A stretch of 64,000 nucleotides of DNA, taken from assembly GCA_016288815.1 (NCBI GenBank), contig JAEELF010000041.1:2421-66420 (forward strand), in the 5' to 3' direction. The notes under the pieces are model-generated. The model had not been told where the DNA came from. It saw only the letters and a program-made list of their open reading frames with translations, and did no database searches. Origin of the DNA: Ruminococcus sp. Its GTDB lineage: Bacteria > Bacillota > Clostridia > Oscillospirales > Ruminococcaceae. Within the stretch, counting starts at the first letter, position 1. Each line of letters starts with the position of its first letter. The position numbers and the translations under genes are program-made. Of this stretch, positions 1 through 64,000 are shown piece after piece.

Positions 1-120
1 ACCGGTCAGGATAAGCCCCGCCGCCGTGCTCATCAGAGACTTTTCGAGCATGAACTTCCCGGCGATCGCGGAACGGTTCCTTTCAAAAAGCTCGCATTTG
101 TTTTTCAGTTCCTCAGTCAT
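1..120 (-). CDS. 5' part of a protein running off the left edge, resembles DUF4003 family
   Basis: ATG at 120 with GGAGG RBS; open frame MTEELKNKCELFERNRSAIAGKFMLEKSLMSTAAGLILTG to the edge; N-terminus recalls DUF4003 proteins (recognition by eye). Confidence 0.55.
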   Translation of the reverse strand, partial: MTEELKNKCELFERNRSAIAGKFMLEKSLMSTAAGLILTG

Positions 121-301
121 ATTTTCCTCCCGAACGTGAAATATCGTCATGTTATCAGCAAACTCTGACGGGAAGCGCGGAAGTGTCCCGCTATGCTCCC
201 CGCAGCTCCTGCAATAAGTATACCACACTTAGTCCCACAAATCAATTTGTTGCCAGCAAGTACAAAACAACATATTTTTGTAAAAATCATCGAGATTTCT
301 A

Positions 302-330
302 TTGCTTTTCCACAAATAATATAGTATAAT
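302..330 (+). promoter_or_regulatory. sigmaA promoter for the GGDEF-EAL gene
   Basis: TTGCTT(302-307)-17 nt-TATAAT(325-330). Confidence 0.65.
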
Positions 331-420
331 AATAGCAGATGACGTGCTGAACGTGATATCCAGGCCACGCGGCACCGGACACAGATCACAGCAGACACCA
401 GACTGCGGAAGGGAGCTACA

Positions 421-2688
421 ATGGATTTTCAGGAACTTGTCGATTGCTACAGTGCCCCGACCTCGATAATGTCAGTCGAGAGAACGGCTGACGGCGGGTA
501 CGGTGAGATACGGATAGTTACAGGAAATGCAAGCTATCTCTACCCCTTGGAGCACCCCGCCCTGCCGGTGACTCCGCATACGACAGGTATCCCGGACGTC
601 TTCATGGCCACTCATAGATTTATCCCGGGTTCTCCCTACACGGACTACCTCCCGAAGGATACCGGCTTCGAGGATATCCTCTACCGCTCCGCAGTGAAGA
701 AGATACCCGTGCATACATACGTCCACCTCAACGAGCTGAACATCTGGTTCGACATTTTCAGTATGCCCATGTCCGTTGAGGACGGGGACACCTGCTACTG
801 CATATACACCACACGCCCCTGCGACCCGGAGGAGGTCGGCGTGAGCTCGAGCCAGTCCGGAACAGCCTCCGAGGACGTGCTGAAAGCCTGTATTAAGCTC
901 CACAGCTCCGACGATTTCAAGCATAACATCGCCGACGTCATCAAGGACATCAGACTGATATGCCGGGCGGAGGTCTGCTCCATCATGGTAATGGACGACG
1001 CCCCCGGAAAATACTCCGTACTGACAGCGAGCATTGACGAAAAAAGCAAGGTCAAGCGCGTGACCGAATTCTCCAACTTCTCTGACATCGCCGCGTCGTG
1101 GGTGGACATGATGAGCGGCAGCGACTGCATGGTGCTCAAGGACGAAAACGACATCGAGCACATTCGCAAGCTCAACCCCGCATGGTACCACACCTTCGGG
1201 GCAGCCGGCGTCAGGAGCTTTATCCTGTTCCCGCTGCGCCACAACGATGAGGTCATCGGCTTCGTCTGGGCGACCAACTTCGACACGACCAACACCATGC
1301 GGATCAAGGAGACGCTCGAGCTCACCGCCTACTTCATCTCCTCGCAGCTCGCAGGCTACAGAATGATGGAGCGCCTGAAGCAGATGAGCTACACGGACGT
1401 GCTCACCTCGCTTCCCAACCGCTTTGCCTGCGACGAGCTGATAGATGAGCTTATCCGACAGGACGAGCGTTTCACGGCTGTCATGATCGACATCAACTCC
1501 TTCAAGAGCGTAAACGACACTATGGGCTTCCAGACCGGCAGCAAGGTGCTAATCGAGATAGCACAGCGCTGGAGGGTCTTAGCGGAAGCTGGTATATCCG
1601 GTACGAAGGACTACATCGCGCGTATCAGCGGCGACGAGTTCGCCCTCGTGATACGCGATTACCCGACCGAGGACGATGTGCTGAAAACTATCCAGATGTA
1701 CGAAGCAGCCCTCAGCAGCCGCCTGACCGTAGACGACTGCGACTTATACATCACCGCCAGTTTCGGGTACGCTTCATATCCGACAGATTCAAAGCTCAAA
1801 GACCCGCTGCTGACCTATTCCACCGCCGCGATGTACGAGATCAAGCGCTCCGGCGGCAGCCGCCATATACTCAGGTTCACGCCTGATCTGCTGAAGATTG
1901 AACGCACGATAGAGGTCGAAAAGATCATACGCGAGGCGCTCGAAAACGAGACCATATACTTCAATCTCCAGCCGCAGTATGATATGCAGCACAAGCTCAG
2001 GGGCTTCGAGGCGCTCGCCCGCATGAAGGACGCGGACGGAAACAACGTCAGCCCCGCGGAGTTTATCCCGGTGGCTGAAAAGGTCGGGCTCATTGACAAG
2101 GTAGACGGCGCTGTATACAGAAAATCAGCAGTCTTCTTCGGCGAACTGCTCAGGAACTCCGGAGCCGATCTTGTGCTCAGTATCAACGTTTCCGTGCGCC
2201 ACCTGATGAAAAACGACTTCCTTGACGAGATCCGGGAGGTGCTCAGAGTCAGCGGAGTCCCCGCCGACAGGCTCGAGATAGAGATAACAGAGTCGATCAT
2301 GATAGACTCCGCCGAAAAGGCGCTGAGGTGTATCGACAGGATAAAGGAAATGGGCATAAAAATAGCCATTGACGATTTCGGAACTGGCTATTCAGCGCTG
2401 AGCTACCTCAACAGCTTCCCAGCCGACCTCCTGAAGGTGGACAAATCCTTCATCGACAAGATGAACTCCAGCGAGTCCTCGAAGCAGTACGTCGCCGCGA
2501 TAATCTCCATGGGACACATCATGGGCTTCGAGGTGGTATCGGAGGGAGTGGAGCTCCAGGAACAGATCGAGACGCTGCGCGAGATTGGCTGCGACTACAT
2601 TCAGGGCTTCATCTGGGGAAGACCTCTCATTCCGGAGGCAGCTGAGGCGCTCGTGTACGAGATATCCGTTCCCAGCAGCGGCTCATAA
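421..2688 (+). CDS. GAF-like + GGDEF + EAL c-di-GMP cyclase/phosphodiesterase
   Basis: D..T.LPNR, ISGDEF, FEALAR, EITES, DDFGTGYS, EGVE and QGF motifs; GGGAG RBS. Confidence 0.93.
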   Translation: MDFQELVDCYSAPTSIMSVERTADGGYGEIRIVTGNASYLYPLEHPALPVTPHTTGIPDVFMATHRFIPGSPYTDYLPKDTGFEDILYRSAVKKIPVHTYVHLNELNIWFDIFSMPMSVEDGDTCYCIYTTRPCDPEEVGVSSSQSGTASEDVLKACIKLHSSDDFKHNIADVIKDIRLICRAEVCSIMVMDDAPGKYSVLTASIDEKSKVKRVTEFSNFSDIAASWVDMMSGSDCMVLKDENDIEHIRKLNPAWYHTFGAAGVRSFILFPLRHNDEVIGFVWATNFDTTNTMRIKETLELTAYFISSQLAGYRMMERLKQMSYTDVLTSLPNRFACDELIDELIRQDERFTAVMIDINSFKSVNDTMGFQTGSKVLIEIAQRWRVLAEAGISGTKDYIARISGDEFALVIRDYPTEDDVLKTIQMYEAALSSRLTVDDCDLYITASFGYASYPTDSKLKDPLLTYSTAAMYEIKRSGGSRHILRFTPDLLKIERTIEVEKIIREALENETIYFNLQPQYDMQHKLRGFEALARMKDADGNNVSPAEFIPVAEKVGLIDKVDGAVYRKSAVFFGELLRNSGADLVLSINVSVRHLMKNDFLDEIREVLRVSGVPADRLEIEITESIMIDSAEKALRCIDRIKEMGIKIAIDDFGTGYSALSYLNSFPADLLKVDKSFIDKMNSSESSKQYVAAIISMGHIMGFEVVSEGVELQEQIETLREIGCDYIQGFIWGRPLIPEAAEALVYEISVPSSGS

Positions 2689-2697
2689 AAACACAAA

Positions 2698-2725
2698 ACA
2701 AAGCTCCCCGCCCGGGGAGCTTTTT
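2698..2725 (+). terminator. intrinsic terminator
   Basis: AAAGCTCCCCG-CC-CGGGGAGCTTT hairpin followed by T run. Confidence 0.85.
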
Positions 2726-2750
2726 GTTATATGGTCATACCGGTCACGCA

Positions 2751-2779
2751 TTGACAAACCTCTGCAAACGTGGTATAAT
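2751..2779 (+). promoter_or_regulatory. consensus sigmaA promoter with extended -10, upstream of tcdA
   Basis: TTGACA(2751-2756)-17 nt-TATAAT(2774-2779), TG at 2771-2772. Confidence 0.9.
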
Positions 2780-2791
2780 CATACCGATTCT

Positions 2792-2885
2792 ATATGAATA
2801 CTTAGAAGCGTGCAACCTGACACAAGCTCAGTCACATCTGACTGCATAGGACGAAGTCACGCGCATTCTTCCAATATTGAACGAT
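2792..2885 (+). ncRNA. candidate structured RNA in the tcdA leader (6S-like or cis-regulatory)
   Basis: Nested pairings AATA/TATT, AGAA/TTCT, GCGTG/CACGC, CCT/AGG, CAGTC/GACTG form one long irregular hairpin between promoter and RBS. Confidence 0.4.
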
Positions 2886-2904
2886 ATCATTCCGGAGGTT
2901 TCAA

Positions 2905-3660
2905 ATGCTTGACCAATTTTCAAGAACGCAGCTTTTGATAGGGAAAGAGGGCATCGACCGTCTCAGAGCATCGCGCGTAGCAGTGTTCGGGATAGGCGGT
3001 GTCGGCGGCTACGTCTGCGAGGCACTTGTCCGCAGCGGCGTAGGTGCATTCGATCTCATCGACGACGACAAAGTGTGCCTGACAAATCTGAACCGACAGA
3101 TAATCGCGACCCGCAGGACCGTCGGGCAGTACAAAGCCGATGTCATGGCTGAGCGTATGCGCGAGATAAATCCTGACGTCGATATCCGCATCCACAAGTG
3201 TTTTTTCCTGCCGGAGAATGCCGACGAATTTCACTTCGAGGACCATGATTACATCGTTGACGCGGTCGATACAGTGACAGCAAAGCTGACGCTCGTCATG
3301 AAAGCGCAGGAAATGCAGATCCCGATCATCAGCAGCATGGGTGCGGGAAACAAGCTCGATCCGAGCGCATTCCGCGTCGCGGATATTTACGAAACGAAGG
3401 TCTGTCCGCTGGCGAAGGTCATGCGTATCGAATGCCGCAAGCGCGGCGTAAAAAAGCTGAAAGTGGTCTATTCCGAGGAAAAGCCGACCCGCCCGCTCGA
3501 GGATATGTCTATCTCCTGCCGGACGCACTGTATCTGCCCTCCGGGCGCGAAGCACAAGTGCACGGAGCGCCGCGATATCCCCGGAAGTACGGCGTTTGTG
3601 CCGTCGGTTGCGGGACTGATAATAGCAGGAGAGGTCGTGAAGGATCTATGCAGGAAATAA
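2905..3660 (+). CDS. tcdA: tRNA threonylcarbamoyladenosine dehydratase (ThiF/E1-like)
   Basis: GIGGVGG nucleotide-binding loop, TNLNRQ, DAVD, SMGAGNKLDP, CPLAKVMR, PGSTAFVP. Confidence 0.9.
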   Translation: MLDQFSRTQLLIGKEGIDRLRASRVAVFGIGGVGGYVCEALVRSGVGAFDLIDDDKVCLTNLNRQIIATRRTVGQYKADVMAERMREINPDVDIRIHKCFFLPENADEFHFEDHDYIVDAVDTVTAKLTLVMKAQEMQIPIISSMGAGNKLDPSAFRVADIYETKVCPLAKVMRIECRKRGVKKLKVVYSEEKPTRPLEDMSISCRTHCICPPGAKHKCTERRDIPGSTAFVPSVAGLIIAGEVVKDLCRK

Positions 3661-4349
3661 CATTCAGACAGGCTGTGCCGGACGATCTGGATGCGGTCAC
3701 TGAGCTTGAGCGGGCTTGCTTTCCCGAGGCAGAAGCTGCAAGCCGCGACGCATTTTCACTTCGTCTGCACACCTTCCCCGAGTGCTTCTGGCTCGCCGAA
3801 TCCAACGGACATATAGCTGCCATGATAAATGGCATGACGACCGACCTCCCCAACCTTACCGACGAGATGTACGAGGATACAGAGCTGTATTCTCCGAACG
3901 GTGCATGGCTAATGCTGTTCGGCGTGGCGACCTCTCCCGCAAGCCGGAAAAGCGGCTTTGCGTCTCGACTGATGTCACACGTCATCGAGCAGACGAAACA
4001 ACAGGGACGCCGTGGGATAGTCCTCACCTGCAAGGAAGCGCTGCTGCGGTTTTATCAGAGATCCGGGTTTGTCAGCGAGGGAATTTCCGGCTCTGTCCAC
4101 GGCGGCGCAGTCTGGTACCAGATGCGGCTGGACTTTGAGTCTGAGCTTTTCCGCTGCGCCCGCACCGGCGAGGAATGCTCGTTCTACATAAACGGCAGAC
4201 GCTGCCTGCTCTACGGCTGGCGGCAGTGCGACGGTGACTACCTGAATGTTTCCGATGAGGCAGGCACGATATTCTGGCAGACAGCAGGCTCAGGGCAAAC
4301 CGCGTGCGAGGCATTTATGCGGGCGTACCGTGATAATGCGCTCATCTGA
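3648..4349 (+). CDS. GNAT acetyltransferase with ~70-aa C-terminal extension
   Basis: Start reassigned to ATG 3648 (GAAGGA RBS, overlaps tcdA end); R..GFAS.LM acetyl-CoA motif, GIVLTC, FY...GF. Confidence 0.85.
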   Translation: MQEITFRQAVPDDLDAVTELERACFPEAEAASRDAFSLRLHTFPECFWLAESNGHIAAMINGMTTDLPNLTDEMYEDTELYSPNGAWLMLFGVATSPASRKSGFASRLMSHVIEQTKQQGRRGIVLTCKEALLRFYQRSGFVSEGISGSVHGGAVWYQMRLDFESELFRCARTGEECSFYINGRRCLLYGWRQCDGDYLNVSDEAGTIFWQTAGSGQTACEAFMRAYRDNALI

Positions 4350-4415
4350 TCTGCAATGTACTTCCTTCAGTCATTTTTGCATTTCATTATACCACTCTCC
4401 GTCAATAAGTCAACG

Positions 4416-4440
4416 AAAAAGCTCCCCACGGGGAGCTTTT
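4416..4440. terminator. bidirectional terminator between convergent genes
   Basis: AAAAAGCTCCCC-AC-GGGGAGCTTTT. Confidence 0.85.
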
Positions 4441-4483
4441 CACTTGCTTATTCAAGAGTATTTTTCAACTAACGGATCTATCC

Positions 4484-5044
4484 TCACTCAAATTTTTTGC
4501 CGACGCTTCGTGCAGCAGCAACGCTCTCGCCGACCTTTCTGTAGCATTTTGCAGCGGTATCGTAAATGACAAGCCCCACCTTGCTGTAATCGACCTTTCC
4601 GTCGGTCAGGACGCTCTCGTCAGCCTTCAGACCAACTACCTCAGCAACGACTCTGGTCTCATTGAATTCCTCCTGAATGTCGATGACCCTGCACTCGATA
4701 GTCACAGGGAGCTGGTCGATGACGGGCGCGTTCACCTTGTCGGACTTCGTAACGGTAAACCCGCACTTCTCCAGCTTGTTCTCAATGTTGTTTCCGGACA
4801 CTACGCCCACATAATCACAGGCAGCGATCTGCTCTGCCGTAGCATACGCGACAGTGAACTCCCTGTTGAGCTTGATGTTATCAGTCGTGCGGTGCGACCC
4901 TGCAAGGCTAACTGATATCTGGCTCATGCCGACCTGTCCTCCCCACGCCGCGTTCATTGCATTGGGAGTTCCGTCAGCGTTGTAAGTGCCTATGATAAGC
5001 ACAGGGAGCGGGGCGAAAATGCCTTTTTCAAACGATAATTTCAA
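4484..5044 (-). CDS. flavin reductase (DIM6/NTAB) family protein
   Basis: P.PVLIIGTY...GTPNAMNAAWGG, REFTV, APVI..LPVTIECRV. Confidence 0.88.
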   Translation of the reverse strand: MKLSFEKGIFAPLPVLIIGTYNADGTPNAMNAAWGGQVGMSQISVSLAGSHRTTDNIKLNREFTVAYATAEQIAACDYVGVVSGNNIENKLEKCGFTVTKSDKVNAPVIDQLPVTIECRVIDIQEEFNETRVVAEVVGLKADESVLTDGKVDYSKVGLVIYDTAAKCYRKVGESVAAARSVGKKFE

Positions 5045-5097
5045 AGTTCAAGACCTCCATGATGTGTTTTTTGAGCTATTCAGTTCCACGCAATCTA

Positions 5098-6279
5098 TCA
5101 AACATCGACCCGGACCGCAGCAGCCTTGAGGGCGCGTTTCTGTTCGTACATGGAATTGTCAGCGCGCTTGAAAACATCATTGTAGCTGCTGTCTTCCGAA
5201 TTGTCATATACAGCAAGACCGCTCGCTACGATCACCTTGCCGTTTTGCTGATTTTGGCGGATAGTATCCCGGAAGGAGCTCATAAGCGCATCACGATCCG
5301 CATAATTGTCTCCTTTAAGGATAGTGACAAACTCATCTCCGCCGATACGGAACACCGGACTATGAGTGAACTGACGACATATCACCTTGCAGGCGCTCTT
5401 GATGTATTCATCGCCGGCTTCATGACCTAATGTATCATTGATAGTTTTAAGGTCGTTCACATCAAATACGGCCACGCCGTACTCTGTCAATTCACCGGTC
5501 TCGAGAGCAGTTTCCAGTTCAGCCAGCGCTTCGAGATACGCCAGCTTGTTTCTCACGCCGGTCAGACCGTCCCTGTACGCTTTCTGCCTTGCCTGATTGA
5601 TAGCCATATTCTGTTCAGCGTCTTTATCCTGGTAAATGAATGTGTGGATAAGACAGGTACCGAACAGGCAGCCCATCGAATAGAACGGCATCAGCGGGAA
5701 AAACATCTGAACGACAATAAAGAAGGTCATGATGATGCCGGAAATACTTATCGTTCTGTAGTGTGACCTGTTCATACCCTCTGAACGTACCGCCATGACG
5801 ATAGCGAATACAGACGTTACGAGGAAAAGCACGATCTGAAGGAACAACCCGATATATCTCGCAGGAAGCGGGATATATTCCTTGTCTTCACTGAATTTAA
5901 AAACGACAGGAATAAACAGATTGACCATCAGAACGACGATCTCAAAGGTAAACACAGTCCAGCCGCTCGACACAAGGAGCTTTCCGGCTTTGTCTATTTT
6001 TCCGGAAAAAGCAACTACGGCTCTTGTCCAGAGAAGCACGGATAAAGCCATAGAAGCGAAAAACAGGCAGGTATCCGCATATGTAAGTATCACCCATTTC
6101 TGCTCATAGAAGAATCCCCACATAATATCTGAAATGAAGAATACGATCAGAGAGAGCAGATACTGACGGTATTTCAGCCGCACATTATTGCTGCTCGTGT
6201 TCTCGACCTTTCTGAGAGCCACGATGTTGATGATACATAGCACTATCAGCGAAATGGCTCCGATGCTGGAATAATACAT
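5098..6279 (-). CDS. multi-TM membrane diguanylate cyclase
   Basis: About 7 hydrophobic segments then D.LTGVRN, FDVNDLK.IND..GH..GD, RIGGDEF. Confidence 0.92.
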   Translation of the reverse strand: MYYSSIGAISLIVLCIINIVALRKVENTSSNNVRLKYRQYLLSLIVFFISDIMWGFFYEQKWVILTYADTCLFFASMALSVLLWTRAVVAFSGKIDKAGKLLVSSGWTVFTFEIVVLMVNLFIPVVFKFSEDKEYIPLPARYIGLFLQIVLFLVTSVFAIVMAVRSEGMNRSHYRTISISGIIMTFFIVVQMFFPLMPFYSMGCLFGTCLIHTFIYQDKDAEQNMAINQARQKAYRDGLTGVRNKLAYLEALAELETALETGELTEYGVAVFDVNDLKTINDTLGHEAGDEYIKSACKVICRQFTHSPVFRIGGDEFVTILKGDNYADRDALMSSFRDTIRQNQQNGKVIVASGLAVYDNSEDSSYNDVFKRADNSMYEQKRALKAAAVRVDV

Positions 6280-6291
6280 AAACCGTCTCCT

Positions 6292-7944
6292 TTACTGTTT
6301 CTGTCTTTTTTTTCTGTCACGCTTGTTCTCATACATGAACTGATCCGCCCGCTTCATAACATCAGCCGCGCTGCTGTCTGATGACGGATCAAAAACAGCA
6401 AATCCCTTGGAGAGCTGCACCCGTTCCCACGGCTCAGCGGCAGCAGCATTTATCTCCGCTGCGGCAGAGTCAAAACGTTCCCCGATCACATCACGGTCAT
6501 TATAGTCCTCATGCTCCAGAATGACGGCGAATTCATCTCCGCCCATACGGAACACAGGGCTGTGCTTGAAGACCTCACAAATGGTATGAGCGGCTTTTTT
6601 CAGGTAAATGTCGCCCTTATCATGTCCATACCGGTCATTGATGAGCTTCAGGTCATCGCTGTCGAAAACTCCGACAGCAAACTCAATATCCTTTGCACCG
6701 CTATCGATCTCCTGCTGGATCTGGTCAAAGAGATTTGACAGCGCGCCCTTGTTTTTCACATTCGTCAGCGCATCGATAAACACCTGCCCGTTCAGGTCAT
6801 TGATATGCACCTTCACATTATCCGACAGCGTTCTGAACGACCTTGTCAGTCTGCCGATCTCATCTTCTCTGTCATAGGACAGAACGAAGTCATAATTGCC
6901 CTTATCCACCTGTTCCGCTGCCTTGGTGAGCTCTTCAAGCGGTCTGGTGATACGTCTTGTGTTGTACATCAGGAAAAGACTTGCTGCGATCAGGACGACA
7001 ACGGCGCCCATGATTATATTCAGGATCAGTCCCTTCCAGTCACCCTGTGTTTCCGAGACAGGAACTGTGACTGTCAGGCGCATACCATTGCTCAGCAAGC
7101 GCCAGACCGCCTCTTTTTCCTCTCCGAGATATGTATACCGGATCACATTGTTCCCGTCCGATTCGTCGAAAGGTATCTCAAATTCCGATTCCGAAGGAAG
7201 ATCTGCCACGTCAAGGCGCGGGTGATAGAAGAGCTTCCCGTCAGTGCCGCTCAGGAACGCATATCCGTTATCGTAAAGGCGGAGACTGTTAATTTCCTCT
7301 GCCATTGTGGAATAGTCCACTTCGATGCCGACAACGCCGATGAACCGTCCCTTCCAATAGACCGGCGCATCGTAGGAGATAACGCGCACATCAAGGTTGT
7401 CCGTGATATAGGGCGGGAGCCATATAGGCTTTTCCTCGTGCTTCGGGACTGTGAACCATACCAGCCTTGAGGTATCCTCAACATCATACTGCGTGATATC
7501 GGTGACCTCATGCTCCTCAAAGCCTTCGCCGGTCAGATCAGTGTACCAGAAGCCCTTTACCTCAGAGGAGACCGACGGGTCGATACGGTAATAATAGGTC
7601 AGAACGCCCTTGGTCTTGGAAGCCATTATCCCGAAGTATTCCCGGGCTCGCTCCATATGCTCTGCAAATTCCTCATCGGTGTCCACGTTTTCGAGGTCTT
7701 CCTCCGCATAGGACGTGACCTTCAGCACCGAGTTCTGGACGCTGTCGAAATAGTAATCAAGACTCCGCTCCCCTGACTCGCAGAGCATCTGCAGCAGCTG
7801 ATCCGATTTGTTGCTCTCGGTCTTGCGGATAAAAACAGCGCTGAGCAGCGTGGTGACTGCAAGAGCTGCAAGTATAACACAGAGCACGGTCATAGTGATC
7901 CGTGTCCTTAAAGAGTGTGGAAAAAACTTGGGATCCAGCTTCAT
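6292..7944 (-). CDS. Cache-HAMP diguanylate cyclase
   Basis: TM, extracellular Cache-like domain (WFTVP, W.PPY, ISY..PV), TM, HAMP (RDEIGRL..SF), RMGGDEF. Confidence 0.92.
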   Translation of the reverse strand: MKLDPKFFPHSLRTRITMTVLCVILAALAVTTLLSAVFIRKTESNKSDQLLQMLCESGERSLDYYFDSVQNSVLKVTSYAEEDLENVDTDEEFAEHMERAREYFGIMASKTKGVLTYYYRIDPSVSSEVKGFWYTDLTGEGFEEHEVTDITQYDVEDTSRLVWFTVPKHEEKPIWLPPYITDNLDVRVISYDAPVYWKGRFIGVVGIEVDYSTMAEEINSLRLYDNGYAFLSGTDGKLFYHPRLDVADLPSESEFEIPFDESDGNNVIRYTYLGEEKEAVWRLLSNGMRLTVTVPVSETQGDWKGLILNIIMGAVVVLIAASLFLMYNTRRITRPLEELTKAAEQVDKGNYDFVLSYDREDEIGRLTRSFRTLSDNVKVHINDLNGQVFIDALTNVKNKGALSNLFDQIQQEIDSGAKDIEFAVGVFDSDDLKLINDRYGHDKGDIYLKKAAHTICEVFKHSPVFRMGGDEFAVILEHEDYNDRDVIGERFDSAAAEINAAAAEPWERVQLSKGFAVFDPSSDSSAADVMKRADQFMYENKRDRKKRQKQ

Positions 7945-8197
7945 AGCAGCCTCCTGTTCTGTCAGAGTATTGGGTGAGTTGACCAGTATTCAGTTCATAC
8001 AGGATCTTTACAATCATTATACCATTTTCCGAGCGGATAATAAAGTGCCATGGTGGAAAAGTGTATAATTTTGTGTAATCGAACAAATTGACGCTTACGA
8101 ACTTGTTCAAAATCTCCAAAACCTCACAAGTGATGCCGCTGCGCAGAGGCAAGGATAATGGTAGATCTGAAAGCCTGATACCCACGGAAGTACAAAA

Positions 8198-8227
8198 AGA
8201 AAAGAGAGCAAAAATGCTCTCTTTTCT
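8198..8227 (-). terminator. terminator closing the pilus operon
   Basis: AGAAAAGAGAGCA-AAAA-TGCTCTCTTTTCT 13-bp stem, U-tract on - strand. Confidence 0.85.
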
Positions 8228-8285
8228 GTCATATACTATGATGTTTCAGCTGCTCACGAAAAGTGCCTGCCCGGTCTTAGTATTT

Positions 8286-11200
8286 TCAGACCGTTTCCCA
8301 CTTTCTTCTGCGGCGCTTGCAGTAAAGAAGCATACCGAGCGGTACGACCGGCGCGAGCATGAGTATCGCAGCAGTCATGAAAGACGACGCAACGCCTGTC
8401 GCAACCGTACCATTCAGCGTGTTCACTACGAGCAGATTCGTCGCAGAATCAACTGTGAATGTCTTACTTGTGCGCACTTCCGCATCTCCGCCGCTGAGCT
8501 TGAATGTGGTATCGTAGTCCTCATTTGCTTCGGTCACAGTTACCTGTGCGCCTACCGGCAGTGAGATGACCACTCTGTCGCAATGCTTCATCGTGAACGT
8601 TGCCGATGTGCCCATAGGAGTCTGCTTCGTTCCGTTCTTTGTCCACTCAAAAGCAGTTCCCTCTCCTGCGTTAGAGATATTGACAGTGAACGTGAACTCC
8701 TTGTGCCTGTTGCCAAAGGCGCCCTCCACTCGCTTGTCGATAGCGAGCGTTGTTTTGTCATTATCCTTTACATTCGATACGCTGAGAGTGAAGATATAGC
8801 TGTCATCAGTCTCTGTCAGCTCGCCCTGTCCGGAGGATATGAGCGTAGGTATACCGAGAGGCGAGATCCTGAAGATGATGTCCTCATCGAGCTTTTTATA
8901 ATTCAAGGGAGCCGCGGTCTCGGTGAGGAAGAATACCGCACCGTTTACGCCGGGATTAATCACTCTTCCGCTGTTTCCTCCGCAGACATCTACCACGCCG
9001 TCAACAGTTACCATATCCTCGAATCCTGTTATCGGATCCTTGTATTTGACATAACCGTTGATATTTGTGTTTGACTGCTTATAGAGCGCGAAGTGTGCAG
9101 AATCAAGCATGAGATCAGGATTTTCGCTGTCCATCTTCATGACCTTGAGATTGAAGGGCTTGTTATAAACGTCGATATACGCAGTGATACCGTTTGAGCC
9201 ATTCTTTCCCGAAGCCCAGCTGCTGTCGTAGCTTACACCTGTCATCTCGCTGCCCCACGGGGAGGTACCGTCAGCATAGAACAGTTCCGGCTGTCCGGCA
9301 TCGGTGACTCTGAATTTCAGCGTTTTTTGCAGTCCGACATAACCGTTAGGAGCGGAATTCTGTACAAGGGTGTACATCGCCCCGGGTTCAAAGCTGTACA
9401 GCATTTTTATCAGGCCATCAGAGTCAGAAGTGAACTCTCCGACAACAGCTCCTGTGCTGTCCTTGAGGGTGAAAACACCGCCGCTGAGCGGATCTGTGCT
9501 GTCCCACTTGAACAGTCTGAGCGCGATACCGTTTTTGCGGGTATTGCTTATCGTATCTGTACGCGAAGTACCCGTATCAGCTGCTGTGGCATAGGAAACA
9601 CAGTAATCAAAACGATAATACTTTGTCTCTTTTCCTGTTTCAGGATCCGTCTCAACGCGATCAGGATCACGGTTCGGTGTAGCTTCGGCTGTTGGGACAG
9701 TGTATAGACTGACTTCAGCCCCGCTGTTGAGCGGTATCACGTTTGTGTATCCGCTTACTGTACCGTCATCACTGACCGTAAGCTCACCGTCTGCTTCGAG
9801 CTCGACCTCACGGACCTCATATCCGGTGAAGTCAGTCCTCGGCGAACCGTCAGCATTAGGCTTCAGAGAAGTCCAGAAATAGTACGCTGATATGCTCGGT
9901 GACTCTATCTGCTTCACTGAGCCTTCAACGAGCTCTCCGTCTGCATAGACTGCAACATAGATCTTCTCGTGATAGGTCGTAAGCTCAAGGTCGCTCCACT
10001 TTTTGTTTACAGTCAGACCGTAGCCCTTTCTGTTCACGACCTCCATGTGCGGATCAACGCTCTGCATGATCCTTCCGACATTGAGCGGCTGTCCGTCATA
10101 TTCCTGATATGAGGCTATCTCTGAAGTTATATTATTCTCGATAAGCAAACCGTTCTTTCGTTCATATCCCATGATACCATATCCGGATTTTACGTCCTCA
10201 GTCACCTTGAAAACTGAGCCGTTGGGAACTCCGGGAACGCATATCGTGTAACCTGCCGGTATCTTTGAGATAGCTCCGAATCCGGAAGTCAGGAATGTGA
10301 TCTCCGTCATGTCGCTTATACCGTATGATTCTATAGGTGCAGAAATATGATTAAGATTGTATTGTATATAGACCTCGTTGTCCTCGTCAAAATCATTGCA
10401 GTATGCTATCAGCGCTTTGACTGCCTCGTGAGAATAATCAAGGTCAGTTGCAACGAATCTGCCCTTATCATGGTCGAAACGGCACATCTTGTTGTCCGGA
10501 GAAAGAACATAGTACTTCTGCATATTAGCGAGCGGGATATCCTTTGTAGCCACCGGCACTGAGGACAGATACAATCTGAAATCAAAGGTCGTCGGGTCAG
10601 TGAATATCTCTCTGCCGTCCTCGTCAATGAGCTTCTTGCGGATATACAGATCTCTTACGATGTTCTCATTCGTTACATTGTCAAAGGTTATTGTAGGTCT
10701 GTTTTCAGCTGTAACAAGATCTGACGAATAGCTTGCCAAATCATGTGTAGTCGAATCAGCAGGGACCTCAACACCATTTATCAGTACCTTTGAGTAGACC
10801 TGATCGTCTACCGCACACTCCACGAGTCTGTAGCTGATAGTTTTGTCCGGGAATGCGATCTCGGCATTCTTAGTCGGATTAAGGAAGTATACGTTCTCAT
10901 ATCCTTCGTCATCAGCAAATCCTGGCGGACGGTAGAGCTGAACGAATCTTACGCTCTGATTGGAATTCTGATATGTGACACAGGTATGTTCATCATCGTT
11001 CTTGAGGAGCTGCTCTTCACCCGGATTGCCTTCCTCATCAACAGGAAGTGTATAGTAGATCTGGAAAGGATATTCAAGGAATTCCTTGTCAAGATCTTGC
11101 TCACCCTCGCCGCTTATCGACTTGGAGACAACAACGTGTCCGGGCGTTACAGAAGCGAGATTGAAGCGCATATGGAGGTTTGATGCACCCGCACCGCGCT

Positions 11201-14200
11201 CCATGTAGAATATTCTCATCGTATGAGAAGAATAATCAGCGAAGATGTCCTCACAGCCGTAGGGCTTGCTTGGATCTGGCTGGAAGTATTTCAGGAGATA
11301 GTCGCTTATCTCTTGTTCAGACGGTTCATTACCATCATGCGCCGCCTTATAGCGGGCAGTGAAGTTGTCGATGAACACCTGTTTGAGAGTGGTCGTCTTG
11401 TGGTTAACGCTTACCTCGCCTGTACGGAAGTTTACGTTTCCTTCGAGCGCAGAATGGATACCGCCGAGATCGATGATAAGCTCTCCATCAACATAGAGCC
11501 AGAAGTCGTCGTCGCCGGTGAACTCGAATACCATATCGTGTCCCCATGCATCAAGTCCGCTGACTGTCTGCACGAACGACGCTTCGAGCTCCATGCCGTT
11601 GTAGTAGTTGGGATTGTTCCCGACATTGTACATCTCCTCGTACTTACGAGGGTCACTATCCGGGAGTGCACCACTGTCTTTCTCGCCTCTATGGATCTCT
11701 CCGTCTTCTCCCAAATAATAGGAGTAACCGTCAGGATCAGTGAGTGCCTTGTATGTGTTCTTATGCTTTGAGATTGGCTTTCCAACAATGCTGTCATACG
11801 GTAAAAACTGTCCGTGCCTTCTTGTCATACCGTTATTATTATCCGTAGTACCGAGCTCTCTGAAGACAGTGAAGTCCCTCATCGTGATCTCATTCCCCTG
11901 GCTGTCCGTTTCGGTATAAAGGGGATTTAGGCTGCCGTCGATATTATAGAACGACGCGAAATTCTGGCAGCTGTCGAATTCAAAGTATCCGCTTGAGTTG
12001 TATACGCTCTCGATGAAGAGATGGTTTACAATTGTAGTATTATTAAAGAGACCTGCAAGAGACTGTCCGTTTCTGGTAACGGTCGGGTATCCGTTCTTTC
12101 CGATGTCAGTAGAAAGGATACCGGCGTCAGTATACTGTACCGCAGAACCGGCATCAGTACCAAGGAAATTGCTCATAGCAGGACGGTTGGGGAAATCCTG
12201 CATCTTAACCGTGATACCATGCTCCATGTTATCAACAGTCTTGACCGTGTGCAGGCTGTCAGAGAGGTTGAGATCCTCTATAGTCGCGAAATAGAAATCG
12301 ACAGAATTCGCCAGTGCACAGGGAACGAGCCTTGTATTGTCCTCATTGGGAGTAAGTCCGACATAAGCATAGTAGGTGTTGTCCCAAGCGCCGATCTGCG
12401 AATAGAACTCACCATTGCGGCGTCCCTGCATATTGATACCGATAGTGCTGTCAGAAATCACCTGACTGCCCTGCATCTGGGGTGCAAGATACTTTTCCGA
12501 GTAAGGATTGTAGAGTTCATAGTAGTAGTTCGGCTGTTTAGTTACCTTGTCAAGATACTCAGTGAACTCCCATTCGAGGGAGCAGGTGCCGTCGGCGAGC
12601 CAGAGTATCTTACCGCCGCTCGCATAGCATGGGAAAAGTGTGCCGTCACAATCCACGGCGTACATATTGTAAACCTTGTTCACATCGTCCCAGATACGGA
12701 TATAAACGATGACTCTGTCCCCTGTCTTTACGTCAGATACACTGACTCTGTCCGCAGAGAATTTAATAAAATCATCATCTGAGATAGTCGCAAAATCGAC
12801 GAAGTACAGCCACGAGTCGTCTCCGGAAGATGTACCAGGCTCAAAATCATAGACCGTACCATTGCTGGTTTGCTCGTTAGTCAGACACACATTCTTCCCG
12901 CCGCTCGAAAGTCTTATCTTGCCGTCAGTACCGGTCGTGATCGTAAACTCAGTCGCATCATCTTCACTCGATGTGAGCGTGAGGACATCGCCGGACATCA
13001 CCAGATACTCCGTTCCGTTGCCGCTGTCGGTCGAGAGCTTGTAATTTCCGCTTTCTGTGGAGTGGAAGGTCCACATCGCGACCTCGCTTCCCTCATCGAC
13101 ATAAAGGATATTCGGAGTAGCAGAGGCAGTGTTTTTGCGTGTAATGAGCTGCACAAGAGAGTGGACTCTGTCATCTTCTCCCGCCATGAGCGCATAGCCG
13201 TGCGTTCCGGTCGTATAGTTCATCAGACCGTAGGTCTTGTTGTTGAGGTTGAGAGAGTCTGCTGCATATTCATCCAGTGACATCCAGACAGTACCCTTAT
13301 CTCCCTCAGTGTTAGTTAACTCATACCCAACCACAGGCATAGGATTATTCGCATCACTACCATTTCTTATCACCAAGAACGTTTTGCCGCCAACAGTTGC
13401 AGCAATCCTGAACTTTTCAGCAGACGAGTGCTTTTCTAACTCGAAAAGAGTTTTGTCATCGCTGGAGGCTGCAATTCTTAAACCAGCTCGGCTTGCACTT
13501 CCAAAAGAACCAGTATACATTTCAAGGTAATTCTTTGTACCGTCATCATTCTTAAAATAGATGTAGAACTGATTGTTGGCGGTGCCGCCCTCTTCAAAGT
13601 AAAGCTTCGCAGCATTACTTTTGTCACCCTGCTTGTTTGACACTATTCCTATTCTGTCTTCGGAGGAATTTTTGTCAGTGAACGACATCGTCTCATTCCT
13701 GAGATAAAACGGGCCGCCTCTTGACGGTGTACCGGCAGCGTTTGACTTATCACTTGCAACATAAGAAACATCAAAACCGTCGTCTCCGTAATCGGCAAGG
13801 ATTTGGAATAGATCAAATCCACTCTCGGGCTTCACGATCTGATAAACGCTGAATCCGGTCGCATAGAAGCTGATCTTGCCGTCCTCAGCGACAAAATCCG
13901 TTATCTGCTCGCGCTCGCCGTCGTCTCTGATGTGCCAGAGCTCTATCGGGTCGCTGCCGGAAATGTCCGGGTCGGATATCTCGACATATATCGGCTCACC
14001 GTCTGCCGGCTGGAATTCCTCATCGCCGTCGGTGATAGTTATGTCATACGCAGCAATGCCGGAGACCTCGTCTGATAGGTCCACGACTTCAGCCTCGGCG
14101 CCCTCGGGCATCATTCCCTCGAGAGTAACGACCTCGTCGGCGCCCTCGCCATTCGGGTAGACTTCGATACTTGTTAGGCTGAGAACGCTGTCCTCAGCTG

Positions 14201-14318
14201 CAATACTGTCCTCCGCCACCGCTGTGAATACGGGGCAAAGCGTACTGCTGACCGACGAGAACAACATCGCCGCAGCGCAGAATGCACTCAGTATGCGTTC
14301 TTTAAATGTCTTACTCAT
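8286..14318 (-). CDS. ~2010-aa sortase-sorted pilus tip adhesin with fibro-slime/PA14 domain and SpaA/prealbumin-like domains
   Basis: Start moved to ATG 14318 (AGGAGG RBS); signal peptide; FEFTGDDDFWLYVDGELIIDLGGIH fibro-slime motif; C-terminal TVATG + hydrophobic helix + KRRRRK. Confidence 0.85.
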   Translation of the reverse strand: MSKTFKERILSAFCAAAMLFSSVSSTLCPVFTAVAEDSIAAEDSVLSLTSIEVYPNGEGADEVVTLEGMMPEGAEAEVVDLSDEVSGIAAYDITITDGDEEFQPADGEPIYVEISDPDISGSDPIELWHIRDDGEREQITDFVAEDGKISFYATGFSVYQIVKPESGFDLFQILADYGDDGFDVSYVASDKSNAAGTPSRGGPFYLRNETMSFTDKNSSEDRIGIVSNKQGDKSNAAKLYFEEGGTANNQFYIYFKNDDGTKNYLEMYTGSFGSASRAGLRIAASSDDKTLFELEKHSSAEKFRIAATVGGKTFLVIRNGSDANNPMPVVGYELTNTEGDKGTVWMSLDEYAADSLNLNNKTYGLMNYTTGTHGYALMAGEDDRVHSLVQLITRKNTASATPNILYVDEGSEVAMWTFHSTESGNYKLSTDSGNGTEYLVMSGDVLTLTSSEDDATEFTITTGTDGKIRLSSGGKNVCLTNEQTSNGTVYDFEPGTSSGDDSWLYFVDFATISDDDFIKFSADRVSVSDVKTGDRVIVYIRIWDDVNKVYNMYAVDCDGTLFPCYASGGKILWLADGTCSLEWEFTEYLDKVTKQPNYYYELYNPYSEKYLAPQMQGSQVISDSTIGINMQGRRNGEFYSQIGAWDNTYYAYVGLTPNEDNTRLVPCALANSVDFYFATIEDLNLSDSLHTVKTVDNMEHGITVKMQDFPNRPAMSNFLGTDAGSAVQYTDAGILSTDIGKNGYPTVTRNGQSLAGLFNNTTIVNHLFIESVYNSSGYFEFDSCQNFASFYNIDGSLNPLYTETDSQGNEITMRDFTVFRELGTTDNNNGMTRRHGQFLPYDSIVGKPISKHKNTYKALTDPDGYSYYLGEDGEIHRGEKDSGALPDSDPRKYEEMYNVGNNPNYYNGMELEASFVQTVSGLDAWGHDMVFEFTGDDDFWLYVDGELIIDLGGIHSALEGNVNFRTGEVSVNHKTTTLKQVFIDNFTARYKAAHDGNEPSEQEISDYLLKYFQPDPSKPYGCEDIFADYSSHTMRIFYMERGAGASNLHMRFNLASVTPGHVVVSKSISGEGEQDLDKEFLEYPFQIYYTLPVDEEGNPGEEQLLKNDDEHTCVTYQNSNQSVRFVQLYRPPGFADDEGYENVYFLNPTKNAEIAFPDKTISYRLVECAVDDQVYSKVLINGVEVPADSTTHDLASYSSDLVTAENRPTITFDNVTNENIVRDLYIRKKLIDEDGREIFTDPTTFDFRLYLSSVPVATKDIPLANMQKYYVLSPDNKMCRFDHDKGRFVATDLDYSHEAVKALIAYCNDFDEDNEVYIQYNLNHISAPIESYGISDMTEITFLTSGFGAISKIPAGYTICVPGVPNGSVFKVTEDVKSGYGIMGYERKNGLLIENNITSEIASYQEYDGQPLNVGRIMQSVDPHMEVVNRKGYGLTVNKKWSDLELTTYHEKIYVAVYADGELVEGSVKQIESPSISAYYFWTSLKPNADGSPRTDFTGYEVREVELEADGELTVSDDGTVSGYTNVIPLNSGAEVSLYTVPTAEATPNRDPDRVETDPETGKETKYYRFDYCVSYATAADTGTSRTDTISNTRKNGIALRLFKWDSTDPLSGGVFTLKDSTGAVVGEFTSDSDGLIKMLYSFEPGAMYTLVQNSAPNGYVGLQKTLKFRVTDAGQPELFYADGTSPWGSEMTGVSYDSSWASGKNGSNGITAYIDVYNKPFNLKVMKMDSENPDLMLDSAHFALYKQSNTNINGYVKYKDPITGFEDMVTVDGVVDVCGGNSGRVINPGVNGAVFFLTETAAPLNYKKLDEDIIFRISPLGIPTLISSGQGELTETDDSYIFTLSVSNVKDNDKTTLAIDKRVEGAFGNRHKEFTFTVNISNAGEGTAFEWTKNGTKQTPMGTSATFTMKHCDRVVISLPVGAQVTVTEANEDYDTTFKLSGGDAEVRTSKTFTVDSATNLLVVNTLNGTVATGVASSFMTAAILMLAPVVPLGMLLYCKRRRRKWETV

Positions 14319-15051
14319 CGTCACCCTCCTCCTCATCGTTTTTACGCTTGAAAAGGAGCGCAGCAACAGCTGTCAGAGCAGCAGCCGCCATCGTGAAGCG
14401 CAGAGCACGCGCAGGGAAAGAATCCCCTGTCAGCACTCCGTCTATCAGCACGGTTATGAGGTTGGTCTCTGCGGGCTTGGTAGTCACAGGGGCAGTAGTA
14501 ACTGCCGGAAGAGTGGTCTGCACTGTAGTCACGATAGTTTCAGGAGCTGTTGTTGTAATTGTGGTGGAAGTCGTGGTTGTCACGACCTCATCCGGCAAAA
14601 CTTTATTCCTAAAATCGACCTGTTCTACCTTGTCATCACTGCCCTCAAGAGCAGCCGTTATCGCATATCTGAGACCGCCGTCATCATCATTCTCAACAAA
14701 AAGCGTGAGAGTATATACTCTGCGGTCGTAATCGACACCGGGATCGTCGCCCTCGACTTCATAGACCCTATATATGAATGTACCGGGTTCGCTGATAACG
14801 AGCCCGAAGCTGTCATAGCCCGAATCACTGATGATGAGCTCACCGGGAACCGGCTCCGGAGTAATCGAAGTCACAGCTTCTATAGCGATAGTATAAGCGC
14901 CGGTAATATTATCAGCATCAAAGAAGCAGCTGACAGGCACCTCCGCGGTAAATGATTCATATGCACTTGCAGATGTCCCGCCGGCGAATACAAAGACAAA
15001 AGAGAGAAGGCACACTGCAGCTGCCGATATCATCATCTTCAGTCTTTTCAT
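14311..15051 (-). CDS. minor/basal pilin (FctB-like, Spy0128-type domain)
   Basis: Signal peptide, EPGTFIYRVYE motif, T/P-rich stalk, VLTGD + TM + KRK tail. Confidence 0.8.
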   Translation of the reverse strand: MKRLKMMISAAAVCLLSFVFVFAGGTSASAYESFTAEVPVSCFFDADNITGAYTIAIEAVTSITPEPVPGELIISDSGYDSFGLVISEPGTFIYRVYEVEGDDPGVDYDRRVYTLTLFVENDDDGGLRYAITAALEGSDDKVEQVDFRNKVLPDEVVTTTTSTTITTTAPETIVTTVQTTLPAVTTAPVTTKPAETNLITVLIDGVLTGDSFPARALRFTMAAAALTAVAALLFKRKNDEEEGDDE

Positions 15052-15070
15052 ATGCCTTCCCTCCTTTCAT

Positions 15071-15769
15071 TTACTCGAGTATGTAGCAGAATACGACTAT
15101 CCTTGAAAGCAGATCACTGTCAGCACAGGTCGAGAGCCCGAGTATCCTCGCGTCCTTCGCGCCGGTGAACACAGTGGAATTATTCTCGATGTACTGCCGG
15201 ATAGCGTCCTGCTGCATATCAAATACTATTTTTTCGCGGGCGCCCACTCTCATTGAAGCGAACACCTCGATATCGTATACTTTTTCGGCATTTCTGCCGA
15301 CCATGAGCGTACCTGTGGTATGCTCGCTGAGATAGGAAGCATTCAGAAAGTCGTCGAGCGCTCCGAACATCTTCCCGTACTCCATATGATGACCATAGAC
15401 AATTGAAAAATCGTCAGTAAAGTCCGGTGAACTCCTGAAATCGAGGAAGATACTGCCGGATAAGGAGTACTCCCCGAGCGGATCCGTGTTCAGGTACTTG
15501 ATATTATCTCCGCCCTGCATCACCGGGTAGTCGATGTTAGTGCCGTCGATAGTGAGCCATGCCGTCATGTCACTGACTATAGGCGAATCCTTCTGCTTTG
15601 CCGGATCAGACGGATCCGGCTTGTACTGCAGAACGCTCCTTTCGAGCGTATGTCCGAAGATATAGTAGTTATCAAACAATTGCCAGAAGCCGATGAGCAT
15701 GATAAGTACAGACACCGCTATCAGAAGCCACCCATAAACATCATTCAGTGCTTTCCAGAATCTGAGCAC
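15071..15769 (-). CDS. srtB: class B (pilus) sortase
   Basis: N-terminal TM, WLTIDGTNIDYPVMQ, GSIFLD, YGHHM (His), LSTC (Cys), SRIVV (Arg). Confidence 0.92.
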   Translation of the reverse strand: MLRFWKALNDVYGWLLIAVSVLIMLIGFWQLFDNYYIFGHTLERSVLQYKPDPSDPAKQKDSPIVSDMTAWLTIDGTNIDYPVMQGGDNIKYLNTDPLGEYSLSGSIFLDFRSSPDFTDDFSIVYGHHMEYGKMFGALDDFLNASYLSEHTTGTLMVGRNAEKVYDIEVFASMRVGAREKIVFDMQQDAIRQYIENNSTVFTGAKDARILGLSTCADSDLLSRIVVFCYILE

Positions 15770-15775
15770 TTATGA

Positions 15776-17080
15776 TTATTCCTCGGAACGCTTCTTCTTG
15801 AGGCAGTATGTACCAACGCCGACACCCGCAGCACCAACTGCAAGGATACCGAGAGCCCCGCCTACAGCTGCGATAACACCTGTGGGGATAGTTCCTGCGC
15901 GGTCGTTCTTGAAGGTTATTGTCGTGTCGCTCTTGAGGTATGTATCAGATACAGAGTACTCGGAGATAGTCTCGGAACCGGACTCTGTAACGCCGACGCC
16001 GCTGATCGCTGTACCCTCGTCAGTCTTGTCCCCTGTCATGCTATCGCTTGTGGAAGAATACTCAACAGACGGGGTGTATCCCTCGGGAAGCTCAGTTATG
16101 GTGTAGCCCAGACCGCTCGGGATACCCTTGATCTCTACAGTATGACCGCTGCATAGATAGAAAGAATAGCCGTCTTTAAGCGCACCATATGTAAGCGAAT
16201 CCACAGCATTGGCTGCCATTTCGGTAGCGCTGTAGGATGTAACACTGTTCTCCTCGGGAGCAGCTTCAAGAGTGCCGACAACTGTGAACTCATCATTATC
16301 GCTGATCTGGAGTCCATCGGGGTTAGTTAACTGGATAGTTATCTTGAAGTGCTTGTTCTTGGAGCCCTGGTTACCTGTTACATTCTTTGCAACGACGAGA
16401 TTGTTTGTACCATACTGGTTCGTGAAGCCTGTAGACTTAACACCGGTCAGATAGGAGAACACAAATCCCTGTACGATCAGAGTGGGAGTTGCTCCACTGT
16501 TGGGATTATTGGTAACATATATATCGAGAATTCGCTTGTTATCTGTGTCAGGAGATACACCTGCAACGTTCTCGCTTGCAGTCTCGGTAATGATGTAGCG
16601 GTAGATACCAGGTTCTGTGAACGGAATCTGGCTGAGGTCCAGTGCCATTCCCTTGGTCACGAATTTCTCATCACTCGTATCATCGGTTGCAAAAGATATT
16701 GACTTTCCCGCAATAGCATTTGCCTGAGAAACAGCAGCATCGCCATCACTTGTCTCAAAGCTAACAGTCGCTGTGGTCGTATCAGAAGCTACAGTAACAT
16801 CGTCAGTATCCTTGAAGGAGATACCGGCTATACCGGGCACTACTTTGCCTGCCTCCTCTTCGCTGATGTCAGAAGCAGCTGCCGGAGCTACCGTGAAGGT
16901 GAAGCTCACATTCGGTACGTTTGCGTCATTCTCCATGACAAGATACTTCTCAAAGGTGAATGTGCTCTGGCTCGTAACTGTTTCCTCCGGCTCAGCTGAA
17001 GCACTCATGGGTACATAAGCGAGGCTCAGCGCTGCGAGACCGAGTGCAGCGATCGCTGCTGATATTCTTTTCTTTTTCAT
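15776..17080 (-). CDS. backbone pilin (FctA/T-antigen-like)
   Basis: Signal peptide, EPGIYRYIITE, K.VTGNQG...K.F, C-terminal TIPTGV + TM + KKKR. Confidence 0.85.
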   Translation of the reverse strand: MKKKRISAAIAALGLAALSLAYVPMSASAEPEETVTSQSTFTFEKYLVMENDANVPNVSFTFTVAPAAASDISEEEAGKVVPGIAGISFKDTDDVTVASDTTTATVSFETSDGDAAVSQANAIAGKSISFATDDTSDEKFVTKGMALDLSQIPFTEPGIYRYIITETASENVAGVSPDTDNKRILDIYVTNNPNSGATPTLIVQGFVFSYLTGVKSTGFTNQYGTNNLVVAKNVTGNQGSKNKHFKITIQLTNPDGLQISDNDEFTVVGTLEAAPEENSVTSYSATEMAANAVDSLTYGALKDGYSFYLCSGHTVEIKGIPSGLGYTITELPEGYTPSVEYSSTSDSMTGDKTDEGTAISGVGVTESGSETISEYSVSDTYLKSDTTITFKNDRAGTIPTGVIAAVGGALGILAVGAAGVGVGTYCLKKKRSEE

Positions 17081-17117
17081 ATTGAATTCCTCCTGAAATA
17101 ATTTTCATTTTTATGGT

Positions 17118-17684
17118 TTATATCCCGCGCATTCTCACAGTAAAGACCACAGCGCCTTCAACATCGTCGAGCGATATCCCGCCGTACGACCTGCTGTCGG
17201 AAATATCGCTCCGGTAGTCATTGAGAATGAATACACAGTTTTCCGGTACGTAATATGGATAGCTTATCGCCGAACCCTCCGGCGAAGTAGGGTAGACTAC
17301 ATTCTCGGAGATCCCGTAGTCGTTAACAACGATAAAGTCGTTGAATATCTCGACCTTGTCGCCGCCTCCGGCGATGACTCTTCCGAATCTAACCGCGCCA
17401 TCCTTTTTGTATACGACCATTGTCCCCTGCTTCAGCTCCGCAAGGCGGTAGGTGAGGCAAAAATCTCCGTCCCTGATCGACGGGTAAGCAATGTTCGTAT
17501 GGCAGATGAAAACTCCGGCAAAAAACGTGAACACCACCCACAGCACCAGCACGGTCGCTCCGACTTTGATGAAAAAGGCTATCGCATAGCTTTTGGCAGT
17601 ACGTTTTTTCCCTTTCTTTTTCTTCGGCTCAGCGGAGCGGACGTCATCTTCCGGCAGTTTTGAAGCTGTTTCTTCAGTAGTCAT
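17118..17684 (-). CDS. SipA/LepA-like signal-peptidase-fold pilus chaperone, probably non-catalytic
   Basis: Start ATG 17684 (AAGGAGG RBS); S26 fold motifs (LNDYRSDISDSRSYG) but catalytic S-M-x-P reads NIAYP and K-R reads GR. Confidence 0.85.
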   Translation of the reverse strand: MTTEETASKLPEDDVRSAEPKKKKGKKRTAKSYAIAFFIKVGATVLVLWVVFTFFAGVFICHTNIAYPSIRDGDFCLTYRLAELKQGTMVVYKKDGAVRFGRVIAGGGDKVEIFNDFIVVNDYGISENVVYPTSPEGSAISYPYYVPENCVFILNDYRSDISDSRSYGGISLDDVEGAVVFTVRMRGI

Positions 17685-17914
17685 CCGACCCCTCCTTTGA
17701 AACAAAAAAGCACCTCTCCGCACAGCCGCGGATACCCGCAAGCTCACCTTGAAGTGTGATCTCAGTGCACCCGGGCACGCTCATAGATGATCCGCCCGCC
17801 GAACAGGCATGACTATACTGAATAATACCAAATTTCGCAGAAACACGCCCCTTGCAGATCATTTTTGCCGCCCCCAGTTGTGTAAAATATACAATAAATG
17901 CACACATTATATAT

Positions 17915-17957
17915 AAGTGTACACTTGTATTATACTACTCACGGCGACAAAATTCAA
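17915..17957 (-). promoter_or_regulatory. sigmaA promoter of pilus operon with palindromic operator near +1
   Basis: TTGAAT(17957-17952)-17 nt-TATAAT(17934-17929); perfect 12-bp palindrome AAGTGTACACTT at 17915-17926. Confidence 0.75.
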
Positions 17958-18115
17958 TGGTAAAAAAGCCGAAATATCCTATTCACCCACTATGTTTATT
18001 GTTTAAAATGTTGTCACATCAATTCTGAGCCCGGACTTCTCGATACGTACATTATTTGAGTATGAATTCTTAAAGTAATCTGAAAAAGAACCTGCCTTCA
18101 TTTTTACGTTAAATT

Positions 18116-18148
18116 AAAAAATATCGCCGGAACACACAAGTTCCGGCG
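18116..18148 (-). terminator. terminator downstream of tRNA-Ala
   Basis: CGCCGGAAC/GTTCCGGCG 9-bp stem, then T run on - strand. Confidence 0.8.
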
Positions 18149-18173
18149 TTGTCTTTTAGCAGCTTCTCATATC

Positions 18174-18252
18174 AATAAGGACAGAATAAGGACACTTTTG
18201 CTTTTAGTAAAATAAATAAGCGTTTACCGCACAACCGATAAACGCCTATTTA
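18174..18252. repeat. direct and inverted repeats abutting the tRNA 3' end (att-arm-like)
   Basis: AATAAGGACA at 18174-18183 and 18185-18194; 14-bp inverted repeat (13/14) at 18213-18226 / 18239-18252. Confidence 0.6.
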
Positions 18253-18266
18253 TAGCTATATTTGCT

Positions 18267-18342
18267 TGGTGGAGCATAGGGGATTCGAACCCCTGACCCC
18301 CACACTGCCAGTGTGATGCGCTCCCAACTGCGCTAATGCCCC
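18267..18342 (-). tRNA. tRNA-Ala(GGC), CCA encoded
   Basis: GGGGCATTAGCGCAGTTGGGAGCGCATCACACTGGCAGTGTGGGGGTCAGGGGTTCGAATCCCCTATGCTCCACCA; 76 nt, anticodon loop CTGGCAG, T-loop TTCGAAT. Confidence 0.97.
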
Positions 18343-18353
18343 GTAATAGATGT

Positions 18354-18382
18354 ATTATACCACACATTCCTCACATTGTCAA
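18354..18382 (-). promoter_or_regulatory. sigmaA promoter of tRNA-Ala
   Basis: TTGACA-17 nt-TATAAT with TG extension on - strand. Confidence 0.88.
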
Positions 18383-18429
18383 GCATTTTTTCCAGATATC
18401 TCCCCCGCAGCAGGTTTTTCCCGAAAGGA

Positions 18430-18458
18430 TTGACACCGCGGGGAGAAAGTTGTATAAT
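18430..18458 (+). promoter_or_regulatory. sigmaA promoter of the zinc-ribbon/solute-binding gene
   Basis: TTGACA(18430-18435)-17 nt-TATAAT(18453-18458). Confidence 0.88.
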
Positions 18459-18515
18459 ATTTGTGTAATTTGCGAGCGTCTGCGGGATTCCGCGGACGGT
18501 AAGGAGGACAAGATA

Positions 18516-20213
18516 ATGAAGTGTTTCAAGTGCGGAAACGAGATCGACAACGACGCCAGATTCTGCCTGCATTGCGGCGCTCAGGTCGCCCAGCCGACCC
18601 AGCCCGTTCAGCAGCCGTCCCAGCCTGCTCAGGCTCCGGTCTACCCCGATAACAACCAGTACATAGACCCCTACGCGGGTGCGCCGATGAGCCAGTTCAA
18701 CGCTGAGCCCGCAAAGAAAAAGAGCCCCTGGAAGGCTATCGCGGCGATAACAGCAGCGCTGGTGCTCCTCGGAGGAGCTGGCGTGGGAGTCGGATATATG
18801 CTGTTCCACGGCGATTCCGACGACTCACCCTCGACCGTCAGCAAGACCGCAAAGGCTGATTCCGAAGACGAGGAGGAAACGGAAAAGGCCTCAAGGACAA
18901 GAAAGCACAAATCCGAGGACGAAGAAGACGAGACCAAGTCCCGCCGCGAAACAACAGAGGCTGAGACCGAGCCCGAGACCGAAGCTGAGACCAACAGCGT
19001 TCCAAGTGTCAACATCGACTCCTCCCTCAGGACAGGCGGAGATACATTCACCGTTGCATCGTGGAACGCAGACGATGTCCCGGCACTCATCGCCCAGTGG
19101 AAGGGCGTTTCCGAGTCCAAGGTGACAAGCGGCACAGTCTCCGGAATAAACTTCGTGAACTTCGGCGTAGGCGGCGGTCAGGCCTCCGAGAAATACGACG
19201 CATGGTTCAACTCCGGCGAAGACCTCGATGTCTACTTCTGCGAGGCTGACTGGGCTTACAAATACATAAACGACGACTCCAAGACCGTTGCCCTCAGCAA
19301 GCTGGGTCTGAACGACTCCGACTTTGCCAACTCATGGGCATACGTTGACAGCATCGGAACTGACGTCTTCGGTGAGAGAAAGGGAGCCTCATGGCAATCT
19401 TGTCCCGGAGCATTCGCTTACCGTACAGACCTCGCCGAACAGTACCTCGGCGTACACTCCCCGTCCGAGATGCAGTCCCTCATCAGTACATGGGACGGCT
19501 TCGTAGCTGCCGGCGTTGACGTTGCGAGCGCTTCCGGCGGAAGTGTCGCACTTGCCGATTCTGTCGGAGGTATGTGGCAGGCATACAGCTGCAGCAACTT
19601 CTTCTCCACATCATCAGCCAAGACCTTTGCCGACTACGCAAAGACTCTATGGGACTGCGGCGGCGTACAGCAGTGCGGACAGTGGACCCCGGAGTGGACA
19701 GCACACGGCTACGACGGCGAGACTATGGGTTACTTCGTAACAACATGGGCGTTCGGCGGATACTTTGCGGACGCATCGAGCAACAGCTACGGCAACTGGG
19801 GACTTTGTGAGGGACCCGAGCCCTTCTTCTGGGGCGGCACATGGATGGTGGTAAATCCCAATACCGACAACGCCGAGGAAGCACGCGACTTCATCTATAC
19901 CTCCTGCTGCAGCGAAGACTACATGGAGAGCTATGCCCTCTCCAAGCCTGAGTTCGTGAACAACTCGGTCGCTATGTACAACATCAAGGATCAGACCAGC
20001 AACTTTGACTCATTCGTCATCAACAACTTCGGCGGTCAGGCTATCTATTCCACGCTCTACACCACCGCGAGCGGTCTGGGCATATACGAGAACACCCCCG
20101 ATGTAGTCTCCGAAAGGAGCGCTATGCTCGACGCCATAACCGAGTATTACCTCAGATACGGCTACAGCTGGGACGAAGCCCTCGACTACTACTACGACGC
20201 GATCTCATGGTGA
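18516..20213 (+). CDS. zinc-ribbon + TM + acidic linker + family-1 solute-binding-like domain
   Basis: Start ATG 18516 (AAGGAGG); CFKC..FCLHC; one TM; C-terminal SBP-like motifs (YFCEADW, PGAFAYRTDLAEQYLG, FFWGGTW). Confidence 0.8.
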   Translation: MKCFKCGNEIDNDARFCLHCGAQVAQPTQPVQQPSQPAQAPVYPDNNQYIDPYAGAPMSQFNAEPAKKKSPWKAIAAITAALVLLGGAGVGVGYMLFHGDSDDSPSTVSKTAKADSEDEEETEKASRTRKHKSEDEEDETKSRRETTEAETEPETEAETNSVPSVNIDSSLRTGGDTFTVASWNADDVPALIAQWKGVSESKVTSGTVSGINFVNFGVGGGQASEKYDAWFNSGEDLDVYFCEADWAYKYINDDSKTVALSKLGLNDSDFANSWAYVDSIGTDVFGERKGASWQSCPGAFAYRTDLAEQYLGVHSPSEMQSLISTWDGFVAAGVDVASASGGSVALADSVGGMWQAYSCSNFFSTSSAKTFADYAKTLWDCGGVQQCGQWTPEWTAHGYDGETMGYFVTTWAFGGYFADASSNSYGNWGLCEGPEPFFWGGTWMVVNPNTDNAEEARDFIYTSCCSEDYMESYALSKPEFVNNSVAMYNIKDQTSNFDSFVINNFGGQAIYSTLYTTASGLGIYENTPDVVSERSAMLDAITEYYLRYGYSWDEALDYYYDAISW

Positions 20214-20217
20214 CGCT

Positions 20218-20874
20218 ATGAACAGAACAATTTCAGTAAAGGGCGAGGGACGGCTCTCCGCTGCGCCCGACCTCGTGACCCTTTCCCTGACCGTCAGCGT
20301 CCTCGACAAGGACTACGCCGCGGCTTCCGACAAGACAGCTGCGCAGACTGATTCCCTGAAAAGCGCTCTGCTCAAAGCCGGTCTCGGCGCAGGTGCACTC
20401 AAAACTGCTGCATACCGCGTGAATACCGAGTATGAGAGCGAGTACGTCGATAACAGGTACATCAATAAGTTCGCAGGATACCGCTGTACGCACAGTCTTA
20501 CCGCTGAGTTCGCGCTCGACATGAAGCTGCTGAACGCAGTGCTGACGGCAGTTGCAGGCAGCGGCGCAGAGCCCGAGATATCGGTTAGCTTCTCGGTCAG
20601 TGAACCAGAATCCCTGCAAAGTGAGCTCCTTGCGCGGGCAGCCGTTGACGCACGCACGAAGGCTAAGGCGCTGTGTGCAGCGTCGGGAGCGGAGCTCGGG
20701 GAGATCGTGCGGATAAACTGCGGAGCCGTTCCCCCGGTCATGACCTCGAACACCGAATACGCGATGTCGCGTGACTGCCTGAAAGCAGTCGGCGCTGCCC
20801 CGCGCGCCGCGGACATCGACCCTGCCGACATAGACCTCCGCGCGGAGGCTGTGTTCGTCTGGGAGATAAAATAG
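20218..20874 (+). CDS. SIMPL (DUF541) domain protein
   Basis: ISVKGEG...APDL..LSL, A..DAR.KA..L..ASG..LG.I.RI, A.V..VWEI. Confidence 0.88.
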   Translation: MNRTISVKGEGRLSAAPDLVTLSLTVSVLDKDYAAASDKTAAQTDSLKSALLKAGLGAGALKTAAYRVNTEYESEYVDNRYINKFAGYRCTHSLTAEFALDMKLLNAVLTAVAGSGAEPEISVSFSVSEPESLQSELLARAAVDARTKAKALCAASGAELGEIVRINCGAVPPVMTSNTEYAMSRDCLKAVGAAPRAADIDPADIDLRAEAVFVWEIK

Positions 20875-20909
20875 CTTTAATTGGGACAAATAGTCCCGGA
20901 AATTATCTA

Positions 20910-20997
20910 AAGGAGAATTTGTTTGAAAAATACTTGTAAAATGGAGATAGCAGCGTAAACGGGAAGGTTTGCGAATACTATCACACAAGCCTCCCGT
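20910..20997 (+). promoter_or_regulatory. candidate leader-peptide attenuator (11-codon uORF plus hairpin)
   Basis: AAGGAG RBS, TTG start 20923, MKNTCKMEIAA stop 20958, then 12-bp hairpin 20959-20997. Confidence 0.45.
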
Positions 20998-21028
20998 CGT
21001 CCGGTCAATGATCTCAGGAGGAAAAACA

Positions 21029-21685
21029 ATGAATAATAACGACCTTATCATACGCAATGAAAACGAAAACGACTACCGCGCAGTGGAGGAGCTCAACCGC
21101 GAAGCATTCTGGAACCTCAGCGTCCCGGGGTGCAGCGAGCACCTCTTCGCGCACGTCCTCAGAACGCACGAAGCCTTCGTCCCGGAGCTCGACTACGTCG
21201 CCGAGATCGGCGGGAAGATAGTCGGGAGCGTGATGTACTCGCGCTCGAAGCTCATCGACGAAAACGGCACGGAAAAGACCGTCCTCACAATGGGTCCGAT
21301 ATGCGTGCTGCCGGGCTTCCAGCGCCGAGGGATAAGCCGTAAGCTGCTCGAGCTGACATTTGAAAAAGCAATACAGCTCGGCTACGACACCGTAGTGAAT
21401 TTCGGCAACCCCGACAACTACGTTGCCCGCGGCTACAAGAGCTGCAAGAAGTACAGCGTCTCGCTCGAGGGCGGGTTATTCCCGTGCGCACTGCTCGTAA
21501 AGGAACTCAAAGAGGGCGCACTCGCAGGACATACATGGACGTACTTCCAGAACGACGCTGACAGTATCTGCGCGGACGAGGAAGCAGTCGAGCGATTCGA
21601 CGCACAGTTCCCGCCGAAGGTCAAGGCATGGCAGCCGAGCCAGGAGGAATTCTACATCCACAGCCACTCCACGATAACGTGGTAA
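21029..21685 (+). CDS. GNAT N-acetyltransferase (YhbS-like)
   Basis: Start ATG 21029 (AGGAGG); GPICVLPGFQRRGI..KLL, FGNPDNY...GY. Confidence 0.88.
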   Translation: MNNNDLIIRNENENDYRAVEELNREAFWNLSVPGCSEHLFAHVLRTHEAFVPELDYVAEIGGKIVGSVMYSRSKLIDENGTEKTVLTMGPICVLPGFQRRGISRKLLELTFEKAIQLGYDTVVNFGNPDNYVARGYKSCKKYSVSLEGGLFPCALLVKELKEGALAGHTWTYFQNDADSICADEEAVERFDAQFPPKVKAWQPSQEEFYIHSHSTITW

Positions 21686-21701
21686 GCAAAACAAAATAAA
21701 G

Positions 21702-21728
21702 AAAAGGCAGGGACTTCCCTGCCTTTTT
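21702..21728. terminator. bidirectional terminator
   Basis: AAAAGGCAGGG-ACTT-CCCTGCCTTTT. Confidence 0.85.
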
Positions 21729-21730
21729 CG

Positions 21731-22813
21731 TTATATCAGCTTTCTCTCATCGCAGAACTCGCATTCGAGGAGGGTCTGATCGCCGCTCGAGCGGAAGCTC
21801 TTGGGGAGGTACTCCTCGTGGTTGGTAATGCAGCGCGGGTTCCCGCAGCACACTCCCCCGTAGACCTTCCCCTTGAGGAGCTCGGTCTGCTTATTCTCGG
21901 AGAGCATGGTCATTATCAGCGCCATACGCACGAACACGCCGTATTTCGCCTGCGTGAAGTACATCGCCCGCTCATCGTCGTCCACGTCAACAGTTATCTC
22001 GTCCACTCTCGGGAGCGGGTGCATGACGATCATGTCCTTCTTCGCGCTGAGCATCTTCGCCCTGTCGAGGACGTAAGTATTCTTCTGCGCGAGGTAGTCC
22101 TCCTCACTCGCGAAGCGCTCCTGCTGGATACGGGTCATGTAGAGGACATCGAGCCTGCCTATCGCCTCCTCGAGGGTATCGACCTCCTCGAAGGAGCTGC
22201 CGTTCGCCTTGATGATGTCCTTTATGTACGCGGGCATTCTCAGCTCGGGAGTGGAGATGAAGACGAACTTATTGCCGTCGAGCATACTCAGCGCCTTGCA
22301 GAGCGAATGAACCGTCCTGCCGTTTATGAGATCGCCGCACATACCGATAGTCAGACCGGAGAGCTTCTTCTTTTCAATTTTCAGCGTGAGCAGATCGGTG
22401 AGGGTCTGCGTGGGGTGGAGGTGTCCGCCGTCTCCGGCATTTATGACCGGGCAGTCAGCCGTCAGCGCGGCAGCCTTTGCAGCGCCCGCGACGGGGTGGC
22501 GTATCACAAGGATATCCGAATAGCTGCTGACTATCTTGGTGGTGTCCTTGATCGTCTCGCCCTTCGCGACGGAAGAATTCGCGGGGTTGTCAAAGCCGAT
22601 TATCTGTCCGCCAAGGCGTATCATCGCGGTCTGGAAGGACATCTGCGTGCGGGTGGACGGCTCATAGAAGAGCGTTGCCATTATCTTGCCGTCGCACTCG
22701 TGAGCGAACGCCGCGGGGTCGTTCTTGATCTTCTCGCCGAGCTCCACGACTTTCTTCCACCACGCAACTGGATAGTCGTTCAGGTCAATAAGGTGCGGAA
22801 AGGATGAATTCAT
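21731..22813 (-). CDS. pyrB: aspartate carbamoyltransferase with fused C-terminal PyrI-type zinc domain
   Basis: FYEPSTRT, HPTQTLTD, TRIQQERF, MHPLPR; tail CGNPRCITN...CEFCD. Confidence 0.93.
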   Translation of the reverse strand: MNSSFPHLIDLNDYPVAWWKKVVELGEKIKNDPAAFAHECDGKIMATLFYEPSTRTQMSFQTAMIRLGGQIIGFDNPANSSVAKGETIKDTTKIVSSYSDILVIRHPVAGAAKAAALTADCPVINAGDGGHLHPTQTLTDLLTLKIEKKKLSGLTIGMCGDLINGRTVHSLCKALSMLDGNKFVFISTPELRMPAYIKDIIKANGSSFEEVDTLEEAIGRLDVLYMTRIQQERFASEEDYLAQKNTYVLDRAKMLSAKKDMIVMHPLPRVDEITVDVDDDERAMYFTQAKYGVFVRMALIMTMLSENKQTELLKGKVYGGVCCGNPRCITNHEEYLPKSFRSSGDQTLLECEFCDERKLI

Positions 22814-22826
22814 ATTTATACCTCCG

Positions 22827-23495
22827 TTAGAGTATTTTACTGTCGTTTGCTATCAGCTCGAACTTTGTCCCAAGGAACTGCGAAGCCCTGCGGCACATGA
22901 GCATACGGTCCATGAAGATCTCGAAGTACTCGAGCACCGAAGATATCTCCGTGTCGATCTTGAGTTCAAGGATTATCGAGGACTTATCCCCGCTCACAGT
23001 CACCGCCGAATGCTCAACGGCGTAGTTCACGCGGTCGTGGATATCGAACGTGAGGAAGTCCGTATTGCGGACCCTGCTGCGGCGGACGTCTGTCTTGTCG
23101 CCGATTATCATAGCCGCCGAGATAGCGTCGAGCGGCTGACCGGTACCCTCGTCGTGGTTGCCGATAGCGGAGATTATGGAGCATATCTCATTTGCGGGCA
23201 TACTGAGGTTGTCGAGCAGACGGAACGCCATAACGGCGCCACTCTGCGCGTGGTCTATGCGGTTGATGACGTTCCCGATGTCGTGCATTATCGAGGCTAT
23301 CCGCGCGAGCTCCACAGTTCGCTCGTCGTAGCCGAGCTCAGTGAGTATCATGCTGGACGTCGCCGCGACCCTCTCAACGTGCGCGAAGGAGTGCTCGGTG
23401 TAGCCGAGAGCCTCAAGGGCGCTGTCTGCACGTCTGATATACTCCATTATGTCGGGATTCTGCTTAATGTACTTATACGTTACTATACTTGCCAT
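22827..23495 (-). CDS. HD-superfamily phosphohydrolase (COG3294-like)
   Basis: H...HV.RV, MHDIGN, GNHDE, DK.DV.RSRVR, DIHDRVNYAV. Confidence 0.85.
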   Translation of the reverse strand: MASIVTYKYIKQNPDIMEYIRRADSALEALGYTEHSFAHVERVAATSSMILTELGYDERTVELARIASIMHDIGNVINRIDHAQSGAVMAFRLLDNLSMPANEICSIISAIGNHDEGTGQPLDAISAAMIIGDKTDVRRSRVRNTDFLTFDIHDRVNYAVEHSAVTVSGDKSSIILELKIDTEISSVLEYFEIFMDRMLMCRRASQFLGTKFELIANDSKIL

Positions 23496-23496
23496 A

Positions 23497-25368
23497 TCAA
23501 TACTTTCCGTTATTCTCGAAGTAGACCTTATACCAGATGAGGAAGGTGAAGACAGTCCAGATACGGCGGCTGTTGTCAGCCTTGCCGTCGCGGTGGTCGT
23601 CGAGGAGCCTGATGAGCGGGGCTGTGTTGAAGAGCTGCTTGGAGCTCTCGCTCTCGAACGCCTCCCGCACTATGCTGTAGTATTTCTCCTCCTTGAGCCA
23701 TACCCTGATAGGCACAGGGAAGCCGAGCTTCTTCTTGGCTGCGGTCTTGGCGGTCTGCTTGGGGGTGTCCTTGCGGGCAGCGAGGCGCATCGCGTACTTG
23801 GTGATGTACTTGGTCTCGTCGGTGCCCTTGTCGTGTGTTACGCGGTACTTCGTAGGTATCTTCTCGGCGAGCGCCATGACCTCCTTGTCGAGGAAGGGCA
23901 CGCGCAGCTCGAGGGAATTCGCCATGCTCATCTTGTCAGCTTTGAGGAGAATATCCCCCGCCATCCAGAGATGAAGATCGAGGTACTGCATTTTCGTGAC
24001 GTCGTCCTGACCCTTCACCTTGTCGAAGAAGGGCTTTGTGATGACAGTCGGGTCGGGAGCGTCGGTCTTTATTTTAAGGAGCGACTTGCGCTGCTCGGGA
24101 GTGAACATATACGCATTGCCGATGAAGCGCTCCTCGACGTCGCGGCCCTTGCGCACTAAGAAGTTGACGCCGCGCTTTGCGGGGAGCTTCGCCGCAACAG
24201 CTCCGATACCGCGCTTTATCGCACGCGGGAGCTTGTCGTAGAGGGTGCCGTCGGGGTCGCTGTAGACGTTGTACCCGCCGAAGATCTCATCAGCACCCTC
24301 GCCGGAGAGCACTACCTTCAGCTTCTCGGACGCGATATTGCACACGAAGTACAGCGCGACAGCCGAGGGGTCCGCGAGGGGTTCGTCCATATGGTACTGT
24401 ATCATGGAAAGGCTGCTCCAGTATTCCTCCGGCGTGATGACCTTGCTTGTGTTTTCCTTGCCGATAGCCTTGGAGAAGTTCTTCGCCCAGCCTATCTCGT
24501 TGTAACGCTCATCGGAGCCGAACCCGACGGTAAACGTCTTGTCAACGTCCGCGATAGCCGCAACGTAGCTTGAATCCACGCCGCTCGACAGGAAGGAGCC
24601 CACCTCCACGTCCGCGATCTTGTGCGCCTCAACTGAGTTGTGGAAGGTATCGGAGATACGGCTTACCCACTCGTCGAGGGAGGGCTTGCCATCCGCGTCG
24701 AAGTGAACGTCCCAGTAGCGCTTCATCTCGAGCTTGCCGTCCTTCACGCGGAAGTAGTGCGCAGGCGGAAGCTTATAGACGTTCTTGAAAAAAGTCTCGT
24801 TCGTGGGCGAGTACTGGAATGTGAGGTAGTTCTCGAGAGCAGCAGTGTTGAGCTCCTTTCTGAAGTCCGGGTGCTCGAGGAAAGCCTTTATCTCGGAGCC
24901 GAACATGAAGGTCTCGCCCATCTGCGCGTAGTACATGGGTTTGATGCCGAAGAAGTCACGCGCACCGAACAGCTCACGCTTGTTCTTGTCCCAGATGACG
25001 AACGCGAACATTCCGCGGAGCATATTGAGCAGCTTCTCGCCGTACTCCGCGTATCCGTGGATAAGGACCTCAGTGTCGGTCTTCGTGCGGAACTTATACC
25101 CCGCCGCGATGAGCCGCTCACGGATATCCTGATAGTTGTAGATCTCGCCGTTGAAGACGATGACGAGCGAGCCGTCCTCGCTGAAAATAGGCTGGTCGCC
25201 CTGCGACGAGACGTCGATTATGCTGAGCCTGCGGTGTCCGAGCGCGATGTCGTCGTCAACGTACTTTCCCGAAGCGTCGGGACCTCTGTGGCGGATACGG
25301 TCCATCATCTTCCCGATGACGGCATCGGCGCCGCTGATATGGTTGGTAAAACCGACTATTCCACACAT
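23497..25368 (-). CDS. asnB: asparagine synthase (glutamine-hydrolysing)
   Basis: MCGI, HRGPD, LGHRRLSIID, FNGEIYN, LSSGVDSS, LSGEGADEIFGGY, ELRVPFLD. Confidence 0.96.
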   Translation of the reverse strand: MCGIVGFTNHISGADAVIGKMMDRIRHRGPDASGKYVDDDIALGHRRLSIIDVSSQGDQPIFSEDGSLVIVFNGEIYNYQDIRERLIAAGYKFRTKTDTEVLIHGYAEYGEKLLNMLRGMFAFVIWDKNKRELFGARDFFGIKPMYYAQMGETFMFGSEIKAFLEHPDFRKELNTAALENYLTFQYSPTNETFFKNVYKLPPAHYFRVKDGKLEMKRYWDVHFDADGKPSLDEWVSRISDTFHNSVEAHKIADVEVGSFLSSGVDSSYVAAIADVDKTFTVGFGSDERYNEIGWAKNFSKAIGKENTSKVITPEEYWSSLSMIQYHMDEPLADPSAVALYFVCNIASEKLKVVLSGEGADEIFGGYNVYSDPDGTLYDKLPRAIKRGIGAVAAKLPAKRGVNFLVRKGRDVEERFIGNAYMFTPEQRKSLLKIKTDAPDPTVITKPFFDKVKGQDDVTKMQYLDLHLWMAGDILLKADKMSMANSLELRVPFLDKEVMALAEKIPTKYRVTHDKGTDETKYITKYAMRLAARKDTPKQTAKTAAKKKLGFPVPIRVWLKEEKYYSIVREAFESESSKQLFNTAPLIRLLDDHRDGKADNSRRIWTVFTFLIWYKVYFENNGKY

Positions 25369-25505
25369 AAGAATGCTGCCTCCTATTATTTCTTCTGATT
25401 TATTATACTACATTTGCTGCTCATTTGCAACAGAAAGTTATCAGAAAATTCATATTTGCAGATTTTTTTTCAGACATTTTTAAGGAAAGGCTGTTATCAT
25501 ATAGT

Positions 25506-25593
25506 CATGGAAGGCGGAAAAGCCTCCTGTTCATAGAGATTTACCCTCCCCTCTCTCATAAAGCCCGTCCGAAGTGCATCGGACGGGTACTTT
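25506..25593 (+). ncRNA. candidate ~90-nt sRNA
   Basis: TGn-TATCAT -10 at 25492-25500, 5' hairpin AGGC/GCCT, C-rich ACCCTCCCCTCTCTC, 9-bp terminator stem CCCGTCCGA/TCGGACGGG. Confidence 0.4.
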
Positions 25594-25756
25594 ACTGCGT
25601 CAACACTCAACAACAGGTTGATTTTTCTAAAGAAACAATTGCTTGAACTCAACTGTAAGATGTGTTATAATGTATTTGCAAACAAGAGGGACAATTGTCC
25701 GGAGTTGCCCCTCCAAAATTCAACCCGACATTTTCATCAGGGAGGACGCTCTCAAA

Positions 25757-26620
25757 ATGAAGTTGAAATTCAGTGAAAACCTCTCCCGATTCCGCAGGGA
25801 GAAGGGTCTGACCCAGAGCCAGCTCGCCTCACAGTTGTCCGTAACACCGCAGGCAGTCTCCAAATGGGAGAAGGGCAGCTACCCCGACAGTGAGCTGCTG
25901 CCCGAGATATCGCGGATCCTCGGTGTTTCACTCGACGTTCTGTTCGGGCTGCGCGACGAGGACCCCACGGCTGACCTCACCCACGCGCTGCTCGACGGTC
26001 TCCGCCAGCTCCCCGACGACGAAAAGGGAAAGCTCGCAATGGAGCTCTTCTACGCAGCGATATGCGCGTACAACCCCAATACCTCGCCGGAAACGGCAGT
26101 CCTGCCGGAGTCCTTCAAGCGCGAGACCTTCGCCCACCTGCGCACCGACCATGAGCTCGCGATCGCGCGGCTCAACCCCGATATGCAGTACTGCTGCTTC
26201 TTCCGCATACCGGAGGACGGCATAAACAGCTACGTCCGCATACAGGAGCGCTCCCTTGAGCTGTTCAGGCTGCTCTCCGAGGAGGACGCAGTGCGTATCA
26301 TCGGCTACGCAGAGACGCTCGGGCGGAACTACATACTCACCAAGGACTGCATAGCCCGTGAGCTCGATATCCCCTACGACAGGGTCTCGGACATCGTAGA
26401 CCGCTTCGACAGGCTCGGTATCATGTGGAAGCTGACCGCCAATACCGGCGGCGAACCCTTCCCGATATTCGGTTATGTCCACAATATCCCCCTCGTCGGT
26501 ATCCTCACCCTTGGTGAATCGCTCGTGAACTACATCGCGTGCCGTGAGCCGGACATCGACGTATGGGAACGTCCGCCATTCAGAAACAATAATGTATCAC
26601 AGGAAACACAGGAGGAATAA
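25757..26620 (+). CDS. XRE-family HTH regulator with long C-terminal domain
   Basis: Start ATG 25757 (GGGAGG); LTQSQLASQLSVTPQAVSKWEKG.YPD; promoter TTGAAC-17-TATAAT at 25643-25671. Confidence 0.9.
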   Translation: MKLKFSENLSRFRREKGLTQSQLASQLSVTPQAVSKWEKGSYPDSELLPEISRILGVSLDVLFGLRDEDPTADLTHALLDGLRQLPDDEKGKLAMELFYAAICAYNPNTSPETAVLPESFKRETFAHLRTDHELAIARLNPDMQYCCFFRIPEDGINSYVRIQERSLELFRLLSEEDAVRIIGYAETLGRNYILTKDCIARELDIPYDRVSDIVDRFDRLGIMWKLTANTGGEPFPIFGYVHNIPLVGILTLGESLVNYIACREPDIDVWERPPFRNNNVSQETQEE

Positions 26621-26622
26621 CA

Positions 26623-28992
26623 ATGCACAGCAGAAAGATCGCCGGCTTCCTCGCCGGAATCATGGCCCTCGCAACAGCAGCTTCTTTCCCGGGAGCAGCA
26701 GTCTCCGCGGAGACCGCACCCGAGAGCTATAACATGAGCGTATCCATAGACCTCTCCGCTGAGACGAAGTCTATCAGCCCCTATATCTACGGTATCAACG
26801 ACGCCGGCTACCTCGACAAGGTGACAGCAACAGCAGTACGTCAGGGCGGCAACCGCTACAGCGGCTACAACTGGGAGAACAACTACTCCAACGCCGGCGC
26901 AGACTGGAAGAACAGCTCCGATACTTACCTCACGAACGGCTACTCCTCCGCTGAGGCAAAGACTCCCGGCGCGTGCGCGCTGCACCTCTCCGCAGACGCT
27001 GAGAAGAACGGCGTAGGCTACAAAATGGCAACCATCCAGATGGCGGGATATGTTTCCGCCGACGCTGACGGCGAGATCACACAGGCTGAGGCAGCTCCGT
27101 CCGCCCGCTGGAAGCAGGTCAAGGCTGCCAAGGGCTCCGAGTTCTCCCTCGAGCCCGACACCACCGACGATTACGTCTACATGGACGAGTACGTCAACTA
27201 CCTCGTGAACAAGCTCGGCGACTCCACCACAAAGACCGGTATCAACGGCTACAACCTCGACAACGAGCCCGCTCTCTGGAGCTCCACCCATAAGCTCATG
27301 CACCCCAACCACACCACCTACGCAGAAATGGTCGAGAAGTCCACTGAGTACGCCTCCGCTATCAAGGCAGTTGACCCCAACGCTGAGGTCTTCGGACTGG
27401 CACTATTCGGCGTTTACGCATATTACAACCTCGCAGACGCTCCCGACAGGGACAGCAGCTACGACTGGTTCCTCTCCTACTACCTCGACAAGATGAAGGA
27501 CGCCGAGCAGACCGCAGGCAAGCGCCTCATCGACGCTATCGACGTTCACTACTACTCCGAAGCAAAAGGTGACAACCGCGTAACGGAGAACTCCGCGACC
27601 ACTGACAACGATATCGCCGCAAGAGTACAGGCTCCCCGCTCGCTCTATGAGCAGGGCTACAAGGAGAAGAGCTGGCTGACCGACTCCCTCCCGCAGCTCA
27701 TGCCGATACTCCCCGCAGTACAAGCTTCCATCGACCAGTACTACCCCGGCACCAAGCTCGCGCTGACCGAGTATAACTTCGGCGGCGGAAACCACGTTTC
27801 CGGCGCTATCGCAGAGGCTGACGCACTGGGCGCATTTGCTTCGCAGGGCGTATACCTCGCGACGCTCTGGCCGCTCAGCAGCAGCATAGACTATCAGCTT
27901 TCCGCTATCGACCTCTACACCAACTACGACGGCGAGGGCTCGTCCTTCGGCGACACGCTCGTAAAGTCTTCCACCGACGACATCGAGCTCGCACAGGCAT
28001 ACGCTTCGATCAACGCCGGCAACGACGCCGAGGTCAAAGTAGTCCTCTCCAACAAGGACATGAACAAGGCAGAAAAGGCAACTATCAGCGTAACAGGCGG
28101 CTCCTCCGAGTACAAGAGCGCAGTTGTTTACGCTATCACAGAGGATCACAGTGATATCCGCATCATCGACGTCCAGAACGGGCTCTCCGGCAACACAGTG
28201 ACAGTCGAGCTCCCGCCTCTGTCCGTTGCACAGATCGTCCTCTCCGACAAGGCTTCCGACAAGGAGATAACAGTTATCCCCGAGGTCAAGGAAAAGTCCG
28301 TGACATACCAGTTTTCCGAGCTTGAAGAGAGCCAGAACGGCTTCCCGAAGATCCCCGTTGAGGATATGACCAAGCTGAAGAGAGTGGTCATCACCTGCAC
28401 TCACTCCACTAATGCCGGCTCCGCCTACTACAGCGGCGGCGGCGGACTCTGCTTCAACAAGGTCCTCGACGAGGCAGGCGTTTCCCACTGGGCAAGCAAG
28501 AGCTTCTCGTATGACAACGCCACGACCGAAATGACCGTCGAGATGGACGGCAAGTTCACCATAGTCAATGCCGACGAAGAACAGGAGTCCATAAACGGCG
28601 TCTCCGAGGATACCTTCATCGAGTTCCAGGACTGGTGGAAGTACTCCGAAAAGGACGGCAAGGGCGCTGACGTCAGCGTGACATACGAGACGGTCACCCT
28701 CTACTACGATGCCGAGGACGACGTTGAGACCACCACAGGCGACACCACCGAGCCCTCCACCGGCGAGAGCACCTACCTCGCAGGCGACGCTAACTGCGAC
28801 GATAAGGTTGACATGGCTGACGCAGTAGCGATCATGCGCTCGCAGGCAGACCCCGACGACTATGCCCTCACAGCAGACGGCAAGAAGAACGCTGATGTCG
28901 TAGGCAACGACGGCGTCACAAACGAAGATGCACTCGCGATACAGAAATACGAGGCTGGCATAATCACAGTCCTCCCTGTCCCCGCAGAATAA
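26623..28992 (+). CDS. cellulosomal GH44 endoglucanase/xyloglucanase + CBM (probably CBM76) + dockerin
   Basis: Signal peptide; ISPYIYG, RQGGNRYSGYNWENN, YNLDNEP, DVHYY, LALTEYNFGG; T-rich linker; duplicated GDANCD/NADV dockerin. Confidence 0.92.
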   Translation: MHSRKIAGFLAGIMALATAASFPGAAVSAETAPESYNMSVSIDLSAETKSISPYIYGINDAGYLDKVTATAVRQGGNRYSGYNWENNYSNAGADWKNSSDTYLTNGYSSAEAKTPGACALHLSADAEKNGVGYKMATIQMAGYVSADADGEITQAEAAPSARWKQVKAAKGSEFSLEPDTTDDYVYMDEYVNYLVNKLGDSTTKTGINGYNLDNEPALWSSTHKLMHPNHTTYAEMVEKSTEYASAIKAVDPNAEVFGLALFGVYAYYNLADAPDRDSSYDWFLSYYLDKMKDAEQTAGKRLIDAIDVHYYSEAKGDNRVTENSATTDNDIAARVQAPRSLYEQGYKEKSWLTDSLPQLMPILPAVQASIDQYYPGTKLALTEYNFGGGNHVSGAIAEADALGAFASQGVYLATLWPLSSSIDYQLSAIDLYTNYDGEGSSFGDTLVKSSTDDIELAQAYASINAGNDAEVKVVLSNKDMNKAEKATISVTGGSSEYKSAVVYAITEDHSDIRIIDVQNGLSGNTVTVELPPLSVAQIVLSDKASDKEITVIPEVKEKSVTYQFSELEESQNGFPKIPVEDMTKLKRVVITCTHSTNAGSAYYSGGGGLCFNKVLDEAGVSHWASKSFSYDNATTEMTVEMDGKFTIVNADEEQESINGVSEDTFIEFQDWWKYSEKDGKGADVSVTYETVTLYYDAEDDVETTTGDTTEPSTGESTYLAGDANCDDKVDMADAVAIMRSQADPDDYALTADGKKNADVVGNDGVTNEDALAIQKYEAGIITVLPVPAE

Positions 28993-29004
28993 GACCCTCT
29001 CCTC

Positions 29005-29045
29005 ACCGCCGTTCCGGTCCCTCCGGACGGCGGTATTGTATTTTT
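29005..29045 (+). terminator. terminator after GH44
   Basis: ACCGCCGT(T)CCGG/CCGGACGGCGGT stem, T-rich tail. Confidence 0.75.
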
Positions 29046-29055
29046 GGGGCAGAAG

Positions 29056-29083
29056 TGAAATCTTCCCGCGCATTTTTCGACTA
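29056..29083 (+). promoter_or_regulatory. candidate ECF-type autoregulatory promoter
   Basis: TGAAAT-16 nt-CGACTA, resembling Firmicute ECF promoters (TGAAAC-N16-CGT). Confidence 0.5.
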
Positions 29084-29118
29084 TATAGACAGAGAACCTC
29101 AGAAAGGAGGCTCGCACC

Positions 29119-29673
29119 ATGGACGACGCCGAAATAATGGAACTGCTACGGAGAAGAGACGAGCACGCCCTCGCGGAACTGAAAAAGCGCTTCGAGCGGC
29201 TGTGCCTGCACATCGCACTGAATATCCTCTCCCAGCGTGAGGACGCCGAGGAATGCGTGAATTCCGCCTATTACGACCTGTGGAGCAATATCCCGCCCGA
29301 CGAGCCAGACGACCTCAAGGCATACCTCTGCCGTATCGTCAGGAACAAGGCACTCGACAGGCTGAAATACAACAAAGCCGAAAAGCGCTCCCCGGAGCTC
29401 GCAGTCTCGATCGACGAGCTCGCGGAATGCATACCCGACAACAGCTGGGACGACGCACCCGCAAAGGAGCTCGCGTCAGCGATAAGCCGTTTCCTGCGCA
29501 CACAGGACGAAGCGCACCGCAAGGTGTTCGTCCGGCGATACTGGTACGGCGACCCGCTCGCAGCGATAGCAGAGCTCTACGGCATGAATGAACGCACAGT
29601 CGCGACATATCTTTTCCGCACACGAAAAAAACTGAAAGCATTTCTGAAGAAGGAGGGACACTACTATGAATAA
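29119..29673 (+). CDS. ECF sigma-70 factor
   Basis: DAEEC, W..IP, YL.RIVRN.ALD, FVRRYWY, IA...G......L.R.R..LK. Confidence 0.93.
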   Translation: MDDAEIMELLRRRDEHALAELKKRFERLCLHIALNILSQREDAEECVNSAYYDLWSNIPPDEPDDLKAYLCRIVRNKALDRLKYNKAEKRSPELAVSIDELAECIPDNSWDDAPAKELASAISRFLRTQDEAHRKVFVRRYWYGDPLAAIAELYGMNERTVATYLFRTRKKLKAFLKKEGHYYE

Positions 29674-30544
29674 ACAGAAATTGTTTGAAGCGATAGGACT
29701 CATAGACGACGACTTAGTGAACGAGGCTTCCGCACAGCACGACGCTCCCGCAGACGAAAGGGGCGCCGTGACTGTCTCCGGAGTTGACGTTATAGACCGC
29801 CCGTGGTGGCGCACAGCGCTGTCGATAGCAGCCGTTGCAGCGGTCGCGGTAGGAGTCGGCTTCGGCGGAGCAGCGGTACTGAAGGCAAGACCTCCGCTCG
29901 CTCCCGAGAGTCCGGAGACAGCACCCGAGCCACATGAGAGCTGCGCGGTCAGCGCGTATGACTCGTCAGCAGAAACGGAGAAGGGCAGCTCCTCCGACGG
30001 AAAACCTGACAGCGTACATCCCGCCTCGGGAGCCCAGTTCCCGGAGGAGCCGGCGGCGGTCAGCAAGGGTGAGACCTCCCCCGCACAGAGCGAAACGGAG
30101 GAAACACCCACCGAAGCTGCCTCCGGGAACCACTCCCCCGGTGTCGCATTTACTACCACCCCGAGCGGTGAACCCGTCACAAACCCGCCGGAAATGGTCG
30201 AATGGACAGCCGCTGACCCCAACGGCGACCCTATCTCCCCTGCCCCAGGCGCTTCCACCACCGTGAACAGTGATATGACCGCCGAAGAGCTTTACACTGC
30301 GCTTGCTGGTCTTGATTACTCCCTGCCCACCTGCGACTGCTTGCCAGAATACACGATAGGTGCGCCCGACGGTACGGTATACTGCGTCAGTCTGTCGGAA
30401 AAATGGGCACGCCGCGCCGGCATAGACACACAGGCAGTCCTCCCGGACTACGTCGCAGAGGGCATAAACTACCTGATGAACGTCCAGATCTACGGCGGCA
30501 GTGCAGTGGTCTACCCGTCCGAGTGGAACAGAACAGCAGAATAA
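29666..30544 (+). CDS. probable anti-sigma membrane protein
   Basis: Overlaps sigma stop; LFEAIG.IDDDLV.EA N-terminus, single TM, S/T/P/E-rich stalk, small TCDCLPEY C-terminal domain. Confidence 0.78.
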   Translation: MNKQKLFEAIGLIDDDLVNEASAQHDAPADERGAVTVSGVDVIDRPWWRTALSIAAVAAVAVGVGFGGAAVLKARPPLAPESPETAPEPHESCAVSAYDSSAETEKGSSSDGKPDSVHPASGAQFPEEPAAVSKGETSPAQSETEETPTEAASGNHSPGVAFTTTPSGEPVTNPPEMVEWTAADPNGDPISPAPGASTTVNSDMTAEELYTALAGLDYSLPTCDCLPEYTIGAPDGTVYCVSLSEKWARRAGIDTQAVLPDYVAEGINYLMNVQIYGGSAVVYPSEWNRTAE

Positions 30545-30576
30545 GAGAAAGCTCAGATAAATAACTCCCGAAAGGC

Positions 30577-30605
30577 TTGACAAACGGCTTTATATCCGTT
30601 ATAAT
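30577..30605 (+). promoter_or_regulatory. sigmaA promoter of the Fic module with inverted repeat in the spacer
   Basis: TTGACA-17 nt-TATAAT; AACGG-N8-CCGTT at 30583-30600. Confidence 0.85.
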
Positions 30606-30628
30606 AGCTGAGTAAGGAGATGAACAGA

Positions 30629-30799
30629 ATGCAGAACGTAAATACAGAAAAGGCACTGCGCAACCAGCTCGCTTCCGTGAGAATGGAGGGCTTCCGCTTC
30701 TCCGAGCACGAGATAAGCAACGTGAGGAAATGTCTCAGCGGCGAGCTCACATTCAGACAGTTCACCGACAAGATAGTCAAAGAGGTACGGAGCAAGTAA
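30629..30799 (+). CDS. VbhA/FicA-type antitoxin (56 aa; absent from ORF track)
   Basis: AAGGAG RBS; MQNVNTEKALRNQLASVRMEGFRFSEHEISNVRKCLSGELTFRQFTDKIVKEVRSK; SxxxEG motif; stop abuts fic ATG. Confidence 0.85.
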   Translation: MQNVNTEKALRNQLASVRMEGFRFSEHEISNVRKCLSGELTFRQFTDKIVKEVRSK

Positions 30800-31390
30800 A
30801 TGGCGGTCTATCGCATCGAGGGCTGCCAGTGGAACTGCTACCCCGGCACTACCGTCCTCATAAACAAGCTCGGCATAACCGACCAGCGCGAGCTCGACAG
30901 CATCGAGAAGCAGATAACCCTCCTGCGCGGCACACAGGCTGAACAGGAAACGGAGTTCCGCGATGTTGACTTTGAATTCTACAAGGCGCTGCACGGAACG
31001 CTCTTCGGCGACCTCTACGACTGGGCAGGCAAGCTGCGGACGATAAACATCTCGAAGAAGGGCACGGTATTCTGCAAACACACCGAGCTGGAACGTCTCG
31101 GGACGCTGAAATTCGCGAGGCTACGTGAGCTGGACTTTCTCTGCGGTATGCCGGACAGTGAGTTTCTTGACGAGCTGACCGAGTTCTACCACGAGATGAA
31201 TATGCTGCACCCTTTCCGCGAGGGCAACGGCCGGACGCTCAGGCTGTTCGTGACACTGCTCGTGCGCAATACCGGTCGTGACATCGACTTCGCGCGGTGC
31301 GATACGGATCTGCTGACGATAGCCGCAGTAAGGGCGGCACAGGGCGACACCTCCCTGCTGAGGGACACGCTCTCCGAAGTAATAGTATAA
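30800..31390 (+). CDS. Fic-domain (class I) adenylyltransferase toxin
   Basis: Canonical HPFREGNGRTLR; LFGDLYDWAG.LRT.NISK. Confidence 0.93.
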   Translation: MAVYRIEGCQWNCYPGTTVLINKLGITDQRELDSIEKQITLLRGTQAEQETEFRDVDFEFYKALHGTLFGDLYDWAGKLRTINISKKGTVFCKHTELERLGTLKFARLRELDFLCGMPDSEFLDELTEFYHEMNMLHPFREGNGRTLRLFVTLLVRNTGRDIDFARCDTDLLTIAAVRAAQGDTSLLRDTLSEVIV

Positions 31391-31434
31391 AAGGCTGTAC
31401 ACAGCGTCACGCGCTGCATACAGCCTTTGTTTTT
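31391..31434 (+). terminator. terminator after fic
   Basis: AAGGCTGTA...TACAGCCTT stem with inner CAGCG/CGCTG, T run. Confidence 0.75.
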
Positions 31435-31503
31435 TGCGGTTGCAATCTGAGCCGCCATGTGGTATAATGAAAAAGCTATAACGATACCGAACGGAGCGTG
31501 TAT

Positions 31504-33174
31504 ATGAAAAAGACATTTTTGACCGCCGCGGCAGTCCTCGCGCTGAGCCTTACCGCCTGTGCGGACAGGAACGACAGTTCCCCGGCAGCTACGGCTGATA
31601 CTTCAACAGCTTCCTCCACTGCCGAGGGTACAGGCAATAAAGATAATGAAAAGGACAACGGGAGCAGTCAGGCAGTCCCTTCCTACGACCTCCGCGAGCC
31701 GACCGATATGCCAGTCATATCGATAGTCACCGAAAACCAGAGCGCAGACGTGCTGGACTTCGTGACCGAGCCCGTCGCGGGGCACGTCTCTGAGGCTATA
31801 GCCTCGTGGACTCCCGGTTACAGGATACCTCCCGAGCCCTACTACGAAAAATGCAGCGTGACAGTCACCGATACTGACGGCACCCTCCTCGTGGACGCTG
31901 CTGACGCTGAAGTAAAAGTGCGCGGCAACTGGACCACGACCTACGACAAAAAGCCGCTCAGGATAAAGTTCGACAAGAAGCAGTCCATGCTCGGGCTCAA
32001 TGACGGCGGGGAGTACCGCAACTGGGTGCTGCTCGCGTGCTACAAAGACGGCTCCCTCCTCCGCGACAAGACCGCACTACAGGTCGCGCGGGAGATACTT
32101 GGAGAGCACGGTCTCTACGCCTCCGACGCCGAGTTCGCAGAGGTCGAGATAAACGGCGAGTACTGGGGCGTGTACCTCCTCGCGGAGCAGCAACAGATAA
32201 ATGAGGGCAGAGTGGACATCACCGACGCCGGAAAGGACTACGAGGGCACTGACATCGGCTACTTACTTGAATTCGACCACAACTACGTCAACGAGTCAGC
32301 CCTCCAGGGCTTTCACGTTGATTACGCCGACAACGCCCCGCTTGTCCCCTTCGACGGCAATGACGGCAGCGGCAGGACGATGACCTGCCTCAGTACGGGT
32401 TACAGTGACTACAAGACCGACCTCGGCTTCACGGTAAAGAACGACCTGAATTCGCAGGAGCAGCACGACTACATCGCGGGCTTCGTGAACAACGCCTACA
32501 AGATAATGTACTGCGCCGCCTACGAGGACAAGGCATACACCATGAACGCCGACTGCTCGGACATCACCGAGACTGACGGCATCACTTCCCGTCAGGCAGT
32601 CGAGAACGTCGTGGACGTCTATTCCCTAGCGGATATGTACATAATCAGCGAGCTGACCTGCGATGCAGACATCTACCTAACAAGCTTCTTCATGACCGCT
32701 GACTTCGGCGCAGAGGGAAATGGCAAGCTCACATTTCAGGCTCCGTGGGATTTCGATTCCAGTATGGGAAACAAGGACAGATGTGCAGACGGCACCGGCT
32801 TCTACGCCGCGAACATAATCCCCGACGTCAACGGCGGACCCGACGTCGGCGGGTACGAGACCATCAACCCATGGCTTGCAGTGCTTATGTACGAGGACTG
32901 GTTCCAGGACATTATCCGCGAGGAGTGGACAAGCGCCTATGATTCGGGCGTATTCGAGCGTGCGGCAGAGATGATAGTCTCCGACACCGAAGCACACTCA
33001 AAGTCCTTCGCGAACAACTACAAGAAGTGGAACAACCTCATCAACAACAACGCCTACGCGGGCGAGCTCTCGGACGGCGCAGCCGCCTGCAAGACGCAGG
33101 CTGAGGCAGCGGAGTACCTCTCGGAGTGGTTCACCGCACGCGTGGACTTCATGAACGACTACTGGCACGAATAA
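31504..33174 (+). CDS. CotH-kinase-family lipoprotein
   Basis: Lipobox LSLTAC; VKVRGNWT, KKPLRIKF, WVLLA, NGEYWGVYLL.EQ, PWDFDSS. Confidence 0.88.
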   Translation: MKKTFLTAAAVLALSLTACADRNDSSPAATADTSTASSTAEGTGNKDNEKDNGSSQAVPSYDLREPTDMPVISIVTENQSADVLDFVTEPVAGHVSEAIASWTPGYRIPPEPYYEKCSVTVTDTDGTLLVDAADAEVKVRGNWTTTYDKKPLRIKFDKKQSMLGLNDGGEYRNWVLLACYKDGSLLRDKTALQVAREILGEHGLYASDAEFAEVEINGEYWGVYLLAEQQQINEGRVDITDAGKDYEGTDIGYLLEFDHNYVNESALQGFHVDYADNAPLVPFDGNDGSGRTMTCLSTGYSDYKTDLGFTVKNDLNSQEQHDYIAGFVNNAYKIMYCAAYEDKAYTMNADCSDITETDGITSRQAVENVVDVYSLADMYIISELTCDADIYLTSFFMTADFGAEGNGKLTFQAPWDFDSSMGNKDRCADGTGFYAANIIPDVNGGPDVGGYETINPWLAVLMYEDWFQDIIREEWTSAYDSGVFERAAEMIVSDTEAHSKSFANNYKKWNNLINNNAYAGELSDGAAACKTQAEAAEYLSEWFTARVDFMNDYWHE

Positions 33175-33177
33175 ACA

Positions 33178-33212
33178 GAAACGGCAGACCCCGAAAGGTC
33201 TGCCGCTTTTTT
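33178..33212. terminator. bidirectional terminator
   Basis: CGGCAGACC-CCGAAA-GGTCTGCCG + T run. Confidence 0.85.
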
Positions 33213-35322
33213 ATGTTACAATTTCAACAATGCTGAAAGAGGTTATCTCCCCGAGAACGAATCTCTGTATGAGCACGACATCATTCGCCTTGACCTCGCC
33301 GTCGTTGTTGACGTCCGCCGCGAGCTTAGCCGCGGAGTCGGTCAGGCTGCCCGCGAGCACCTGACGTGCAAGGGCGATGTCAAGAGCATTGATGACGCCG
33401 TTATCGTCGATATCTCCCAGCGTGAAGACTATCCCCCCGCCTGGGCCCTCGATGACAGTGCCGTCCTCAGCGCCTATCGCTTCGTCGATGTAGAAGTCGC
33501 ACTCGCCCTCCGCCGTCTCGACGTAAAGATAGAAGTCGCTCGCACCCTCGGGCAGTGTGTAGGATGTATTCGCGAGCTGGAGCCACTCGCCGCTGACCGC
33601 CGTGCCTGTCGCAACCTTATCGTAGCACACCTCTCCCTCCGAGTCCTTGTACTGGAGGGTCAGGTAGAACTTCTGCGAAGTCTCTCCGCTGTCGTACATG
33701 ACGTCAGCACTGAAGCTGTAGCTCTGCCCCGCCTTGAATTTCGACCCGAGCGTGCGCACAGCGCCGTTCCACGAAGCTTCTCTGCCGGTGACCCTGAGGG
33801 ACTTGCTGCCCGCATAGCTTGCGTCCGTTGACGCCGCTACCTTAGCCGAGCCGCGCCCGCTCCAGCTGTTGGTGCCGGTCTCGTATGTGCTGTGGAAGAG
33901 GTATCCGTCGTCGGAGGAGGAACCTGAGCTCCCCGGACCGGAGAACTTCCACCAGTCAACGTTGAACAGGTAGCTGCTGCCGCCCGTGAATTTCAGGTAA
34001 AGATCGTGCTCACCGCTGACTTCGACGGGGCAGCTGACTTCGGTCCAGTTCTGCCAGCCGTCGGTGACGGGCACATCGAGTGTGCCGATGATGTCGCCGC
34101 TGAGACTGTCAATATGCAGCTCGATCTTTCCGCCGCTGCCGGCAGAGGCAACGCTCGCGGTGAAGGTATCAGCGCCAAGATTGAAGTCAACCCCGCTGAC
34201 CTTGATGTAGTCGCCGTTCTCGATGTTGGCGATATTCACGCCGCCCTCGGAGCATTTCTCGGTCTTGATGCCCTCGCTCCAGCAAATGGTCTCCGCCTCA
34301 ACGCGGACGAACGGATCGAGCAGCTCTATCTGCTCAGGGCCGCTCTTTGTGGAGGGCAGCGACGGTATGGAGCCGTCGGAGTTGAACGTGAACTCCTCGC
34401 AGGCAGCGCTCCTGTTGAAAACGCCGCCCCCGGGGATACCGCTCATGTGGTAGAAATAGTAGGAATGATCCTTGTAATCAATGATACCGCCGTGTATCGT
34501 GTAGCAGTTCGAGCCGGTCTGTATCTGACCACGGTACGTCCACGGACCCGTCACGCTCGGCGCTGTGGCATAAGCCATGCTCTCGCCGGTATCCCTCCCG
34601 ACGAACGCCGCATACACGAGGTAGTATAGGTCATCGTGCTTGCATATCCACGGACCCTCGCCGTAAGCGCAGGTCTTTTTGTCATCAGCATTCTGAGGAG
34701 TATGCGGGCCGAAAGCCTGCTCGGTCATATCGAAGCTCTGTATCGGACCGTCGAGTGTGACCATATCCTCCTTGAGCTTGACGTAGTAGCAGGTCGGATT
34801 ACCGAACATGAGCCACGCCTGACCGTCATCGTCGATCATGACAGTCGGGTCGATGTAGTTCCAGTTAGGACCGCAGAGCGGCTTCCCGAGGACGTCCTCG
34901 TAGGGCCCTGCAGGATCGTCCGCGACAGCAACGCCGATAGCTCTTCCGCCGCCGGATTTATTAGTCGTGGTGAAGTAGAAATAGTACTTGCCGTTGCGCT
35001 CGATACACTGCGAAGCCCATGCGTCATTCTCACCGCACCAGCTGAAGCTCGTGTCCTCGAGAATACGTCCGTGATCGGTCCAGTTCTTCATATCCTTTGT
35101 GGAGAAGCACTGCCACCCCGTCATCTTGTAGAAGTCATTATCGCCGTCGCGGTCGCAGCCTGTGAAGACGTACAGCTCGTCGCCGAACACCACCGGAGCG
35201 GGGTCTGGCGTGAACGAGGTCTGCACGATCGGGTTTTCCGCGTGTATCATGCACGGCGCCCCCGAAGCAAAGGCAGCAACGGACAGCACAGCCGCCGAAG
35301 CCGCAGCTATTATCTTTTTCAT
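33211..35322 (-). CDS. GH43 + CBM6 + CBM22-like + dockerin
   Basis: TPDPAP, AWASQC, IDPTV, EGPW; CBM6 (VEAET, IENGDYI, NVDWWKF); CBM22-type (W.QLANTSYTLP, FYIDEA); dockerin. Confidence 0.9.
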   Translation of the reverse strand: MKKIIAAASAAVLSVAAFASGAPCMIHAENPIVQTSFTPDPAPVVFGDELYVFTGCDRDGDNDFYKMTGWQCFSTKDMKNWTDHGRILEDTSFSWCGENDAWASQCIERNGKYYFYFTTTNKSGGGRAIGVAVADDPAGPYEDVLGKPLCGPNWNYIDPTVMIDDDGQAWLMFGNPTCYYVKLKEDMVTLDGPIQSFDMTEQAFGPHTPQNADDKKTCAYGEGPWICKHDDLYYLVYAAFVGRDTGESMAYATAPSVTGPWTYRGQIQTGSNCYTIHGGIIDYKDHSYYFYHMSGIPGGGVFNRSAACEEFTFNSDGSIPSLPSTKSGPEQIELLDPFVRVEAETICWSEGIKTEKCSEGGVNIANIENGDYIKVSGVDFNLGADTFTASVASAGSGGKIELHIDSLSGDIIGTLDVPVTDGWQNWTEVSCPVEVSGEHDLYLKFTGGSSYLFNVDWWKFSGPGSSGSSSDDGYLFHSTYETGTNSWSGRGSAKVAASTDASYAGSKSLRVTGREASWNGAVRTLGSKFKAGQSYSFSADVMYDSGETSQKFYLTLQYKDSEGEVCYDKVATGTAVSGEWLQLANTSYTLPEGASDFYLYVETAEGECDFYIDEAIGAEDGTVIEGPGGGIVFTLGDIDDNGVINALDIALARQVLAGSLTDSAAKLAADVNNDGEVKANDVVLIQRFVLGEITSFSIVEIVT

Positions 35323-35574
35323 TTATTTGATACCCCCAATTCGTTTTAGTCATTTAGACATAAAAACTGTTAACACAATATTAACAAATATGTTGAAAAA
35401 TATCAACCTGTTATTTGCAGAAAAAGTGCAGAAAATGAATCTGTTAGAGATGAAGATTTTTCTTTACTTTTTCGCGGCAGTGTGGTATAATATTCCTGTG
35501 TCCGGACACTGACCGGACAGATTCAGCTGCTGTATTCAAAGGCGAGTGCAGCATTCCAAGGAGGTATTTCCAAA

Positions 35575-36564
35575 ATGGGAAAAGTTAGGATAGGTATCGC
35601 AGGCTACGGTAACCTCGGCAGAGGCGTCGAGCTTGCTATAAGACAGAACGACGACATGGAGCTCGCAGGCATCTTCACCCGCCGCGACCCCTCGGCTGTG
35701 ACTCCGCTCACTCCGGGCGCTCCCGTCTATAAGATCGACGACATCAGGTCCATGACCGACAAGATCGACGTCCTCATCATCTGCGGAGGCAGCGCGACTG
35801 ACCTCCCCAAGCAGACTCCCGAGCTCGCTCAGTACTTCAACGTCATCGACAGCTTCGACACTCACGCCCGCATCCCCGAGCACTTCGCGAACGTTGACAA
35901 GGCTGCAAAGGAGAGCGGCCACCTCGCATTCATCTCCCTCGGCTGGGATCCGGGTCTCTTCTCGCTCAACAGGCTCTACGCAGAGTCCATACTCCCTAAC
36001 GGCAAGAGCTATACATTCTGGGGCAAGGGCGTTAGTCAGGGTCACTCCGACGCTATCAGACGTGTCCCCGGCGTAAAGCGCGGCATACAGTACACTGTCC
36101 CGGTAGAGTCCGCAATGGACGCTGTACGCTCCGGCTCAATGCCTGAGCTGACTACACGTCAGAAGCACACCCGTGAGTGCTGGATCGTTCCCGAGGAGGG
36201 CGCTGATCTCGCTGCTATCGAGAACGCTATCAAGACTATGAAGAACTACTTCGACGAGTACGACACCACAGTAAACTTCATCTCTGAGAAGGAGTTCGAC
36301 GCCAAGCACAACAAGATGCCCCACGGCGGATTCGTTATGCGCAGCGGACTTACAGGCGACGGCGAGCAGACCCACCAGATGATCGAGTATTCGCTCAAGC
36401 TCGAGTCCAACCCCGAGTTCACAGCGAGCGTGCTCATCTGCTACGCAAGAGCTCTCGCACGTCTCAGGGCTGAGGGCGCAACAGGCTGCAAGACCGCCTT
36501 CGACATCGCTCCCGCATATCTCTCCAAGCTCACAGGCGAGCAGCTCAGAGCCTCCATGCTCTGA
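35575..36564 (+). CDS. ddh: meso-diaminopimelate D-dehydrogenase
   Basis: GYGNLGRG, CGGSATDLP, DSFDTHA.IP, GWDPGLFS, FWGKGVSQGHSDAIRR, NPEFT. Confidence 0.96.
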   Translation: MGKVRIGIAGYGNLGRGVELAIRQNDDMELAGIFTRRDPSAVTPLTPGAPVYKIDDIRSMTDKIDVLIICGGSATDLPKQTPELAQYFNVIDSFDTHARIPEHFANVDKAAKESGHLAFISLGWDPGLFSLNRLYAESILPNGKSYTFWGKGVSQGHSDAIRRVPGVKRGIQYTVPVESAMDAVRSGSMPELTTRQKHTRECWIVPEEGADLAAIENAIKTMKNYFDEYDTTVNFISEKEFDAKHNKMPHGGFVMRSGLTGDGEQTHQMIEYSLKLESNPEFTASVLICYARALARLRAEGATGCKTAFDIAPAYLSKLTGEQLRASML

Positions 36565-36577
36565 TATCCCCGCAATA

Positions 36578-36616
36578 GAAAAAACCGGAGCTCCCCGCAG
36601 GGAACTCCGTTTTTTT
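36578..36616. terminator. bidirectional terminator
   Basis: A run, CGGAG.TCCC/GGGA.CTCCG stem, T run between convergent genes. Confidence 0.75.
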
Positions 36617-36622
36617 GCGTAT

Positions 36623-38725
36623 TTATCGTTTTTCTCTGATGATCGTTCTGCTACACAGATAAGTGATGAGGAAGTACCCGCCGTAGATTGCGAGGATTAT
36701 CACAGATGTGAATATCATCGAGCTCACGAAGCCCTCCTTGATGAATACCGCGAGCATCTTATTCGCACATCTGAGAGCGAAGAAGGAATGCAGCGCAGCA
36801 AGCAGCAGAGGCAGCAGGAACAGCATACCCGTCTGGTGGAAGAGCGAGGCAGAGATGTCGGCTTCGTCCGCACCTATCTTGCGGAGGATACTGTACCGTC
36901 CGACGCTGTCAACGCTGTCCGAGAGCTGCTTCAGCGCGAGTATCGCACCGCAGGTGATGAGGAACACGATACCGAGGTAAAGAGCGATAAACGTAGCCAT
37001 TGCGCCGATACCTATCGTCTCGTCCGCGAGCTGGAATTTCGTCAGCAGCCCGGCGTAAAGATCAGGTTCCATTTCCCCATTGTATATCTCCTGTCTTTCC
37101 TCGTCAGTGAGGTCTTCCCTGAGCATATAATCGTAATCCTTGAAGATCTCCCTGTACTCCGCGAGGAATTCCTCCTCCTTTTCGCGTTTCTGCTTTGGAG
37201 TCGCAGCGTCGTACCATACCCAGAATATCTCGTATTTGCCCTCCAGCTCGGCAGCGACGCTGTCGGGAACTACCAGTGATCCGTTCTCAGTACGCTGTAT
37301 CGAGCCCACCACGAAGTCGTCCTTACACTTTTTGAACGCTGGCCTCAGAGTACGTCCTGCGACTGTTATCTCGTTGCCGTCGCTCAACGCCTTATCGTAG
37401 TACTTCATGAGCTCCTTCATGTTGCAGAAAACTGCATATTCGTCCTCGGCGAGGGTGATCTTTCTGTCGTCCCTGCCGCGGAACTCCTGCATCCTGTTGT
37501 AGTCGCTGACAGAATAAACGGGTCTGTTGTCAAAATAGAAGACGGTTATCAGATTTGAGCCGAGCGCCCTGGCGAAGTCGTCCGTGTACTTTCCGAGGAC
37601 ATCTCTGAACTTGAGCCCGGAATCATAGATCATCACGGACTCAGCCTTCTTGAACGCGGCGGAGAGATCATAGCCGTTCTCCGCATACACTTCCTCGCAG
37701 CTCATCGCACCCTCGCCGGTCCTGTTGTAGAACGCTATCTCCGCGTCGCTCTGAAAGTACTCCTTCACGCCGTTGTTGAGGGTCTTCCTTGCCGAGAAAG
37801 CGATAGACAGCAGGCAGACCGTCGAGAACAGCATAAGGCATATCACCGTCATGGAGAATACCATAGTGGCGACCTTGCTGCTGAGCTGCCTGTAGGTAAA
37901 GGAGTTGAGCTTGGTGAAGTAGGTCTTCTTCATCGCCATAGCAAGACGGAGGAGCAGCCCCGACACCGACCAGAAGAACAGGAACGTAGCGACCGCAAGG
38001 ACCGCAAGGACCTTCACGCTCCCCCAGCCGTCGAGCTTGGAATACTGCCAGCCTATCCTGCGGTATGCCCACACGAGCATGGCTGCTGAGACAGTGAACA
38101 TCACGAGGCACACCCACGGATTGTGCAGACGCAGCTTCTCGCCGCGCTTATCGGACTGTATGAGGTCGATGAGCTTGCATTTGCCGATAGACCGGCTGTT
38201 GAAGATCATCACCACGACGTACATGATACCGAAGTAGATGATAGTTTTCAGCACGGACTTTCCCGACAGCACGAAGCGGAACTTCGTCATGTTCGCCTCA
38301 AAGAGGTCAACGACTACCGCGCTGAGCAGCTGTGAGAGACCGATACCTATGATAAGTCCCGCGATCAGTGAGCCGATACCGATGATGACGGTCTCGGTCA
38401 GGAGTATCGCGGATATCCTGCCCTTGCTCATTCCGAGCGTGAGGTACACCGCGAACTCTTTATGGCGGCGCTTCATGAGGAAGCGGCTCGCGTAGACTAT
38501 GAGCAGTCCGAGCACCACTGCAACGAACACGCTGACGCCCGCGAGAGCCTTCGTCATGATATCTATCATTTCGGAGGTATCCTTCGAGACCTCGAGGAAC
38601 GCAGTCTGCGTCTCTATTGCATTGAAGACGTAGAACACCGCCACTCCTATCATGAGCGTGAAGAAGTAGATAGCGTAGTCGCGGATGCTGCGGCGGATAT
38701 TGTTCAGTGACAGCTTAAAGAGCAT
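36623..38725 (-). CDS. BceB-like ABC permease (FtsX family, large extracellular loop)
   Basis: Start ATG 38725 (GGAGGTG RBS); YAIYFFTL, RRHKEFAVYLTLGMSK, YSILRKIG. Confidence 0.9.
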   Translation of the reverse strand: MLFKLSLNNIRRSIRDYAIYFFTLMIGVAVFYVFNAIETQTAFLEVSKDTSEMIDIMTKALAGVSVFVAVVLGLLIVYASRFLMKRRHKEFAVYLTLGMSKGRISAILLTETVIIGIGSLIAGLIIGIGLSQLLSAVVVDLFEANMTKFRFVLSGKSVLKTIIYFGIMYVVVMIFNSRSIGKCKLIDLIQSDKRGEKLRLHNPWVCLVMFTVSAAMLVWAYRRIGWQYSKLDGWGSVKVLAVLAVATFLFFWSVSGLLLRLAMAMKKTYFTKLNSFTYRQLSSKVATMVFSMTVICLMLFSTVCLLSIAFSARKTLNNGVKEYFQSDAEIAFYNRTGEGAMSCEEVYAENGYDLSAAFKKAESVMIYDSGLKFRDVLGKYTDDFARALGSNLITVFYFDNRPVYSVSDYNRMQEFRGRDDRKITLAEDEYAVFCNMKELMKYYDKALSDGNEITVAGRTLRPAFKKCKDDFVVGSIQRTENGSLVVPDSVAAELEGKYEIFWVWYDAATPKQKREKEEEFLAEYREIFKDYDYMLREDLTDEERQEIYNGEMEPDLYAGLLTKFQLADETIGIGAMATFIALYLGIVFLITCGAILALKQLSDSVDSVGRYSILRKIGADEADISASLFHQTGMLFLLPLLLAALHSFFALRCANKMLAVFIKEGFVSSMIFTSVIILAIYGGYFLITYLCSRTIIREKR

Positions 38726-39479
38726 CGCTGACGTCACCTCCCAGAAGCGTAACGACGTTGATTATCTTGTCGAAGAACTGCTTGCGGGGATCGTCACCGC
38801 GGCTTATCTCGTTGAATATCTTGCCGTCCTTGATGAAGATGACGCGGGAGGCATAGCTCGCAGCGAAGCTGTCGTGAGTGACCATTATTATCGTCGCACC
38901 GCAGTCGGAGTTGAGGTAGTTGAAGCGCTCGAGGAGCATTTTAGCCGCCTTGGAATCGAGCGCACCGGTCGGCTCGTCAGCGAGCACGAGTTTCGGCGAG
39001 GTGACTATCGCACGTGCGGAGGCGACCCTCTGCTTCTGTCCGCCGGACATCTGATAGGGGTACTTTTTCAGAACCTCTGTGATACCGAGCTGCCCCGCGA
39101 CTTCATTCACGAGCTTGTCTATCTCGTCGTGAGGGCGCTTCTGTATCGAGAGCGCGAGCGCGATATTCTCATAAGCTGTGAGGGTATCGAGGAGGTTGAA
39201 GTCCTGGAAGATGAATCCGAGCTTGTCCCTGCGGAACTTGTTCAGCGACCGGCCCTTGAGCCTTGTGATATCCTCGCCGTCGAGGACTATCTTCCCGGCT
39301 GTCACGCGGTCGATAGTGGAAATGCAGTTGAGGAGGGTAGTCTTACCGCTTCCGGAAGCGCCCATGATCGCGGTGAATTCGCCCTTCTCCACGCTGAACG
39401 ATATATCGTCCACCGCCTTTGTGATATTGGATCTGCTGCCGTAGTATTTTTCAATGTTGCTTATCTCGAGCAATGCCAT
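38715..39479 (-). CDS. BceA-like ABC ATPase
   Basis: GASGSGKTT, GFIFQDFNLLD, MSGGQKQR, LADEPTGALD, MVTHD. Confidence 0.95.
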   Translation of the reverse strand: MALLEISNIEKYYGSRSNITKAVDDISFSVEKGEFTAIMGASGSGKTTLLNCISTIDRVTAGKIVLDGEDITRLKGRSLNKFRRDKLGFIFQDFNLLDTLTAYENIALALSIQKRPHDEIDKLVNEVAGQLGITEVLKKYPYQMSGGQKQRVASARAIVTSPKLVLADEPTGALDSKAAKMLLERFNYLNSDCGATIIMVTHDSFAASYASRVIFIKDGKIFNEISRGDDPRKQFFDKIINVVTLLGGDVSDAL

Positions 39480-39552
39480 ATTTAACAGCCCCTTTCATCA
39501 TCTATCATAGCACAAAAACCGGCGGGAATCATTGGTTCAGCATTACACAAGG

Positions 39553-39566
39553 TTACGATTTTGTAA
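39553..39566. promoter_or_regulatory. BceR-type binding site upstream of the ABC genes
   Basis: TTACA-AAAT-CGTAA on - strand (one mismatch to TNACA-N4-TGTAA); TG-TATGAT -10 at 39504-39512. Confidence 0.7.
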
Positions 39567-40572
39567 CGTCGGGACGGAAGAGGTCATTGTTCCCGAATGA
39601 CAGCGTTATCTCAGTATACTCCCCCGGGACTGAATCCGCCGATATACCGTGTCCGAGCCGTCCGCACAGCTTCTTCACGATATACAGTCCCATACCTGTC
39701 GCCCCGGAGTATGTCCGCCCGTTCTCTCCGGTGAAGCTCTTGTCGAAGATGTACGGCAGATCGCCTGCCGGTATCCCGACGCCGTTGTCGCGGAAGTGCA
39801 GGAGCGTCCTGTCGGGGAGCACCTCAGCACGGACGCATATCTCCGGCTCACGGTCGGGCGATAGGTATTTCAGGCTGTTCCCCATGAGTTGCCCCAGTAT
39901 ATATCCGAGCCACTTGCTGTCGCTCATGACCGCAGTACCGAGCCCATCCGTTTTTATCTCAACTCCCCTGAGCTGAAGCTCGGCGCGGTGCCGGACGGCG
40001 GTGTCCGCGAACACGCGGTCGAGCGGTGTCTCCTTGATGATGTAGTCCTTGCCGTCGCTGCCGCTGCGCGCGTAGTAAAGGACGGTCTCGATGTAGTCGT
40101 CGATACGCCGGAGCTGCTCGGCGTACCGGACATTGTCGTCGTTGTGGCACATGAGCTGCAAAGCGGCAACGGGCAGCTTTATCTCGTGGACCCACATCTC
40201 GATGAACTCGCGGAATGCCTTGCTCTCACGGCTGAGCGCAGCAACATCCTCATACATGGAGCGTCCCGCCTCACGCAGCGCCTCGCAGGTGAGCCTCCCC
40301 TCGAGGAAATCCGGCTCCTCGACTACCTCCGATATCAGATACTTGCGGTCGAGCTGCCCCGAGCCCTCAGCGAGAGCGTCGTAGAAACGCTTCCTGCGCA
40401 GGACGTCCCAGAGGAAGCGGCTCAGCGCTGAGATGAAGTACACACAGGTGACCGCCGCTATCAGCGCACTTCCCGTATGGAAAGCCCCCATGAAAGCCGC
40501 GATGAGCAGCCACGCCCCGAAGGTGATGAGCGCCGCCGGAAGACGGTCGCGAAGGATATCCCTCATCCTCAT
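39553..40572 (-). CDS. BceS-like intramembrane histidine kinase
   Basis: Two adjacent TMs, WVHEIKLP, QLMGNSLKY, DNGVGI, FTGENG, GMGLY. Confidence 0.93.
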   Translation of the reverse strand: MRMRDILRDRLPAALITFGAWLLIAAFMGAFHTGSALIAAVTCVYFISALSRFLWDVLRRKRFYDALAEGSGQLDRKYLISEVVEEPDFLEGRLTCEALREAGRSMYEDVAALSRESKAFREFIEMWVHEIKLPVAALQLMCHNDDNVRYAEQLRRIDDYIETVLYYARSGSDGKDYIIKETPLDRVFADTAVRHRAELQLRGVEIKTDGLGTAVMSDSKWLGYILGQLMGNSLKYLSPDREPEICVRAEVLPDRTLLHFRDNGVGIPAGDLPYIFDKSFTGENGRTYSGATGMGLYIVKKLCGRLGHGISADSVPGEYTEITLSFGNNDLFRPDVTKS

Positions 40573-41231
40573 AGCAGTATGTACCCCTGTTTCTTGCGGG
40601 TCTCGATAGCGTCAGCACAGCCGAAGTCGGAGAGCTTCGAACGCAGCCTGCTGACGTTCACGGAGAGCGCATTGTCGCTGATGAATTCATTGCTGTCCCA
40701 GAGCGCGGTGATGAGCTCATCGCGCGTTACTATCCTGCCGAGGTTGTCAAGCAGTATCTGGAATATCAGCATCTCGTTCTTGGTGAGCACGAGCTCACGC
40801 GCCCCGTCCGCGAGTATCCCCTTCGCAGGGTCAACTCTCAGTCCGCGGTACGAAGCCGTCACGCGCAGCTTCTGCGACCTTTTCAGCACCGCAGAGATAC
40901 GCAGCAGCAGTATCGTGGGGTTGTAGGGCTTGGTGATGTAATCGTCCGCGCCGTAGCTCATCGAGAGCACCTCGTCGAGCTCGGACGTCCGGCTCGTGAG
41001 CATTATCACGGGCGCGTCCGACGTCCTGCGGAACTCCTGCAGCAGCGCCTCGCCGTTCACACCCGGAAGATTTATGTCAAGCAGAACAAGATCCGCCCCG
41101 GAGCTGCGCATCTGCTCAGCAGCCCGCGAAAAATCGGTCACAGCCGCGGTCTCGTGACCCTGATCATCAAGCAGCCGCGACAGCTCCCCGCGCAGAACCT
41201 CATCGTCCTCGATTATCATTATCCTGCTCAT
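40569..41231 (-). CDS. BceR-like OmpR response regulator
   Basis: Start ATG 41231 (AGGAGG); IIEDD, LLDINLP, GADDYITKP, NALSVNVSRLR. Confidence 0.94.
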   Translation of the reverse strand: MSRIMIIEDDEVLRGELSRLLDDQGHETAAVTDFSRAAEQMRSSGADLVLLDINLPGVNGEALLQEFRRTSDAPVIMLTSRTSELDEVLSMSYGADDYITKPYNPTILLLRISAVLKRSQKLRVTASYRGLRVDPAKGILADGARELVLTKNEMLIFQILLDNLGRIVTRDELITALWDSNEFISDNALSVNVSRLRSKLSDFGCADAIETRKKQGYILL

Positions 41232-41309
41232 GTTATCGCCTCCTGACAGCAATATTTTACCACATCCCCGCCGACAAATCAACATCCGCGGGAATATCGG
41301 CGGAAGATA

Positions 41310-41338
41310 TTGAAATTTCCCGGGAAATGTGTTATGAT
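41310..41338 (+). promoter_or_regulatory. sigmaA promoter with 14-bp palindromic operator
   Basis: TTGAAA-17 nt-TATGAT (TG extension); ATTTCCCGGGAAAT at 41315-41328. Confidence 0.75.
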
Positions 41339-41367
41339 TGGAGTATCCTATTCTTCCGGAGCCAGAA

Positions 41368-42843
41368 ATGAAAAAAGAAACAAAGCTCAGAGCCGCGGAG
41401 CGCCTGTATCTCGCCGCCGCAGCCTTCATCACGATACTCATATGCTCGAAGTCCTCGCCGCTGTACCCGTTCAACGACTGGGTGGACGCCAACTGCTTCC
41501 TGACCGTCGGACGCTCCATGCTGCACAGACTTCTCCCCTACCGTGACCTCTTCGAGCAGAAGGGACCCCTGCTGTATATCCTGCACGCGCTGGCGGCGCT
41601 CATCTCGGAGCGGACATTCCTCGGCGTGTTCTTCCTCGAGGTCATCGCGTGCCTGTGGACGCTGACCAGCTCCTATAAGCTACTCCGCAGAGACTGCGGG
41701 AGAGCAGCACTGTTCATCGTCCCGCTGATATCGCTGCTGATATACTCCTCGCGGGCATTCAGCCACGGCGACAGCGCCGAGGAGCTCTGCCTGCCGCTTC
41801 TTCTGAGCTCGTTCTGCACAGGACTTGACTCCGTCCGCAGCGACCGTCCGCTGACTCTGCGCGAGAGCTTCACGATAGGCGTGCTCTCGGGCTGCGTGCT
41901 GTGGATAAAGTTCTCGCTGCTCGGCTTTTATGCCGGTTTTTTCATCGTACCGGCAGTCATCATATGCCGCAGGGACAGCTTCCGCGGACTGCTCCGCACC
42001 GTCGGTGCCATACTCCTCGGAGCCGCCGCAGCGAGCGTGCCCATACTGCTCGTCTTCGCCGTGAGCGGCTCCCTCAGCGACCTCTTCACGGTCTATTTCT
42101 ACGACAATCTCTTCCTCTACAGCTCGGACAAGAGCGTGTGGGCGAACCTCCTCGGCGGACTGCGCTCCGTGTGGAGAAACCTCCCCGCAGTTCCGGTCTG
42201 CGTGATACTGACCGCCCTGCTCCTCACCTGGAAGAAGCGCACCCGCGAGCTCGCATATCTGCTGCTGACCCTCTGCGGAGCGTTCGTGCTGATGTTCGGC
42301 GGCGGACGCGCATACCAGTACTACCCGCTAGCTCTGGCAGTTTTCTTGCCCTTCGCGGCGTCGGTGACACTCTCACTGCTGAGAGCTCCCGCAAAGAAGC
42401 ACATCCGCATACCCGGACACGCCCTCCCGGTACTGTGCACAGCAGCCCTCGCAGCAAGCGCGGCGCTGTGCTGGCTCCTCTCCCGCAACACCTACCTCAT
42501 GAGGTACAAAAAAGCTGATATGCCGCAGTACAGATTCGCCGAGATCATAAGGGAAACGCCCGATGCCACCCTCCTGAACTACGGCTTCCTCGACGGCGGC
42601 TTCTACACGGTCTCGGGGACGCTCCCGACGTGCCGCTTCTTCTGCCAGACCAATCTCCCCTACAGCGAGATGAAAAAGCAGCAGCAGTATTACATTGAGA
42701 ACGGGCTCACCGACTACATCGTCATGCGCACGAAGAACGGGGAACTCCCCCGCCTGCCCGAAAACTACGAGCTCGTCGCGGAGACATCATTCCCCTATTA
42801 TTCGCAGAACTTCACCTACTACCTGCTGAGACTGCGCGACTGA
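41368..42843 (+). CDS. polytopic membrane glycosyltransferase (GT-C/PMT-like)
   Basis: SPLY...DWVDANCF, PYRDLFEQKGPLLY, AEE..LP, WIKFSL; many TMs. Confidence 0.8.
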   Translation: MKKETKLRAAERLYLAAAAFITILICSKSSPLYPFNDWVDANCFLTVGRSMLHRLLPYRDLFEQKGPLLYILHALAALISERTFLGVFFLEVIACLWTLTSSYKLLRRDCGRAALFIVPLISLLIYSSRAFSHGDSAEELCLPLLLSSFCTGLDSVRSDRPLTLRESFTIGVLSGCVLWIKFSLLGFYAGFFIVPAVIICRRDSFRGLLRTVGAILLGAAAASVPILLVFAVSGSLSDLFTVYFYDNLFLYSSDKSVWANLLGGLRSVWRNLPAVPVCVILTALLLTWKKRTRELAYLLLTLCGAFVLMFGGGRAYQYYPLALAVFLPFAASVTLSLLRAPAKKHIRIPGHALPVLCTAALAASAALCWLLSRNTYLMRYKKADMPQYRFAEIIRETPDATLLNYGFLDGGFYTVSGTLPTCRFFCQTNLPYSEMKKQQQYYIENGLTDYIVMRTKNGELPRLPENYELVAETSFPYYSQNFTYYLLRLRD

Positions 42844-43742
42844 GTGCGGAACTGCTTCGGCGTCACGCCGTAGTACTGCCGGAACATCTTCCCGAAATAG
42901 CTGCTGTGACCGAATCCGCACGCGAAGCAGATCTCGGTTATCTGCATATCCGTCCCGAGCAGCAGCTCGGCGGCGGCTTTGAGCCTGTATTCGTTCAGAT
43001 ACGCTACAGGCTTTTTGCTTATCATGCTGCGGAAGCACCGGAAGCACTCGCTCCTGCTGATGTTCGCGGAAGCGGCTATCTCGTCCACAGTCAGCTCGCG
43101 GGAGTAATTCTCCTGAATGAACGAAAGCATGGCCTTGAGCCTCTGCTCGGAGAGCCCCGCCGCAGCGCGGAGCTGAGTATCCTGCGGCTCCACGCGGAGG
43201 TTCACCGCAAGGACGTACCACACCTGCGCGACCGTATTCCGCAGCAGGAGCTCCGTCCCCCACTCCTCCGAGCCGTACATCGCGTGCATCTCCCTCAGCT
43301 TCGCAAGGATATCGCCCTGCCACCCTATCTGCGGTATGAGCTTCATAGCGCGCAGGAACGGGTCACTGACCACCGGCGCGACATAGCGGCGGTATATGAG
43401 GTCCCCGCCGCAGTCACCTATGAATTCTGGCATGAAGCAGACCGTCGCCATGAGCGGCTCAGGGCTGCCCTCCGCGGGACGCTCCATGTGCATGGTGTTG
43501 GAGTTGATGAAGAACCCCTCCCCCTCGGACACCCTGAACACGCTGTCGTTCACCGACACGTCCACGCTCCCCGCGAGCACGACTGCGAACTCGAGCTCGG
43601 GGTGCCAGTGCCAGTCGATGACGTGGTTCGTGTACCACTGAAAGTTGTTGATATACAGCTTCATCGGGAACTGCGGCGTGCCATGGACGGCATTTTCGCG
43701 GTAACGGCTGCGGTCGTCGGACATCTCCGGCAGCTTTTCCAT
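42819..43742 (-). CDS. AraC-family regulator with cupin domain
   Basis: DWHWHPELEF, G.FINSN.MH, double HTH ending ICFACGF..SSYFGKMFR..YGVTP; promoter TTGACA-17-TATAAT at 43850-43822. Confidence 0.92.
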   Translation of the reverse strand: MEKLPEMSDDRSRYRENAVHGTPQFPMKLYINNFQWYTNHVIDWHWHPELEFAVVLAGSVDVSVNDSVFRVSEGEGFFINSNTMHMERPAEGSPEPLMATVCFMPEFIGDCGGDLIYRRYVAPVVSDPFLRAMKLIPQIGWQGDILAKLREMHAMYGSEEWGTELLLRNTVAQVWYVLAVNLRVEPQDTQLRAAAGLSEQRLKAMLSFIQENYSRELTVDEIAASANISRSECFRCFRSMISKKPVAYLNEYRLKAAAELLLGTDMQITEICFACGFGHSSYFGKMFRQYYGVTPKQFRTQSRSLSR

Positions 43743-43881
43743 ACATCTCACCTCATTTTTGGCATTATCGTTATAGTTTTTGCGCGTATATTGATAGAAT
43801 GATACCCATTTTGATGTTATTATTATATCATACAATGACATTATTGTCAAACCTCTCATCATGACTGCAAAGGAGTTTATC

Positions 43882-46197
43882 ATGAAAATTTCAGACGGCT
43901 TCTGGCTGAATAAGCCCGGCTACAGCGTGAACTACGCGACCCAGATGTACAGCATCGAGACGGACGAACGCTCGGTAACGGTCTACGCTACGAACCAGTG
44001 GATAGGCAACCGCGGCATGACCCTCGGCGGACCCATGCTAACGGTCAGATTTACCTCCACCCTCGCGAACAGCATAAAGGTGACCATCGAACACTTCCGC
44101 GGCGCAAAAAAGAAGACCCCCTCGTTCACCCTCTATGAGGACGCCTCTTTCAAGCCGCAGGTCACTAAGAACGATGATGGCTCTTATGAGCTCATATCGG
44201 GCAGCACAAAGGTAAAAATAGGTGCGCAGGGAACTGAATGGAACATCTCCTACTGGTACGGCGACAAGCTTCTGACCAAGTCCGGCTGGCGCACGACCTC
44301 CCTCATCGAGGAGGAGGAGTGGCTCACGCAGAACCGCCGCACAGCCGCGTCCGGCTCGCGCTTCTTCGCTAAGACCGACGACGGCGAGACCTCATATATC
44401 CGCGAAATGCTGAACATCGCCGTGGGCGAGTACATCTACGGCTTCGGCGAGAAGTTCTCCACTTTCGTGAAGAACGGTCAGACCGTCGAGGTCTGGAACA
44501 ACGACGGCGGCACCTGCTCCGAGCAGAGCTACAAGTCGATACCGTTTTTCGTATCGTCACGCAACTACGGCGTGTTTGTCAACGACCCCGGCAACGTTAC
44601 TTTCGAGGTCGCGAGCGAGACCGTCTCCAAGACTGCTTTCACAGTCCCCGGACAGAAAATGGAGTACTTCATCTTCGGCGGGAACACCGTCGCGGACGTC
44701 ATCTCCGCATACACCGACCTCACCGGCAAGCCCGCGCTCCCGCCCGCATATTCGTTCGGACTGTGGCTCTCCACCTCATTCACCACGAGCTACGACGAGG
44801 AGACCGTCAACTCCTTCATCGACGAGATGAAGCGCCGCGACATCCCTCTCGACGTCTTCCACTTTGACTGCTTCTGGATGAAGGAATTCGAGTGGACGTC
44901 CTTTGAATGGGACAGCCGTATGTTCCCCGACCCCAAGGGCATGATCTCACGCCTGAAGGACAGAGGGCTGAAGGTCTGCGTGTGGATAAACCCCTACGTC
45001 AGCCAGAAGGCACCATGCTTTGACGAGCTCATGAAGAAGGGCTACTTCATAAAGAACAAGGACGGCTCAGTGTTCCAGTGTGATATGTGGCAGCCGGGTC
45101 TCGCGATAATCGACTTCACTGACCCCGGCGCGCGCGAGTGGTTCGCATCGAAGATAAAGGGACTTGCGGAGCTCGGCGTGGACGCTATCAAGACCGACTT
45201 CGGCGAGCGTATCCCCACGGACGTCATCTACTCCGACGGCTCCGACCCGTACAAAATGCACAACTACTACACCTACCTCTACAACAAGACCGTTTTCGAG
45301 GCTCTTCGCGACGTCAAGGGCGTGAACAACGCCTGCCTGTTCGCACGCTCAGCGACGGTCGGCGGACAGCAGTTCCCGGTACACTGGGGCGGAGACTGCT
45401 TCTCCAATTACGAATCCATGTGGGAGACCCTCCGCGGCGGACTTTCGCTGTGCCTGTCCGGCTTCGGCTTCTTTTCGCACGACATCTCCGGCTTCGAGGC
45501 GACCGGCACTCCCGACCTCTACAAGCGCTGGACGGCGTTCGGGCTCATGTCCACTCACTCCCGCTACCACGGCAACAGCTCCTACCGCGTCCCGTGGAAC
45601 TTCGACGAGGAGAGCTGCGACGTCTCCCGCCACTTCGTGAAGCTCAAGGGACGTCTAATGCCGTACCTTTTCGCGAATGCCGTAAATACGCATAAAACAG
45701 GCGTCCCGATGATGAGGGCGATGGTCGTAGACTACAGCTCCGACCGCGCCGCACTGACCGTTGATACGCAGTATATGCTCGGCGACACTCTCCTCACAGC
45801 CCCCGTTTTCAATGAGGAGGGCGTGTGCGACTTCTACCTCCCCGCCGGCGGAACATGGACCGATATCCAGACCGGCGAGCAGCTCGAGGGCGGCTCGTGG
45901 TACACAAAGAAGTACGACTACTTTGGTATGCCGCTGTACGCAAAGCCGGATTCTATCATAGTCTACGGCGACTACAAGGGCAAGGCAGAGTACGACTACG
46001 CCGACAACATGAAGATCGTTGTTTACGGTCTCGCGGACGGACATACCGCGGAGGCGGTCGTTTATGATAAGGACGCTCAGCCTGCGGCTTCGGTGAAGGC
46101 TGTACGCAGCGGTGATACGATCACGGTGACTGTTACCGGTACCGACAAGCCGTTCACTGCGGAGAGCGCACAGGGGCTCACCGTTATAACTAAATAA
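43882..46197 (+). CDS. yicI: GH31 alpha-xylosidase
   Basis: Start ATG 43882 (AAGGAG); YGFGEKF, SFGLWLSTSF, FHFDCFW, KTDFGERIP, HWGGD, SHDISGF. Confidence 0.93.
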   Translation: MKISDGFWLNKPGYSVNYATQMYSIETDERSVTVYATNQWIGNRGMTLGGPMLTVRFTSTLANSIKVTIEHFRGAKKKTPSFTLYEDASFKPQVTKNDDGSYELISGSTKVKIGAQGTEWNISYWYGDKLLTKSGWRTTSLIEEEEWLTQNRRTAASGSRFFAKTDDGETSYIREMLNIAVGEYIYGFGEKFSTFVKNGQTVEVWNNDGGTCSEQSYKSIPFFVSSRNYGVFVNDPGNVTFEVASETVSKTAFTVPGQKMEYFIFGGNTVADVISAYTDLTGKPALPPAYSFGLWLSTSFTTSYDEETVNSFIDEMKRRDIPLDVFHFDCFWMKEFEWTSFEWDSRMFPDPKGMISRLKDRGLKVCVWINPYVSQKAPCFDELMKKGYFIKNKDGSVFQCDMWQPGLAIIDFTDPGAREWFASKIKGLAELGVDAIKTDFGERIPTDVIYSDGSDPYKMHNYYTYLYNKTVFEALRDVKGVNNACLFARSATVGGQQFPVHWGGDCFSNYESMWETLRGGLSLCLSGFGFFSHDISGFEATGTPDLYKRWTAFGLMSTHSRYHGNSSYRVPWNFDEESCDVSRHFVKLKGRLMPYLFANAVNTHKTGVPMMRAMVVDYSSDRAALTVDTQYMLGDTLLTAPVFNEEGVCDFYLPAGGTWTDIQTGEQLEGGSWYTKKYDYFGMPLYAKPDSIIVYGDYKGKAEYDYADNMKIVVYGLADGHTAEAVVYDKDAQPAASVKAVRSGDTITVTVTGTDKPFTAESAQGLTVITK

Positions 46198-46201
46198 AAA
46201 C

Positions 46202-55580: not shown

Positions 55581-56990
55581 TCAGCCATTCACGAGCAGCT
55601 GTCTCATCAGACAGAGATCAGTGACATCGAGAACTCCGTCCCCGCTCAGGTCAGCTGCCTCCCAGTCCGCGAGCTCCGTCTCCGGAACAGCGAGCAGCCA
55701 TTTCTGCAAGGTCACGACGTCCGACACATTGAACTCACCGTCACCGTTGACGTCGCCAACTGCGGGAGCGCTGTGCTTTCCGGAGCTGTCGCAGATCTGG
55801 TTGAAGAGCACCTTCAGCTCCTGATCGTTGAGCCTGCAGGCAGAGCGGTCGTAGTGTCCCTTGATGACCGTCCCGTCGTCCTGCTTGGAATCCGGAGTGG
55901 ACCACAGCACCGGACAGAGCTGACGCTCATACGCCGCCTTGCAGACCGAGCTGAGGAACAGCCTTACCGAAGCCGGATCCTTGCCCTTAGTCGGGCAACC
56001 GTACTCACCCACGATGACCGGTATGCCCTTGTCGATGAAATTTGTCTTCATCATGTCCATCTGCTCATAGAGCTCGCGGAAGTCCGCGTCAGTGCCCCAT
56101 GTGGAGCGCGCCTTCGCCCATGTCTCGTCCTTGTCCTCAAGGATAGCGAAGCCAGCGGGAGTGTAGTAATGAACGGACACCGCCATGCGGCCTGCTGGGT
56201 CGTTCGGCATCTTGAAGAGAGGGTCGCAGGTGCGGTCAAAGCCTGTGTTATAGCCGGATATGAGCAGATGACGCTCAGCGTTGTTTCCGCCGGAGCTTCT
56301 GACGACGTCCACGAACTTCTGGTTGATCTCGTTCACGAGAGCATAGGACTCAGCCTTGCCGTCGGTACCGCCCCACGGATTCCAGATACTCTCCCAGCCG
56401 AGCTCCTCGTTCTGCGACTCGAACATGAGGTAATCGCCGTAATCCTTGAAGCTGTCGGCGATCTGCTCCCACATATGCGCGTAGCGCTTCATGCTCTCGT
56501 CCTTATCCTCGGGGAACTTATTTACCCAGCCGCCGTCCCAGTGGATATTTATGATACAGTACATACCGCTCTCGAGCGTCCAGTCAACGACCTCGTGGAC
56601 GCGCGCGTCGTACTCAGGATTAATAGTGTAGGTGCCGTCGTGCTCCATCATATTCGACCACGCGACCGGTATACGCAGCACGCCGAATCCCTCGTCAGCC
56701 ATTCCCTGTATTATTTCCTTTGTTATCACGGGACTTCCCCATGCAGTCTCGTAGTTATTGGGCTTGCCCTCGCTCCACTGCTTTATCCAGTCGTCGCCGT
56801 ACCAGTCCGGGCACGCCTCGAAGGTATTTCCGAGGTTTATGCCTATGCCCATATCGCGCACGAGCTCCATGGTCGTGATATCACGCATTGCAGTGTACTT
56901 CGCTGGCACAGCGCCCGCATCTGTTGCAGGGACGGACTGCGCGAGCACTGCCGCAGACATTACTGCTCCTATTATCTTTGATAACTTCAT
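55581..56990 (-). CDS. GH5 (subfamily 4-like) endoglucanase + dockerin
   Basis: Start ATG 56990 (AGGAGG); LGNTFE, LRIPVAW, INIHWD, FESQNEE, VHYYTP, VGEYG; dockerin. Confidence 0.93.
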   Translation of the reverse strand: MKLSKIIGAVMSAAVLAQSVPATDAGAVPAKYTAMRDITTMELVRDMGIGINLGNTFEACPDWYGDDWIKQWSEGKPNNYETAWGSPVITKEIIQGMADEGFGVLRIPVAWSNMMEHDGTYTINPEYDARVHEVVDWTLESGMYCIINIHWDGGWVNKFPEDKDESMKRYAHMWEQIADSFKDYGDYLMFESQNEELGWESIWNPWGGTDGKAESYALVNEINQKFVDVVRSSGGNNAERHLLISGYNTGFDRTCDPLFKMPNDPAGRMAVSVHYYTPAGFAILEDKDETWAKARSTWGTDADFRELYEQMDMMKTNFIDKGIPVIVGEYGCPTKGKDPASVRLFLSSVCKAAYERQLCPVLWSTPDSKQDDGTVIKGHYDRSACRLNDQELKVLFNQICDSSGKHSAPAVGDVNGDGEFNVSDVVTLQKWLLAVPETELADWEAADLSGDGVLDVTDLCLMRQLLVNG

Positions 56991-57175
56991 ATTAACCTCC
57001 TGTGGGGGATCATTTCTTCTCACTCCACATGATACATCGCCCGCACCGGAATATCAACCCATAAAAGTAATTTCTGGTGGACAAAATGGGAACCACTTTC
57101 ACTGTCATGCAGCCCGCTCCCCGCCGGAGACAGAAAAAGACCGCCGCAGGTCTCCCCGCAGCGGTCATTGAAAAA

Positions 57176-59584
57176 TCATTGCTGTTCAGTATCCAGAAGC
57201 GCCTGCCTCATCGCGATTAGGTCGAAAATATCCAGCACGCCGTCCCCGTTGAGGTCGGCGCCCTTCCAGTCCCTGAGCTCTATGCTCGCGTCTCCGAGCA
57301 GCCACTTCTGAACGCACACCGCGTCAGCGACATTCACCTTAGTGTCCGCGTTGACATCGCCCGGAATAGTCAGGAACTCGAATCCCCTGCGGCTCGAGTA
57401 AGCGTAGTAATACGCAGTGGACTCCGCATACCCGCAGACCGTCGTATCCTGAGGCATGAGAAGGAAGTTCTCGCCGTCGCCGAGTATAAGGCAGTCGGGG
57501 TTCTCAAAGGTTATCTTTTTGAGTTTATCGCAGTAGTCGAATGCCATTTCAACAGTATTGACATTTTTGGGAACAGTAACCTCAGTCAGGCTTTCGCAGA
57601 ATTCAAAAGCGCCGTTCCTTATCGCTGTAACACTCTCCGGAATATCGACCTTTTTCAAGGACGAGCAGACGTAGAACATACCTCGTGCTATCTCGGTGAC
57701 ACCGTCGGGGATAGTGAACTCAGTAAGGTTTTTGCAGCTGTAGAAGCAGTAGCCGCCGAACCGCTGAACGGAGTCGGGCACGGTGATAGAGGTCACTTCC
57801 GAGCCCTTGAAAGCCTCACCGCCTATTGCTGCCACACCGTCGGGAACGACGACATCGCCCGTACACTTTGTACCGTCCACAAGGATATCGTTTATGATGA
57901 CGAGCTCCTTCCCCTCGCTGAACGCTTCATACCACGGCGTTCCCCAAAAAGAGGTGCGGCTGATGTCCATGCCGTTCTTTTCGGGGATAGTCACCTCAGC
58001 GAGCGAGGTGCAGTTCCCGAACGCCGAGCCTCCTATCGTCTGAACAGTCTCCGGCAGGACTAATTCCTCCAGCGAAGTACAGCCGGAAAAGGATCCGTAT
58101 CCGACCTCCTTTATGCCGTCACTCAATACGGCCTTTTTCAGCCCTGTGCAGTTTGTGAAGGCGTTGCCGGCAGAGATCAGGCTGCCCGGCAGAGTGATCT
58201 CAGTGAGCGACGCGCAGTCCATGAACGCCCTGTACCCGATCTCTGTGAGCGTATCGGGGAAGGTCACATTGCCGAGCTTCCAGCAGTCATTGAAAGCGTA
58301 GGCATCGATCATTTTGAGCCCGGAGGGTATATCCACAGAAGCGAGTGACGTGCAGCGCTCAAACGTCCCCTCGCGGATCTCAGTTAGCGTATCCGGCAGG
58401 GTGACCGATGTCAGCGCCTCACAGCCCCTGAATGCGTACTCGCCGATAATTTCGACGCAGTCGGGAATGACGACAGTTTTCAGAGTTTCGCTTCCGGAGA
58501 AAGCACTATCCGCTATGCACCTGACGCCGTCGGGAACGACGAGCTCCTCGCCGGTGTAGGCAGTGGCGTCGAGGAGGCAGCCCTTGACGATGAACAGCCC
58601 GTTCTCGTCAGTGTTGTTCTCCTTGAACGGAGTGTTATTGAACATCCCGCTGCCTACGGATGTCACATTGTCCGGGAAATCCACGCTTTCCAGCGCGGAA
58701 CAGTCATAGAATGAGGATTCTATGGTGGTTATGCTGTCGGGGAGAGTAATTTTGGTCAGCGCTTTACAATGCTGGAAGCAGCCCGACGGAAGAGTTTTCA
58801 GTCCCTCAGGCAGTCTTACATCAGTGAGCGAGGTGCAGTACGAGAAGGCAATATCGCCTATCTCAGTAACGGTGTCGGGGATATAGACGCTCTCCATGGC
58901 GGTGCAGTCGGCGAAAGCGTATATACCGATAGCAGTAACGGGAATGCCTTTTATCTCGTCGGGGATAACGACATTCACTGCGCTCTTATCGCAGCCGGTA
59001 ATGATCACGCCGCTGTCCGAGATAACGCCCGAGAGCGTACCGAACGTCACAATCTTCTCGTAATCCTTGAACCGTATGCCGTCCTGAGCATTCATGCTGC
59101 AATATCTCTCGGCAGTCGAGCCTGACTTGCCGAATACGGTCAATTTCTGACCGAAGACGTAATGCACCTCCGGGATATAGATGTCAGCATTCTCGATGCG
59201 CACCCAGCGCTGCTCGTCTCCACGGTAAAGAATGAACTGCTTTGAGAGTATGCGCTCAACGCTCTCAGGGATAACTAGCCCCTCTAAAAGACTCATAGTG
59301 ACTGTGCAGTCCTCAGCGATAGTCGTGACGGGACAGCCATTCAGCTCTGACGGGATAACGAATTCCCCGGTCATAGACGAAGCTGAGATCGCGTGTACGA
59401 CCGCCTCACCGTTGCTGATAGTATATTGCAGCTGGACATCATCGGGTCTGTAGATATACATCTCAGACTGAGACGCCGCCGCAGATACCACGCCCGTCAT
59501 AACGTCCCGGCACGGCTCGCACAGAACAGACGTCAATGCGACTGACATCGCCGCAGCCGCCGCAAGAATCTTTCTGCATTTCAT
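57176..59584 (-). CDS. BspA-type LRR protein + dockerin
   Basis: Signal peptide; repeated LP.TL..I...AF..C.SL; dockerin GDVNAD...DWKGADLNGDG. Confidence 0.9.
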   Translation of the reverse strand: MKCRKILAAAAAMSVALTSVLCEPCRDVMTGVVSAAASQSEMYIYRPDDVQLQYTISNGEAVVHAISASSMTGEFVIPSELNGCPVTTIAEDCTVTMSLLEGLVIPESVERILSKQFILYRGDEQRWVRIENADIYIPEVHYVFGQKLTVFGKSGSTAERYCSMNAQDGIRFKDYEKIVTFGTLSGVISDSGVIITGCDKSAVNVVIPDEIKGIPVTAIGIYAFADCTAMESVYIPDTVTEIGDIAFSYCTSLTDVRLPEGLKTLPSGCFQHCKALTKITLPDSITTIESSFYDCSALESVDFPDNVTSVGSGMFNNTPFKENNTDENGLFIVKGCLLDATAYTGEELVVPDGVRCIADSAFSGSETLKTVVIPDCVEIIGEYAFRGCEALTSVTLPDTLTEIREGTFERCTSLASVDIPSGLKMIDAYAFNDCWKLGNVTFPDTLTEIGYRAFMDCASLTEITLPGSLISAGNAFTNCTGLKKAVLSDGIKEVGYGSFSGCTSLEELVLPETVQTIGGSAFGNCTSLAEVTIPEKNGMDISRTSFWGTPWYEAFSEGKELVIINDILVDGTKCTGDVVVPDGVAAIGGEAFKGSEVTSITVPDSVQRFGGYCFYSCKNLTEFTIPDGVTEIARGMFYVCSSLKKVDIPESVTAIRNGAFEFCESLTEVTVPKNVNTVEMAFDYCDKLKKITFENPDCLILGDGENFLLMPQDTTVCGYAESTAYYYAYSSRRGFEFLTIPGDVNADTKVNVADAVCVQKWLLGDASIELRDWKGADLNGDGVLDIFDLIAMRQALLDTEQQ

Positions 59585-59728
59585 AGTATACGCCTCCCTT
59601 GTGAAAGAGTGGGTGAACGGAACATATTATCCACTTTCATAGTACCATATATCTGGCAGAAAGTCAATATACGCAAAAAATAATAACAGTATCCCACAGA
59701 CGCTTCATCCCTTTCTCTCAACACGAAG

Positions 59729-59757
59729 AAAAAGCGACCCTTTCGGGTCGCCTTTTT
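59729..59757. terminator. terminator hairpin
   Basis: GCGACCC-TTTC-GGGTCGC flanked by A and T runs. Confidence 0.8.
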
Positions 59758-59789
59758 CACGTTATACAGCTGCTGCGGGAGCGTGCCTC

Positions 59790-59905
59790 TCAGCCGTTGT
59801 CATTTATGACTATCCCGCCTGCCCTCGCGCGGCGGATATATGTGAGCTCGAACATCGACGTTGCGAGGAGTATCTTCACGCCGGGGAACTCTTTTTTCAG
59901 CTCGC
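59790..59905 (-). pseudogene. fragment of a response-regulator receiver domain
   Basis: ELKKEFPGVKILLATSMFELTYIRRARAGG resembles the alpha3-beta4-alpha4 part of a receiver domain; no N-terminal DD/phospho-Asp, no output domain. Confidence 0.5.
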
Positions 59906-60088
59906 TCCGAGGAGCACGGCGCATACCGAGATGAGTATGTGCCTCTTTTTTTGCCTTGTAAGGCCCAGCATGACCGCCTTCCTTCAATGATATATCTAAT
60001 CATAGCACTGTTCTGTGAGGACAATCAAGAAAGAAACCGCCCATTTGTGCACGTCCAACAAATACAGTGAGTAATTGTGTGCATTTTT

Positions 60089-60143
60089 CTGTACTGCAAC
60101 TGTACTTTTGTACATACCATTATTCGGATAAATGATGTATAAT
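60089..60143 (+). promoter_or_regulatory. direct-repeat site plus -10 of the DUF6935-like operon
   Basis: CTGTACT at 60089 and 60100 (11-bp period); TATAAT at 60138-60143; no recognisable -35. Confidence 0.5.
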
Positions 60144-60192
60144 TATAGTGGGTAAATACTACCATGACAAAACATCTTCAAGGAGGGCAATT

Positions 60193-60786
60193 ATGGGATT
60201 ATTTGACAAGCTAAAAAATGCGGCGAGTGCTGCAACAGGCGGTCTCAGTGGAGCAGCCGGCAGCATCGCAGGCGCCGTGCAGAAGGCAGCAAACAAGACC
60301 GTTGAGGTGCAGTTCGACAAACTGCCCGAAACTCTCGAGGAATTCAAGGCACTGCCTCAGGCACAGCTGACTTCCGCATTCGATACAGCGGCACTGACTG
60401 TCGCGGCACTGTGTGTATACCCGAAGAGCGCCGACATCTCGCTCGAGATGCTGGGCTTCCTCAAGGGACCTCAGCCGCTTTCGGGACAGGATAAGCAGTT
60501 CCTTCGCGACCGCTTCATGGACAAGGACTACGTCCCCCGCTCATACTTCACAGGTGCTACCCCCGCCAACGACTACCAGCCCGCACAGCCCTACAGGATC
60601 AGGGTCTTCGAGAATCCGTATTCTTATCAGGACAAGGGCTACGCAAAGCTGTTCATACAGTCCGGCGGAGCGGATTCGCCGAGATATGTACAGCTCAGGC
60701 AGGCGAAGGACGGCAAGTGGTACCTCTGGGAGCAGTTCCTGCTCTCCGATATAAGGCAGCCCGAGAGTGCAGACCCGTGGGCGTAA
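60193..60786 (+). CDS. conserved hypothetical protein, DUF6935-like
   Basis: Start ATG 60193 (AGGAGG); F..LP..LEE..ALP, FLKGP.PLS, YVPRSYF.GATP.NDY.P, SGGADSPR, DPWA. Confidence 0.8.
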   Translation: MGLFDKLKNAASAATGGLSGAAGSIAGAVQKAANKTVEVQFDKLPETLEEFKALPQAQLTSAFDTAALTVAALCVYPKSADISLEMLGFLKGPQPLSGQDKQFLRDRFMDKDYVPRSYFTGATPANDYQPAQPYRIRVFENPYSYQDKGYAKLFIQSGGADSPRYVQLRQAKDGKWYLWEQFLLSDIRQPESADPWA

Positions 60787-60796
60787 GGAGGTCAGC

Positions 60797-61168
60797 ATGA
60801 GTATTACAGGCCTCTGGAAGATAACAGATATGAACGCCATGGACAAGAGCTTCAAGCAGACATGGCGCACCGTAGAGGACGTACTCGCGGACGAGAGCAT
60901 CCACCCCATGCAAAAGATAATGGCACAGGGTATGTACCTTTTCCGCGAGGACGGCAAGTGCCTCCAGCTCATGCTGAAGGAGATAGTCGGCGGCGATGGC
61001 GAGAGCTACGATGACAAGTACGTCATCGGTCAGACTTCTGACTGGAAGGAGGAGGGCGGAAAGCTCTTCGTCGCGGCAGTAGAGGATGGCGAGAATGACT
61101 GGCAGGAAATAGTCCCCGACAGCGACAGTTTCATCATCTTCAATATGTTTAAAATTGCAAAAGTATAA
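60797..61168 (+). CDS. hypothetical cytoplasmic protein, paralogue A
   Basis: Start ATG 60797 (AAGGAGG); shares G.W, FK..WRT..D..AD.S, YLF.E.GK, WKEE.GKLF with the next gene. Confidence 0.85.
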   Translation: MSITGLWKITDMNAMDKSFKQTWRTVEDVLADESIHPMQKIMAQGMYLFREDGKCLQLMLKEIVGGDGESYDDKYVIGQTSDWKEEGGKLFVAAVEDGENDWQEIVPDSDSFIIFNMFKIAKV

Positions 61169-61186
61169 GATATAGGAGGAATTGGC

Positions 61187-61609
61187 ATGAACATCATCGG
61201 GAAATGGAACGTTGCGGAGGCACAGGTGCTCAACCGCTCAACGTTCAAGCTTGACTGGCGCACCGCTGCCGACATCATGGCAGACGACAGTCTTGAAGAC
61301 TACGAGAAGCAGTCTGTTTCGTACAGCTACCTCTTCACCGAGGAAGGCAAGGCCCTGACGCTCTTCCCGATACCCGACAACATCACCAAGGAGCAGATCG
61401 ACGAGGCGCTGGCTTCCGGCGAGCTCAAACTCTACGACGACAGCACTATGGTGCTCGAGGAGAAGGCGTGGAAGGAAGAGGACGGCAAGCTGTTCTATAA
61501 TTCCGGCGCAAAGGGCGAGGTGCTCGGCGAGGAGATCTCTCCGTGGGTGGAGATAAAGCAGACCGACGGCGGCATAGAGCTTATGGCGTACCGTCTCATA
61601 AAAGGATAA
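61187..61609 (+). CDS. hypothetical cytoplasmic protein, paralogue B
   Basis: AGGAGG RBS; same motif set as 60797-61168. Confidence 0.85.
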   Translation: MNIIGKWNVAEAQVLNRSTFKLDWRTAADIMADDSLEDYEKQSVSYSYLFTEEGKALTLFPIPDNITKEQIDEALASGELKLYDDSTMVLEEKAWKEEDGKLFYNSGAKGEVLGEEISPWVEIKQTDGGIELMAYRLIKG

Positions 61610-61621
61610 GGAGGAATTGAT

Positions 61622-64000
61622 ATGGATCTTAAAAAGCTGGCAGCCGGAGTACTGGCTGCCGTGACGATGTTCTCGTACAGCGCTGGCTACTTCCCGAAGG
61701 CTGTGCCGCAGATGAGCAGTATTACTGCGAGTGCGGCTAAGGAGAAGTTCTCAGCGAAATTCAGCAGCCTTGGCAATGAAGTTTCGACTGATTCAAGCAC
61801 ATTCTTTGGCTATCTGAACAAATACTTTGATTGGAGCTATGTCTCGAGCAGTTCTAACGAGTACAAGTATCGTATCACCGGCTTCAAGAGCGGGTATACA
61901 TCATATACCGTCCCTGCTCCTTACATGGACGGAACAACGATATACAGAGTATCATACATCGGAAATGACGCTAAAATGAGCGGTTCTTCTAATGTTCAGA
62001 AACTTACTGTTTCTGATTCGGTAGAGTATATCGGCGGATATGCTTTTTCCGGCTGTACCGGATTACAGTCCGTAACTTTCAGAACAGAAGCACTTTCAAA
62101 CTCAAATTTAAACACCACAGCAACGCATATGGCGCTCACTGAGATAAAGGACGGCGCTTTCAACGGCTGTACGAACCTTTCAACGTTCAATATAAGCCCA
62201 GTATCGAAATTTGATGTGTTTACGTCAATCGGAAACAGTGCATTTAATGGCTGTTCATCTCTGACGGAGATAAACATTCCTGCTTCCACTGAGAACATTG
62301 GTTCAAATGCGTTCAACGGCTGTACTTCTCTTACAACTCTGAATATGCCGGATGACATCAATACTTCTGCACTCACCACTGTCGGCGATGTCGCCTTCAA
62401 GGACACAGCCCTCACAACGGGCTATGTCACCAAGAATATGACTGAGAACCCCTATGAGTACATTCCCACGCTGACCGAATACGTCGTTGCGGACGATCAG
62501 GTAAAGGGCTACTACGCCATAGACGGCGTGCTCTGCCGCGATTACACCCTTGACGAGACTGCACACAAGGCTCTCGCGGCGTATCCGCCCGCAAAGGAGG
62601 GCGACAGCTATACTATCCCCGCGGAGATAGATACTATCGGTCATTATGCGTTCAATGATCTGAACAACGACGCCCTCAGCGTTACTATCCCCTCAACTGT
62701 TACCACAGTCTCATCTTATGCATTCAACAACGGCAAGCTGAAGAATATCACTGTCAACGGCGCGCCCACTTTGTATAACACATTCATGCACAATGTAAAC
62801 CTCACAGGCACGCTGACTATCAACGGCGAGGCAAGGTGGGACAAGGAAGCGACGTCTGCATACTGGTTCCAGAACTGTGACATCCAAAAGGTAGTGTTCA
62901 CACCGAACTTCACATGGCGCCTGCCTGACGAGCCTATCTCTATGAACTTCCAGCTCTTCGGCTTATCTACGGATGATAGCTACGGCTATTACAGCTATAA
63001 ATCAAACGACTACGCTTATATGAAGGAGCAATACTACAATTCCGTTGATACCGTGGAGATACAGGGCAAATGGAATCTCAGATACGGCAACGGCGAATAC
63101 TTTGAATTCGGCGAGCATAGATTCCAGGGCGTAAAGCACGTCAAGTTCACTGACCCCGACTGCGAGATAACGAAGTATATGTTCTGTTTGTCTCCCGAGC
63201 TTGAAACGGTACAGCTCCCTGCAAACCTCAAGGAGATACCTGCGGGCGCTTTCAGCTACACATACGATCTCCAGTCGCTGGACATTCCCGATACTGTCGA
63301 GACTATCGGCTACTGCGCGTTCCAGAACAGCGGTCTAAAATCGCTCATTGTTCCGGACGGAGTTACATTCATTGGCGAAAACGCATTCGAGATGTGGGGC
63401 ACAAAGCTCCTGCGCGATGACGAGTTCGTGACACAGTTCACAGACCTGTATCTCCCGCCCTCGCTCACCTATGACTCTATGTCAGCCATGAACTTCGGCA
63501 ACAGCGACAATACAGGCGTTACGCTGGACGAGAGCGAGAAGCCTTATGCCGTAACTCTCCATGGTGTTGCGGGCTCGGGCGCGGAAACATACGCGAACAA
63601 GTACGACAACGTGACCTTCGACGGTTCAATGGACGACCTCAGCGCATACACCGTTACGAAGATAGACGGCGAAACACCTGTAACACAGGTGCGCGACGGC
63701 GTTACATACTACATCACTAATTCCGAATACCCCACATTCGAGATAAAGAACGGTTCTAAGACATACACTCAGGCTGACACTGATGTGCTCTATATCTACA
63801 AGACCAAGCCCACATCAAGAAGCTCAGGCGACTATTACGTTACCGGCAACTATCTCATCAAGCCCAAGGATCCGACAGCAATGTTCGGCACTCTCGCCTT
63901 CAACTATGCATGGGAGAGCGGCTGTCCGTCGTTCCATACATACAATGAAGAGCACATACAGACCCTCGAACCCACCTGCACAGAGGACGGCTACTCTTAC
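61622..64000 (+). CDS. large secreted BspA-type LRR protein, truncated by window end (absent from ORF track)
   Basis: AAGGAGG RBS, ATG 61622, MDLKKLAAGVLAAVTMFS signal peptide, IG..AF.GC..L repeats; frame reads open where translated. Confidence 0.85.
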   Translation, partial: MDLKKLAAGVLAAVTMFSYSAGYFPKAVPQMSSITASAAKEKFSAKFSSLGNEVSTDSSTFFGYLNKYFDWSYVSSSSNEYKYRITGFKSGYTSYTVPAPYMDGTTIYRVSYIGNDAKMSGSSNVQKLTVSDSVEYIGGYAFSGCTGLQSVTFRTEALSNSNLNTTATHMALTEIKDGAFNGCTNLSTFNISPVSKFDVFTSIGNSAFNGCSSLTEINIPASTENIGSNAFNGCTSLTTLNMPDDINTSALTTVGDVAFKDTALTTGYVTKNMTENPYEYIPTLTEYVVADDQVKGYYAIDGVLCRDYTLDETAHKALAAYPPAKEGDSYTIPAEIDTIGHYAFNDLNNDALSVTIPSTVTTVSSYAFNNGKLKNITVNGAPTLYNTFMHNVNLTGTLTINGEARWDKEATSAYWFQNCDIQKVVFTPNFTWRLPDEPISMNFQLFGLSTDDSYGYYSYKSNDYAYMKEQYYNSVDTVEIQGKWNLRYGNGEYFEFGEHRFQGVKHVKFTDPDCEITKYMFCLSPELETVQLPANLKEIPAGAFSYTYDLQSLDIPDTVETIGYCAFQNSGLKSLIVPDGVTFIGENAFEMWGTKLLRDDEFVTQFTDLYLPPSLTYDSMSAMNFGNSDNTGVTLDESEKPYAVTLHGVAGSGAETYANKYDNVTFDGSMDDLSAYTVTKIDGETPVTQVRDGVTYYITNSEYPTFEIKNGSKTYTQADTDVLYIYKTKPTSRSSGDYYVTGNYLIKPKDPTAMFGTLAFNYAWESGCPSFHTYNEEHIQTLEPTCTEDGYSY

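Follow-up and report, generated by a model that had tools for sequence, protein, structure and literature searches.

A predicted FCT-like sortase-assembled pilus operon with a putative lectin-like tip adhesin in a cellulosomal rumen Ruminococcus

We analysed a 64,000-nucleotide stretch of DNA from Ruminococcus sp. (GenBank assembly GCA_016288815.1, contig JAEELF010000041.1), hereafter the window, and find five closely packed open reading frames on its minus strand in the order sipA-like gene, backbone pilin, class B sortase, stalk pilin and adhesin, just as the first-pass annotation had read them. The sipA-like gene (17118-17684) encodes 188 residues from its ATG, within an ORF that reaches back to a GTG at 17747. 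It is followed by genes for the backbone pilin (15776-17080; 434 residues, with a C-terminal RAGTIPTGV, a transmembrane (TM) segment and KKKR), the class B sortase (15071-15769; 232 residues), a small FctB-like basal pilin (14311-15051; 246 residues, with a Thr-rich stalk and GVLTGD) and a putative tip adhesin (8286-14318; NGTVATGV), which from its ATG is exactly the 2010 residues originally counted. The intergenic gaps are 37, 6 and 19 nt, followed by an 8-nt overlap of the small pilin and adhesin genes. A promoter-like site, TTGAAT-17-TATAAT (17929..17957, minus strand; 10 of 12 positions in a consensus scan), lies ≈245 nt 5′ of the sipA-like ATG and downstream of a tRNA-Ala terminator (18148-18125), and a strong intrinsic terminator-like hairpin with a 13-bp stem and a T run (8198..8227, minus strand) is found 59 nt past the adhesin stop codon. 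From this layout, the five genes are predicted to be a single operon that extends from the promoter-like site to the hairpin.

An Rfam search of the leader, at the gathering level and at E-values up to 5, finds no known RNA, including any c-di-GMP riboswitch, and returns only tRNA-Ala and noise. An integrative island at the tRNA-Ala was considered and rejected, as the tRNA end has no direct repeat and an integrase is absent. The GC content of the operon is 49.1% (genome mean, 54.7%), only the 7th percentile among 9.4-kb windows, a composition that weakly supports recent transfer.

The SipA-like protein has a Lys-rich N-terminal tail, a single TM helix and an S26 signal-peptidase fold, with profile matches to Peptidase_S26 (55.9 bits) and TIGR02227 (79 bits). 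Its top match in the PDB is S. pyogenes SipA (4n31, 2.4e-22), with true signal peptidases at 6e-3 or worse. Active type I signal peptidases carry a Ser in box B (SMxP) and a Lys in box D (KR), and this dyad is absent here: aligned to S. pyogenes SipA, box B reads NIAYP versus NDMSP, with Ile65 in place of the catalytic Ser, and box D reads FGRVIA versus VGRIAA, with Gly101 in place of the catalytic Lys, which bears out the initial reading of GR for KR and of a missing S-M-x-P. The Gly at the former Lys site is invariant in eight orthologues, and the former nucleophile site varies, being Ile here, Asn in R. bovis, Asp in S. pyogenes and Ser elsewhere, including five same-genus orthologues with NSAYP. 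S. pyogenes SipA has Asp48 and Gly85 in place of the dyad and is essential for pilus polymerisation (PMC4049620); by analogy, we presume that the Ruminococcus protein is a helper of pilin polymerisation as well.

The backbone pilin carries a signal peptide and a TIPTG sorting signal followed by a TM segment and KKKR, and is of the FctA/T-antigen type. Its PDB matches are the T-antigens 8f70 (1.7e-17) and 6bbw and the S. pyogenes pilin Spy0128 (3b2m, 3.5e-11); among profiles, DUF7601 scores 59.8 bits and strep_pil_rpt 26.4 bits, under its cut-off of 31.85. We find two putative Lys-Glu-Asn isopeptide triads, K45-E166-N221 and K232-E331-N392, and a candidate inter-subunit lysine, K215, which aligns with Lys161 of Spy0128, seven residues before the isopeptide Asn; both triads and K215 are kept in eight orthologues. 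These features are those expected of a two-domain FctA/T-antigen backbone with predicted isopeptide triads and an omega-loop Lys.

The sortase has an N-terminal TM helix and the catalytic residues His127/128, Cys215 and Arg223, embedded in YGHHM, LSTC and (S/T)RxxVF motifs that are kept across orthologues. Its top PDB match is the S. pyogenes pilus polymerase Spy0129 (3psq, 1.1e-30), with a second pilus polymerase, 4y4q, next and NPQTN-type SrtB behind these two; PF04203 scores 42 bits, and the top NCBIfam match is the class B family TIGR03064, whose score of 132 bits falls short of the 153.75 required by its equivalog cut-off. We therefore predict a class B pilin polymerase with a His-Cys-Arg triad. 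The only other sortase of the genome is also class-B-like and evidently serves the general anchoring of SPKTG proteins. In favour of a pilus, the sorting motifs of the operon, IPTG, VLTG and VATG, differ from the SPKTG or APKTG on the genome's other predicted sortase substrates.

The small pilin comprises one FctA-type Ig domain, a Thr-rich stalk of ≈45 residues, and VLTGDSFPA followed by a TM segment and a charged tail, with the sorting region conserved as (V/I)(L/I)TGD(S/R)FPA in six same-genus loci. It matches the FctA profile PF12892 (35 bits) and strep_pil_rpt (TIGR03786, 40.8 bits), and the FctB structures 3klq and 8k6t at ≈7e-5 over the whole domain. A conserved lysine, Lys141, aligns with the Lys in the GDEEK loop of FctB. 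The tail of the Ruminococcus protein is Thr-rich with few prolines, whereas that of FctB is polyproline (PPII).

The adhesin begins with a signal peptide and a β-sandwich, followed by about two β-trefoil-like domains (≈184-505), a conserved β domain (≈519-685), a fibro-slime/PA14 domain (≈695-1055, with GDDDFWLYVDG at 935) and a stalk of CnaB/SpaA/DUF7601 pilin domains (≈1100-1965) that leads to the TVATG sorting signal. The fibro-slime/PA14 type assigned to the tip at the outset holds: Fibro_Slime TIGR02148 reaches 46.7 bits (cut-off, 45) over only ≈45 profile residues, and PA14 (PF07691) scores 26.7 bits on the fragment and 22.2 bits on the whole protein against a cut-off of 24, over only ≈30 profile positions. 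SpaA matches at 53-57 bits, two DUF7601 domains at 58-60 bits, and RicinB at a sub-threshold 18.4 bits. The last domain is DUF7601 in Pfam, as in the C-domain of the backbone pilin; when the adhesin C-terminus is compared directly with the backbone by BLASTP, E is only 0.003, and a sequence search of the adhesin against the PDB finds no match. Profile searches find no thioester-domain family in the adhesin and no recognised carbohydrate-binding module (CBM) family in the proteins of the operon. A candidate thioester at FDSCQNF in the fibro-slime domain was dropped, as the Cys is less than 90% conserved among 36 homologues, with the adjacent Ser and Gln invariant.

AlphaFold2 (AF2) was used to model the adhesin from 37 sequences. 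In the model of residues 1101-1985 (pLDDT 85.7), the stalk is predicted to fold as pilin domains, with T-antigen, PitA, SpaC, TIE and Cpa as the top Foldseek matches, so that its nearest structures comprise FCT and PI-2 pilins together with three tip adhesins, namely PitA, SpaC and Cpa. For residues 36-1150 (pLDDT 78.7), the top matches are β-trefoil-containing proteins (E = 4e-6; TM-scores of 0.1-0.2 for this multidomain query), a fold-level similarity of modest score that points to a putative lectin-like head. PA14 domains and ricin-type trefoils are mostly glycan binders, and it is from these domain families, together with the cellulose-binding fibro-slime protein FSU_2502 of Fibrobacter succinogenes, that we infer glycan binding and attachment to fibre by the head.

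The setting of the operon in a cellulosomal rumen bacterium, also proposed from the first reading, is well borne out: the genome contains ≈66 dockerin matches over cut-off and a multi-cohesin scaffoldin cluster, with R. flavefaciens and a buffalo-omasum Ruminococcus sp. as its named relatives. The predicted fibre itself appears to be independent of the cellulosome, because profile searches match none of the five pilus proteins to a dockerin or cohesin family. The same five-gene order is found in five same-genus genomes, including relatives of R. flavefaciens, in R. bovis and in Lachnospiraceae NE2001, and the adhesin gene is the last in every relative examined, in keeping with its reported 3′ position. 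R. flavefaciens ATCC 19208 has an adhesin split by a frame change, so in this strain the tip is either dispensable in culture or mis-sequenced. The adhesin family has more than 1000 homologues in databases; a survey of its distribution across Ruminococcus, suggested in the first-pass annotation, finds it in 37 of the 162 species there, whereas among 399 genomes sampled from the rest of the class only 1 has it. Full-length homologues of 44-46% identity occur in R. bovis, an amylolytic, non-cellulolytic starch degrader, and in Lachnospiraceae NE2001, and the presence of such close homologues in a starch degrader and this isolate argues against a cellulose-specific ligand.

Because its proteins are homologous to FCT parts, and both the reactive residues and the operon are conserved, we are confident that this locus encodes, as one operon, a pilus that is built by sortase from three components and is of the streptococcal FCT/pneumococcal PI-2 type; polymerisation, the tip position of the adhesin, the role of SipA and the ligand are inferred. 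In a model patterned after S. pyogenes, the three pilins would be exported by Sec, and their C-terminal TM anchors would retain them in the membrane. The class B sortase would cut the xxTG signal of the 2010-residue adhesin and link its Thr to the first backbone pilin at Lys215, then add backbone subunits by bonds between Thr400 of one subunit and Lys215 of the next, with the dead SipA-like protein acting as an obligatory non-proteolytic helper in backbone polymerisation. Finally, the small basal pilin would accept the fibre at Lys141; its Thr-rich stalk would cross the wall and be linked to peptidoglycan. Such a fibre would display the lectin-like head, β-trefoil-like and fibro-slime/PA14, far from the cell, where its most probable ligand is a glycan carried by plant particles or by other cells.

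Two readings would alter this assembly scheme. A dedicated class B sortase could anchor the three xxTG proteins to the wall singly, as monomers, with no fibre formed; iron-uptake SrtB substrates and those of C. difficile SrtB are anchored in this way, the enzyme here is class B by family, and the genome's sole other sortase is class-B-like and evidently occupied with SPKTG proteins. We consider this improbable, as the nearest sortase structures are Spy0129 and 4y4q rather than NPQTN-type SrtB, the backbone Lys aligned with Lys161 of Spy0128 is kept in all orthologues, and the locus encodes both an FctB-like basal pilin and a SipA-type helper, a class of protein that, to our knowledge, is found solely in pilus loci. 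Still less probable, in our estimate, is a SipA-like protein with signal-peptidase activity that is dedicated to pilins and employs alternative residues to cleave leaders rather than to aid polymerisation. The S26 fold is clearly kept, the five NSAYP orthologues retain a Ser at the nucleophile position, and some streptococcal SipA homologues retain an intact dyad (PMC4049620); against this, the general-base Lys is Gly in 8/8 orthologues, the nucleophile position is freely variable, which is unexpected of a catalytic residue, and S. pyogenes SipA has no peptidase activity, with D61A/S mutants that remain competent for polymerisation (PMC4049620).

The target of the tip is a separate matter. A real pilus might instead recognise a proteinaceous or cell-surface target, on other rumen microbes (in co-aggregation or biofilm), host epithelium or mucus, rather than plant polysaccharide, a reading that we hold to be plausible, if somewhat unlikely. 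Fibro-slime/PA14 and trefoil domains can be viewed as general binding scaffolds, the known FCT-type and related tips Cpa, PitA and SpaC bind host molecules, no CBM family was recognised, the adhesin is an accessory gene in its genus, and it has close homologues in the non-cellulolytic R. bovis and in Lachnospiraceae NE2001. On the other side stand the predominance of glycan binders among PA14 and ricin-type trefoil domains and the concentration of the family in fibre-associated rumen lineages (37/162 versus 1/399), both of which argue against this reading.

Fibre adhesion by rumen ruminococci is currently attributed to cellulosomes, CBM37 enzymes, the glycocalyx and type IV pili (PMC8092306), and we found no description of sortase-built pili in these organisms in the literature. 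As a tentative and rather unlikely extension, the operon may represent a herbivore-gut-specific FCT-like class, in which the 2000-residue lectin tip would offer ruminococci a third way to attach to plant particles or partner cells, independent of cellulosomes and type IV pili; the class would be exchanged horizontally among Ruminococcus, R. bovis-type organisms and Lachnospiraceae, and switched by c-di-GMP. The switching is proposed because, of the four same-genus loci with a visible downstream flank, three have GGDEF/EAL genes, of differing architectures, just downstream of the operon. A covalent pilus with a long lectin-like tip would be an additional attachment device in about a quarter of Ruminococcus species, and its presence or absence could help explain differences among strains in feed-particle colonisation or co-aggregation. 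The known range of SipA- and class B sortase-dependent assembly would also be extended beyond pathogens, and the diverged SipA set, with a variable nucleophile site and an invariant Gly at the Lys site, provides material for the study of SipA function.

The closest known system is the S. pyogenes FCT locus (FCT-2: cpa, sipA/lepA, fctA/tee = Spy0128, srtC1 = Spy0129, fctB), and the likeness to the FCT core noted at the start is upheld, in that the SipA-like protein, backbone, sortase and small pilin each find an FCT counterpart as their best or near-best match in the PDB. Shared are a dead SipA with Gly at the catalytic-Lys site, a two-domain T-antigen backbone that has Lys-Glu-Asn triads as well as an omega-loop Lys, a pilin polymerase of sortase class B, (I/V)PTG-type sorting motifs, and a basal pilin in which a single domain is followed by an extended C-terminal stalk. 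The two differ in that the adhesin gene is last in Ruminococcus, whereas cpa is first, upstream of sipA; no Cpa-type thioester tip is encoded upstream of sipA here, and only the adhesin stalk resembles Cpa and PitA. Cpa is roughly 700-750 residues long, while the Ruminococcus adhesin, at 2010, lacks a thioester domain and bears a β-trefoil plus fibro-slime/PA14 head. Furthermore, the Ruminococcus backbone contains insertions and exceeds its streptococcal counterpart by ≈100 residues, the basal stalk is rich in Thr instead of polyproline, the operon lacks a neighbouring RofA/Nra/MsmR-type regulator, and the host degrades fibre in the rumen and is not a pathogen.

The pneumococcal/S. oralis PI-2 system (pitA, sipA, pitB, srtG1, srtG2) has in common the dependence on SipA and a class-B-like sortase, 4y4q being the second-best sortase match, and PitA and PitB are among the top structural matches to the adhesin stalk; PI-2 differs in that it has a second sortase and lacks a basal pilin, and its small tip is encoded before sipA. 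The Fibrobacter succinogenes fibro-slime proteins, among them the 180-kDa cellulose-binding FSU_2502, share the TIGR02148 core and the context of rumen fibre adhesion, but belong to a Gram-negative organism, in which they are found in the outer membrane or in vesicles, whereas the Ruminococcus domain is predicted to form the head of a sortase-linked pilin. Within the Clostridia, the adhesive pilus of C. perfringens VR-10B (cnaA, fimA, fimB, with a signal peptidase plus a sortase of class B), in which pili were shown experimentally (PMC8088525), is likewise encoded by an operon for three pilins together with a homologue of signal peptidases and a class B sortase, a likeness drawn from its description; it is distinguished by a collagen-binding CnaA tip, another gene order and a role in host-tissue adhesion in necrotic enteritis (PMC8088525). 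Our system is in this respect less exotic than the first-pass annotation implied, and because Clostridia were already known to build pili with SipA and a sortase of class B (PMC8088525), we regard the predicted Ruminococcus pilus as a variation on known machinery.

The five reading frames that the first-pass annotation placed at 8286-17684 are found there, all on the minus strand, and encode a SipA-like protein (17118-17684; 188 aa counted from the ATG), a backbone pilin (15776-17080; 434 aa), a sortase (15071-15769; 232 aa), a small pilin (14311-15051; 246 aa) and an adhesin (8286-14318; 2010 aa). The gaps from the sipA-like gene through the small pilin gene are 37, 6 and 19 nt, and the small pilin and adhesin genes overlap by 8 nt, with overlaps in relatives too. 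Because this tight spacing is combined with a promoter-like site upstream (17957-17929, minus strand), after the terminator of an upstream tRNA-Ala gene, and with a terminator of 13-bp stem after the adhesin gene (8227-8198, minus strand), the five genes are one bounded unit. The tRNA-Ala(GGC) gene (18267-18342, minus strand) lies directly upstream of the operon and has a perfect -35/-10 promoter (18382-18354) and a terminator (18148-18125) of its own; we find neither an att-like repeat of its end nor an integrase at the locus. At ~49% (7th percentile), the GC content of 4400-17684 lies below the 54.7% mean for the genome.

Searches of solved structures identify the individual parts more sharply than Pfam or NCBIfam. 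The backbone pilin has a DUF7601 match and a strep_pil_rpt match below cut-off in the family databases, and matches T-antigens and Spy0128 among solved structures (1.7e-17 to 3.5e-11). Residues K45, E166 and N221, K232, E331 and N392, and K215 are conserved in its orthologues and are placed by HMMER onto Spy0128, with K215 aligning with a Lys seven residues ahead of an isopeptide Asn. In the work of Kang et al. 2007, the isopeptide residues of Spy0128 are reportedly K36-E117-N168 and K179-E258-N303; by the same numbering, the Lys aligned with K215 is the inter-subunit Lys161. The sortase belongs to the Pfam Sortase family, retains His127/128, Cys215 and Arg223, and matches Spy0129, the pilus sortase of S. 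pyogenes (1.1e-30), with NPQTN-type sortase B ranking lower; its best NCBIfam match is class B TIGR03064, at 132 bits under the 153.75 equivalog cut-off. The small pilin matches FctA and strep_pil_rpt, both over cut-off, and aligns over its whole folded domain with T-antigen N-domains and FctB (3klq, 8k6t; ~7e-5), its retained K141 aligning with a loop Lys of FctB. The sortase B, FctA and TIGR02148 profiles proposed for searching in the first-pass annotation are all matched in the operon, the first of them below its cut-off. Cys42 in the first beta-strand of the small pilin, the sole Cys of the mature window protein, is invariant across six same-genus loci (VPVSC, IPVTC, IPVDC and others) and, by eye, occupies the position of the backbone N-domain isopeptide Lys (FEKYL).

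A tip-shaft-base pilus with S. pyogenes-like assembly is the best-supported reading and a likely one; polymerisation, tip placement and ligand we infer. The SipA-like protein matches Peptidase_S26 (Pfam) and TIGR02227 (NCBIfam), and its best solved-structure match is S. pyogenes SipA (2.4e-22), with genuine signal peptidases at only 6e-3. As the first-pass annotation had noticed, both the catalytic Lys and the S-M-x-P motif are gone: the box-B serine site is Ile at residue 65 (NIAYP; NDMSP in S. pyogenes SipA) and the box-D lysine site is Gly (FGRV; VGRI in S. pyogenes SipA). This replacement of the dyad matches Asp48/Gly85 of S. pyogenes SipA, which has no peptidase activity, yet on which polymerisation depends (PMC4049620). 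The Gly is invariant across eight orthologues, and the former nucleophile site is Ile in the window, Ser in five same-genus orthologues and Lachnospiraceae NE2001, and Asn in R. bovis, a variation expected of a site that is probably no longer catalytic; that the protein is an active pilin-specific signal peptidase seems very improbable. Anchoring of the surface proteins solely as monomers is slightly less so, and still unlikely. At their C-termini the three secreted proteins carry TIPTG, GVLTGD and TVATG, in each case ahead of a hydrophobic segment and basic tail, and the remaining predicted sortase substrates of the genome, including a 325-aa protein adjoining the scaffoldin cluster, bear SPKTG or APKTG; this difference in motif sequence argues for handling of the pilus proteins by the operon's own sortase. 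Only one other sortase is found in the genome (contig C65, 4767-6596), class-B-like with a long N-terminal extension. Since TGDSFPA of the basal pilin resembles TGDSVPA of one SPKTG protein, we infer that its final wall anchoring could possibly fall to this housekeeping type of sortase, as for FctB by SrtA. The C65 extension (~330 residues, probably cytoplasmic) contains REVISHAAEAP repeats as well as a poly-Lys run before the TM helix; among the weaker sortase matches in relatives, ORFs of 450-620 aa appear repeatedly.

The adhesin matches SpaA, DUF7601 and Fibro_Slime TIGR02148 (46.7 bits; cut-off 45), in agreement with the fibro-slime/PA14-type tip proposed earlier. Its sequence matches no solved structure, and its two halves were therefore modelled on the basis of an alignment of 37 sequences. 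Residues 1101-1985 are predicted to form an all-beta stalk (pLDDT 85.7) whose best Foldseek matches are T-antigen, PitA, SpaC, the B. anthracis TIE protein and Cpa; its Pfam domains are Cna_B (weak), SpaA and two DUF7601, and the last domain is of the same family as the C-domain of the backbone pilin. The head model (residues 36-1150; pLDDT 78.7, medium confidence) best matches proteins built from beta-trefoils, with modest scores (E 4e-6 and weaker): fascin, receptor-binding/NTNH-type modules of clostridial neurotoxin complexes, Kunitz/WSCP trefoils and a mushroom lectin. Sub-threshold RicinB matches at 416-488 agree with this model, in which the trefoil resemblances are fold-level only. The most conserved block (~519-1055; 36-81 homologues) contains the fibro-slime/PA14 core GDDDFWLYVDGELxIDLGG, and family profile searches reveal no thioester, vWA, dockerin, cohesin or CBM match in the adhesin. 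The presence of close homologues in R. bovis, an amylolytic species, speaks against cellulose as such being the ligand; a non-glycan target, compatible with a pilus, is conceivable but less likely than a glycan. In R. flavefaciens ATCC 19208 (NZ_JAEF01000007, locus L014) two ORFs of 601 and 1338 aa, in different frames (8208-10013 and 10016-14032), take the place of a single adhesin orthologue, through a frameshift or an error in sequencing; the remaining four pilus genes are intact.

The host (2.33 Mb, 54.5% GC) is cellulosomal, as first proposed, with ~66 dockerin matches over cut-off and a scaffoldin cluster in which a single 1827-aa ORF contains at least seven cohesins. Named carriers of the locus are an R. 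flavefaciens MAG, Ruminococcus sp. RGIG7544 (buffalo omasum) and R. flavefaciens ATCC 19208. Sortase orthologues (52-69% identity) occur in five of 24 sampled congeners, with identical gene order in all five, and in the survey over Ruminococcus genomes suggested earlier, 37 of the 162 species in the genus have the adhesin core (as do 27 of 93 high-quality genomes), compared with only one of 399 other scored genomes drawn evenly from the class; the protein database holds >1159 adhesin homologues, mostly metagenomic. This distribution, the identical five-gene modules of R. bovis CP039381 and Lachnospiraceae bacterium NE2001, and flanking genes that vary from genome to genome indicate an accessory module common to herbivore-gut lineages. 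A second sortase gene, a GDSL lipase and an rve-family transposase precede the R. bovis operon (L016 134-3113), which hints at a mobile context there.

Clusters of c-di-GMP genes lie just downstream of the operon in three of four same-genus loci with a visible downstream flank: dCache-HAMP-GGDEF (421-2688, plus strand), GGDEF (5098-6279, minus) and GAF-GGDEF-EAL (6292-7944, minus) genes in the window; periplasmic-binding-domain-EAL and 7TM-GGDEF-EAL proteins in G015 (L011 13964-19689); and a GGDEF-EAL protein in G010 (L013 3533-5224), with two more GGDEF matches on the same contig. Their architectures are unlike between loci, the background is 20-38 GGDEF genes per genome (~1 per 80-140 kb), and no c-di-GMP riboswitch is found in the operon leader; their proximity to the operon may have a functional basis, or may result from GGDEF genes being clustered among themselves. 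Two relatives have CotH kinase-like genes next to the operon, G010 on its downstream side (L013 5459-7072) and ATCC 19208 on its upstream side (L014 1336-3837).

A pilus made with a signal peptidase together with a sortase of class B has already been demonstrated in a clostridium (PMC8088525). Adhesion of ruminococci has been explained by cellulosomes, CBM37 enzymes, glycocalyx and type IV pili (PMC8092306), and our searches of the literature turned up no account of sortase pili in these bacteria. In its machinery the operon has those defining FCT/PI-2 features that were tested, but it differs from that type in a tip with a new head and no thioester domain, in an adhesin gene that stands last, and in the Thr-rich tail of its basal pilin.

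Follow-up and report, generated by a model that had tools for sequence, protein, structure and literature searches.

A DUF6935 protein and a small, predicted mostly-beta partner family form a conserved gene module upstream of a giant LRR surface-protein gene in Ruminococcus

The window, the 64,000-nucleotide stretch of Ruminococcus sp. DNA analyzed here, closes with three small genes that lead directly into the gene of a giant leucine-rich repeat (LRR) protein. What do these small genes do, and do they belong to the giant protein or to each other? An earlier note on this DNA had compared the small proteins with the arrays of immunity proteins or chaperones that accompany polymorphic toxins and adhesins. 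The features of the locus are as follows.

59729..59756, both strands: bidirectional terminator-like site, a GC-rich hairpin flanked by T-runs on either side; upstream boundary of the block
59790..59987, minus strand: decayed remnant of a LuxR-type response regulator, located by tblastn with the regulator of a related locus (L024)
60193-60786, plus strand: g1, DUF6935 protein of 197 aa; ATG start, with AGGAGG 7 nt upstream
60797-61168, plus strand: g2, type A small partner protein of 123 aa
61187-61609, plus strand: g3, type B small partner protein of 140 aa
61622-64000 and beyond, plus strand: g4, 5' part of the gene of a giant BspA-type LRR surface protein

All four genes lie on the plus strand, the gaps between g1/g2, g2/g3, and g3/g4 are 10, 18, and 12 nt, and an AGGAGG ribosome site precedes each of them. 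A terminator scan found no terminator-like site on the plus strand inside 60193-64000; the closest ones, at 59734 and 59918, are both upstream of the block. These results bear out the earlier description of four co-oriented genes with short gaps, strong ribosome sites, and no terminator, and g1–g4 probably form a co-transcribed block. The boundary hairpin, which has a 12-pair stem on the minus strand and a 7-pair stem on the plus strand, stands directly 3' of the regulator remnant. No sigma-70 promoter was found by a plus-strand scan 5' of g1. A TATAAT at 60138-60143 was spotted by eye; as it lacks a good -35 element, no promoter is claimed for g1.

The product of g1, previously labeled DUF6935-like, matched the Pfam family PF22043 (DUF6935) with an E-value of 1e-60 and 204.8 bits (cut-off 27) over profile positions 2-158 of 158, which confirms that label. 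The protein has no signal peptide. It begins with a near-invariant MGLFD, which also opens its homologues, followed by a variable Gly/Ala/Ser linker and a highly conserved alpha+beta domain of approximately 150 aa ending in PWA. An AF2 model gave a pLDDT above 90 for the domain and below 50 for the linker. An alignment of 37 sequences contained 42 invariant columns, and D106, R107, D161, R164, R169, and D173 were the strongly conserved polar residues. Searching the model against PDB folds returned nothing significant (best E 0.4), a profile search against PDB sequences revealed no relative among solved structures, and a full-text literature search for "DUF6935" or "Septknot" found no paper. 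The domain was carried by 82 of 401 Oscillospirales genomes and by none of 14 control genomes, and at 90% identity it forms at least 2530 clusters spread over gut and rumen Firmicutes. A diverged form occurs as four to five tandem repeats in secreted proteins of approximately 1000–1270 aa; therefore, the domain also exists outside the cytoplasm, and its role could simply be that of a binding module.

g2 and g3 share 35% identity over 119 residues (E 3e-20), so the two small proteins are indeed paralogues, as the earlier note had proposed, and they are the only copies of their family in the source genome. The N-termini of both lack hydrophobic character, in agreement with its statement that neither carries a signal peptide. 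g2, with orthologues of 123–125 aa in L024, L034–L036, L039, and L001, is without a segment of approximately 11 residues bearing a PIP...EEID motif. The invariant residues of g3 are G5, W7, W95, K96, and W120. Neither g2 nor g3 has a Pfam match, NCBIfam and PADLOC scans of g1–g3 gave no meaningful match, and a profile search of the small proteins against PDB sequences gave none. The family comprised 45 clusters by word search and 361 representatives (50% identity) by profile search.

To which neighbor do the small genes belong? A survey of 401 Oscillospirales genomes yielded 46 small-family genes in 41 genomes, 38 of which carried DUF6935 too. Thirty of the 46 genes were located no more than 422 nt from a DUF6935 gene, on the same strand every time, 18 of them downstream and 12 upstream. 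The constant partner of the small family is thus DUF6935 rather than the large protein. The complete four-gene block (DUF6935, the 123-aa and 140/143-aa paralogues, and the giant LRR gene) was found in at least four loci of Ruminococcus, namely L034–L036, L024/L037, and L023, with internal gaps of 3–18 nt and differing upstream flanks. In L001 and L039, the trio is followed by a small membrane protein with no LRR gene, and L006 contains a DUF6935–partner pair without any large secreted gene. The expectation that the small genes would accompany large secreted proteins elsewhere thus holds in part: it agrees with the block in at least four loci and with a large secreted neighbor at 20 of 55 DUF6935 loci, whereas L001, L039, and L006 do without one. 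The small genes share 72–82% identity with their orthologues at a dN/dS of 0.15–0.23 and are under purifying selection; the corresponding values for the LRR protein are 58–61% and 0.32–0.34.

The reading frame of g4 exceeds 2167 aa and is open up to the end of its contig (C54), which it reaches within S/T repeats. It encodes, in order, a signal peptide (N-terminus MDLKKLAAGVLAAVTMFSYSAG...), BspA LRR_5 repeats, DUF285 repeats, further domains, and long S/T-rich repeats. LRR_5 was detected in five stretches (E 3e-55) and DUF285 with an E-value of 1.5e-33; another Pfam scan gave the BspA-type LRR_5 match an E-value of 4e-57. Recovery of the LRR C-terminus, suggested earlier as a check, succeeded in part: the protein could be followed beyond the window to more than 2167 aa, but its own C-terminus lies off the contig. 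No overlap of the terminal repeat with other contigs was found. Contig C20, whose first part codes for an S/T repeat followed by a dockerin, is a candidate for the continuation of g4, although the join is unproven. The orthologue in L036 is complete at 1749 aa and consists of LRR_5, DUF285, and then a C-terminal S/T linker and a dockerin; it contains no toxin domain. A gene for an 802-aa LRR-dockerin protein is located just upstream of the block in the window.

The passages of PMC2930009 on the SIGN-LRR-Doc proteins of the Ruminococcus flavefaciens cellulosome describe a similar architecture: a signal peptide and BspA-type LRRs as in g4, and a dockerin, in which the complete g4 orthologue likewise ends after its S/T linker. 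In comparison with the proteins in those passages, g4 is far larger (>2167 aa), it additionally has DUF285 repeats and S/T repeats spanning several hundred residues, and its own dockerin would fall outside the assembly contig; the same passages mention no DUF6935 or small-protein genes upstream. The 5' part of g4 had also been noted as AT-rich. The dip is real: the genome has a GC content of 0.54, and positions 61850-62450 reach only 0.42–0.45. A swapped-in, strain-specific variable segment was ruled out, because the orthologues in L036 and L024 share the AT-rich block, with a dip to 0.41 at the equivalent position.

Polymorphic toxin systems have a variable C-terminal toxin domain, and their immunity genes stand immediately downstream and vary with the toxin. 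Our block shares with them the tandem arrangement of small, diverged, cytoplasmic paralogues beside a giant, fast-evolving secreted protein, and the retention of all four genes in four related loci would also suit small proteins that serve the LRR protein as immunity proteins or dedicated chaperones. Nevertheless, the small genes precede the large one, are conserved under purifying selection, and track DUF6935 (30/46) rather than the large gene; trios or pairs occur without an LRR gene, the complete g4 orthologue ends in a dockerin instead of a toxin domain, and PADLOC returned no match. The array analogy of the earlier note consequently did not hold up, and we consider such a role very improbable.

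The surroundings of DUF6935 were then compared across 55 loci. A large secreted neighbor, defined as a co-directional signal-peptide gene of at least 700 aa within three genes, was present at 20 of them (36%), approximately three times the background of 12.5% (206 of the 1644 genes of the source genome); the far flanks gave 6 of 108. The excess was significant (binomial p = 5.5e-6, 55 loci), with ORFs called by a home-made program, signal peptides judged by hydrophobicity, and no correction for shared ancestry of the loci in any of the enrichments. These neighbors differ in kind, including LRR-dockerin, SLH, and Big_3 proteins. Such an excess irrespective of domain type, together with the tight coupling to g4 here, could indicate that DUF6935 and its partner act in the cytoplasm as a holdase or adaptor that helps very large surface proteins to be targeted or exported before they reach Sec. 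However, 35 of the 55 loci have no large secreted neighbor, some DUF6935 repeats are themselves extracellular, and the association described next is stronger (22/55). We therefore regard a dedicated export helper as unlikely.

At 22 of the 55 loci (40%), a Band_7_1 SPFH, zinc-ribbon, or TPM gene was located within four genes of DUF6935. These genes are the counterparts of ydjI, ydjG, and ydjH of Bacillus subtilis, respectively. In B. subtilis, PspA is localised to the membrane by YdjI, aided by the membrane proteins YdjG/H (PMC8581546); SamGHI influences secretion (PMC13713150), and ydjGHI was induced approximately 7-fold in one tabulated protein-overproduction condition (PMC3514339). An N-terminal motif is shared as well: at the DUF6935 loci, MGL[FI][DK] opens 39 of 55 DUF6935 proteins, 14 of the 16 proteins that are YdjI-like, and all four DUF4428 proteins, but only 6 of 833 other ORFs. 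The YdjG/H/I (SamGHI)-type neighbors are the strongest clue to what DUF6935 may do.

The known pspA-ydjGHI (pspA-samGHI) system of B. subtilis (PMC8581546, PMC13713150) differs in two respects: the three ydjGHI products matched at these loci include neither DUF6935 nor the small partner, and the module in the window is coupled to the gene of a giant surface protein. No PspA, SPFH, TPM, or zinc-ribbon gene adjoins the module in the window. The trio of the source genome is located on another contig (C45, 32.6–35.7 kb), so the link to envelope stress rests on other genomes. Its absence beside this module and its presence at 22 of 55 loci elsewhere denote association, not membership. Two-component systems were neighbors at 9 of the 55 loci, and 10 loci had no recurrent neighbor. 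In related genomes, an intact LuxR-type regulator with a 7TM histidine kinase adjoins DUF6935 modules; the remnant in the window matched the L024 regulator by tblastn at residues 70-100 (65% identity, E 3e-10) and 197-211 only.

The pair could alternatively be a toxin–antitoxin or phage-defense system, as its two small proteins, occurrence in both gene orders, and patchy distribution (82/401 genomes) might suggest. This is extremely improbable in light of its strong conservation, its embedding in housekeeping-like envelope operons, the lack of a PADLOC match, and the absence of any mobile-element context among the loci seen.

The predicted fold of the partner raises a further possibility. The AF2 model of g3 (pLDDT 93) has a mostly-beta fold with three helices, and G5 and W7, invariant in 43 sequences, form the N-terminal GxW characteristic of lipocalin-like proteins. 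Foldseek against the PDB gave weak matches at best, to 4gzv and NanoLuc (probability 0.87–0.90, E 0.015–0.03, TM approximately 0.3). Bacterial lipocalin-like (calycin) proteins such as Bacteroides 4gzv and DUF5640 resemble g2/g3 in size, N-terminal GxW, and mainly beta fold; in contrast, the helical segment with the PIP...EEID motif is specific to the g2/g3 family. A DUF5640 gene of approximately 90 aa occupies the partner position after DUF6935 in six loci. The small domain was also found fused with DUF5640, with another GxW domain, and with a membrane anchor, and no Rosetta-stone fusion with DUF6935 was seen. Homology to DUF5640-like proteins or to the N-terminal GxW domains of ~300-aa fusions is not claimed, since hhalign gave it a probability of 2–6%.

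The GxW start, these lipocalin-like and NanoLuc fold matches, the very high conservation of the DUF6935 polar residues, and the variable flanks of the pair would all be consistent with a small-molecule module, in which the beta-rich partner binds a hydrophobic ligand that DUF6935 binds or modifies, and the adjacency to the LRR gene is a lineage-specific accident. Weighed against this are TM-scores of approximately 0.3, the lack of hhalign support for DUF5640/GxW homology, the persistence of the four-gene block despite differing upstream genes, and the significant neighborhood enrichments. We judge this alternative possible, although rather doubtful.

Taken together, the data point to a conserved two-protein cytoplasmic module of DUF6935 and a small, mostly-beta partner, which may interact physically; the partner gene is duplicated in the source lineage (types A and B). 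The MGLFD peptide on its flexible linker would tether DUF6935 either to a membrane platform or to the cytoplasmic side of the membrane itself. Across Oscillospirales, the module is part of the gene neighborhood of the YdjG/H/I (SamGHI) SPFH–TPM–zinc-ribbon membrane-surveillance system and of 7TM-kinase/LuxR sensors, and it repeatedly adjoins genes that encode very large surface proteins. Here it sits directly upstream of a giant LRR–DUF285–(dockerin) protein of cellulosome type, with which it is probably co-transcribed. Our tentatively favored interpretation, held with slightly less than even confidence, is that the pair is an accessory of envelope maintenance or quality control, co-produced with a hard-to-export surface protein, and not an immunity or toxin array; a role in stress is suggested by the gene neighbors. 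A more specific proposal, which we offer as speculative and on balance improbable, is that DUF6935 and its partner constitute an undescribed soluble arm of SamGHI/YdjGHI in Clostridia, with DUF6935 recruited by the shared MGLxD/K peptide to the membrane platform of the SPFH protein and the module wired to the production of giant surface proteins. Such wiring, by operon fusion or through a 7TM-kinase/LuxR sensor, would match envelope protection to export load.

DUF6935 thereby gains a constant partner from an unnamed family of approximately 360 representatives at 50% identity, a conserved putative tethering peptide, and a defined neighborhood of SamGHI-type stress genes, envelope two-component sensors, and large surface proteins. 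Should the link to stress or export be false, the locus would be an ordinary operon of unknown function. If it is true, the module would add new components to a membrane-repair network so far studied mainly in B. subtilis, and would be relevant to how fibre degraders of the rumen manage to produce cellulosomal surface proteins of very large size.

The window, which corresponds to C54:2421-66420 in the whole assembly, ends in a block of four genes, seen in the ORF list and in the sequence:

60193-60786, + strand: g1, DUF6935 gene, 197 aa
60797-61168, + strand: g2, first small paralogue, 123 aa
61187-61609, + strand: g3, second small paralogue, 140 aa
61622 to past the window end, + strand: g4, giant LRR surface-protein gene, open

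The earlier note had described four co-oriented genes with strong ribosome-binding sites and no terminator, and our analysis agreed: all four lie on the + strand with gaps of 10, 18 and 12 nt, AGGAGG precedes every start, and a consensus scan of the + strand revealed no terminator-like site within the block. From this spacing, the absence of terminators and the conserved synteny, g1-g4 are probably co-transcribed. The products of g2 and g3 are clear paralogues, as proposed (35% identity, E 3e-20), and lack signal peptides, as does g1; the genome contains no further copies of g2 or g3.

Just upstream, the - strand encodes a GH5-like enzyme (55581-57023), whose dockerin-like C-terminal repeat was read by eye from the translation, and an LRR_5 protein of 802 aa whose dockerin is confirmed by Pfam (57176-59584). 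The block therefore lies in a neighbourhood of cellulosome components. A LuxR-type response-regulator remnant (59790-59987, - strand) matches only residues ~70-100 and ~197-211 of its homologue at locus L024 from another genome; its terminator hairpin is intact (59729-59756). The L024 regulator flanks an orthologous block, and in related genomes DUF6935 blocks have intact regulator genes at their side, accompanied by a 7TM histidine kinase. The decayed remnant suggests that the block once adjoined such a sensor system.

The g4 frame runs without a stop for 2167 codons until contig C54 ends, and encodes, in this order, a signal peptide, BspA-type LRR_5 repeats, DUF285 repeats, further beta-rich regions and several hundred residues of S/T-rich repeats, inside which the assembly breaks. 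A complete orthologue of 1749 aa on a metagenome contig (L036) shares 55% identity over the first ~1090 residues, and its C-terminus consists of an S/T linker plus a dockerin. The best reading of g4 is therefore a signal-LRR-dockerin protein of unusual size, belonging to the class known from the R. flavefaciens cellulosome (PMC2930009). Contig C20 opens inside an S/T-rich repeat, after which come a dockerin and a stop codon (C20:1-700). It may supply the lost end of g4, but is only a candidate, as its repeat unit differs from the last C54 repeats. The AT-rich 5' part of g4 noted earlier was confirmed (GC 0.42 in the first LRR block). The reading of this part as a swapped-in segment was rejected, as the L036 and L024 orthologues show the same dip (0.41), which is therefore an inherited property of this block.

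The g1 product is a full-length DUF6935 protein (PF22043, E 1e-60). This family comprises at least 2530 clusters at 90% identity. Of 401 genomes of the order, 82 contain it; it was also present in 12 of 61 close relatives, and in none of 14 well-known control genomes. A full-text literature search found no paper mentioning it, and the domain fold had no relatives among solved structures. Conservation is very strong: across 37 sequences, 42 columns are invariant, and the C-terminus is fixed as NPWA. At the N-terminus MGLFD hardly varies despite the hypervariable Gly/Ala/Ser-rich linker that follows (AlphaFold pLDDT below 50 in the linker, above 90 in the domain), a pattern typical of a short peptide on a tether that serves in targeting or docking. 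Diverged DUF6935 domains also occur as four to five tandem repeats (each E about 1e-27 to 1e-32) in proteins of ~1000-1270 aa (L041 746-3796, - strand; G103:C10, G143:C172, G416:C90). Since the L041 protein, the one read, has a signal peptide, the domain is not restricted to the cytoplasm and also works extracellularly.

No Pfam or NCBIfam family matched g2 or g3. A word-index search retrieved only 45 clusters, with rumen samples and Ruminococcus MAGs as their main sources, and an exhaustive profile search 361 representatives at 50% identity; this is a real, moderately sized, unnamed family with invariant G5, W7, W95, K96 and W120. The shorter g2 (type A) lacks a segment of ~11 residues bearing a PIP...EEID motif. 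Several related genomes contain orthologues of both types A and B, so the duplication is old. The AlphaFold2 model is confident (pLDDT 93) and mostly beta with three helices. The matches found by Foldseek, to lipocalin-like proteins of Bacteroides and to NanoLuc, were all weak (E 0.015 or worse, TM ~0.3), a profile search of PDB sequences found nothing, and hhalign gave no support for homology to the DUF5640 or GxW domains to which some members are fused; "lipocalin-like" is thus a lead, not a classification. The small domain is joined to a second GxW domain or DUF5640 in representatives P0243, P0271, P0288, P0308 (~300-310 aa), P0214 and P0270, and follows an N-terminal transmembrane helix in P0192; P0166 fuses type A and type B copies head to tail. 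At L004 (7644-8860), a small-family gene comes after a gene for a 110-aa Septknot protein (PF19647) and before a NUDIX gene, on a contig with no DUF6935 gene, which is probably Bacteroidota since a neighbour has a Por_Secre_tail.

Both families were searched in the same 401 genomes. Of the 41 genomes in which the small family occurred, 38 had DUF6935 as well. For 30 of 46 small-family genes, a DUF6935 gene was no more than 422 nt away and without exception on the same strand, with 18 of the small genes downstream of it and 12 upstream; most non-adjacent copies were in open frames of ~300 aa, the size of the two-domain fusions. DUF6935 is therefore the constant partner of the small proteins. 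The giant protein is an addition specific to the lineage. Three other places carry the four-gene block, and related loci have other arrangements:

L034-36: block, with a sigma-70-like gene and a 540-aa gene upstream
L024/L037: block, with a divergent 7TM kinase and LuxR regulator upstream
L023: block, large protein only distantly similar
L001, L039: trio, then a small membrane protein (PF06695, Sm_multidrug_ex), then a GGDEF gene
L006, L003: DUF6935, then a single partner, no LRR gene

The earlier note had likened the small paralogues to immunity or chaperone arrays of polymorphic toxin/adhesin systems. We tested the defining features of toxin/immunity arrays and rejected the immunity reading: the complete L036 orthologue has no toxin domain, the small genes lie upstream of the large gene and follow DUF6935 rather than it, and they are conserved (dN/dS 0.15-0.23 for g2 and g3, 0.11-0.15 for g1, 0.32-0.34 for the LRR protein). 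PADLOC gave no match. What survived in part is some relation of the module to large secreted proteins.

For 60 further DUF6935 genes we took ~7 kb of flank in both directions and, with the earlier loci included, analysed 55 loci, calling ORFs with a simple greedy caller, clustering neighbours and checking representatives against Pfam.

Neighbours of DUF6935 genes in 55 loci
Band_7_1 SPFH protein, ~445 aa: 16 loci
Zinc-ribbon protein, ~364 aa: 14 loci
TPM-domain protein: 12 loci
Small family: 15 loci
DUF5640 gene, ~90 aa, directly downstream: 6 loci
SLH surface protein, ~1000 aa: 10 loci
Other SLH proteins: 7 loci
LuxR regulators, with 7TM kinases: 9 loci

In 22 of 55 loci, one or more members of the SPFH/zinc-ribbon/TPM trio were encoded within four genes of DUF6935. 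This trio corresponds to B. subtilis YdjI/G/H (SamI/G/H), in which YdjI, aided by the membrane proteins YdjG/H, brings PspA to the membrane (PMC8581546). An influence of SamGHI on secretion and development is described in PMC13713150, and ydjGHI were among genes induced about 7-fold in one tabulated protein-overproduction condition (PMC3514339). The genome's own trio sits on a different contig from the DUF6935 block (C45:32668-35722), and C7:11859-12845 holds another YdjG-like gene. In 20 of 55 loci, a co-directional gene of at least 700 aa with a hydrophobic N-terminus was no more than three genes away from DUF6935, against 12.5% of genes in the window's genome, itself surface-protein-rich, and 6 of 108 in far flanks (binomial p = 5.5e-6, uncorrected for the relatedness of the loci); all the neighbourhood statistics come from a crude ORF caller and signal-peptide test on loci that share kinship. 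A recurrent variant block (L066, L072, L075, L081, L084, L092, L095) comprises, in this order, DUF6935, a ~90-aa DUF5640 protein, a ~1000-aa SLH protein with a pectate-lyase-like adhesive domain and a gene of ~165-190 aa, paralleling the window's arrangement with different parts.

An MGL[FI][DK] start was shared by 39 of 55 DUF6935 proteins, 14 of 16 YdjI-like SPFH proteins and all four DUF4428 zinc-ribbon proteins of the same loci (L022-L032, L044-L103), against only 6 of 833 other ORFs, and may serve these proteins as a shared signal for targeting or docking. That DUF6935 and the small proteins are partners, and that the immunity reading fails, is much firmer than the proposed stress or export role. 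The conserved unit consists of DUF6935 and its small partner. Tentatively, and with slightly less than even confidence in the explanation as a whole, we propose that this unit would act at the inner face of the membrane in envelope surveillance or maintenance. Its recurrent neighbours, namely SamGHI-type genes, two-component sensors of the envelope and large surface proteins whose domain types are unrelated, point to such a role, as does the shared N-terminal peptide. In this Ruminococcus lineage, the partner is duplicated and the module is closely strung together with the gene for a giant cellulosomal LRR protein.
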